IMG/VR virus record: IMGVR_UViG_3300026549_002477
From: an uncultured virus (IMG/VR IMGVR_UViG_3300026549_002477)
Lineage: Duplodnaviria > Heunggongvirae > Uroviricota > Caudoviricetes
Reading direction: 5' to 3' (one strand)
Length of the DNA stretch: 20,000 bases
Shown one piece after another: positions 1 to 20,000 of the stretch. Below the pieces are notes generated by a model. That model saw only the letters and a list, made by a program, of their open reading frames with translations, had not been told where the DNA came from and searched no databases. Within the stretch, counting starts at the first letter, position 1. Every line of letters starts with the position of its first letter. The translations under genes and the position numbers were made by a program.

Positions 1-222
1 AAATATATTATTCAAAAGCCATCAGAAATGAAGCAGAAAGAACAGAGAGAAAAAGAAGAGAATGAAAAGAGACTTGAGATTGAAGAAGAGCTTAAACACC
101 AAGAAGCAATGCGATTAGCTCAAATTGAAGCAGAGTCAAACAATGTAGCTAAATCAAATTCAAATACATTGAGTGTTATGGATACAAATAAAATTAGTAG
201 AGATCCAAATTCTGAATTATAA
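1..222 (+). CDS. 3' end of hypothetical protein (charged, coiled-coil-like), truncated by the window edge
   Basis: Frame is open from base 1 (aaa tat att att caa...) to TAA at 220-222. E/K/Q-rich sequence. Confidence 0.6.
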   Translation, partial: KYIIQKPSEMKQKEQREKEENEKRLEIEEELKHQEAMRLAQIEAESNNVAKSNSNTLSVMDTNKISRDPNSEL

Positions 223-237
223 TGAATCGGAGTAAAT

Positions 238-1173
238 ATGGGAATTACATTTGAAGAAGCTTCGAAATACAATCTGATTAAAAAAGAAACATTAAGAATA
301 TTGCCAAGTAAGTGTGGTTGTGGTGCTCCAGTGGAGTTAAGTGATTCATTGAGAGAGTTATATTGCACAGATAGAAATTGTAAATATAACTTAACTTTTA
401 GAATAGTTGAATTTTGTGAAAAGTTAAACATACCAATTTCTAATGACATTGCAAACAGATTGGTTACAAAGTACAATCTGATTAGTACATATCAGATGAT
501 GCAGATTGGACAGATAAATGATTTGTCATTAAGAAATACAAAGATAGGTATAGCTGGGATAAAAGATAAAACATTTACATTATCTGAGATAGCAAAGTTG
601 AGTTGCATAGATGACATAGAATATATAGCTGACAAGATATTTTCAGGGTTTAGTAGCTTTGAAGAATTTTTTGATGAGTTGGATAGAAGTCAGGTAACAT
701 TTTTAAATGCTAGGCTTGGCATATATGGAAATGCAACATCATTAAGCGTTCAAGTACTAACAGAATTGAATAGTTTAAGAGAAGAGTTAATTTTTGGAGA
801 GACAGTATTAAAGATTAAACATATAGATAAAAATATAATCAGAGTTGTTTTTAGTGATAGCTCAGAGCCATTTATGAATCGTAGCGAGGCAATAGAGTAT
901 TTGAACAGTCAATATAATAACTATGACTTTGAATTGTTTAGCCAAGTTAACGAATCTACTGATATACTTATTATGAATTCTGACTCTAATAATGAAAAAT
1001 ATCGAGATGCAAAGATAATAAATGATGATTATGTAGAAAAATTAATGAACAATGAAGAGATTGAATATGACGAGATAGGATCATTTAAAGATAAATCATT
1101 TAAACCAGTAGGAAGTAAGATATACATTGACAGTCTTACTAATATAATTAATAGATTTAACGAGATAGCATAA
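238..1173 (+). CDS. LigA C-terminal-like protein (C4 Zn finger, HhH-like region, degenerate BRCT) lacking adenylation and OB domains
   Basis: LPSKCGCG...LYCTDRNC resembles the NAD-dependent ligase Zn finger. RVVFSDS..MNRSEAIEYL...SQVNESTDILI...KYRDAK resembles the LigA BRCT. No KxDG motif. GGAG RBS upstream. Confidence 0.6.
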   Translation: MGITFEEASKYNLIKKETLRILPSKCGCGAPVELSDSLRELYCTDRNCKYNLTFRIVEFCEKLNIPISNDIANRLVTKYNLISTYQMMQIGQINDLSLRNTKIGIAGIKDKTFTLSEIAKLSCIDDIEYIADKIFSGFSSFEEFFDELDRSQVTFLNARLGIYGNATSLSVQVLTELNSLREELIFGETVLKIKHIDKNIIRVVFSDSSEPFMNRSEAIEYLNSQYNNYDFELFSQVNESTDILIMNSDSNNEKYRDAKIINDDYVEKLMNNEEIEYDEIGSFKDKSFKPVGSKIYIDSLTNIINRFNEIA

Positions 1174-1174
1174 A

Positions 1175-1618
1175 ATGTATAAAGTAACTGGAAAACTTAT
1201 AAAAAATCTTGAGATTTATGCAGTAACAGCTATAGATGAGGATAATGAAGACAATAAGATTTTTACTTACAGTGATGCTGTTAAACTTGCTCGTAGAAAT
1301 GAATTATCAAATGCTAGGGCTATTGTGAGTTCAGCAGATGGAAGTTTTATGTTAGCTGTGGATGGCGGAATAGATAAACTTCCAACTTGGAGTACAAACA
1401 GAAAAGCTACTATAATAGGACGTATAGTTGAAAATGGAGCTTGTACTGGATATAAAGTAATAAGCGCTGATGGAAAAGAACTCAATATTCAAAGTGATAA
1501 AGTTTGGGAATTAGCTGACCAAGGAAGAATTCAGGACATAAAGGCAAGATTAACAAACAAGGGTAAAGCTTTGATAAGCAGTGGAGATACAGATTTGAGT
1601 ACACTGCCAGAAAATTAG
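1175..1618 (+). CDS. Hypothetical protein with two tandem copies of a ~70-aa domain also seen in ORFs 2563 and 6327
   Basis: The halves YKVTGKLIK..AVKLARRNELSNARAI and ATIIGRIV..GYKVISADGK..VWELADQGRIQDIKARL are similar. Starts directly after the upstream stop. Confidence 0.7.
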   Translation: MYKVTGKLIKNLEIYAVTAIDEDNEDNKIFTYSDAVKLARRNELSNARAIVSSADGSFMLAVDGGIDKLPTWSTNRKATIIGRIVENGACTGYKVISADGKELNIQSDKVWELADQGRIQDIKARLTNKGKALISSGDTDLSTLPEN

Positions 1619-1661
1619 ATCATCTAGTTAGCAAAAATAGAAGAATTTTTGAAAAAAGTAG

Positions 1662-1690
1662 TTGATTTTAGTTTGTGGTTGTGATAAAGT
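1662..1690 (+). promoter_or_regulatory. Putative sigma70/SigA promoter for the infC leader
   Basis: TTGATT (1662-1667), 17-bp spacer, extended -10 TGaTAAAGT (hexamer 1685-1690), A-rich tract upstream. Confidence 0.5.
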
Positions 1691-1804
1691 AAAAGTGTAG
1701 AAAGAGGTGGATGGAAGGGTTGTGTATGTACCATTGGACAGGTGCAGGTACGCCCGATCCATAAAACCATACAATGTTGCAAGAGGTACTATTTAAAATG
1801 ATTT

Positions 1805-1910
1805 ACAACTCCTATAATCAAAACTAAATCCAGATGATATTGAAAGACAGGAAGTTTTTCGTTCATCTGGATTTAGTTTTGCTCATAGGAGCAATATAGC
1901 AGTTGGTTGT
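1805..1910 (+). other. Long rod-like inverted repeat in the infC leader
   Basis: Perfect 19-bp IR caaaactaaatccagatga (1819-1837) / tcatctggatttagttttg (1863-1881). Extended outside by ctcctat/ataggag and inside by gaaagac/gtttttc. Confidence 0.75.
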
Positions 1911-1954
1911 GTATAAATATTCTATTCTTAGGAGGAGAAGTAAACAACTGAATT

Positions 1955-2455
1955 ATGATTACAATTAATAATGAGATCGATGCCGCTAATGTTAAGCTCG
2001 TGAAGGAGGACGGGACAGGTGTAGAGATTATTCCTACTTCTGAAGCGTTGAGTATGGCTGAGGAAAGGGGAGAAGACCTGATTTGCATTAGTAATTCTGG
2101 GGATATACCTGTTGTAAAGATTGAAGATTACAACAAGTATATGTATAATCTCAAGAGAAAAGCTAAGGATAAGCAGAAGAAACAGAAGTCATGCGACACA
2201 AAAGAGATTGTGATCAGTGATGTGATTGCTGAGCATGACTTGGATGTGAAAGCTAAACATATTGATAAGATGCTTAATGACGGAGATAAGGTTCTGCTGA
2301 CAATCCGATACAAAGGACGGGCAGTGAAGTTTATTGATGAAGGCCCAGATAAGTTGTACCATTTAGCTGAAAAGGTTACTGCTCCTTATAAGATTGAGAA
2401 GAAACCTAAGATTAATGGGAATACAGTAAGCATGATGATATCTGCTAAAAACTAA
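1955..2455 (+). CDS. infC: Translation initiation factor IF-3
   Basis: INNEI..VKLV...EALSMAEERGEDLICIS...PVVKIEDYNKYMY (IF3-N) and KEIVIS..IAEHDLDVK...GDKVLLTIRYKGR (IF3-C). Confidence 0.93.
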   Translation: MITINNEIDAANVKLVKEDGTGVEIIPTSEALSMAEERGEDLICISNSGDIPVVKIEDYNKYMYNLKRKAKDKQKKQKSCDTKEIVISDVIAEHDLDVKAKHIDKMLNDGDKVLLTIRYKGRAVKFIDEGPDKLYHLAEKVTAPYKIEKKPKINGNTVSMMISAKN

Positions 2456-2463
2456 ATATACGG

Positions 2464-2494
2464 GTGGTAGGATATATTGTCCTACCACTTTTTT
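2464..2494 (+). terminator. Rho-independent terminator after infC
   Basis: Stem gtggtagga / tcctaccac followed by T6. Confidence 0.85.
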
Positions 2495-2562
2495 ATTGCA
2501 TCATAAAAATTGACCAATTTTATAGTTACCAATGTAATTTAAATTTAGTTTTTGGAGGTGAC

Positions 2563-4995
2563 ATGATGTTTTATCTGTTAGGCATAATATACAATGCTAA
2601 TAATAAAGATATTTGCGGATACAGAATATGTAATACTGACAATATAAAAGTTGTCAATAATACTCCATATGTAGAATGTCACGACATTGGTGCTAAAGCT
2701 GTTTATCAAGGTATATTGAATAAACAGATAGATATAAATGGTCTTGGTTTGGATTCAAAAAATCCTGGAGAATTAAAAGGAACCAATGGAGTTTTTGAAG
2801 GATATCCAATTATAATAGCAGCAAAAGGGAATAATGGAGTAACAAAATCTTTAGTTAATACTGGTAGAAATATACTTGTAGGTTCTATAGGAACTGATGG
2901 ATATAGAATTATATCTGGGGAAGGAAGAGTATTTGACTTAAGATTAAATGATATACTTGTTACAATTCCATTGAATAGGATAAAGGATTCTATATCAAAT
3001 GCAAAAGTAATTAAGCGTGATAACATGATATATTTGTCACCTAAGGGTGACGGGCCACTTCCTGAAATACCTGAAGAAAAATCATTCTTACCTAAGGAAA
3101 AGAAGGATTTTACTAAAGTCAAAGTTAATGATAAGAAAGAAATAAAGACTGAACAGGATAAAAAATTAAATGCAAATGGAATAAATATTTCTACAGTTAA
3201 AAAGATGAGAAACCGTAGTGATATTTATAGTCCATATAGGCCAAGGGTAATAACAAATGCTACTAGACAAGAATCTATGAGAAAAGTCAAGGATCCTAAA
3301 AGTGGAATGACTGTAGAACAGAAGATGGCTTATTGCCTGTTAGGTTTACAGGAGTTAAAACCTTTTTACTATGCACTTTTAGCTGGACTTAAAAGAGTAG
3401 AAGTTGATCAAGAGAAAACTGGTATAAATACAATGGCTGTGTCAATGGACACATTGTTTTATTCACCAGAATTTGTATTGACAACACCAGTAGATGAATT
3501 ATTATTTGTTGTAATGCATGAAGTTAGCCATGTAGCAATGGCACATGCAGCTCGTGAAGATGATAGAGATCATTACTATTGGAATGTAGCTTGTGACTTA
3601 TACATAAATAAAACTATTGCTGATGAGATAAAAGTACAAAATCCTGGTGACTCTGGAGTACTTCAGTCAGCATTACATGGTAAAGTTTTGTATAATATTA
3701 CACTGCCAGAACATGTATTGTTTAATCCAGAGGTAGATGTAAAGACAGATACACCGGAATCAATTTATAGGGAATTAAAAAAGCAAAATGATGATCAAAA
3801 ACAGGGTAATGGTCAACAAGGCAGTGGTCAACAAGGCAGTGGTCAACAAGGCAGTGGTCAACAAGGCAGTGGCCAGCAGAGTGGGAACCAGCAAGAAAAT
3901 AATGATCAGCAAGGCAGTGGCCAACAAAATGATCAGCAAGGCAGTGGCCAACAAAATGATCAGCAAGGCAGTGGCCAACAAAATGATCAGCAAGGCAGTG
4001 GTCAACAAAATGATCAGCAAGGAAATAACGAACAACAGAACAATGGCAATCAACAAGGAACTGATGGTGATCAATCTAAATATGGTGATAAACAAGGAGC
4101 CGATGAAGCAGATCAACAAGGTCCTGATCCAAAACGTAGCCTAGAAGGAAAAGAGTTTAGAGGTCACAAATTAAGTAATACTAAATCAGACATGGTACAG
4201 TCTGAAAAAGAAAGTAAACTTGACAATGCTGTAAAACAACAACTAGCAAGAGATAGAATCAAGAGGGCTATTACTACTGCTAGAACTGCTGGATATGGCA
4301 ATAAAATGTTTGGTGTTGGTGCAGGAAATCTTGAAGGTGAACTTCAAAAGATTTTAGCACCAAAGGTTGACTGGAGAAGAGCTATTAAAGGGTACGTTTT
4401 AAAGAAGTCTAATAAAACGGAAACTAATTACAAAGCTTATAAGAGATCTGATATAACTAGGTCACAGATGTTTCATCCAGAGAGAAGAAATGCTCCAATA
4501 ATAATTCCAAGACCAGGGCAAAAGAAAATAGATGCTGATCTTACAGGTTTAAAGATATGCATAGATACTTCTGGGTCAATAAGTACAGATGAATTAAACA
4601 CATTTGCATCTCAGGTAATGCAATTAACTGGCGTTAGATACAGAAGTAAATATCATATAGTGGCTCCAGAAGTTATTTATTGGGACAGTAGTGTTTCAGC
4701 AGTATATCAGCTAGATAAGATAGAAGACATAATAAAATCCAAGCCAATGGGTGGAGGAGGAACTGATCCGAATTGTTTGTTTAGCTACTTTGAGACAAAT
4801 AAGGATTATTCAAAAGGTATTAGATCAAAGCCTGAATTAGTTGTTATATTTACTGATGGTTATGTGCCAGACATAGCAGATAAATATAGTAAATTAAGAT
4901 ATAGAGTAATTTGGGTTCTTACCACTCAACATAATGGACTTTTTAAGCCAGGAGTTGGAAAAGTTTGTACAATCAATTGCGATGAATTAGTATAG
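2563..4995 (+). CDS. DUF2201-like protein: N-terminal repeat domain, HEXXH metallopeptidase-like domain, Q/G/N linker, C-terminal VWA domain
   Basis: TMAVSMDTLFYSPEF...VVMHEVSHV...WNVACDLYIN. VWA MIDAS CIDTSGSI, GGGGTD, VIFTDG. Start moved to ATG 2563 (or 2566) behind GGAGGTG, because the GTG at 2464 lies inside the terminator. Confidence 0.85.
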   Translation: MMFYLLGIIYNANNKDICGYRICNTDNIKVVNNTPYVECHDIGAKAVYQGILNKQIDINGLGLDSKNPGELKGTNGVFEGYPIIIAAKGNNGVTKSLVNTGRNILVGSIGTDGYRIISGEGRVFDLRLNDILVTIPLNRIKDSISNAKVIKRDNMIYLSPKGDGPLPEIPEEKSFLPKEKKDFTKVKVNDKKEIKTEQDKKLNANGINISTVKKMRNRSDIYSPYRPRVITNATRQESMRKVKDPKSGMTVEQKMAYCLLGLQELKPFYYALLAGLKRVEVDQEKTGINTMAVSMDTLFYSPEFVLTTPVDELLFVVMHEVSHVAMAHAAREDDRDHYYWNVACDLYINKTIADEIKVQNPGDSGVLQSALHGKVLYNITLPEHVLFNPEVDVKTDTPESIYRELKKQNDDQKQGNGQQGSGQQGSGQQGSGQQGSGQQSGNQQENNDQQGSGQQNDQQGSGQQNDQQGSGQQNDQQGSGQQNDQQGNNEQQNNGNQQGTDGDQSKYGDKQGADEADQQGPDPKRSLEGKEFRGHKLSNTKSDMVQSEKESKLDNAVKQQLARDRIKRAITTARTAGYGNKMFGVGAGNLEGELQKILAPKVDWRRAIKGYVLKKSNKTETNYKAYKRSDITRSQMFHPERRNAPIIIPRPGQKKIDADLTGLKICIDTSGSISTDELNTFASQVMQLTGVRYRSKYHIVAPEVIYWDSSVSAVYQLDKIEDIIKSKPMGGGGTDPNCLFSYFETNKDYSKGIRSKPELVVIFTDGYVPDIADKYSKLRYRVIWVLTTQHNGLFKPGVGKVCTINCDELV
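3811..4023 (+). repeat. In-frame tandem repeats encoding GQQGS and NDQQGSGQQ
   Basis: 4 x ggtcaacaaggcagt (3811-3870). 4 x 27-bp aatgatcagcaaggcagtggYcaacaa (3901-4008) plus a partial copy. Confidence 0.95.
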
Positions 4996-5017
4996 ATTAA
5001 TAGGAGGATATTAGACA

Positions 5018-6310
5018 ATGGGAACATCTAATATGAGTTTAAAGCAGTTTAGAGATTGCGTAAAAGAAGAAATTGAAGCCAGCATGGCTACAGATAATCC
5101 TGATGAACAGCTTTGGGGACCTGACCTTGCTCTTGGGCCTGCTGGCATGGGTAAAACTTGGAGCATTCATGCATTAGCAAAAGAGCTTGGAATTGGATAT
5201 AAAGAAATACGTTTACTGAGCATAGATCCTCAGGACATTACTGGTCTTGTCGATATTCAAGAGATATATCAGAAAAAGCCTGACGGAAGTCTAGTTCTTG
5301 ATGCCAATGGCAGTCCTATTCCTGTCCGTGATTCTAATGGCAATATTAAGAAGAAAACAAGTTATTTTGCAAATGAACTTATGCCACGTGTAGAAACTGA
5401 TGGAGAATATGGTATTCTTGTATTTGATGAAATTACATCAGCATCTAGGGCAAATAGAACAGCTGTATATGGTTTACTTGACTCAACTAGAAAGATTGGT
5501 AGCTATGTATTACCACCACACTGGAAGGTAGTTTGTTTAGGAAACAGTATTAATGATGGTGGTGACTTTGAAGGTTTGGAGCAGGCATTTATTTCTAGAT
5601 GCACAACTGCTACATATCTAAATTGCAACACGGATGACTGGCTTGACTGGGCTCGTGCAAATAATGTCAACCCATCAGTAATAGCATACATTGAGTATGA
5701 TAAGTCAAGACTGTATCCACATAGTCTTGGTGACGTAAATGATTCTGATTTTGAAGAGGGTGGCATTGCTCTTAATCCTACACCTCGTAGCTGGACAGCT
5801 CTTAGTAGTAAATTGACAATCTATGAAAAGATGCTTAAACAGAAGACTGGTCAGGAATACCTTCCATACGAGAGAGTGGAATTATATGCTCAGGCAACTG
5901 TCGGTGATGAATTTTCATCAGAGTTTGCAACTTTTTACAACCTTAATAATGAATTGATTCCTATTGAAAGCATTATTAAAGGCGAAGTAACTAAAGAGCA
6001 AACAAATAGAGTTGATGATGAAGTCATTTATCTGACAATAGAGCACGTATTAAACTATTTTATTACTAATATGCAGGGGCAGTATGAAAAAACACAGAGT
6101 GTGACTGACGATGATATTACAGCAGCTGCAAATGTGTCTAACTGGTTTATTGATTTAGCTGACAGAGCTCTTGATATGTCAGTAACTGGTATAAAATTAT
6201 TGTCTGCTAAAGCAACAGTATTTTCAAGTGCTGTACTTGAACCAAGCTTTGATGCTAAATGTCCTAGGTTTAGTGAATTCTGTATCAATAACAGCATCAT
6301 AATGAAGTAA
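5018..6310 (+). CDS. MoxR-like (AAA_5) ATPase, likely partner of the VWA protein
   Basis: Walker A GPAGMGKT, Walker B ILVFDE, RKIGSYVLPPHWKVVCLGN, TPRSW motif. AGGAGG RBS. Confidence 0.88.
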   Translation: MGTSNMSLKQFRDCVKEEIEASMATDNPDEQLWGPDLALGPAGMGKTWSIHALAKELGIGYKEIRLLSIDPQDITGLVDIQEIYQKKPDGSLVLDANGSPIPVRDSNGNIKKKTSYFANELMPRVETDGEYGILVFDEITSASRANRTAVYGLLDSTRKIGSYVLPPHWKVVCLGNSINDGGDFEGLEQAFISRCTTATYLNCNTDDWLDWARANNVNPSVIAYIEYDKSRLYPHSLGDVNDSDFEEGGIALNPTPRSWTALSSKLTIYEKMLKQKTGQEYLPYERVELYAQATVGDEFSSEFATFYNLNNELIPIESIIKGEVTKEQTNRVDDEVIYLTIEHVLNYFITNMQGQYEKTQSVTDDDITAAANVSNWFIDLADRALDMSVTGIKLLSAKATVFSSAVLEPSFDAKCPRFSEFCINNSIIMK

Positions 6311-6326
6311 GGGAGGACTTATAGAA

Positions 6327-7328
6327 ATGAGTAAGTTTGGCATCGTATATAATATATCAGAAATCACAGTCAAGAATAAACTTGGAAAAAATGAAAAAGT
6401 ACTTGTGTTTGGTGGGTTACTCGTAAATATTGAGGGATATGGAAAGCCAAACCCTAAGTTTTCTTTTGAAACAAGAAATCTGTCAGTTAGCCAGATTAAA
6501 TCTAGTATAGAGCATGGTTTTAAGTGGACTAATGTAGGGGTTAGGAATGGAAAAGTCATTGGAACTACTGGTTCACTATCAAGGTTTAAAGATAGACCAT
6601 GGGTTATTGTAACTGAAATAATAACAAATGATAAGAGAGTCATAGGATATAGGCTTGTAAGCCCTGAAGGAAAGGTTGTACGTGTTAGATTGAAAGAGCT
6701 GGTTGGGTTTGGTATTAGAATGACTAATGCAAAGAAAATACCAATCCAGAATGCTATCTTTGTTCCAGCACAGAATGGTAAAACTGCTTACTTTAGAGCT
6801 AATGAAGGACAGAGTTTCTTAAAGGAGATTTACCTGATCAATAAAAATCCATATGCTGATAAGAGAAGAGTTGCAACTCAGCAAAATGGTAAGTTAATAG
6901 AAAGTACTAAGTCAAGTCAGATTAGAAGACTTGAAGACATTTATTCAAGAGATCAGATCAATGAACTCAGACTTGGTAAACATAATGGTGTAGATATTAG
7001 AGTATTTGCTAATCCTGCATTAAGTGCTGAGCAAATGAAGGTACTTAGAGAGGGAATGGAGAGTAAAGTCAATGTTAGACCTTATGCTTTTCCAGAGTAT
7101 AAGACAAACAGCATGAGATTCTATATAGACTTGCAGGAAAATGGGTTTAATATCAGACAGATTTTAAATCCTAAGTATAATTTAAGTCAGCTTAATGAAT
7201 TATCATTAGCATATATGGAAGGGCTTGACATATCAAAGATGTGTAATCCTAATATTAAAGCTGATGAAATGTCTGAGATTCGTGAAAGACTTGAGTTTGA
7301 TGCTTGGGATAAGTTAAGCTCTAAGTGA
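6327..7328 (+). CDS. Hypothetical protein: shared N-terminal domain plus C-terminal helical repeats
   Basis: GYRLVSPEGKVVRVRLKEL..IQNA. C-terminal ~26-aa repeats QINELRLGKHNGVDIRVFANP / QMKVLREGMESKVNVRPYAFP / QLNELSLAYMEGLDISKMCNP. GGAGG RBS. Confidence 0.8.
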   Translation: MSKFGIVYNISEITVKNKLGKNEKVLVFGGLLVNIEGYGKPNPKFSFETRNLSVSQIKSSIEHGFKWTNVGVRNGKVIGTTGSLSRFKDRPWVIVTEIITNDKRVIGYRLVSPEGKVVRVRLKELVGFGIRMTNAKKIPIQNAIFVPAQNGKTAYFRANEGQSFLKEIYLINKNPYADKRRVATQQNGKLIESTKSSQIRRLEDIYSRDQINELRLGKHNGVDIRVFANPALSAEQMKVLREGMESKVNVRPYAFPEYKTNSMRFYIDLQENGFNIRQILNPKYNLSQLNELSLAYMEGLDISKMCNPNIKADEMSEIRERLEFDAWDKLSSK

Positions 7329-7348
7329 TTGGCAGGAGATAGATTAAA

Positions 7349-7627
7349 ATGTATAAAGGCGATGGTAGTTTTAAGACTGATTTAGTCATAAATGGTGAGA
7401 AGGCACATCTTGAAGATTCATTGTTTTATCTAATTGAACATGAAAAAGAGTGTGCAAGCATTTATAATCAATGTGTAAGTGGTTATAATGATGCTGTGGA
7501 CTTGGGTGGAAATGCTGACAAGGCTAGAAAAAAGTGCATTGAAGCTAAGATGAACCTAGAAAATAGCCGTAGAGATTTAGGTGTTTATGTTAGGAATTTA
7601 ATTAATTTAGCAGAGCAGGGAGAATAA
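7349..7627 (+). CDS. Hypothetical protein
   Basis: 92-aa ORF with AGGAG RBS, tightly packed with neighbours. Confidence 0.7.
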   Translation: MYKGDGSFKTDLVINGEKAHLEDSLFYLIEHEKECASIYNQCVSGYNDAVDLGGNADKARKKCIEAKMNLENSRRDLGVYVRNLINLAEQGE

Positions 7628-7628
7628 C

Positions 7629-7820
7629 ATGAGCATCAAATCTACTGAGCAGTATATATTTAATCCAAAAATCCAAAAAGGCGAGGATGTTGAGGAAATT
7701 AAACCTAGGATTTTAGTTAGAAAGCCTGATGGAACTTTTGCTAAAAAATGTCCAGAATGCGGTGCCATAGTACATATTGACTCTACTCTGTGTAGTCATT
7801 GTGGGGCAATGTTAAAGTAG
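7629..7820 (+). CDS. Small zinc-ribbon protein
   Basis: CPECG...CSHCG. GGAG RBS. Confidence 0.75.
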   Translation: MSIKSTEQYIFNPKIQKGEDVEEIKPRILVRKPDGTFAKKCPECGAIVHIDSTLCSHCGAMLK

Positions 7821-7837
7821 TAGTATGGAGGTACAAG

Positions 7838-8032
7838 ATGGACAGTATAAGATTGAGTGTGGATGATTTACTTAGTAAGCTACAATCAATGTATGATGAC
7901 GGGTATGCAACTGTTGAGCTGACTTTAAATAGCGATGGTTACGAGAGTGAGATTGAGGTAAAAGCAGTCAGTTTTGATTCTGAAGACCCTATTGACTATG
8001 GGATTGTACCTGAAATAGATGATGAGTTTTAA
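7838..8032 (+). CDS. Small acidic hypothetical protein
   Basis: ATG 7838 follows GGAGG and is in frame with track ORF 7799-8032. Confidence 0.7.
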   Translation: MDSIRLSVDDLLSKLQSMYDDGYATVELTLNSDGYESEIEVKAVSFDSEDPIDYGIVPEIDDEF

Positions 8033-8059
8033 ATTAGTGAAAAATCAGAATTTTTATGT

Positions 8060-8099
8060 AAAGGTTGGCTACTTATAATATTTAGTAGCTAACCTTTTT
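8060..8099 (+). terminator. Rho-independent terminator
   Basis: Stem aaaggttggctact / agtagctaaccttt ending in a T-run. Confidence 0.8.
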
Positions 8100-8152
8100 G
8101 TATATTAAGATAGTTTTTAAATTTTTAATTAATATGTTTTTGGAGGATGCAG

Positions 8153-10459
8153 ATGAGCCAGAATAATGTAGGAGATAACAGAAAATTTATTTCTATAGCT
8201 GGAATGGACGATGAGTGCAACGGTGTCATAACTAGAGCTGTCAACTATAGCAATGCAGAAAATTGTGAATCAGTTGGTTCTGTGCATATATTTCTTGGAA
8301 TCCTCAACACTGATATTGGAGAGAGCTTTCTTAAGAATAATAACATTGATTTCGAATCAATCTATGAGGAATATCAGGATAGGGCAAAACATGCAGAGTA
8401 TGGAATCAGATTAACTGAGTATACTAGATTTGATCCTAATCAGTTTTCTGCTGAAGTAAAAGAGATGCTCAAACAGATCATTGCAGATAGATCATCAAAC
8501 GGTCAGTTTGTGGAGTTACCAGATCTTATTGATGGGATTATAGGGTTAAATAGCTATGCACTAAATAAGTTTACTGAAAAACTTGGATTAAACATTTATG
8601 ATCTTCAGGACGCTGCTAATAATAATGTTGATATTCCTAGTGAACTTAGTGACACACTATTAGACCTTAATAAAGAAGTTGTAGAAAATCCTAGAAAGAT
8701 TAGTGGCGTTGATGATTATGTAAATGACATGATTGAAATCATGTGCCGTAAGTTAAAGGCTAATCCATGCATTATTGGTGAAGCTGGTGTTGGCAAGACA
8801 TCAATAGTTTATAGGCTTGCACAGCGTATTAATGATGGAACAGTACCAAAGCAACTTGCTAATAAGCATATCATTCTTGTAAATAGTACTATGATTGTTG
8901 CTGGTGCTATTTACAGAGGTATGTTTGAACAGAGAATGAGTTACATTATTGACTGGGCTAAGCAGCATGATGTCATTCTGTTTTTGGATGAAATTCATGA
9001 ATTTTTGACTTTGAACAGTAATGGAAATGATGCAACTAATGGCGGTAGTATGATAAAGTCAGGTTTAGCTGACGGATCATTAAAGATTATCGGAACTACT
9101 ACAAATAAGGAGTTTCACAAGTATATCGAAGATGATACAGCTATGACCCGTAGAATCCAGGAAATTGAAATTAAAGAGCCATCACCTGAAGCAGCTATTA
9201 AGATGATTCAGAATACAATCACTGATTATTCTGACTTTCATCATGTTAAAATTTCTGACAAGCTTATTAAAGAAGCTGTAACACTTAGCGATAGATACAT
9301 TAAGAATAAGAAATTACCTGATAAAGCTTATACAATCATTGATCAGGCTATGGCTAAAGCTGAGATTTCCGAGAGAAGTAGCGTAACTGAAAATGATGTA
9401 CTCGAAACAATTTCAAAGTTATCTGTGGTAGACATTACTAAGAACAGTACAGACGAAAAGAAAACACTTATTAATCTTGAGTCAACACTTGAAAAAGAGT
9501 TGATTGGTCAGAATGAAGCAGTTGAAAGGGTTTGTGAAGCTGTTAAACGTGGCAAGGTAGGAATTAAAGACCCTAATAAGCCGATTGCAAGTTTTCTGTT
9601 TGTTGGGCCTACTGGAGTAGGAAAGACTGAGCTTTGCAAATTGCTTGTTAAAGACCTTGGTTATCCTAAGGAAGCTTTTATTAAGATTGATATGTCAGAA
9701 TATAAAGAAAAATACAGTGTTTCAACTCTTCTTGGATCATCTCGTGGATATGTAGGATCAGATAAAGGTGGTGTTTTAACTGAGAAGATTAAACATAATC
9801 CTTACAGTGTTGTGTTGTTCGATGAGATTGAGAAGGCTGATAGCAATATATTTGATGTATTTCTTCAGTTGCTTGATGAAGGTCACATAACTGATAGAGA
9901 TGGTTACAGTGTTGATGCTACAAACTGTATTATTGTTATGACAAGCAATGCAGGATATGGTAAGCAGAACATGAACAAGGGAACTATTGGATTTGCAACT
10001 GCTACTAAGAGTACAAAGACAGCAGAAGAAAAAGAAAAGATTGCATTTGAAGCTCTTGAATCAACATTCAGACCAGAGTTTCTTAATAGAGTTGACAGCA
10101 TAGTGGTGTTTAATGATCTTACTAAAGAGGATTGTAAGAAGATTGCTAGGATTTCTCTCAATAAGCTTGGGGCAAGGCTTAAAGAGCAGGGATACACTGT
10201 CAATTTTGATGATTCTGTTGTTGAATACATCGCAGATGAAGGATATAGTGAGAAGTATGGTGCAAGAGACATCAATCGTAAGGTAAATATCATTGTAGGT
10301 AATGCTTTTACTGATAGGATTATTAATGATACTCTTAGTAAGACAGAGAGAATTAATGTTAAGTATACTGATGGAAAAATTCAATTCGACACAGAAGAAG
10401 TCATTAACTTGAATAAGCTTCAGACAAGTAACATTTCTTTTAATAACTTTATGGTTTAA
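8153..10459 (+). CDS. clpC: ClpC/ClpA-like Hsp100 AAA+ ATPase with ClpP-docking IGF loop
   Basis: NBD1 GEAGVGKT / LFLDEIH, LPDKA. NBD2 GPTGVGKTE, IDMSEY, VVLFDEIEKA, FRPEFLNRVD, YGARDI. TIGFA loop. ATG 8153 fits the GGAGG spacing better than 8147. Confidence 0.88.
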   Translation: MSQNNVGDNRKFISIAGMDDECNGVITRAVNYSNAENCESVGSVHIFLGILNTDIGESFLKNNNIDFESIYEEYQDRAKHAEYGIRLTEYTRFDPNQFSAEVKEMLKQIIADRSSNGQFVELPDLIDGIIGLNSYALNKFTEKLGLNIYDLQDAANNNVDIPSELSDTLLDLNKEVVENPRKISGVDDYVNDMIEIMCRKLKANPCIIGEAGVGKTSIVYRLAQRINDGTVPKQLANKHIILVNSTMIVAGAIYRGMFEQRMSYIIDWAKQHDVILFLDEIHEFLTLNSNGNDATNGGSMIKSGLADGSLKIIGTTTNKEFHKYIEDDTAMTRRIQEIEIKEPSPEAAIKMIQNTITDYSDFHHVKISDKLIKEAVTLSDRYIKNKKLPDKAYTIIDQAMAKAEISERSSVTENDVLETISKLSVVDITKNSTDEKKTLINLESTLEKELIGQNEAVERVCEAVKRGKVGIKDPNKPIASFLFVGPTGVGKTELCKLLVKDLGYPKEAFIKIDMSEYKEKYSVSTLLGSSRGYVGSDKGGVLTEKIKHNPYSVVLFDEIEKADSNIFDVFLQLLDEGHITDRDGYSVDATNCIIVMTSNAGYGKQNMNKGTIGFATATKSTKTAEEKEKIAFEALESTFRPEFLNRVDSIVVFNDLTKEDCKKIARISLNKLGARLKEQGYTVNFDDSVVEYIADEGYSEKYGARDINRKVNIIVGNAFTDRIINDTLSKTERINVKYTDGKIQFDTEEVINLNKLQTSNISFNNFMV

Positions 10460-10753
10460 AAGAAATACAGTTATTAAAAATCTACTCTAAGTTAAAAATT
10501 TAAGCTAAGATAGGTAATTGTAAAAATGAAAAATCATAAATTACACTATAAATTAAAATGTTAAAGACTGTGGTAAAAAATTGGTATGCATAAATTTTCA
10601 GAAAATTTAACCAAGATAAGGATTTTTTGGAAAAGTATTTTTGATGAACATTGATAGTGAGTAAACATAGAATTAAATGTTAGTTAATCATTAGAACTAA
10701 CAAATTGAGTCAAAGAAGATAAACTTATTTAAAAATTCAAAGGTAGGTAAAAA

Positions 10754-12004
10754 ATGAATAACTCAGACATTAAAAGATATGCTAAACAAACCATGAGCAC
10801 AAACATGGGGCAATCAAGATTAATCATGTTTTTGTATGTATTAATCTCAGGACTGGTAGGATCACTGTCATCAATATTTTCTAACTTTGGAGATATTGGG
10901 GCTATCATTGGGGCCATTGCTAGTGCAATAGCTACTTTATTTGTAACATTGCCAATGACATTCGGTTTGTATAGATTTTTTATATATAACCAGCCAGGTC
11001 TGTCCGCAACGGAAACACTTTTTAGTACACCAGATAAGTTGAAGCAATCTGGAAAATTTATGCTATTGACTCTTCAAATCTGGCTTTGGTCATTGCTATT
11101 GGTAATACCAGGAATTATTAAAGTTTTTCAATATGCAATGGTTCCGTTTATCATAGCTGATAATCCATATACAGATTTAAAATCTGCTAAACAGATGAGT
11201 AGGGAAATGATGCAAGGGCATAAAATGCAATACTTTTTGCTAAATCTTAGCTTAATTGGTTGGTGGATGCTAGCTAGTATAACTTTTACAATAGCAGGTT
11301 TTTTGTATGTTTATCCATATGTAACTCAAGTAAATACCACTTTTTATAATGGGCTAAAGAATGGATCTAGTCAAGCAGATATTAATAATCCTAGAACATA
11401 TGTAAATGCACAGTCACAAGGAATGAATTATCAACAGACATATGTAAATAATGGGATGACACAGGGTCAAGGTTATAGCCAGCAAGGTCAGAATTATAGT
11501 CAGCAAGGATATGGTCAACAAAACCAAGGATATGGACAGCAGGGTCAAAGTTATAATAATCAGACTTATGGTTATAATCAGCAAGGTCAGAATTATAATA
11601 ATCAGAATACTGGATACAATAGACAGCAGTCAAATTATAGCCAGTCGGTTCAAAGGTCAGCAGTTCAGCAAAGTTATAGTGCACAGAGTTATGGTCAGCA
11701 GGCACAAAGAAGATCGCAACAAAGTCAGAGACCAATGAATCAAAATCAGAGACCAATGAATCAAAATCAGAGACCAATAAATCAGAATTATAATCAGCAG
11801 GGTCAAAGTCAGAGACCAATAAATCAGAATTATAATCAGCAGGGTCAAAGTCAGAGACCAATAAATGCACAGCAACAGGGTCAATATAACAGATCAACTA
11901 ATCAAAAGAGACCAATGAACCCACAAAGACCACAGAATCAGCAAAATAACAATAATAGTAGCTTCGATGATTTTGGAAATGGTGATGGATCTATTGATAT
12001 TTAA
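10754..12004 (+). CDS. DUF975-like membrane protein with a ~200-aa Q/N/Y/G/S-rich C-terminal tail
   Basis: LWSLLLVIPGIIKVFQYAMVPFIIADNP...SREMMQGHK..YFLLNLSLIGW is the DUF975-type signature. Low-complexity tail follows. Confidence 0.85.
   Translation: MNNSDIKRYAKQTMSTNMGQSRLIMFLYVLISGLVGSLSSIFSNFGDIGAIIGAIASAIATLFVTLPMTFGLYRFFIYNQPGLSATETLFSTPDKLKQSGKFMLLTLQIWLWSLLLVIPGIIKVFQYAMVPFIIADNPYTDLKSAKQMSREMMQGHKMQYFLLNLSLIGWWMLASITFTIAGFLYVYPYVTQVNTTFYNGLKNGSSQADINNPRTYVNAQSQGMNYQQTYVNNGMTQGQGYSQQGQNYSQQGYGQQNQGYGQQGQSYNNQTYGYNQQGQNYNNQNTGYNRQQSNYSQSVQRSAVQQSYSAQSYGQQAQRRSQQSQRPMNQNQRPMNQNQRPINQNYNQQGQSQRPINQNYNQQGQSQRPINAQQQGQYNRSTNQKRPMNPQRPQNQQNNNNSSFDDFGNGDGSIDI
11726..11866 (+). repeat. In-frame tandem repeats (QRPMNQN x2; QRPINQNYNQQGQS x2)
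   Basis: 2 x 21 bp from 11726, then 2 x 42 bp from 11768 plus a partial copy. Confidence 0.9.
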
Positions 12005-12025
12005 TAATACATGAGGTGAATAAAG

Positions 12026-12460
12026 ATGAACATTAAGATTAAAAAGTTAAGAGAAAATGCAATTATTCCGACAAGAGGTTCTGATCATGCAGCTGGATAT
12101 GATTTATATGCTGCTATTGATTCACATATAACTATCAGACCTGGAGAAACAGTTAAGATTGGGACAGGCTTGAGTATTGAGCTTCCAGATGAGTATGCAG
12201 CATTCATTATGGCACGAAGCGGCTTAGCAACTAAGCAGGGGCTTAGGCCAGCTAACTGTGTTGGTTTGGTTGATCCAGACTATCGTGGTGAGTATATTGT
12301 AGCAGTACATAATGATTCTAACATTGCAAGAACGATTGAACCAAATGAAAGAATTGCACAGCTCATGATAGTTCCGTTTATGAGCTGTGAATTTTCTGAA
12401 GTAGCAGAGCTTTCAGATACAGATCGTGGTGCAGGTGGATTTGGTTCTACAGGAAAGTAA
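12026..12460 (+). CDS. dut: Trimeric dUTPase
   Basis: AAGYDL, ARSGLA, GLVDPDYRGE, ERIAQL, RGAGGFGSTG. Confidence 0.97.
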   Translation: MNIKIKKLRENAIIPTRGSDHAAGYDLYAAIDSHITIRPGETVKIGTGLSIELPDEYAAFIMARSGLATKQGLRPANCVGLVDPDYRGEYIVAVHNDSNIARTIEPNERIAQLMIVPFMSCEFSEVAELSDTDRGAGGFGSTGK

Positions 12461-12533
12461 TATAATCAGTAAGTTGCCAGATAATTCAGAGTTTAAGGGG
12501 AAGAAAAAAATTAAAAAAAAGTTGAAAAAGGGC

Positions 12534-12561
12534 TTGCAATTTGAGTGATGAGTGATATAAT
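12534..12561 (+). promoter_or_regulatory. Strong SigA-type promoter for the tRNA array
   Basis: TTGCAA (12534-12539), 16-bp spacer, extended -10 TGaTATAAT. A-tract UP-like element upstream. Confidence 0.75.
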
Positions 12562-12702
12562 AAGTCTTGTAAGTGAGAGATACAAAGAAACTGATTAAAG
12601 AGATTGGTGGCAGGGTTTGAGTCCATAGAGGCTCATGAGATTAAAATGTCATTGCCAATAAGTGGAAAGTGTGACATATGGAAGTTTCCTACCAATCTTT
12701 TT

Positions 12703-12776
12703 CGAGAATTAGCTCAGTGGTATAGAGCAGCGGCCTTATAAGCCGTGTGTCCCGAGTTCGAGTCTCGGATTCTCGA
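12703..12776 (+). tRNA. tRNA-Ile(TAT)
   Basis: Acceptor cgagaat/attctcg. Anticodon arm gcggc-ctTATaa-gccgt. T arm ccgag-ttcgagt-ctcgg. Confidence 0.9.
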
Positions 12777-12805
12777 CTTGATGCAGTAGCATCAGCTTTT
12801 AGAAA

Positions 12806-12879
12806 CGGGAGTTGGCGCAATTGGTCAGCGCAAGGTTCTTATAAAGCAGAGGTTGCGGGTTCAAGTCCCGCACTCCCGA
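12806..12879 (+). tRNA. tRNA-Ile(TAT) with a poorly paired anticodon stem (possibly pseudo)
   Basis: Acceptor cgggagt/actcccg, good D and T arms. Anticodon arm aggtt-ctTATaa-agcag has only 3 of 5 pairs. Confidence 0.7.
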
Positions 12880-13056
12880 TTTATTAAGCATAGGAGGAAA
12901 AAGGATGCATCGTTAAATTTAGGGTTCACCAGATAAAATCCTTCCACAAAAATCTGGTCTGTTTGGACATGCGGACTAAAGATGGTCGCGACATCAGAGG
13001 TTTAATTGATAAGATTGATCAACTTATCTAAAACTTGTTCAAGCAGTAAAAAATTT

Positions 13057-13129
13057 GTCTTCGTAGCTCAGATGGTAGAGCACTCGACTTTTAATCGAGG
13101 TGTCGCGAGTTCGATTCTCGTCGGAGACA
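13057..13129 (+). tRNA. tRNA-Lys(TTT)
   Basis: ctcga-ctTTTaa-tcgag, canonical cloverleaf. Confidence 0.93.
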
Positions 13130-13137
13130 TTTAATAT

Positions 13138-13211
13138 GGACTTTTAGCTCAGTTGGTTAGAGCAGACGGCTCATAACCGTCCGGTCTAGGGTTCGAGTCC
13201 CTAAGAGTCCA
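13138..13211 (+). tRNA. tRNA with CAT anticodon, most likely Ile2 (lysidine type)
   Basis: gacgg-ctCATaa-ccgtc. The body (ggacttttagctcagttggttagagcagacgg...) closely resembles Firmicutes tRNA-Ile2 as I recall it, not initiator Met. Confidence 0.85.
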
Positions 13212-13500
13212 CTGAGGCTCTGATTCATGATAAGGAGCCGTAAGACAAAACCTGTCAACTAGCCTAGCGTATTGATACAGTGACTGTGCAATGTTAGCTG
13301 GGTTCCAAAATTATAAGAGTACAGGGTAAGGATTAAATAGTTGTGAACCGTAAGCAGACGTCGGAAAACGAAGCTGAGATATGTTGTCCTGACTAAAACC
13401 AAAATAGGTGAACAAGTCCTTGATTGGGGTACATATGTAAATGCGGATAGGCAAATCACTTACAAGTGCTTTATAGTTGTCAAAGGTCTATAAAGACATT
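13212..13500 (+). ncRNA. Candidate ~290-nt structured ncRNA, family unassigned
   Basis: No credible ORF. Multiple helices: ggctc/gagcc, cctgt/acagg, aaggatt/agtcctt, atatgt/acatat, ctttatag/ctataaag. Confidence 0.5.
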
Positions 13501-13504
13501 ATAT

Positions 13505-13588
13505 GCCGCCATGGCGGAATTGGTATACGCGCAGGACTTAAAATCCTGTTCTGGTAACAGAGTGTGGGTTCGATCCCCACTGGCGGCA
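13505..13588 (+). tRNA. tRNA-Leu(TAA)
   Basis: cagga-ctTAAaa-tcctg, long variable arm. Confidence 0.93.
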
Positions 13589-13610
13589 TTTATGAAAGCA
13601 TAGCTTATAC

Positions 13611-13694
13611 GCCGTTATGCTGGAATTGGTAGACAGGGCAGACTCAAAATCTGCTGATGGAAACATCGTGTGGGTTCAAGTCCCACTAACGGCA
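13611..13694 (+). tRNA. tRNA-Leu(CAA)
   Basis: gcaga-ctCAAaa-tctgc, long variable arm. Confidence 0.93.
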
Positions 13695-13703
13695 CTTTAA
13701 TAT

Positions 13704-13775
13704 AGGGCTATCGCCAAGCGGTAAGGCACAGCACTTTGACTGCTGTATTCGCCAGTTCGAATCTGGCTAGCCCTG
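13704..13775 (+). tRNA. tRNA-Gln(TTG)
   Basis: cagca-ctTTGac-tgctg. Acceptor agggcta/tagccct. Confidence 0.93.
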
Positions 13776-13800
13776 TTTGTAGATGTAAACAATTATATAT

Positions 13801-13914
13801 GGGGCGGTAGCATTGTCCGGGTGAAGAATGAGGTGGTGCCTTTCGTGACCGGAACAGTAGGCGATACATGCAACACCACATGTATATATGCAGGTGCAAA
13901 TCCTGCTCGCTCCA
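13801..13914 (+). ncRNA. tRNA-like RNA A (acceptor stem with G3:U70, T arm, long arm replacing the D arm)
   Basis: ggggcgg/tcgctcc + A. T arm gcagg-tgcaaat-cctgc. Internal ccgg/ccgg arm and atacatg/catgtat hairpin. Confidence 0.7.
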
Positions 13915-13919
13915 CTATT

Positions 13920-13980
13920 GCTGGAATGACGCAACTGATTTGTAATCAGTAGGTTGAGGGTTCGAATCCCTCTTTCAGCT
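13920..13980 (+). pseudogene. D-armless tRNA-Thr(TGT) copy
   Basis: Near copy of 14517-14589 lacking the 12 nt aattggcagcgc. Confidence 0.8.
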
Positions 13981-14039
13981 CTCTGGATAAGGGTGAAAAA
14001 CGGTATAACCATCTTTTGGTTATCCGCCATATCCATAAT

Positions 14040-14109
14040 ACGCTCGTGTCGATGGTCGGCACATGGTCTCCAAAACCATGCTTTTCAGGTTCGATTCCTA
14101 ACGGACGTG
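14040..14109 (+). tRNA. Atypical tRNA-Trp(CCA)-like, copy 1
   Basis: catggt-ctCCAaa-accatg and GGTTCGATTCC. Compressed acceptor/D junction and a T-stem mismatch. Confidence 0.6.
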
Positions 14110-14160
14110 CTTAATTTGGTTTGTTCGTCAACTCACTAAGTGCAAACCAAAAACACATTT

Positions 14161-14258
14161 GCATTCGTAGCTCAATGGCCGATAGCCTGTGGGAAAGCGC
14201 ATCACGTAGAAGCTGAGTAGCAGCTGATGAAATGCAGGTTCGAATCCTGTCGGATGCA
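14161..14258 (+). ncRNA. tRNA-like RNA B (enlarged D loop and anticodon loop)
   Basis: gcattcg/cggatgc + A, TAGCTCAATGG start, T arm gcagg-ttcgaat-cctgt. catca/tgatg closes a 20-nt loop. Confidence 0.7.
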
Positions 14259-14355
14259 TGCGGGTTGCACGCGGGTGTCTGTTTACAGGCGCTCAACGGC
14301 AATACTGTATTATGCAGGGCGCTTTGGCGGATGTACCCCGGCGCCCTGCTCTTTT

Positions 14356-14441
14356 GGAGAGGTATCGAAGCGGTCATAACGAGGCGGTTTTGAAAACCGT
14401 TTGTCCTTCGGGGCACATGGGTTCGAATCCCATCCTCTCCG
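14356..14441 (+). tRNA. tRNA-Ser(TGA)
   Basis: gcggt-ttTGAaa-accgt, long variable arm, G73. Confidence 0.93.
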
Positions 14442-14516
14442 TGTGCGGCACACTCACTCCCCCTTCCCGTAATTATTGTACAGCGTGTGTGCAGAGAAAG
14501 AGCGGACACGCACTTC

Positions 14517-14589
14517 GCTGGAATGGCGCAATTGGCAGCGCAACTGATTTGTAATCAGTAGGTTGTGGGTTCAAGTCCCACTTTCAGCT
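14517..14589 (+). tRNA. tRNA-Thr(TGT)
   Basis: actga-ttTGTaa-tcagt, canonical cloverleaf. Confidence 0.93.
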
Positions 14590-14593
14590 TTAT

Positions 14594-14678
14594 GGACGGG
14601 TATCAAAGTGGTCAAATGAGGCAGACTGTAAATCTGTCGCCCTCCGGGCTTCGCTTGGTTCGAATCCAGCTCCGTCTA
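14594..14678 (+). tRNA. tRNA-Tyr(GTA)
   Basis: gcaga-ctGTAaa-tctgt, long variable arm. One bulged base in the T stem. Confidence 0.85.
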
Positions 14679-14682
14679 TTAT

Positions 14683-14752
14683 GCGTTCGTGTTGATGGTC
14701 AGCACATGGCCTCCAAAATCATGTTTCTCAGGTTTGATTCCTAACGGACGTG
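14683..14752 (+). tRNA. Atypical tRNA-Trp(CCA)-like, copy 2 (more degenerate)
   Basis: Paralogue of 14040-14109 with ctCCAaa loop. T loop is tttgatt. Confidence 0.5.
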
Positions 14753-14760
14753 TTGTATTT

Positions 14761-14832
14761 GGCTCGTTGGTCAAGCGGCTAAGACGTCACCCCTTCACGG
14801 TGGAATCACCGGTTCGACTCCGGTACGAGCTA
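14761..14832 (+). tRNA. tRNA-Glu(TTC) with C at position 33
   Basis: tcacc-ccTTCac-ggtgg. Acceptor ggctcgt/acgagct. Confidence 0.85.
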
Positions 14833-14835
14833 TTC

Positions 14836-14904
14836 GCGGGTATGGTGTAAGTCAGCACAGTCTGGTGTGCAACCGACAAGTAAGGTGTAAGTCCTTTGCC
14901 CGCA
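14836..14904 (+). pseudogene. Degenerate tRNA, anticodon undetermined (loop tgtgcaa)
   Basis: Acceptor gcgggta/tgcccgc, short D arm gtg/cac, bulged anticodon stem, T loop tgtaagt. Confidence 0.55.
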
Positions 14905-15016
14905 GGGAGATTCCGAAGCCAGCTCCGTGTACTAGGTGGCACCTAGTCATCGTCTGGCAGATTATGGGGTACAGCAAAGCCGGCTGTGTCGCGTGGTGCA
15001 AATCCACGGTCTCCCG
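14905..15016 (+). ncRNA. tRNA-like RNA C (same architecture as A)
   Basis: gggagat/gtctccc + G. Long arm gccag..actaggt/acctagt..ctggc. Hairpin tacagc-aaagccg-gctgtg. T arm cgtgg-tgcaaat-ccacg. Confidence 0.7.
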
Positions 15017-15021
15017 CTTCT

Positions 15022-15095
15022 GGAATATTAGCTCAGTTGGTGAGAGCGGCGGCCTTATAAGCCGCGTGTCGGTGGTTCAAGTCCACCATATTCCA
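15022..15095 (+). tRNA. tRNA-Ile(TAT)
   Basis: gcggc-ctTATaa-gccgc. Acceptor ggaatat/atattcc. Confidence 0.92.
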
Positions 15096-15136
15096 TTTGC
15101 GATAGCAGTAATTTGCTTTTCGCAGAGATGCTTCGA

Positions 15137-15208
15137 TGGGGTTTCGCCAAGCGGTAAGGCATGGGATTTTGGTTCCCACATTCGTCGGTTCGAATCCGAC
15201 AACCCCTG
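15137..15208 (+). tRNA. tRNA-Gln(TTG)
   Basis: tggga-ttTTGgt-tccca, Gln-type D arm gccaagcggtaaggc, 1:72 mismatch. Confidence 0.9.
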
Positions 15209-15221
15209 CTCTCTCTTGTTA

Positions 15222-15414
15222 GATTCGGTAGTTAATAATGGTAGACACTGTACACAGACCGGATTGTTTGGAGGAATACCTAGGAGAAAACACCATAATA
15301 AAGACACTCCTACCAACAAACATTTATATTCGGATTTCTTGCCGAGCATCTCCTCGTGAGACTTTGCAAGAAGGCGCTGTGTTAGAAATGCGGGTTCGAA
15401 TCCCGCCCGAATCA
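15222..15414 (+). ncRNA. tRNA-like RNA D (~119-nt structured insertion in place of the anticodon loop)
   Basis: gattcgg/ccgaatc + A. D arm gtt-aataatggta-gac. T arm gcggg-ttcgaat-cccgc. acacag/ctgtgt closes the insert. Confidence 0.75.
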
Positions 15415-15591
15415 CAATGGCCATGACTTCAACTGCGCAGCACAAAGGCGGTGAATGATCGTGTTGTTGGAAGGCGGTTGCGACTGCAAAAAAGGCTAAC
15501 CGCAATTAGTGGTTGAAAAAGATATTTGAATATACTTGAAACGACATGCCTTTCTGGTTGAAAGATTGTCTTTCAGAAAATCGTCTCTGGT

Positions 15592-15631
15592 TGAAAACCG
15601 GATGGATGTCCTCATCTGTTCGGTTCTTTTT
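15592..15631 (+). terminator. Possible terminator at the end of the tRNA array
   Basis: Imperfect stem aaccg-gatg / catc..cggtt followed by a T-run. Confidence 0.4.
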
Positions 15632-15667
15632 ATGCCTGCAAAGAAATCATATTTCCTCAATAAGTGG

Positions 15668-15696
15668 TTGAAATGTATTTCTGTATGTGGTATAAA
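15668..15696 (+). promoter_or_regulatory. Putative SigA promoter of hsdM
   Basis: TTGAAA, 17-bp spacer, extended -10 TGgTATAAA. Confidence 0.55.
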
Positions 15697-15765
15697 TATA
15701 TTAGTGGATAATTCCGCAAAAAGTGGTTGAAACTTATAAATATGGATAAGGAGTTATAAAAAGGA

Positions 15766-17823
15766 ATGGCTGAAGAAGCAAAGAAGACAACGCTCAATTA
15801 TGTAGATGAGATATGGAATATCGCTGATTATGTCCGTGATGTAATCAGCCGTGCAGACTATAACAAGCTGGTACTGCCGTTTTCCCTTCTCCGCAGACTT
15901 GAATGCGCTCTGGAAAGCACCAGGGAAGATGTCGTTAAGGCTGTAAAGGAACACGAAGCAGAATGGGGACGGGAATCCGACAACTACTGCCAGTATTCCA
16001 AGAAGGCGTTTTACAATGTCACTTCTTTCCGGCTGAACAATCTCGGAGCTTCCGATACATACGACGCTCTGGATCAATACATCAATGGCTTTTCTCCGAA
16101 CGCCCGTGAGATCATGCTGAAGTTTGAGATGGAGAATACCTGCAAACGGTTACAGGACAAGGGAATGCTCTATTCCGTCTGCCAGAAGTTTGCATCCCTG
16201 CCGTTTGATCCTGAGACTGTATCTGACCGGGATATGTCCGACATTTACGAGCATCTTATCCAGCGATACGGCGATGAGATCGCGGAAGACGCCGAGGATT
16301 TCATGACACCCAAGGACATTGTCCGGCTGGCAACAGGTATGATCTTCGCAAACGACGACGAGCTGATGTCTTCCGACACAGGCATTGTCCGCACGCTCTA
16401 TGACCAGACAATCGGCACAGGCGGATTTGTCTGTGATGCGCTGGATCTTCTTGATAAATGGCACGAAGACAAGAAGATGAAGGCTCCGGCCATCATCGTT
16501 CCTTACGGTGAAGAGCTGTCCGGTGTTACCTGGGCTATGGCGAAGGCAAACCTTCTTATCCGTAATGTTTCTGACGAGTCCAGGGATGCTTACGACAGTA
16601 CGAAGGACCTGTCCGCACATATTCTTGAAGGCGATACGCTTTCGGATGACAAGTTCCCTGACACTCATTTCGATTACTGTATAAGTAATCCACCATATGG
16701 GAAAAAGTGGGAAAAAGAGAAATCCGATGTCGAAACGGAAGCCGCTCACGGCTTTTCCGGCAGATTCGGTGCGGGTACTCCTTCCATTTCCGATGGTTCG
16801 ATGCTTTTTATACAGAATATGGTCGCACACATGAAGACCGCAGAGGAAGGCGGCAGCAAGGCAGGTATTGTCCTTTCGGCTTCCCCTCTCTTCAACGGCG
16901 ATGCGGGAACCGGGCCGTCCAATATCAGACGTTGGCTCTTTGACCGTGACCTTGTTGACTGCATCGTAAAGATCGGACAGGGCGAGTTCTTCCGTACAGG
17001 CATCAACACCTATCTCTGGATTCTTAACACAAAGAAGCCGGAAGGCCGGAAGGGAATGATCCAGCTCATTGATGCCTCTGACCGGGGCGAGACCTTGCGG
17101 AAATCTCAGGGAAATAAACGAATCGCTCTCACAGAAGATGATATGAACTGGATCATCAAGACCTATATCGACGGACACGATGGCGGAAAGTCGGAACTTC
17201 TGCCCGTAACCGACTTCATGTTCCGCGCTGTTACTGTACAGAGACCGCTCAAGATGGTCGTCACATTTGATCTTTCCAAGTGGGACAGTCTTTTCGAGAA
17301 CAAATCTATGCAGAAGCTCTCCGGGGACAATCAGTACAGGCTCAAGCAGGCTGTTGCCGCGCATGAGGGTGAAACGGTTTCTTACGATTGGTGGGTTTCC
17401 CACGCAGATGATTTCCGGCACAAGATGGATAACCCGGAAGTCGCGAAGAAAGCGTTTACGGACGCCTTTATTAAAGCGTTCGGTGTAAAGACCGAGAATG
17501 ATGAAGACATTGTAAGAGATAAGAACGGGAACCCGGTCCCTGATCCTGACCTCAAGGACACGGAGAAAGTCCCGTATCTCGAAGATATCGACGATTATAT
17601 GGAACGGGAAGTGCTTCCGTATGTTCCCGATGCCTGGGTAGATGAGACCGTAGTAGATAACGGGCCTCTTGCAGACGGCAAGGTTGGCGTTGTCGGGACG
17701 CAGATCTCATTTGATAAATACTTTTATCACTACGAGGCTCCGCGTGATCCGGAGGATATCATGTCTGAAATCAAAGCTCTGGAACCGGAAATTGAAGAGG
17801 CTCTGAAGGGAGTATTTGCATGA
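15766..17823 (+). CDS. hsdM: Type I restriction-modification N6-adenine methyltransferase subunit M
   Basis: IWNIADYVR..LPFSLLRRLEC, FMTPKDIVRL, motif I variant YDQTIGTGGF, ISNPPYG, FFRTGINTYLWIL, C-terminal YMEREVLPYVPDAWVD. Confidence 0.95.
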   Translation: MAEEAKKTTLNYVDEIWNIADYVRDVISRADYNKLVLPFSLLRRLECALESTREDVVKAVKEHEAEWGRESDNYCQYSKKAFYNVTSFRLNNLGASDTYDALDQYINGFSPNAREIMLKFEMENTCKRLQDKGMLYSVCQKFASLPFDPETVSDRDMSDIYEHLIQRYGDEIAEDAEDFMTPKDIVRLATGMIFANDDELMSSDTGIVRTLYDQTIGTGGFVCDALDLLDKWHEDKKMKAPAIIVPYGEELSGVTWAMAKANLLIRNVSDESRDAYDSTKDLSAHILEGDTLSDDKFPDTHFDYCISNPPYGKKWEKEKSDVETEAAHGFSGRFGAGTPSISDGSMLFIQNMVAHMKTAEEGGSKAGIVLSASPLFNGDAGTGPSNIRRWLFDRDLVDCIVKIGQGEFFRTGINTYLWILNTKKPEGRKGMIQLIDASDRGETLRKSQGNKRIALTEDDMNWIIKTYIDGHDGGKSELLPVTDFMFRAVTVQRPLKMVVTFDLSKWDSLFENKSMQKLSGDNQYRLKQAVAAHEGETVSYDWWVSHADDFRHKMDNPEVAKKAFTDAFIKAFGVKTENDEDIVRDKNGNPVPDPDLKDTEKVPYLEDIDDYMEREVLPYVPDAWVDETVVDNGPLADGKVGVVGTQISFDKYFYHYEAPRDPEDIMSEIKALEPEIEEALKGVFA

Positions 17824-19094
17824 GTAGAGAAATGAAGGAAGTAAAGCTCCCTTGGGTGAAAGAAATACCTGTTGATTATGATGTTAGATTAGTCAAGAAT
17901 CTCTTTTCTATTGGACGAGGCCGAGTAATCGCAAAAACTGACATTGATTCTGATAATAACGGGAAAATGTATCCAGTCTATTCATCTCAAACTGCAAATG
18001 ATGGATGTATGGGGTACATTCCGTCCTATGATTATGAACAAGATAGCCTAACGTGGACGACAGACGGTGCTAATGCTGGAACAGTATTTTTAAGGTCGGG
18101 AAAATTTAATTGTACCAATGTATGTGGCATTTTAACACTAAGAAATAATGATAAGTATTATCTTCCGTTCTTTGGATATAGCGTTAATCTAAGCTCATTG
18201 AATTCACGCCGCAGTGATATTTTGGGCCATAAGGTTATGAGCAACGAAATGGCAAGATTTTCTGTTGTTTTTCCAATTAATATTGAGGAACAGCGTCAGA
18301 TCGTCCACTTCCTCGACCGCAAATGCACTGCTATCGACACCGCTATCGAGAAGACGAAGGAATCCATCGAGAAGTTGGAAGAATACAAAAAGGCAGTTAT
18401 TACAAAGGCTGTGACAAAGGGGCTTGATCCGGATGCGAAGATGAAGGATTCGGGGGTTGAGTGGATTGGTGAAGTACCAGAGACGTGGGGCATTGGTAAA
18501 TTAAAATATTTTTACGATATAACTCTCGGAAAAATGGTAAATAAGGACAACTCAGGCGATGAAGGTGATTCTTATTTGTGTGCTGCAAATATTAAGTGGG
18601 ATGGAGTTAATACAGATGTGCACAGAAGGATGATATTTACTAATAAAGAAAAAGAACAATATTTGTTAAATGATGGCGATGTTTTAATTATGGAGGGCGG
18701 AGCTGCAGGGACATCATGCATTTATAATAACGAATTTGCCCCATGTTACATTCAAAACTCTGTAAATAGGTGTCGTGGCAAGAAGGGACATGTTAATAAA
18801 TTCCTTTATTATTGGATGCATACAGCTTTCTATGCTGGGTACATAAATGTGGCCTGCAATCAAGCAACTATAATGCACTATACAAAAGAAAAGGTAGCCG
18901 AAACACCTTTTGTGCGCATTTCAGAACATGAACAGTTAGAAATCGTAAACTATCTCGACAAAAAATGTACTGAAATTAACAATCTTATCACAAAAAAACA
19001 GGAAGCCATCAACAAGTGGGAAGAATACAAGAAATCCCTTATCTATTATGCTGTAACGGGCAAAATTGATTGCAGAAATGAGGTCATTGAATGA
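17820..19094 (+). CDS. hsdS: Type I restriction-modification specificity subunit S
   Basis: Two TRDs separated by EEQRQIVHFLDRK...KAVTKGLDPDAKMKDSGVEWIGEVPETW. C-terminal YKKSLIYYAVTGKID. ATGA overlap with hsdM. Confidence 0.95.
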   Translation: MSREMKEVKLPWVKEIPVDYDVRLVKNLFSIGRGRVIAKTDIDSDNNGKMYPVYSSQTANDGCMGYIPSYDYEQDSLTWTTDGANAGTVFLRSGKFNCTNVCGILTLRNNDKYYLPFFGYSVNLSSLNSRRSDILGHKVMSNEMARFSVVFPINIEEQRQIVHFLDRKCTAIDTAIEKTKESIEKLEEYKKAVITKAVTKGLDPDAKMKDSGVEWIGEVPETWGIGKLKYFYDITLGKMVNKDNSGDEGDSYLCAANIKWDGVNTDVHRRMIFTNKEKEQYLLNDGDVLIMEGGAAGTSCIYNNEFAPCYIQNSVNRCRGKKGHVNKFLYYWMHTAFYAGYINVACNQATIMHYTKEKVAETPFVRISEHEQLEIVNYLDKKCTEINNLITKKQEAINKWEEYKKSLIYYAVTGKIDCRNEVIE

Positions 19095-19765
19095 ATGCAG
19101 AACAGATTTTTAATGAGTTTGCTAAATGCGCAGAATCAGACAATCAATACTACACGTTTGGAAAACACGGAATTATAGAGGATGTTCTTGCATATATGGG
19201 CTTACCGTCGAAGAAGTTTCACGGTGCAAACCAGGTAGTTCATGCCGATAATTTGAACACATTGCACGAGTTTATGGTTAAAACTGCATCAGATGAGCAG
19301 TTAATGTACATTTATAATATTGCTAAAGGCGAGAAAAAACTGCCCGAAGTGTCTCCACTTACTGACAGTGGAGGCAAAGTATTTGTTTCTATGCCTATGA
19401 ATAAGGATAAATGCCCTTATGTAGACGAGATTAGAAAAGGTATTGAACGTGCCTTAAAGGATACATGCAATACACCATACTTTTTGGATAAGGACCCGCA
19501 TAATGATAATATTTATGTCAAAATGCTCGAAGAAATAACTGCCTGCAAGTTCTTGGTTGCAGACCTAACATCACAAAACAATGGCGTTTACTACGAGGTA
19601 GGCTATGCAAAAGCACTGGGAAAGACAGTCATATTAACTTGCAAAGACGAAGATTTTAAAAACAGACATTTTGATATAGCACAAGTGCAAACGTTATCAT
19701 GGAGCGACGCGGATAGTCTTGCCAACGTATTAAGTCAGCAAATCAAAAACGCTCGTTTGAATTAA
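19091..19765 (+). CDS. Nucleoside 2-deoxyribosyltransferase-like (NDT/TIR-like fold) protein with an N-terminal helical domain
   Basis: KVFVSMPM...EEITACKFLVADLTSQNNGVYYEVGYAKALGKTVILT...HFDI. ATGA overlap with hsdS. Confidence 0.8.
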   Translation: MNAEQIFNEFAKCAESDNQYYTFGKHGIIEDVLAYMGLPSKKFHGANQVVHADNLNTLHEFMVKTASDEQLMYIYNIAKGEKKLPEVSPLTDSGGKVFVSMPMNKDKCPYVDEIRKGIERALKDTCNTPYFLDKDPHNDNIYVKMLEEITACKFLVADLTSQNNGVYYEVGYAKALGKTVILTCKDEDFKNRHFDIAQVQTLSWSDADSLANVLSQQIKNARLN

Positions 19766-19775
19766 GGATTCGCCT

Positions 19776-20000
19776 ATGATTAAAGAATTTGATCTGAACA
19801 TAGAAAAAATACTGGAAAACTGGGAAGTCTATCACGCTGTCCGGGAAGTTATCGCAAACGCCCTTGATGAGCAGAAACTGACCGGAACAGCCGATATCAG
19901 TATCCATAAAGAAGACGGTGTCTGGCATATTACCGACTATGGACGCGGTCTCAACTATCATCATCTCACGCAGAACGAAAGCGAAGAAAAGCTGAATGCG
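19776..20000 (+). CDS. GHKL (HATPase_c/Hsp90-like) ATPase, 5' part truncated by the window edge
   Basis: Not in the ORF track. Translates as MIKEFDLNIEKILENWEVYHAVREVIANALDEQ...WHITDYGRGL, giving the N-box ExxxNxxD and G1-box DxGxG. Confidence 0.85.
   Translation, partial: MIKEFDLNIEKILENWEVYHAVREVIANALDEQKLTGTADISIHKEDGVWHITDYGRGLNYHHLTQNESEEKLNA

Follow-up and report, generated by a model that had tools for sequence, protein, structure and literature searches.

Four elements in the tRNA gene array of an uncultured tailed phage, here called E1 to E4, are on balance best read as genes for tRNA-shaped small RNAs that do not decode and that are co-transcribed with the phage tRNAs. They are real, and they join the long-known tRNA-like stable RNAs, with precedents in phages T4 and T5; the kind is not new. 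The array holds four such RNAs of two designs, including a pair of paralogues with compensatory change and one RNA (E1) with an alanine identity. It also offers candidates for what such RNAs might do, namely charging of E1 by alanyl-tRNA synthetase (AlaRS), avoidance of EF-Tu by means of a UGC T loop, and a natural tRNA scaffold in the form of E4. In T4 and T5, tRNA-like stable RNAs have been known for decades with no function assigned (PMC3014915).

The 20,000-nt window (the whole stretch of phage DNA that was analysed) was scanned for the frame of a tRNA, defined as seven acceptor pairs (G-U allowed) and, directly on the 3′ side, a 5-bp stem closing the 7-nt loop T[TG]C[AG]A.., at a length of 55-230 nt. 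On the + strand the scan returns 16 distinct T arms, every one within the array: 11 canonical tRNAs, one tRNA-Thr copy that lacks its D arm, and E1 to E4 (Table 1). Outside the array there is a single T arm, on the - strand and with 2-3 G-U pairs. The 17 T arms observed compare with a mean of 0.09 per 20 kb and a maximum of 1 in dinucleotide shuffles of the window (n = 100, both strands). A preliminary description, made from the sequence alone, had named four elements with a 7-bp acceptor and a 5-bp T arm at exact tRNA spacing, and the intervals of the scan coincide exactly with those four.

Table 1 Features of the tRNA array and its immediate surroundings in the window
Feature	Position	Strand	Basis
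Promoter-like site 5′ of the array	12534..12561	+	TTGCAA, 16 nt, TATAAT, with TG; consensus match only
Canonical and near-canonical tRNA genes	12703..15209	+	14 ARAGORN calls; E1-E4 sit among them
E1, class A tRNA-shaped RNA, 114 nt	13801..13914	+	Frame scan; E3-derived model; MFE equals constrained fold
tRNA-Thr copy without D arm	13920-13980	+	Rfam match additional to the 14 ARAGORN calls
E2, class B tRNA-like gene, 98 nt	14161..14258	+	Frame scan; Rfam RF00005
E3, class A paralogue of E1, 112 nt	14905..15016	+	Frame scan; paralogue comparison
E4, class B tRNA-shaped RNA, 193 nt	15222..15414	+	Frame scan; fold z -3.58
Intrinsic-terminator-like hairpin with T run, 3′ of E4	15596..15635	+	Consensus match only

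The tRNA genes and all four elements share one strand and form one unit from the promoter-like site to the terminator-like hairpin, the elements being spaced like tRNAs (4-50-nt spacers), and none of the array's genes encodes CCA. This tRNA-like spacing inside one predicted transcription unit supports the conclusion that E1 to E4 are tRNA-derived genes and not chance. Measured against a canonical tRNA, all four have the 7-bp acceptor abutting the 5-bp T arm with its T loop, and in all four the 5-bp anticodon stem with 7-nt loop, U33 and purine 37 is absent. The earlier statement that no element combines a normal D arm with a normal anticodon arm also stands, with the refinement that E2 and E4 each retain a D arm and its GG. 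The forecast that no element would give a full-length Rfam hit held for E1, E3 and E4, which are unmatched by RF00005 up to E 5, and failed for E2, which aligns to this model over its full length with 41.8 bits, against a gathering score of 29, and carries large inserts in the D loop (16 nt) and the anticodon loop (19 nt).

Class A comprises E1 and E3. In both, the D arm is absent and its position is taken by a rod of 53-55 nt (~20 bp) with a conserved tip, and the hairpin at the anticodon position (stems of 7-8 bp) lacks U33 and R37. E1 begins GGGGC and has a 7-bp acceptor that includes G3:U70, with discriminator A, followed by U8-A9; its irregular 53-nt rod (10-62) carries the tip hairpin AGGUGGUGCCU, and its second hairpin (64-85) has 7 bp and the 8-nt loop CAACACCA. 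E3 has the same order of helices, with the tip hairpin AGGUGGCACCU, discriminator G, G3:C70 and a second hairpin of 8 bp with the 7-nt loop AAAGCCG. The T loop is UGCAAAU in both, and within the array a UGC T loop occurs in the E1 and E3 frames only. E3 folds better than its shuffles (z -3.27; 0 of 200 as good) and E1 marginally so (z -1.90; 8 of 200). E1 has no Rfam match and no ARAGORN call.

Over 28 pairs of E1 and E3 matched by hand, 13 are the same, 4 are changed on one side and 11 on both, and none is broken; the T loops are identical. When E1 is threaded on the 41 pairs of E3 by an alignment that was itself fitted to the E3 model, pairing extends to 95% of 80 cells, and 17 of the 41 pairs are doubly changed. 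Slid alignments give 36-42% paired cells and 1-3 double changes, and none of 500 shuffles reaches the observed values. The E3-derived model recovers E1 at its exact ends with 19.9 bits, barely higher than ordinary tRNAs at 19.0 and 18.9 bits. E1 and E3 are paralogues with one elaborate fold in common, maintained across many compensatory changes, which argues against plain decay for that pair. Given that no relatives were found beyond near-identical strains, the conservation of structure is that of a single pair of paralogues. A MAFFT alignment of the two was discarded because it shifted the acceptor by one column. In the model alignment, the second hairpin of E3 looks like the anticodon arm of tRNA-Gln from the same array, but with a shorter loop.

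Class B comprises E2 and E4. E2 has an acceptor with A3:U70, a D arm with GG, a T arm (UUCGAAU) and a 5-bp anticodon stem that closes a 20-nt loop containing a small hairpin; it folds no better than its shuffles (z -0.97; 29 of 200 as good) and could be a decaying tRNA. In E4, the acceptor (with U3:A70) is followed by U8-A9 and a D arm with GG; the 'anticodon' stem is extended to 9 bp and bears a two-hairpin insert of ~125 nt, and a variable loop AAAU precedes the T arm (UUCGAAU). The insert is strongly self-paired, and the fold of E4 is matched by only 1 of 200 shuffles (z -3.58). The well-paired new helices noted in the preliminary description are therefore evident in E3 and E4, marginal in E1 and not seen in E2. 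In engineered 'tRNA scaffold' RNAs and in viral tRNA-linked small RNAs, the anticodon arm of an intact tRNA body gives way to a cargo RNA, a layout that confers processing and stability. E4 shares this layout and looks like a natural tRNA scaffold with a 125-nt cargo, as a functional analogy only, given that the scaffolds are man-made and the linked RNAs come from animal viruses.

In the reading that we prefer, one polycistronic transcript would yield the phage tRNAs together with E1 to E4, the host RNase P would cut the 5′ ends and RNase Z the 3′ ends, and the CCA-adding enzyme would add CCA. These enzymes recognize the acceptor/T minihelix, and such maturation is expected because the coaxial minihelix is kept in all four elements; E2 and E4 additionally retain the D-loop/T-loop elbow. 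The matured RNAs would persist as stable RNAs incapable of codon pairing, class A as a cloverleaf with a rod for the D arm and UGC for UUC in the T loop, and class B as a tRNA body with extra helices in place of the anticodon arm. G3:U70 is an alanine identity element, and with G3:U70 and A73 E1 is a predicted substrate of AlaRS. The most likely role would be an interaction with host proteins that recognize tRNAs by their top half, with processing or charging enzymes, EF-Tu-independent users of aminoacyl-tRNA and acceptor-end toxins as candidate partners; alternatively, the tRNA body may stabilize and then release an inserted RNA. A role as decoys for anticodon nucleases, as proposed earlier, is unlikely given that no anticodon loop is left for recognition. 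Processing, CCA addition, charging and function are what we infer, with near-identical strains as the only relatives found.

Contigs from RNA libraries span all four elements, unspliced. In one RNA run the contig over E4 (15237-15422) has a depth of 77.5 compared with ~8 in the flanking contigs (~9 times), and E3 has ~10 against a baseline of ~8, that is, no enrichment; as depths of contigs these figures show neither ends nor levels, and carried-over DNA may contribute. Binned depths across the elements were excluded as expression evidence because tRNA contigs of other organisms are mixed in. One joint in one RNA run (14907>15028), which would excise E3, has one short side and is interrupted by unknown letters, and was read as the tRNA of another organism.

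An unlikely reading, but one to be weighed seriously, is that the elements are functionless relics: one-time tRNA genes whose decoding was destroyed by insertions and deletions and which are tolerated, or kept as spacers that can still be processed, since an unprocessable block in the array would harm the maturation of its neighbours. Decay does occur here, in the Thr copy without a D arm and in a Trp copy (14683-14752) that scores 17.9 bits and carries many strain differences, which makes relics plausible in this array. E2 still scores as a tRNA, with additional parts that show no folding advantage over shuffled sequence, the second hairpin of E3 is close to a tRNA-Gln anticodon arm with a shortened loop, and with no relatives found there is no long-term conservation to cite. 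What speaks against relics is that the 41-pair fold of E1 and E3 survives 17 double changes, that the two have an unusual T loop and a tip hairpin in common, and that the long insert of E4 pairs strongly with itself. The earlier interpretation as mimics instead of decay products is partly supported, with the compensatory changes of E1 and E3 speaking against decay for that pair and E2 possibly a decaying tRNA.

The strain differences listed likewise avoid E2 and E3 but strike the Trp relic. In run X2 (14549-15181), E3 contains none of the ten listed, of which five lie in the 71-nt spacer that precedes it and three in the decayed Trp copy, and over 13705-14350 nine of the ten listed fall in 14259-14298, directly after E2; beyond the differences listed, up to two could fall in E3 and one in E1 or E2. 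Other spacers are likewise free of differences among those listed. The two polymorphisms listed in E1 preserve its fold, one (C13818T) turning a C:G into a U:G pair and the other adding a G to an internal loop. E4 is more variable in one DNA run, which contains an allele with 23 differences and 2 indels across 182 nt. E3 is identical in a metagenome contig (L040), which is uninformative because it is 99.9% identical to the array.

Quite doubtful is the more ambitious view that E1 to E4 are a deliberate toolkit of mimics of the tRNA top half, with class A as sponge or donor and E4 for RNA delivery. Class A, with its UGC loop and no elbow, would then be CCA-tailed, E1 would be alanylated, and both would be invisible to EF-Tu and the ribosome in the manner of the staphylococcal cell-wall tRNAs. 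They would act as sponges for acceptor-end host factors or antiphage toxins, AlaRS or SmpB, or as a private aminoacyl donor, and E4 would deliver a 125-nt regulatory RNA on a full tRNA body. According to PMC7826273, the non-proteogenic tRNA-Gly of Staphylococcus, which serves cell-wall synthesis, has UGC or UGU for UUC in the T loop, so that position 55 cannot become pseudouridine, and it binds EF-Tu and the ribosome poorly while charging is retained. Its likeness to E1 and E3 is one motif only, the UGC triplet; the Staphylococcus molecules are complete tRNAs, have a UCC anticodon and are used by FmhB, FemA and FemB, whereas E1 and E3 have no known user.

For E1 alone, a further and very doubtful reading is a tag-less tmRNA-like RNA that would be charged with alanine, bind SmpB and block or divert ribosome rescue. 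The GGGGC start, G3:U70, A73 and the missing anticodon fit such an RNA, and two permuted tmRNAs also carry the UGCAAAU loop. However, in the place of the D-loop analogue of a tmRNA, which is 12-14 nt long with GG, E1 has no more than U8-A9, and it has an additional hairpin between rod and T arm that is absent in tmRNA; the ARAGORN tmRNA search and the Rfam tmRNA models give no call. Alanine identity is not a feature of the class, given that the paralogue E3 has G3:C70 and discriminator G, and E2, E3 and E4 are all without the G3:U70 of a tmRNA-type acceptor. A precedent in print is the tag-less, TLD-only ssrA of mycobacteriophage DS6A, for which the published description suggests that such a molecule inhibits tmRNA by titrating SmpB. 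Like E1 it is phage-encoded, with an alanine-type acceptor and without an anticodon, but its inner architecture differs and tmRNA detectors miss E1.

Hardly credible is that the elements are tRNA genes with self-splicing or protein-spliced introns that give normal decoders: ARAGORN in intron mode does call E4 a tRNA-Leu(GAG) with a 101-nt intron and E2 a tRNA-Met(CAU) with a 6-nt intron, and single-deletion derivatives are called as tRNA for E2 (169/1392) and E4 (126/1455), but in the E2 and E4 calls stems are mismatched, the 'variable arm' is unpaired, U33 is missing and many different anticodons appear, no derivative is called for E1 (0/1455) or E3 (0/1455), and on inspection any cut of the E2 loop to 7 nt puts A or G at position 33. 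In addition, the inserts measure 20-125 nt and group I introns are longer, no group I intron or ribozyme family matches up to E 5, and among the RNA-run contigs, which are unspliced, no joint excises an insert.

Non-decoding tRNA-shaped RNAs, as we prefer to read E1 to E4, have their closest known counterparts in RNA1 and RNA2 of T5 and RNA C of T4, with which they have architecture in common but not sequence. Like the phage 'tRNA-like stable RNAs', all four lie in a tRNA cluster and on the tRNA strand, have the acceptor/T half and lack an anticodon loop. In the T5 record NC_005859, RNA1 and RNA2 are annotated as misc_RNA, 'tRNA-like stable RNA with unknown functions', and RNA3 as 'putative tRNA-like RNA'. 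RNA1 and RNA2 (125-144 nt) are likewise encoded on the tRNA strand within the tRNA region of the phage. The frame test, applied unchanged, also accepts RNA2, with a 7-bp acceptor, a 5-bp T arm and the loop UUCGAAU over 121 nt; RNA2 has a D-like hairpin and extra helices without an anticodon loop. T5 infects E. coli and belongs to a different phage group, and its RNAs, unlike E1 to E4, have been detected as stable RNAs. RNA C of T4 (species 1 RNA) has a canonical T arm by its 3′ end and is closed by an acceptor-like stem, and the positions of the D and anticodon arms are occupied by two hairpins, the first long and irregular, in the layout of E1 and E3; its acceptor-like stem is imperfect in the frame test, unlike those of E1 to E4. 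RNA D (species 2), like RNA C a small stable RNA from the T4 tRNA cluster, is not tRNA-like when folded, so that T4 has one such RNA whereas this array has four in two classes. PMC3014915 gives the roles of RNA C and RNA D as unknown. A blastn-short comparison of the elements with the T4 and T5 RNAs matches the T arm only (11-18 nt), and a model built on E1 and E3 (R2) gives no hit at either the T4 or the T5 locus. This similarity, confined to a generic T arm, indicates the same kind of RNA and not the same family.

Homologues with compensatory changes, which would bear on the earlier claim of mimicry, were found as the E1/E3 pair within the array, and all searches together gave no homologue of any element beyond near-identical strains. 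Scans of IMG/VR with the DUF975 protein, a 25-base piece of E1, the pattern shared by E1 and E3, and the ClpB-like protein alone found none, and model R2 found no class A member over 85 loci and four whole huge-phage records. With blastn, the array and its 291-nt spacer gave tRNA matches only, or none, among GenBank phages. A metagenome scan gave five hits, four without similarity to the array and the fifth the near-identical L040, and the E1/E3 pattern gave three in GTDB, taken as chance (one inspected is an apparent coding region; none of the three has an Rfam match). An alanine-type pattern gave 35 loci in IMG/VR, of which 27 are one structured RNA family that is not tRNA-like, given that its 'T loop' is base-paired; two are the permuted tmRNAs with the UGCAAAU loop, and three (L039, L021 and L014) are other odd tRNA-like RNAs, unrelated. 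Against Rfam, the elements match no hammerhead, HDV-like, twister or similar ribozyme, no group I intron and no Y RNA; weak matches to the bacterial Y RNA-like family YrlA (RF02553; ~21-22 bits, gathering score 69) fall within ordinary tRNAs and outside the elements. Complementarity of 10-11 nt between the elements and other parts of the window is at chance level.

The source is a probable huge phage (contig ~400 kb) of the bovine gut, with rumen Clostridia as probable hosts. The lineage is rare in the protein searches: for DUF975 the single close relative is one cluster at 95% identity, and for the dUTPase there is the window's own cluster alone, the next protein matches reaching ≤73%, some of them named Clostridia. 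Related huge-phage contigs have over-long tRNA-like frames in arrays 3′ of the same ClpB-like gene, and hence the kind looks widespread and not a coliphage curiosity.

We show that E1-E4, four tRNA-shaped RNA genes, are tRNA-derived, keep an intact acceptor/T half and have no decodable anticodon loop, and that all four lie inside the tRNA array of the phage. The frame test looks for an acceptor stem with all 7 bp paired and, immediately adjacent to it, a 5-bp stem whose 7-nt loop reads T[TG]C[AG]A..; it finds 16 different T arms on the + strand, none of them outside the array, and recovers the acceptor/T frames of E1-E4 at exactly the intervals of the preliminary description, whose observation is thereby confirmed. 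Dinucleotide shuffles of the window (n = 100) contain a mean of 0.09 frames per 20 kb compared with 17 observed, hence the four frames are real and not chance. They are separated from neighbouring tRNAs by 4-50 nt, and no gene of the array encodes CCA. The expectation that Rfam would give no full-length match does not hold for E2, which is called a tRNA (41.8 bits). Beyond the ARAGORN calls, Rfam also finds a D-armless tRNA-Thr copy. The gene called tRNA-Trp(CCA) by ARAGORN is mismatched in its acceptor and T stems, and its D stem, at 6 bp, is of the kind found in selenocysteine tRNAs; its top Rfam match is tRNA-Sec (26.4 bits, under threshold).

Features of the window and of comparison loci from IMG/VR
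Feature	Coordinates	Strand	Description
IF3, DUF2201/VWA protein, AAA ATPase, ClpB/ClpC-like ATPase, DUF975 protein and dUTPase genes		+	Gene block
Promoter-like site	12534-12561		5' bracket of array
tRNA array	12703-15209	+	14 tRNAs (ARAGORN); 3' of gene block, followed by type I restriction-modification M and S genes
tRNA-Ile, UAU anticodon	12703-12777, 12806-12879, 15021-15096		Three genes
Putative discrete RNA	13224-13450		Between tRNA-Met and tRNA-Leu
E1	13801-13914	+	Class A
Thr copy	13920-13980		61-nt copy of tRNA-Thr(UGU), ~12 nt of D arm deleted, anticodon arm intact; 47.9 bits
tRNA-Trp(CCA)	14040-14110	+	ARAGORN call
E2	14161-14258	+	Class B
Spacer past E2	14259-14353		Just 5' of tRNA-Ser
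tRNA-Thr(UGU)	14517-14589		Source of Thr copy
Trp copy	14683-14752		Degenerate, 17.9 bits; rich in strain differences
E3	14905-15016	+	Class A
E4	15222-15414	+	Class B
TGGTTGAAA	15510-15732	+	Five exact copies within 223 nt
Terminator-like hairpin	15596-15625		3' bracket of array
Over-long frame	L069:18456-18658		203 nt
Over-long frame	L066:10515-10648		134 nt
Over-long frame	L047:17359-17493		135 nt
Alanine-type RNA	L039:1501-1634	-	134 nt
Class II tRNA-like gene	L021:1501-1582	-	82 nt

In class A (E1 and E3), an irregular rod of ~53-55 nt begins one or two bases past the acceptor and carries a conserved tip hairpin, AGGUGG-Y-R-CCU, while a second hairpin of 7-8 bp with a 7-8-nt loop occupies the anticodon-arm position, 1-4 nt before the T arm. 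The second-hairpin loops, CAACACCA in E1 and AAAGCCG in E3, have neither U33 nor a purine at 37. E1 has G3:U70 with discriminator A, which together form the alanine identity set, and E3 has G3:C70 with discriminator G. The T loop is UGCAAAU in both, and UGC is exclusive to this pair among the array frames, all others having UUC. One verified precedent is the staphylococcal non-proteogenic tRNA-Gly genes, in which TGC or TGT replaces TTC; the tRNAs are charged, yet their binding to EF-Tu and to the ribosome is poor (PMC7826273). Class B (E2 and E4) has in common U8-A9, a 4-nt variable loop AAAU, a T loop UUCGAAU and an identical 19-nt stretch over the variable loop and T arm. Both also keep a D arm with GG, which refines the otherwise correct statement that none of the four has a normal D arm plus anticodon arm. 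The E4 anticodon stem is lengthened to 9 bp and bears two hairpins, ~125 nt in total; in E2 the D loop is ~16 nt larger and a 5-bp anticodon stem closes a 20-nt loop containing a small hairpin. In line with new helices described as well paired, fold energies are better than in shuffles for E3 (z -3.27) and E4 (z -3.58) and marginally so for E1 (z -1.90), but not for E2 (z -0.97).

The best evidence for structured genes is the E1/E3 paralogue pair, whose fold is shared and compensated. Among 28 hand-matched helix pairs, 13 are unchanged, 4 have one-sided and 11 two-sided changes, and none is broken. Because the alignment was not to be hand-chosen, we based a covariance model solely on E3 and our own structure of it, and searched the whole window unfiltered. 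E1 is the top match after E3, with ends at exactly 13801-13914 (19.9 bits, E ~0.007), and ordinary tRNAs come next at 19.0 and 18.9 bits, hence the model is not very specific. Its alignment with E1, fitted to the model and holding two sequences only, has standard pairs in 95% of 80 cells and both sides changed in 17 of 41 pairs; with partners slid by 1-3 columns, 36-42% are paired with 1-3 double changes, and the observed values are reached by none of 500 shuffles. This pattern looks like selection on a common fold, unlike decay. We consider it unlikely, but still to be taken seriously, that E1-E4 are relics retained, if for anything, as spacers that can be processed.

Strain variation backs structured genes less than the paralogue pair does. 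A contig of DNA run X2 (14549-15181) has 12 differences, and the 10 listed fall in tRNA-Tyr (1), the Trp copy (3), the 71-nt spacer before E3 (5) and tRNA-Ile (1), leaving E3 free among those listed, with up to 2 that may fall in it. The contig 13705-14350 has 11, with 1 of the 10 listed at 14100 and 9 in 14259-14298 just past E2, and up to one may fall in E1 or E2. The listed differences likewise spare some other spacers. Of the E1 variants, C13818T replaces a C:G pair by U:G, and a G insertion sits in an internal loop. The spacer past E2, in which 9 differences thus lie within 40 nt, has at its end a long hairpin rich in G and C, with CUCUUUU after it; this could be an internal terminator, though it is absent from the consensus-scan list.

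By established enzymology, RNase P and RNase Z would excise E1-E4, CCA would then be added and E1 would be alanylated; the products may mimic the top half of tRNAs or serve as a tRNA scaffold. The proposal of processed tRNA mimics rather than decay products is partly supported, among other things by the common compensated fold of E1 and E3, and its processing step we infer. On balance we lean towards E1-E4 being non-decoding RNAs that mature, are stable and have some function of their own, with higher odds for E1, E3 and E4 and lower for E2, and reserve a minor share of probability for explanations not yet thought of.

Such RNAs are a kind already known but unexplained, to which E1-E4 add. In the T5 record, 'tRNA-like stable RNA with unknown functions' is the annotation of RNA1 (144 nt) and RNA2 (125 nt), and 'putative tRNA-like RNA' that of RNA3; four other stable RNAs are annotated as well. 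All lie in the tRNA region, and RNA2 passes the frame test (121 nt). In the T4 record, RNA C and RNA D stand beside tRNA-Arg, and RNA C resembles the class A layout in its canonical T arm, long irregular hairpin, second hairpin and imperfect acceptor-like stem; a review calls the roles of both unknown (PMC3014915). Sequence likeness of the T4 and T5 RNAs to E1-E4 is, however, confined to the T arm; the two sets belong to one kind but are not one family. A second analogue for E1 is the tag-less tmRNA-like RNA of mycobacteriophage DS6A (PMC4131195, PMC11915505), although E1 has another inner layout and is detected as a tmRNA by neither ARAGORN nor the Rfam tmRNA models; E1 as a tmRNA-like decoy, a special case of a stable non-decoding RNA, is quite improbable. 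The literature accessible to our search held no description of E1-E4, and one survey refers in a general way to tRNA-like candidates among viral contigs (PMC10690425).

Two metatranscriptome runs, each of a separate study, contain the array as contigs. Contigs show neither ends, strand nor level, and DNA is possible in RNA libraries; therefore we read this coverage only as 'covered, unspliced'. The contig 13704-14384 of RNA run X7 (depth 24.2) takes in E1 and E2 with their inserts, the E3 contigs are at ~10, and the E4 contig 15237-15422 is at 77.5 compared with 8.2 for contig 12600-13186. No clean removal of an insert is among the joints listed. In intron mode, ARAGORN proposes E4 as tRNA-Leu(GAG) with a 101-nt intron and E2 as tRNA-Met with a 6-nt intron, both with mismatched stems, a long unpaired 'variable arm' and no U33. 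When all single-deletion derivatives of 66-95 nt were generated, tRNAs were called in 0/1455 for E1, 0/1455 for E3, 169/1392 for E2 and 126/1455 for E4, the E2 and E4 calls having many differing anticodons and poor cloverleaves. By inspection, no cut of the E2 loop to 7 nt gives U at position 33, and the elements match no Rfam intron or ribozyme family at E up to 5. On these grounds we reject intron-bearing tRNAs as a very improbable reading.

In one RNA run, 15422 (8 nt past E4, contig depth 77.5) joins back to 13054, 2 nt upstream of tRNA-Lys, and the two sides have no letters in common at the joint. It is absent from the joints listed for two DNA runs; another strain could have the 2.4-kb array segment tandemly duplicated, or the joint could arise at the RNA level. 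A separate contig of ~223-225 nt (13228-13450; 13224-13447) reaches depths of 989 and 274 in two metatranscriptome runs of separate studies, with neighbour contigs at ~8-24, whereas two DNA runs are flat at 11-15 with continuous read-through. It looks like an abundant, discrete RNA of ~225 nt; it has no Rfam match (permissive search included), no GenBank phage match and no tRNA-like frame, and folds no better than shuffles.

IMG/VR, scanned with two of the flanking proteins and with two patterns taken from the elements, gave no relatives of E1-E4, and a metagenome scan gave a single true match, 99.9% identical; three matches in a GTDB scan were taken as chance. In the searches made, relatives were found only as near-identical strains, and protein searches indicate that the phage lineage itself is rare. 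Through an alignment of ClpB-like relatives we fetched 80 IMG/VR loci. In the closest two (46-47% identity) and in several more, a tRNA array lies 3' of the ClpB-like gene and has its own over-long tRNA-like frames (79-226 nt), none like E1-E4 by sequence or by the class A covariance model. The phenomenon therefore recurs in huge phages, and E1-E4 appear lineage-specific as far as seen. Two of the three such frames tabulated resemble class II tRNAs with a long D-loop insert.

An alanine-type pattern run on IMG/VR matched one conserved RNA family of 116-125 nt in 27 of 35 cases (L005, L007, L008, L011-L013, L015-L020, L022-L031, L033, L035-L038). It shows covariation, both sides having changed in 7 of 33 predicted pairs, and is not tRNA-like; no tRNA lies within 1.5 kb of it, and 0 of 4 members tested gave Rfam matches. 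The acceptor of the L039 RNA, which is remote from any tRNA, is a perfect one of the alanine type (G3:U70); this RNA also has a D-like hairpin, a branched arm and the T loop UGCAAAU. The unusual L021 gene, not called by ARAGORN, carries GUA in its anticodon loop and UGC in its T loop.

We read the window as part of a huge phage of rumen Clostridia. Most proteins of the gene block match phage protein families, a 400,213-bp contig carries the window's own dUTPase cluster, the closest ClpB-like relatives (44-49% identical) are on contigs up to 672 kb, and most array-bearing public runs are labelled bovine gut metagenome. The suggested Clostridia host has as its sole basis the nearest named homologues, which are from Lachnospiraceae and Clostridia. 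Between the terminator-like hairpin and the hsdM start, the TGGTTGAAA copies (0.34 expected per window; five reached in 0/200 shuffles) may be a set of binding sites.

What the first reader, a model, noticed from the sequence alone, without database searches (positions are those of the whole stretch)
13801..13914. tRNA-like RNA A carries alanine identity (G3:U70, A73) like a tmRNA tRNA-like domain but has no message
Seen: acceptor GGGGCGG/UCGCUCC-A gives G1:C72, G2:C71, G3:U70 and A73. A long arm (ccgg 13817-13820 / ccgg 13849-13852) replaces the D arm, followed by atacatg/catgtat with an 8-nt loop and T loop UGCAAAU. Established: G3:U70 is the anticodon-independent AlaRS determinant also used by tmRNA. 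Inference: it may be alanylated without being able to decode, acting as a mini tmRNA-like or SmpB/EF-Tu decoy or as a non-ribosomal Ala donor.
Basis: partly seen in the sequence, partly recalled or inferred. Interest (0 to 1): 0.75.

Follow-up and report, generated by a model that had tools for sequence, protein, structure and literature searches.

The report
Alanine-type tRNA mimic in phage
A phage-like genome carries, inside its tRNA gene cluster, a 114-base tRNA-shaped gene that keeps the marks for accepting alanine but cannot read codons; it has a sister copy without those marks, resembles poorly understood phage RNAs that are already known, and its job is untested.

Summary
Window 13801-13914 (+) folds as an expanded cloverleaf: a 7-bp acceptor stem (G1:C72, G2:C71, G3:U70, G4:C69, A73), a 53-nt arm in place of the D arm, a 7-bp hairpin with an 8-nt loop in place of the anticodon arm, and a T arm with loop UGCAAAU. 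It lies in a co-oriented tRNA array. ARAGORN and Rfam call it neither tRNA nor tmRNA. It has no usable tag frame.

Two new points emerged. First, it has a paralogue, C, at 14905-15016. C has the same architecture and the same T loop, and 11 of 28 homologous pairs differ by compensatory changes. But C has G3:C70 and G73, so alanine identity is not a family trait. Second, in IMG/VR the combination of this T loop and an Ala-type 3' strand occurs in phage tmRNAs and message-less minis and in no called tRNA. Element A nevertheless lacks the tmRNA D-loop analogue, the GAC motif and the three-way junction.

Best reading: a non-decoding tRNA mimic that is probably alanine-chargeable. Its architecture is like T4 RNAC and its identity marks are like the DS6A TLD-only tmRNA. 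This is a new variant of a known kind, and its function is untested. No orthologues were found beyond near-identical strains.

The parts
13801..13807 (+). Acceptor 5' strand GGGGCGG (element positions 1-7); G3 is at 13803
   Evidence: Sequence; paired in the MFE with probability 0.56-1.0
13808..13809 (+). U8 A9 linker, as in tRNA
13810..13862 (+). Long arm in the D-arm position (positions 10-62). It includes CCGG/CCGG (13817-13820 / 13849-13852) and the apical hairpin AGGU-GGU-GCCU (13831-13841).
   Evidence: MFE and pair probabilities 0.51-0.99. Alone it is not more stable than shuffles (z -0.67). The apical hairpin and mid stem are shared with paralogue C. Strain variant 13818 C>T keeps the pair as U-G, and an inserted G behind 13844 falls at the edge of a predicted internal loop.
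13864..13885 (+). Hairpin 2 in the anticodon-arm position: 7-bp stem AUACAUG/CAUGUAU with the 8-nt loop CAACACCA. It has no U33 and no anticodon.
   Evidence: Stability z -8.9, 0 of 500 shuffles. Two compensatory and two one-sided pair changes against paralogue C.
13886..13889 (+). AUAU linker (variable-loop position)
13890..13906 (+). T arm GCAGG-UGCAAAU-CCUGC, with G in place of U at position 55
   Evidence: The same loop occurs in paralogue C and in 75 IMG/VR loci that are mostly tmRNAs.
13907..13914 (+). Acceptor 3' strand UCGCUCC (U70 at 13911) and discriminator A73 (13914). CCA is not encoded; the next bases are CUAUU.
14905..15016 (+). Paralogue C, 112 nt. Acceptor GGGAGAU/GUCUCCC (G3:C70), discriminator G; long arm with apical AGGU-GGC-ACCU; 8-bp hairpin with a 7-nt loop; T arm CGUGG-UGCAAAU-CCACG (14992-15008).
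   Evidence: Sequence. The cloverleaf-constrained fold is -45.0 against -46.0 kcal/mol unconstrained. Interior similarity to A is z 2.73, reached by 16 of 2000 shuffles. Of 28 homologous pairs, 13 are the same, 4 changed on one side, 11 are compensatory and 0 are broken.
12534..12561 (+). Promoter-like site (TTGCAA, 16 nt, TG-TATAAT) upstream of the array
   Evidence: consensus match only
15596..15625 (+). Terminator-like hairpin with a T run downstream of the array
   Evidence: consensus match only

Best explanation
Element A is a real tRNA-derived small-RNA gene that cannot decode. It is one of two paralogous 'expanded cloverleaf' RNAs (A at 13801-13914, C at 14905-15016) in the tRNA operon of an uncultured phage-like genome found in runs labelled bovine gut.

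Shown:
- A has a complete 7-bp acceptor helix, a T arm and tRNA-type junction spacing.
- A 53-nt arm replaces the D arm, and a 7-bp hairpin with an 8-nt loop replaces the anticodon arm.
- The T loop is UGCAAAU.
- A has no tag frame.
- The architecture is kept in the paralogue through compensatory changes.

Inferred from established tRNA biochemistry:
- A is transcribed with the array, released by RNase P and 3' trimming, and given CCA by the host enzyme.
- Because it has A73, G2:C71, G3:U70 and G4:C69, host AlaRS charges it. AlaRS needs no anticodon.
- It then engages tRNA-binding factors without entering decoding, so it acts as a mimic or titrator.

In architecture it works like T4 RNAC. In identity marks it works like the DS6A message-less tmRNA. 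It is not a recognisable member of the tmRNA family. Because paralogue C lacks alanine identity, charging may be a property of A alone and not what the family is selected for.
For: - Sequence and fold.
- Array context, bracketed by a promoter-like and a terminator-like site.
- G3:U70 is unique to A among the 17 tRNA(-like) genes tabulated.
- All four bacterial Ala acceptor determinants are present (table in PMC9976931).
- No anticodon loop and no tag frame.
- Paralogue C: interior similarity z 2.73 (16 of 2000 shuffles reach it), hairpin-2 region z 3.45 (6 of 2000), with controls at z -0.31 to 0.29. Of 28 homologous pairs, 11 changed on both sides, 4 on one side and 0 are broken; sliding the partner leaves 9-12 of 26-28 pairs.
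- T4 rnaC folds into the same four parts: closing stem, long arm, second hairpin and T arm. [quoted passage not shown]
- Contigs of 3 of the 4 runs laid cover A, one of them from an RNA library. The two differences listed inside A are structure-neutral.
- 9 of 13 neighbouring proteins match PHROGs families.
Against: - No orthologue was found beyond near-identical strains, so there is no covariation test across species.
- The long arm is no more stable than shuffled sequence.
- The '0 broken pairs' figure is partly by construction, because each structure came from its own fold. Acceptor and T-stem covariation occurs between any two tRNAs.
- Paralogue C lacks G3:U70, so alanine identity is not conserved in the family.
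- There is no D loop with GG, and position 55 is G. RNase P and CCA-enzyme recognition of the elbow may therefore be impaired (inference).
- RNA-library contigs do not prove transcription or show ends. That call left 125 differences unlisted.
- Charging, processing and any binding partner are untested.
Confidence: 0.55

Rival explanations
1. Element A is a message-less (TLD-only) tmRNA. It is charged with alanine, binds SmpB and EF-Tu, and competes with or replaces host tmRNA on stalled ribosomes.
For: - Ala acceptor set and no tag frame.
- A's T loop plus Ala-type 3' strand (GGTGCAAATCC-N5-GCTCCA) hits 75 IMG/VR loci. ARAGORN of them tmRNA and none tRNA. Of the 29 uncalled, 14 have a tmRNA-like layout and 10 are minis of 69-122 nt, one of them cut by the contig end.
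- DS6A precedent, with reported inhibition of tmRNA.
- A covariance model built from 9 minis plus DS6A scores A at 34.6 bits, against 20.6 bits or less for the window's true tRNAs.
Against: - That model's training set was fished with A's own T loop and 3' strand, so the score is partly circular. Its helix-2 pairs are not formed in A.
- 59 of 74 candidate 5' strands in those loci are followed by UAG..UCGA. A has UAGCAUUGUCCGG, mostly paired, and AUAU where most have GAC before the T stem.
- A is a four-way junction, not a three-way one.
- No Rfam tmRNA model hits A at E<=10, while DS6A gets 34.7 bits at E 1e-12.
- Paralogue C has the same T loop without alanine identity, so the loop is not proof of tmRNA ancestry.
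Confidence: 0.12
2. Elements A and C are decaying pseudogenes: remnants of a tRNA-Ala or tmRNA gene and of another tRNA, swollen by insertions, with no function of their own.
For: - The array holds other damaged-looking genes: a D-armless Thr-like copy, a tRNA-like gene with two loop inserts, and an 8-nt-loop tRNA-like gene.
- The long arm is not more stable than chance.
- No relatives were found outside one lineage.
- Gene finders reject A.
Against: - A and C align at 55 of 116 columns, yet all 28 compared pairs are still standard pairs, with 11 compensatory changes. The junction spacing is intact.
- Hairpin 2 is a perfect 7-bp stem (z -8.9).
- The T loop (7 of 7) and the apical hairpin (9 of 11) are kept between the paralogues.
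Confidence: 0.2
3. Element A is an alanine donor or decoy outside translation. It might supply Ala-tRNA-dependent transferases, or soak up a host toxin or defence nuclease that acts on tRNA acceptor ends.
For: Ala identity without decoding capacity, and the setting in a phage tRNA array. There is no direct evidence.
Against: No transferase, toxin or defence gene linked to it was seen among the 13 proteins scanned. Paralogue C lacks the alanine marks.
Confidence: 0.06
4. Element A is a working decoder, either after removal of intervening sequence or by unconventional (for example quadruplet) reading with the 8-nt loop.
For: It has an 8-nt loop on a stem in the anticodon position.
Against: - The loop CAACACCA has no U33-like base and the stem is 7 bp.
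- No sub-sequence gives a D arm plus a 5-bp/7-nt anticodon arm (inspection).
- ARAGORN finds nothing here even with introns allowed and relaxed thresholds.
Confidence: 0.03

Closest known systems
Phage T4 RNAC (species 1 RNA, 139 nt; AF158101 70908-71046) and RNAD (119 nt), small stable RNAs encoded in the T4 tRNA gene region
   Same: It is encoded inside a phage tRNA cluster and has similar size. RNAC folds into a closing acceptor-like stem, a ~70-nt long arm, a second hairpin and a T arm, the same four parts in the same order as A and C. Its function is unknown (PMC3014915 passage).
   Different: There is no detectable sequence similarity (A vs rnaC z 0.94, interior z -0.27). The RNAC closing stem is imperfect and has no G3:U70, and its T loop is the canonical UUCGAAU.
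'TLD only' (CDS-less) tmRNA of mycobacteriophage DS6A (JN698994 28478-28557), and the 9 uncultivated-phage minis found here (L054, L060, L063, L064, L066, L071, L080, L097, L101; 69-122 nt)
   Same: GGGGC...GCUCCA alanine-type acceptor with G3:U70 and A73, no anticodon and no tag frame. The IMG/VR minis share A's T loop UGCAAAU.
   Different: These RNAs are three-way junctions with a single-stranded D-loop analogue (UAG..UCGAC) and usually GAC before the T stem. A has a 2-nt linker, a four-way junction and AUAU. DS6A is matched by Rfam tmRNA (34.7 bits) and A is not. Most are not in tRNA arrays: of the 9, only L066 has another ARAGORN gene call within 400 nt.
Bacterial/phage tRNA-Ala
   Same: Acceptor determinants A73, G2:C71, G3:U70 and G4:C69; U8 A9; a 5-bp T stem with a 7-nt loop; tRNA junction spacing.
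   Different: No D arm with G18 G19, no anticodon arm, and T loop UGCAAAU instead of UUCRANY. It is 114 nt long. Rfam RF00005 (E<=10) and ARAGORN do not detect it.
Two-piece (permuted) and standard tmRNAs of uncultivated phages (IMG/VR)
   Same: The same T loop and Ala-type 3' strand. Of 75 loci, 46 are called tmRNA by ARAGORN: 42 with the acceptor end at the start of the call and 4 with standard layout.
   Different: Those carry tag frames ending in ...ALAA or similar, and pseudoknot-sized bodies of 330-470 nt. A has 114 nt and no tag.
YrlA (bacterial Y RNA-like tRNA mimic, Rfam RF02553)
   Same: A non-decoding tRNA mimic with a T arm.
   Different: In the Rfam YrlA consensus (alignment) the 5' and 3' ends pair as the outermost stem and the tRNA-like arms lie inside. 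A's ends form the acceptor stem. No RF02553 hit on A at E<=10.

Membership tests
tmRNA, including TLD-only / CDS-less forms | Alanine-type acceptor stem (G1:C72, G2:C71, G3:U70) with A73 | tested here: met
tmRNA, including TLD-only / CDS-less forms | T arm of the type used by phage tmRNAs | tested here: met
   GGUGCAAAUCC-N5-GCUCCA is shared with 75 IMG/VR loci, of which 46 are ARAGORN tmRNAs and 0 are tRNAs. Paralogue C has the same loop without Ala identity.
tmRNA, including TLD-only / CDS-less forms | Single-stranded D-loop analogue after the acceptor strand (UAG..UCGAC) | tested here: not met
   59 of 74 candidate 5' strands in the IMG/VR set have TAG..TCGA. A has UAGCAUUGUCCGG, mostly paired in the long arm.
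tmRNA, including TLD-only / CDS-less forms | Helix 2 leading straight into (G)GAC and the T arm: a three-way junction with no anticodon-arm equivalent | tested here: not met
   A has an extra 7-bp hairpin and AUAU before the T stem.
tmRNA, including TLD-only / CDS-less forms | Match to curated tmRNA covariance models | tested here: not met
   No tmRNA-family hit on A at E<=10. The positive control DS6A scores 34.7 bits at E 1e-12 against RF00023, below its gathering score of 47.
tmRNA, including TLD-only / CDS-less forms | Match to a model of phage TLD-only minis (own model R1) | tested here: inconclusive
   34.6 bits, the best hit in the window. The training set was selected with A's own T loop and 3' strand, and helix-2 pairs are not formed in A.
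tmRNA (full) | Tag reading frame with resume codon and stop | tested here: not met
   Only ALSG* directly after the acceptor strand. ARAGORN calls no tmRNA.
tmRNA, including TLD-only / CDS-less forms | Binding of SmpB; alanylation | not testable with these tools
   Needs bench assays.
tRNA (RF00005) / tRNA-Ala | Cloverleaf junction: 7-bp acceptor, 2-nt, 1-nt and 4-5-nt spacers, 5-bp T stem stacked on the acceptor | tested here: met
   MFE and pair probabilities
tRNA (RF00005) / tRNA-Ala | D arm (3-4 bp stem, 7-11 nt loop with G18 G19) | tested here: not met
   Replaced by a 53-nt arm.
tRNA (RF00005) / tRNA-Ala | Anticodon arm: 5-bp stem, 7-nt loop with U33 and an anticodon | tested here: not met
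   7-bp stem with the 8-nt loop CAACACCA.
tRNA (RF00005) / tRNA-Ala | Detection by ARAGORN or the Rfam tRNA model | tested here: not met
T4 RNAC-type stable RNA of phage tRNA clusters | Encoded within a phage tRNA cluster; 110-140 nt; closing stem + long arm + second hairpin + T arm | tested here: met
   Folds of T4 rnaC and of A and C; array context.
T4 RNAC-type stable RNA of phage tRNA clusters | Sequence homology to T4 rnaC / rnaD | tested here: not met
   z 0.94 and 0.52; interior -0.27.
T4 RNAC-type stable RNA of phage tRNA clusters | Accumulates as a stable, processed RNA | not testable with these tools
   Only contigs of an RNA library cover it.
YrlA (RF02553) | 5' and 3' ends pair as the outermost stem with the tRNA-like arms inside; match to RF02553 | tested here: not met
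   No hit at E<=10. A's ends form the acceptor stem.

The most novel reading that the evidence does not exclude
Elements A and C define a lineage-specific phage family of tRNA mimics with a remodelled elbow: the D arm is replaced by a long arm, and the T loop is changed to UGCAAAU, as in phage tmRNAs. In this reading host AlaRS charges A in vivo, and A uses that charge to interfere with a host system that reads alanyl-tRNA-like ends. The most concrete candidate is trans-translation (tmRNA, SmpB, EF-Tu), as reported for the DS6A mini. C would serve as an uncharged partner or as a mimic of a different specificity.
Probability: 0.15. Interest if true: 0.75.

Novelty: new variant of a known kind. 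Interest (0 to 1): 0.5.

Why it matters
Small stable RNAs with tRNA-like ends have been known in phage tRNA clusters since T4 RNAC and RNAD, and their role is still unknown (PMC3014915). A message-less tmRNA-like RNA is known from one cultured phage, DS6A. This element combines both kinds: RNAC-like architecture with a full alanine acceptor signature and the T loop of phage tmRNAs.

It also comes with a natural control. Its paralogue has the same body but G3:C70, so the pair allows a clean test of whether charging matters: A against C, and G3:U70 against G3:C70.

If such RNAs are charged and act on AlaRS, EF-Tu or SmpB, they would be a phage tool for manipulating host translation quality control. 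If they are not charged, they still mark a class of tRNA-shaped RNAs that standard gene finders miss in phage arrays.

Tried and rejected
**Searches for homologues of A**
- IMG/VR exact and gapped patterns found nothing.
- A wider Ala-type long-tRNA pattern gave only L051 and L052, which are unrelated in their bodies.
- A pattern from the motifs shared by A and C gave one locus with no acceptor stem, taken as chance.
- JGI metagenomes gave nothing by protein or by pattern.
- GenBank phages gave nothing for A beyond two 24-26-nt T-arm matches.
- In GTDB genomes the gapped pattern gave two orthologous loci in Deinococcales MAG tRNA arrays (L049, L050). Their likeness to A is limited to what the pattern demanded, and their ~50-nt insert motif is absent from A.

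**Searches for relatives of the phage by neighbouring proteins**
- DUF975 and ClpB-like proteins found nothing in IMG/VR.
- dUTPase gave 48 loci. None of the 22 scanned has a tRNA, and 4 whole records lack the AAA protein.

**Other checks**
- No whole genome is held for the window.
- A loop-loop pairing between GUGGUG (positions 33-38) and CACCAC (74-79) is not significant: 1787 and 3042 of 20000 shuffles reach 6 pairs.
- The interior of A has no repeat elsewhere in the window.
- ARAGORN with relaxed thresholds and introns gave only spurious calls, including permuted 'tmRNAs' with implausible tags.
- MAFFT alignments of A with C (A2, A3) misplace the acceptor by one base, so I did not use them for pair counts or for a model.
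- RNA-run contigs show presence only, not transcription, ends or level. Run X15 did not cover A.
- Earlier-findings look-ups by place and by sequence found nothing for this genome.
- Paper searches with these terms listed nothing on a tRNA mimic of this kind in a phage tRNA array: 'phage-encoded tRNAs / non-canonical / anticodon loop / tRNA-like' listed 15 of 79 papers, and 'tRNA-like / phage / AlaRS / minihelix / decoy' found 0. The review PMC7609411 has 0 occurrences of 'phage' or 'tmRNA'.
- I did not consult supplementary files. The tables of PMC10690425 (10,006 candidate viral RNAs) might list relatives.

Full report
**Setting**

The window carries a + strand array of tRNA genes from 12703 to 15209. 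ARAGORN tRNAs and Rfam gives 15 tRNA hits. A promoter-like site lies upstream at 12534-12561 and a terminator-like hairpin downstream at 15596-15625.

Upstream genes encode IF3, a DUF2201/AAA pair, a ClpB-like ATPase, a DUF975 protein and dUTPase. Downstream lie HsdM and HsdS. Nine of 13 proteins match PHROGs families. No whole genome is held for the window.

The stretch occurs in 20 of 24 listed public runs. Twelve of them hold at least half of its words, and most are labelled bovine gut metagenome. I read this as a large uncultured phage or phage-like element, although no structural gene lies in the window.

**The observation**

The minimum-energy fold of 13801-13914 is an expanded cloverleaf:
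- acceptor stem, positions 1-7 with 107-113;
- linker U8 A9;
- G63;
- a 7-bp hairpin with an 8-nt loop, positions 64-85;
- linker AUAU;
- a T arm, positions 90-106, with loop UGCAAAU;
- A73.

The fold has -40.6 kcal/mol and z -1.90, and 8 of 200 shuffles fold as well. Pair probabilities are 0.51-1.0. The spacers at the junction (2, 1, 4 and 0 nt) are those of a tRNA.

Taken separately, hairpin 2 is far more stable than chance (z -8.9, 0 of 500 shuffles). The long arm is not (z -0.67).

Among 17 tRNA or tRNA-like genes tabulated, only A has G3:U70. A has A73, G2:C71, G3:U70 and G4:C69. These are the acceptor determinants listed for bacterial AlaRS, and no anticodon determinant is listed (table seen in PMC9976931). 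That AlaRS charges acceptor/T-arm minihelices is my recollection of the classic work. The review passages I saw mention minihelices in this context only briefly.

Neither ARAGORN nor Rfam calls A a tRNA or a tmRNA, even at E<=10 or with relaxed ARAGORN settings. The only GCN-started frame that ends before the T arm is ALSG*, which begins 2 nt after the acceptor strand. There is therefore no credible tag.

**A paralogue**

Reading the rest of the array showed a second T arm with the same loop UGCAAAU at 14992-15008. It belongs to a 112-nt element, here called C, at 14905-15016.

With the acceptor and T arm imposed, C folds into the same four parts as A at -45.0 kcal/mol, against -46.0 unconstrained.

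The interiors of A and C are more alike than dinucleotide shuffles:

| Region compared | z | Shuffles reaching the score |
|---|---|---|
| Interior | 2.73 | 16 of 2000 |
| Hairpin-2 region | 3.45 | 6 of 2000 |
| Whole element | 4.74 | 0 of 2000 |
| A against B and two spacers (controls) | -0.31 to 0.29 | not significant |

The apical hairpin of the long arm is nearly identical: AGGU-GGU-GCCU in A and AGGU-GGC-ACCU in C.

I compared 28 homologous pairs. Thirteen are the same, 4 changed on one side with pairing kept, 11 changed on both sides, and none is broken. With the partner slid by 1-3 positions, only 9-12 of 26-28 pairs remain. Four of the compensatory changes lie in the body: 2 in hairpin 2 and 2 in the long arm.

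Two caveats apply. The structures came from each RNA's own fold. Acceptor and T-stem covariation is seen between any two tRNAs.

Even so, A and C align at only 55 of 116 columns, and all helices are kept at that divergence. This is hard to reconcile with two decaying pseudogenes.

**Relation to tmRNA**

Earlier notes of this scan pointed me to the 'TLD only' tmRNA of mycobacteriophage DS6A. I checked this lead in four ways.

[quoted passage not shown] Nawrocki et al. list it among CDS-less tmRNAs (PMC11915505, passage). I did not see Mao et al. 2009.

2. *Pattern search.* A search for A's T loop with an Ala-type 3' strand (GGTGCAAATCC-N5-GCTCCA) found 75 IMG/VR loci.
   - ARAGORN at default settings of them tmRNA and none tRNA. 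In 42 the acceptor end lies at the start of the call, which is the permuted layout; 4 have the standard layout.
   - Of the 29 uncalled loci, 10 have the matching GGGGCNN strand 89-330 nt downstream and 4 have it 347-421 nt upstream.
   - Nine close into minis of 69-122 nt, one more is cut by its contig end, and 5 are unresolved, one of them with a poor T stem.
   - So in phages this T loop, when joined to an alanine 3' strand, belongs to tmRNAs and message-less minis. The pattern required the alanine strand, so it says nothing about the loop in other contexts. Paralogue C shows that the loop also occurs without alanine identity.

3. *Defining TLD features.* The minis and tmRNAs have a single-stranded D-loop analogue, with TAG..TCGA after 59 of 74 candidate 5' strands. 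They usually have GAC before the T stem and form a three-way junction. A has a 2-nt linker, a paired UAGCAUUGUCCGG, AUAU before the T stem and an extra hairpin.

4. *Models.* Rfam tmRNA scores DS6A at 34.7 bits (E 1e-12, below the gathering score), but reports nothing for A at E<=10. My own model of 9 minis plus DS6A scores A at 34.6 bits. The window's tRNAs score 20.6 or less, and a true tRNA-Ala in L050 scores 17.0. That score comes from the acceptor and T arm with which the training set was selected, and the helix-2 pairs are not formed in A.

I conclude that A shares its 'top half' with phage tmRNA-like RNAs but is not a recognisable member of that family.

**Relation to T4 RNAC**

T4 rnaC (139 nt) and rnaD (119 nt) are annotated next to tRNA-Arg in the T4 tRNA region. 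Their roles are unknown (PMC3014915, passage).

The rnaC fold (-50.2 kcal/mol, z -4.57) has a closing stem, a ~70-nt arm, a 10-bp second hairpin and a T arm. This is the same order of parts as in A and C. There is no sequence similarity, so the likeness is architectural only.

**Population data**

Contigs of 3 of the 4 runs laid cover A: X6 from an RNA library, X12 and X2. X15 does not cover it.

The differences listed inside A are 13818 C>T, which turns C18-G51 into U-G, and a G inserted behind 13844, at the edge of a predicted internal loop. No difference is listed at 13803 or 13911. However, 125 differences were not shown, divergence is only about 1-2%, and RNA contigs do not prove transcription.

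**How it most likely works**

The shown facts are the anatomy, the context and the paralogy. The following steps are inferred from established tRNA biochemistry:
- co-transcription with the array;
- release by RNase P and 3' trimming;
- CCA addition;
- alanylation of A, but probably not of C, by host AlaRS;
- no decoding.

I commit to a non-decoding tRNA mimic that is alanine-chargeable in the case of A and that titrates or occupies tRNA-binding factors (confidence 0.55). The rivals are:
- a true SmpB-dependent mini-tmRNA (0.12);
- pseudogenes (0.20);
- a non-ribosomal alanine donor or defence decoy (0.06);
- a working decoder (0.03).

**Novelty**

Message-less alanine-type phage RNAs (DS6A) and tRNA-cluster stable RNAs (T4 RNAC and RNAD) are known. 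This four-way, D-arm-expanded form with a tmRNA-type T loop and a non-alanine paralogue is a new variant.

I found no relatives outside one lineage in IMG/VR, JGI metagenomes, GTDB representatives or GenBank phages.

Noticed in passing
window 13920-13980: A 61-nt tRNA-Thr(UGU)-like gene without a D arm (Rfam tRNA 47.9 bits). It looks like tRNA-Thr 14517-14589 after a 12-nt deletion between two GCGCAA repeats. Run X12 shows 13924 G>A, which turns G5:U68 into A5:U68.
   Followed up: partly
window 14161-14258: A 98-nt tRNA-like gene ('B', Rfam tRNA 41.8 bits) with a 16-nt insert in the D loop and a 19-nt insert that turns the anticodon loop into an extended hairpin. Its T loop is canonical. Its T arm resembles that of A (16 of 18 bases).
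   Followed up: partly
window 14836-14904: A 69-nt tRNA-like gene directly abutting paralogue C. It has an 8-nt 'anticodon' loop (ARAGORN, relaxed: GUGC) and a T loop UGUAAGU, again with G at position 55.
   Followed up: partly
window 15327-15414: A rod-type tRNA-like element after the last tRNA: a 6-bp acceptor-like stem, one long arm and a canonical T arm (GCGGG-UUCGAAU-CCCGC). MFE -28.7, z -1.94. No Rfam family matches.
   Followed up: partly
window 13213-13503: A 291-nt gap between tRNA-Met and tRNA-Leu with no Rfam hit at E<=10. In RNA run X6 a 223-nt exact contig (13228-13450) has word depth 988.7, against 8-24 for neighbouring contigs of the same genome. This may be an abundant stable RNA.
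   Followed up: partly
L049 4014-5515 and L050 (Deinococcales MAG contigs): tRNA arrays with encoded CCA in which at least 5 consecutive tRNA-like genes carry a ~50-nt insert in the anticodon region with a shared motif (AUCCUC...CUCGAGCCG.AGC..GAGGGUUAU). The insert is not in Rfam. One of these genes has A's acceptor stem and T loop. CTCGAG is strikingly frequent across L049 4000-5700, including coding parts.
   Followed up: partly
L052 1501-1618 (IMG/VR contig of 84 kb): A stand-alone 118-nt alanine-type tRNA-like gene with a canonical D arm, G3:U70, encoded CCA and a T run. A ~60-nt GC-rich arm stands where the anticodon arm should be. ARAGORN does not call it.
   Followed up: partly
L054-L128 (IMG/VR): Uncultivated phages carry many two-piece tmRNAs with T loop UGCAAAU and tags such as ANDSRFALAA. 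Nine message-less minis of 69-122 nt (L054, L060, L063, L064, L066, L071, L080, L097, L101) share the motifs UAG..UCGAC and ACUAAA with the DS6A TLD-only RNA.
   Followed up: partly
window 12703-15096 and 15766-19094: There are three tRNA-Ile(UAU) genes and two tRNA-Gln(UUG) genes in one array. The HsdM/HsdS pair downstream has 47-51% G+C against 30-35% for the genes upstream of the array, and no HsdR lies in the window.
   Followed up: no

What the first reader, a model, noticed from the sequence alone, without database searches (positions are those of the whole stretch)
14905..15016. tRNA-like RNA C shares the architecture and unusual GGUGCAAAUCC T arm of RNA A despite different sequence
Seen: 112 nt versus 114 nt with the same order: acceptor, long interrupted arm (gccag 14918-14922 / ctggc 14954-14958 enclosing actaggt/acctagt), short hairpin with a 7-nt loop lacking U33, then a T arm with loop TGCAAAT instead of TTCRAAT. 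Inference: two divergent sequences with one fold point to a real structural class.
Basis: seen in the sequence. Interest (0 to 1): 0.72.

Follow-up and report, generated by a model that had tools for sequence, protein, structure and literature searches.

The report
Phage tRNA mimic with recoded elbow
This 112-base stretch in a rumen phage's tRNA gene row encodes a tRNA-shaped RNA that keeps the amino-acid-accepting end but cannot read codons, built on the same plan as the unexplained "species 1" RNA of phage T4.

Summary
14905-15016 (RNA C) and 13801-13914 (RNA A) both fold as a 7-bp acceptor stem, a long interrupted arm, a second hairpin, and a 5-bp T arm with loop UGCAAAU. They share 41 pairs, 17 of them changed on both sides. 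Rfam and ARAGORN call neither one.

- **The odd T loop is not private to these RNAs.** G55 is one half of a "recoded elbow": in phage tRNAs it covaries with AG in place of GG in the D loop. Both A and C keep an unpaired AG just 3' of the long arm. I therefore read the long arm as a hairpin inserted into the D loop.
- **T4 species 1 RNA (rnaC) has the same plan.** It has a D-loop hairpin followed by GG and a normal T loop. Its function is unknown.
- **RNA C is a mosaic of neighbouring tRNA pieces.** Part of the apparent covariation therefore reflects different parent tRNAs.

I found no homologue outside this phage lineage, and a diverged relative seems to lack the segment.

Best reading (0.5): a non-decoding tRNA mimic cut out of the array transcript by tRNA-processing enzymes. 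Main rival (0.3): decayed recombination debris.

The parts
14905..15016 (+). RNA C, a 112-nt tRNA-shaped RNA (the finding)
   Evidence: Fold. Covariance model R1 scores it 136.8 bits. No Rfam or ARAGORN call.
14905..14911 (+). Acceptor stem, 5' strand. It pairs with 15009-15015; G at 15016 is the discriminator. No CCA is encoded.
   Evidence: 7 of 7 pairs. The 5' end abuts the last base of element B (14904), and the 3' end lies 4-5 nt before tRNA-Ile at 15021.
14914..14917 (+). D-stem analogue, 5' strand. It pairs with 14962-14966, with one bulged A.
   Evidence: My reading, energy -44.4 kcal/mol. This is the weakest helix: 80% of its cells are paired.
14918..14958 (+). Long hairpin, read as an insertion in the D loop. 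Its apex is AGGU-GGC-ACCU.
   Evidence: Formed in every fold. The apex motif is shared with RNA A. The 5' strand (14914-14934) is 86% identical to the tRNA-Tyr 3' end.
14959..14961 (+). Unpaired AGA, proposed to stand for A18, G19 and A21. It would be the partner of G55 and C56 in the T loop.
   Evidence: Unpaired. The AG/G55 coupling is shown in phage tRNAs. The assignment to RNA C is inferred.
14968..14990 (+). Second hairpin, the anticodon-arm analogue: 5 to 8 bp with loop AAAGCCG, no U33 and no purine at position 37.
   Evidence: Its 3' strand and the following bases align to the tRNA-Ile anticodon stem and variable loop.
14992..15008 (+). T arm: 5 bp with loop UGCAAAU (14997-15003), which has G at position 55.
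   Evidence: The same 17-mer is found in at least 120 IMG/VR loci.
13801..13914 (+). RNA A, the 114-nt paralogue. Acceptor stem with G3.U70 and A73; U8 and A9; 2-bp D stem; hairpin 13812-13858; unpaired AG 13859-13860; second hairpin 13864-13885; T arm 13890-13906.
   Evidence: The minimum-energy fold is the cloverleaf. Model R1 hits it at these exact ends. Pair counts.
14836..14904 (+). Element B, a 69-nt compact tRNA-shaped RNA. T loop UGUAAGU (G55), D loop AAGUCA (AG, no GG), and a 5-nt anticodon-position loop.
   Evidence: The minimum-energy fold is a cloverleaf, z = -1.91. No ARAGORN call and no Rfam match at E up to 10.
12534..12561 (+). Promoter-like site upstream of the array (TTGCAA, 16 nt, TG-TATAAT).
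   Evidence: 10 of 12 positions match. This is a consensus match only.
15596..15625 (+). Terminator-like hairpin with a T run, downstream of the array.
   Evidence: 13-bp stem. This is a consensus match only.

Best explanation
RNA C, with its paralogue RNA A and probably the neighbouring element B, is a non-decoding tRNA mimic encoded inside the tRNA array of a large rumen phage.

Proposed pathway:
- It is transcribed with the tRNAs as one precursor.
- RNase P cuts at G1. The 3' end is trimmed and CCA is added, because the 7-bp acceptor stem stacked on a 5-bp T arm is the part those enzymes recognise. This step is inferred.

Proposed structure:
- The body is still a tRNA fold.
- The elbow contact is recoded: an unpaired A-G after the long arm would meet G55-C56 of the T loop, in place of G18-G19 meeting U55-C56.
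- The long arm is a hairpin inserted into the D loop, 5' of that A-G.
- The anticodon arm survives only as a hairpin with no usable anticodon loop.

The molecule would therefore be handled like a tRNA by processing enzymes, and perhaps by other tRNA-binding proteins, but it could not decode. I think it most likely acts as a stable decoy or platform for a tRNA-binding factor, with the protruding hairpin as the added surface.

Shown here: the fold, the paralogy, the AG/G55 coupling in phage tRNAs, and the shared plan with T4 species 1 RNA. Inferred: processing, the tertiary contact, and the decoy role.
For: - **Fold and paralogy.** See the observation check.
- **Position in the array.** Ends sit flush with the neighbouring genes. 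A promoter-like site and a terminator-like site bracket the array.
- **Recoded elbow.** Among distinct ARAGORN-called tRNAs of the fetched IMG/VR loci plus the window: 103 of 103 with U55 have GG in the D region. 36 of 41 with G55 have AG and no GG. In the 5 examples printed for the remaining class, GG lies at the D-stem edge next to an AG. By my reading, only A, B and C in this array have G55, and each has an unpaired AG at the D-loop position: A at 13859-13860 in the minimum-energy fold, C at 14959-14960, and B in its D loop.
- **Same plan in T4 rnaC.** It has an acceptor-like stem, a 3-bp D stem, AA + long hairpin + GG, a second hairpin, and a normal T arm. In three genera of T4-type phages, 80 of 139 columns are invariant. 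The G next to the D stem's 3' strand (G75) is invariant. T4, the Enterobacter phage and the Kosakonia phage each show GG before the CCU strand; MAFFT puts the first G in different columns. The T stem and the acceptor stem covary, and the inserted hairpin is replaced outright in Kosakonia phage 305.
- **Strain variant (run X4).** A 633-nt contig over 14549-15181 carries 12 substitutions and 1 deletion. None of the 11 listed substitutions lies in RNA C, while 4 lie in B and 3 plus the deletion lie in the decayed Trp-like copy. In RNA A the only change is one G added in an internal loop.
- **Not coding.** The overlapping ORFs have no Pfam match, and the ORF over RNA C also runs across strong tRNA genes.
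Against: - No homologue carrying the A/C long-arm motif was found outside this phage: 1 dubious locus in IMG/VR; 30 metagenome loci, of which only L008 is real and it is the same phage; 11 genome loci, none convincing.
- RNA C is a mosaic of pieces that match neighbouring tRNAs. The array also holds plainly decayed copies, so recombination debris is a live alternative.
- A diverged relative seen in runs X2 and X1 (record 18; joint 14515 to 15137) skips the whole segment that holds B and C. One contig in RNA run X11 joins 14907 to 15028, with the letters between not known. The RNA is therefore not universal, even among close kin.
- The X4 conservation is weak statistically: P is about 0.1 for no change in 112 of 633 nt. 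One of the 12 substitutions is not listed.
- RNA-library contigs cover RNA C colinearly (X2, 14881-15021), but they cannot show transcription, ends or strand.
- For C the cloverleaf is not the minimum-energy fold.
- The AG-to-T-loop contact is inferred from tRNAs and has not been shown for these RNAs.
Confidence: 0.5

Rival explanations
1. RNA C and RNA A are non-functional debris: mosaic pseudo-tRNAs made by duplication, unequal recombination and inverted duplication within a fast-changing tRNA array. Their stems look intact only because the pieces were copied recently from working tRNAs.
For: - C 72-103 matches tRNA-Ile (z = 8.9), C 9-27 matches the tRNA-Tyr 3' end (z = 5.2; 86% over 21 nt), and A's T arm matches that of the 98-nt tRNA (z = 5.2).
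- The array holds decayed copies: a 61-nt Thr-like gene without a D arm, and a Trp-like copy scoring 17.9 bits.
- No homologues were found elsewhere.
- A relative lacks the segment.
Against: - Two copies keep the same four-helix plan, the same T loop and the same apex motif, although their stems come from different parents. Both changed a normal T loop to the same UGCAAAU and both keep AG, not GG.
- The acceptor helices are perfect and in register with the neighbouring genes.
- There are no substitutions in C in the X4 strain, while B and the Trp-like copy carry 4 changes each.
- T4 keeps an RNA of the same plan across genera.
Confidence: 0.3
2. It is a working but oddly shaped decoding tRNA. 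One version: the apex of the long arm is the anticodon loop (G-U-GGC-A-C in C, G-U-GGU-G-C in A) on an over-long anticodon arm, with the second hairpin as a long variable arm and no D arm.
For: - Both apex loops can be written with U33, three bases and a purine at position 37.
- Acceptor and T arms are intact.
- By recalled identity rules, RNA A has G3.U70 and A73, the alanine set (sequence).
Against: - The apex closes to a 3-nt loop in every fold.
- The arm is 13-18 bp, against 5 bp in a tRNA, so the anticodon-to-acceptor distance would be wrong (inference from tRNA geometry).
- Identity and 'anticodon' disagree: A has the Ala acceptor with GGU, and C has GGC without G3.U70.
- ARAGORN in its intron and mitochondrial modes, and Rfam tRNA, find nothing.
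- Long ORFs of the window are open under code 11.
Confidence: 0.05
3. It is an aminoacylatable tRNA-like RNA used outside normal decoding: a miniature tmRNA-like molecule, or a donor or decoy for a synthetase that ignores the anticodon.
For: - RNA A carries G3.U70 plus A73; the identity rule is recalled.
- Many IMG/VR tRNA-like elements with the same T loop keep a Leu-type D arm and often A73 while their anticodon arm is replaced.
Against: - RNA C has G3-C70 and G73, so the two paralogues do not share an identity set.
- No tag reading frame is present. ARAGORN's tmRNA mode and the Rfam tmRNA models find nothing.
Confidence: 0.07
4. It is a Y-RNA-like partner of a Ro60/Rsr protein, with the long arm as the protein-binding stem.
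For: - Its size is close to the 114 positions of the Rfam YrlA model.
- Some jumbo phages encode TROVE proteins that work with a tRNA-like partner (PMC7824862, passages read).
Against: - Rfam YrlA does not match A or C at E up to 10.
- By recall, YrlA has its ends on the Ro-binding stem and a capped acceptor-like arm, which is the opposite topology.
- No TROVE gene lies in the window.
Confidence: 0.03

Closest known systems
Bacteriophage T4 species 1 RNA (rnaC; NC_000866 70908-71046), a small stable RNA at the end of the T4 tRNA cluster
   Same: - It lies in a phage tRNA cluster.
- The predicted order of parts is the same: acceptor-like stem, short D stem, long hairpin inside the D loop followed by the two elbow purines, a second hairpin with no anticodon loop, and a T arm stacked on the acceptor stem.
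- Its function is unknown (PMC3014915 and PMC9697503, passages read).
   Different: - No specific sequence similarity: model R2 scores its 3' part 19.8 bits, as it does ordinary tRNAs.
- T4 uses the normal elbow (GG with UUCGAAU), whereas A and C use AG with UGCAAAU.
- The T4 acceptor stem has two U.U mismatches.
- T4 rnaC is 139 nt.
- In the T4 family the second hairpin's loop is invariant and the inserted hairpin varies. In A and C the apex of the inserted hairpin is the shared motif.
Recoded-elbow (A18/G55) tRNAs of phage and tRNA-array genes. They are known to me only from earlier notes of this scan (e1-2137561, e1-5822486) and. My searches found nothing in print.
   Same: - T loop with G55.
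- AG in place of GG at the D-loop position.
- Found in phage tRNA arrays.
- Some members lack a usable anticodon loop.
   Different: - Most members seen here are normal-sized, ARAGORN-called tRNAs with anticodons. For example, 42 of the 119 loci with A's T arm fall in called tRNAs, 25 of them tRNA-Met(CAT).
- A and C add a 41-47-nt hairpin in the D loop and have lost the anticodon loop.
tmRNA tRNA-like domain
   Same: An acceptor stem plus T arm is kept while the anticodon side is replaced. RNA A has G3.U70 and A73, as tmRNA does (recalled).
   Different: There is no mRNA-like domain and there are no pseudoknots. RNA C lacks G3.U70. ARAGORN and Rfam find nothing.
YrlA (bacterial and phage Y-RNA-like tRNA mimics, Rfam RF02553)
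   Same: A tRNA mimic of about 114 nt. Some are phage-encoded.
   Different: Rfam finds no match. The topology is the opposite (recalled). No Ro gene is seen in the window.

Membership tests
Canonical tRNA (Rfam RF00005; ARAGORN) | Recognised by the tRNA covariance model or by ARAGORN | tested here: not met
   No Rfam match at E up to 10 over 14905-15016 or, on the + strand, over 13801-13914. ARAGORN finds nothing in its default, intron, mitochondrial and relaxed modes.
Canonical tRNA (Rfam RF00005; ARAGORN) | 7-bp acceptor stem stacked on a 5-bp T stem with a 7-nt T loop | tested here: met
   12 of 12 pairs in both A and C.
Canonical tRNA (Rfam RF00005; ARAGORN) | 7-nt anticodon loop with U33 and a purine at 37 | tested here: not met
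   The loops are AAAGCCG (C) and CAACACCA (A).
Canonical tRNA (Rfam RF00005; ARAGORN) | G18-G19 in a short D loop meeting U55-C56 | tested here: not met
   The T loop has G55. The D-loop position holds a 41-47-nt hairpin followed by AG.
Recoded-elbow (A18/G55) phage tRNAs | G55 in the T loop together with AG, not GG, at the D-loop elbow position | tested here: met
   The coupling itself: 103 of 103 U55 tRNAs have GG, and 36 of 41 G55 tRNAs have AG without GG. A, B and C have G55 and an unpaired AG at that position. The contact itself is inferred.
T4 species 1 RNA (rnaC) family | Sequence homology to T4 rnaC | tested here: not met
   The phage-database search with the array found only tRNA matches. 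Model R2 scores rnaC no better than tRNAs.
T4 species 1 RNA (rnaC) family | Gene inside a phage tRNA cluster; tRNA-like acceptor and T arm; long hairpin in the D loop 5' of the two elbow purines; second hairpin without an anticodon loop | tested here: met
   for T4; for A and C. All structures are predicted.
T4 species 1 RNA (rnaC) family | Accumulates as a stable, processed small RNA during infection | not testable with these tools
   Only contigs of RNA libraries were available, and they cannot show ends or level.
tmRNA | tRNA-Ala-like acceptor stem (G3.U70), tag reading frame, pseudoknots | tested here: not met
   G3.U70 is present in A only. ARAGORN's tmRNA mode and the Rfam tmRNA models find nothing.
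YrlA / Y RNA-like | Match to RF02553; Ro-binding stem formed by the two ends; Ro/Rsr gene nearby | tested here: not met
   No match on A or C at E up to 10. No TROVE domain among the 13 window proteins scanned.

The most novel reading that the evidence does not exclude
RNA A, B and C, T4 species 1 RNA, and the many IMG/VR elements with a tRNA top half (acceptor stem, T arm, elbow purines) but a replaced D or anticodon region would all belong to one widespread, uncatalogued class. The class would be phage 'tRNA-chassis' RNAs: molecules that use the tRNA maturation, CCA-addition and possibly charging machinery, and that display a variable cargo helix. In this view the A18/G55 recoded elbow marks a phage-specific, orthogonal version of the tRNA corner. 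That would give the 50-year-old T4 species 1 puzzle a comparative framework.
Probability: 0.2. Interest if true: 0.75.

Novelty: new variant of a known kind. Interest (0 to 1): 0.5.

Why it matters
Phage tRNA arrays are usually read as codon-supply or anti-defence spare parts, and gene finders skip anything without an anticodon. This array holds at least three tRNA-shaped RNAs that cannot decode.

Their layout (a hairpin inserted in the D loop, with the elbow purines kept) is the same as that predicted for T4 species 1 RNA, whose role has never been found.

By the searches made here, that change is common in phage tRNA genes and is not described in print.

If these RNAs are functional, they point to a tRNA-binding host or phage factor as their target. 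They would also make the T4 question testable by comparison. If they are debris, they show how quickly tRNA arrays reshuffle pieces into tRNA-like folds.

Tried and rejected
- **Relatives through neighbouring proteins.** DUF975 and ClpB-like queries in IMG/VR found nothing. tblastn of two window proteins against phage records gave only matches under 30% identity.
- **Whole genome.** None is held for this window.
- **Intron-bearing tRNA.** ARAGORN with introns of 0-60 nt found nothing. Removing the long arm leaves no D arm and no 5' half of an anticodon arm. An RNA-library contig is colinear across RNA C.
- **K-turn in the long arm.** A's internal loop could form tandem G.A pairs, but C's cannot, so I dropped this as a shared feature (by eye).
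- **Apex GGY loop as the G18-G19 partner of the T loop.** I dropped this in favour of the AG bulge.
- **Anti-Shine-Dalgarno-like pairing of the apex.** Only 5 nt would pair, so I did not pursue it.
- **L001/L013 (IMG/VR and JGI copies of one contig).** It matches both motifs but has no tRNA-like closing stems that convince. ARAGORN finds nothing there, and it has no model R2 match at E up to 1.
- **Coverage gaps.** Run X11 has no cover over 14942-14995, and depth differs between runs. These are not interpretable.
- **Peptide reading of the Leu-like IMG/VR elements.** Rejected, because the shared motif falls in different frames and some copies carry stops (by eye).
- **Literature.**
  - No paper holds GGTGCAAATCC or GGUGCAAAUCC.
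  - Nothing among the listed titles describes A18/G55 in phage tRNAs.
  - No description of phage tRNA-like RNAs with D-loop hairpins was found.
  - PMC10690425 (passages read) reports candidate tRNA-like structures in IMG/VR without these details. I did not open its supplements, and they may list such motifs.

Full report
**Setting.** The window comes from a large phage. It encodes IF3, a ClpB-like ATPase, a DUF2201 metallopeptidase/VWA protein with an AAA partner, dUTPase and a type I methylase/specificity pair. Near-identical DNA occurs in 20 listed public runs from 13 studies, mostly labelled bovine gut. Between 12590 and 15412, on the + strand, lies a dense tRNA array. ARAGORN tRNAs there and Rfam. 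A promoter-like site (12534-12561) and a terminator-like hairpin (15596-15625) bracket it. The ORFs listed over the array have no Pfam match, and the one over RNA C also runs across strong tRNA genes.

**The observation.**
- RNA C (14905-15016) has a minimum free energy of -46.0 kcal/mol, z = -3.27, with 0 of 200 shuffles folding as well.
- The four-helix tRNA-like fold of C lies at -44.4 to -45.0 kcal/mol, slightly above the minimum.
- RNA A needs the ends 13801-13914. With them, the minimum-energy fold is exactly the same four-helix plan: -40.6 kcal/mol, z = -1.90. With ends one base off, z was only -0.92.
- The motif GGTGCAAATCC occurs exactly twice in the window, in these two T arms.
- A covariance model built from C alone finds A end to end at 19.9 bits. 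It scores tRNA-Gln and tRNA-Ile at 19.0 and 18.9 bits by skipping the long arm. What the model sees is therefore mostly tRNA-likeness.
- On the model-guided A+C alignment there are 41 pairs, and 95% of 80 cells are paired. 17 pairs changed on both sides. None of 500 shuffles reaches this, and slid partners give 1-3. That alignment leans towards the structure.
- Neither RNA matches any Rfam family at E up to 10. ARAGORN in its intron, mitochondrial and tmRNA modes finds nothing.

**What the odd T loop means.** I first treated UGCAAAU as a private mark, but it is not one.
- Of the 119 loci with A's T arm, 42 lie inside ARAGORN-called tRNAs, 25 of them tRNA-Met(CAT). Of the 120 loci with C's T arm, 4 do, and 92 more have a tRNA elsewhere in the 817-nt locus.
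I tested this on all distinct ARAGORN tRNAs of the fetched loci plus the window. 103 of 103 tRNAs with U55 have GG in the D region. 36 of 41 with G55 have AG and no GG. In the 5 printed examples of the rest, GG sits at the D-stem edge beside an AG.
- G55 is therefore one half of a coupled change at the tRNA elbow.
- By my reading, only A, C (UGCAAAU) and the 69-nt element B (UGUAAGU, 14836-14904) have G55 in this array. Every called tRNA has the usual UUCRANU loop.

**Re-reading the long arm.** With that rule in hand the anatomy becomes tRNA-like.
- *RNA A:* acceptor stem 1-7, U8, A9, a 2-bp D stem, a hairpin (13812-13858), then an unpaired A-G (13859-13860) just before the D stem's 3' strand. 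One base follows at the position of residue 26, then a 7-bp hairpin with an 8-nt loop, four variable bases, the T arm, the acceptor 3' strand and A73.
- *RNA C:* U8, C9, a 4-bp D stem with one bulge, the hairpin 14918-14958, unpaired A-G-A (14959-14961), the second hairpin, the T arm, and G73.
- The long interrupted arm is thus best read as a hairpin inserted in the D loop, 5' of the elbow purines. The second hairpin is what remains of the anticodon arm.
- Element B folds as a compact cloverleaf with AG in its D loop and a 5-nt loop at the anticodon position.
- The AG-to-G55C56 contact is an inference from tRNAs. Nothing here measures it.

**The closest known thing.** T4 carries two small stable RNAs at the end of its tRNA cluster. 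Their roles are still unknown (PMC3014915 and PMC9697503, passages read).
- The predicted fold of species 1 RNA (rnaC, 139 nt; z = -4.57) runs as follows: an acceptor-like stem, a 3-bp D stem, AA + a long hairpin + GG, a 10-bp second hairpin, and a normal T arm stacked on the acceptor stem.
- I aligned it with homologues from a Karamvirus and a Kanagawavirus. The core is invariant or covaries: one acceptor pair changes from A-U to G-C, and one T-stem pair from G-C to U-A.
- The G beside the D stem's 3' strand is invariant, and each sequence reads GG before that strand.
- The inserted hairpin is replaced by unrelated sequence in the Kosakonia phage.
- This is the same plan as A and C, with the ordinary GG/U55 elbow in place of AG/G55.
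- There is no sequence homology. The A+C model scores rnaC's 3' part at 19.8 bits, like any tRNA.

**Origin.** RNA C is a mosaic.
- Positions 72-103 align to the adjacent tRNA-Ile(UAU), covering the 3' half of its anticodon loop, its stem, variable loop and T arm (z = 8.9).
- Positions 9-27 align to the 3' end of tRNA-Tyr (z = 5.2; 86% over 21 nt).
- The acceptor stem resembles that of the second tRNA-Ile.
- RNA A's T arm matches that of the odd 98-nt tRNA at 14161-14258 (z = 5.2).

Much of the "compensatory" change in the acceptor and T stems (7 of the 17 pairs) therefore reflects different parents. This cuts both ways. It weakens the covariation argument. But it also means that two different tRNA backbones both carry the same UGCAAAU loop, the same AG, and a hairpin with the same apex motif. 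That is hard to get without selection or directed copying.

**Search for relatives.**
- The two-motif pattern found 1 dubious locus in IMG/VR.
- It found 30 metagenome loci. Only L008 is real, and it is the same phage at 984 of 985 bases.
- It found 11 genome loci. None convinced model R2; the best E-values were 0.04-0.1.
- The 3' 21-mer of C is absent from IMG/VR.
- Protein-anchored searches failed.

**Population data.**
- In run X4, a variant contig over 14549-15181 has 12 substitutions and a deletion. None of the 11 listed substitutions lies in RNA C, while 4 lie in B (one breaks its acceptor stem) and 3 plus the deletion lie in the Trp-like copy.
- RNA A differs only by one G added in an internal loop.
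- This conservation is suggestive only (P about 0.1).
- Against constancy, a more diverged relative (record 18 in X2, also seen in X1) joins 14515 to 15137, skipping Thr to Ile including B and C. One contig in X11 joins 14907 to 15028, with the letters between unknown.
- RNA-library contigs cover C colinearly. They show no splice, and they cannot show transcription or ends.

**Verdict.** RNA C is a real, tRNA-derived structured element with a paralogue. It is not a decoding tRNA, tmRNA or YrlA.
- Most likely (0.5) it is a processed, non-decoding tRNA mimic with a recoded elbow and a D-loop hairpin, a variant of the plan seen in T4 species 1 RNA. It may act as a decoy or platform for a tRNA-binding factor.
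- Decayed recombination debris remains a serious rival (0.3).

The identity rule for alanine (G3.U70, A73), the near-invariance of U55, and the YrlA topology are recalled. They were not tested here.

Noticed in passing
IMG/VR loci such as L034, L063, L069, L085, L166, L169, L180, L288, L340: A large family of tRNA-like elements that ARAGORN misses; Rfam missed all of about two dozen checked except L288. Each has a closing stem of 7 bp or more, then UG, a Leu-type D arm, an interior of very variable length in place of the anticodon arm, and a T arm with UGCAAAU (often 6 bp). They account for 116 of 360 motif occurrences and 39 distinct sequences of 76-253 nt. Many sit next to tRNA genes. L288 scores 31.5 bits as a tRNA with 97 nt replacing the anticodon arm. 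Some, such as L179, L180 and L220, carry an insert of about 100 nt inside the D loop.
   Followed up: partly
All fetched IMG/VR loci plus the window: G55 in the T loop goes with AG in place of GG in the D loop of phage tRNAs: 103 U55/GG, 0 U55/AG, 36 G55/AG, and 5 G55 with GG present. My two searches found nothing in print.
   Followed up: yes
window 14836-14904: Element B is a 69-nt cloverleaf with T loop UGUAAGU, D loop AAGUCA and a 5-nt loop at the anticodon position. All three arms contain a GGUGU..A..C-like motif. In strain X4 it carries 4 changes, one of which breaks acceptor pair 3.
   Followed up: partly
window 15328-15411: An 84-nt element with a normal T arm and a 6-bp acceptor-like stem. 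By eye it has a long hairpin followed by GG, but the minimum-energy fold differs. It may be another mimic with the ordinary elbow.
   Followed up: partly
window 14161-14258: A 98-nt gene scoring 41.8 bits as tRNA in Rfam but not called by ARAGORN. It has a large irregular region where the anticodon arm should be. Its T arm is the closest relative of RNA A's.
   Followed up: partly
window 13920-13980 and 14683-14752: A 61-nt tRNA-Thr-like gene lacking the D arm (47.9 bits), and a decayed tRNA-Trp copy (17.9 bits, T loop UUUGAUU). They are duplicates of the Thr gene at 14517 and the Trp gene at 14040.
   Followed up: partly
window 12590-12700, 12880-13055, 13213-13503: Non-coding gaps of 110-290 nt inside the array with no Rfam match. 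The first has complementary ends (gattggtgg / cctaccaatc).
   Followed up: no
L008 compared with window 14509-15493: A metagenome contig is 984 of 985 bases identical up to 15493 and then diverges. The region holding the type I methylase and specificity genes therefore differs between strains.
   Followed up: partly
L297 and L308 (IMG/VR): A 173-nt element that starts GGGGCUG and ends with the UGCAAAU T arm and a matching 3' strand. It has an AU-rich interior and may be a small tmRNA-like RNA. The closing stem could be chance.
   Followed up: no
L002 1909-2047, L403, L404: T4 rnaC homologues occur in 740 phage records. Across three genera the tRNA-like core and the second hairpin's loop are invariant, while the D-loop hairpin is swapped for unrelated sequence in Kosakonia phage 305. 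In several records the locus is annotated as a hypothetical protein or not annotated at all.
   Followed up: partly
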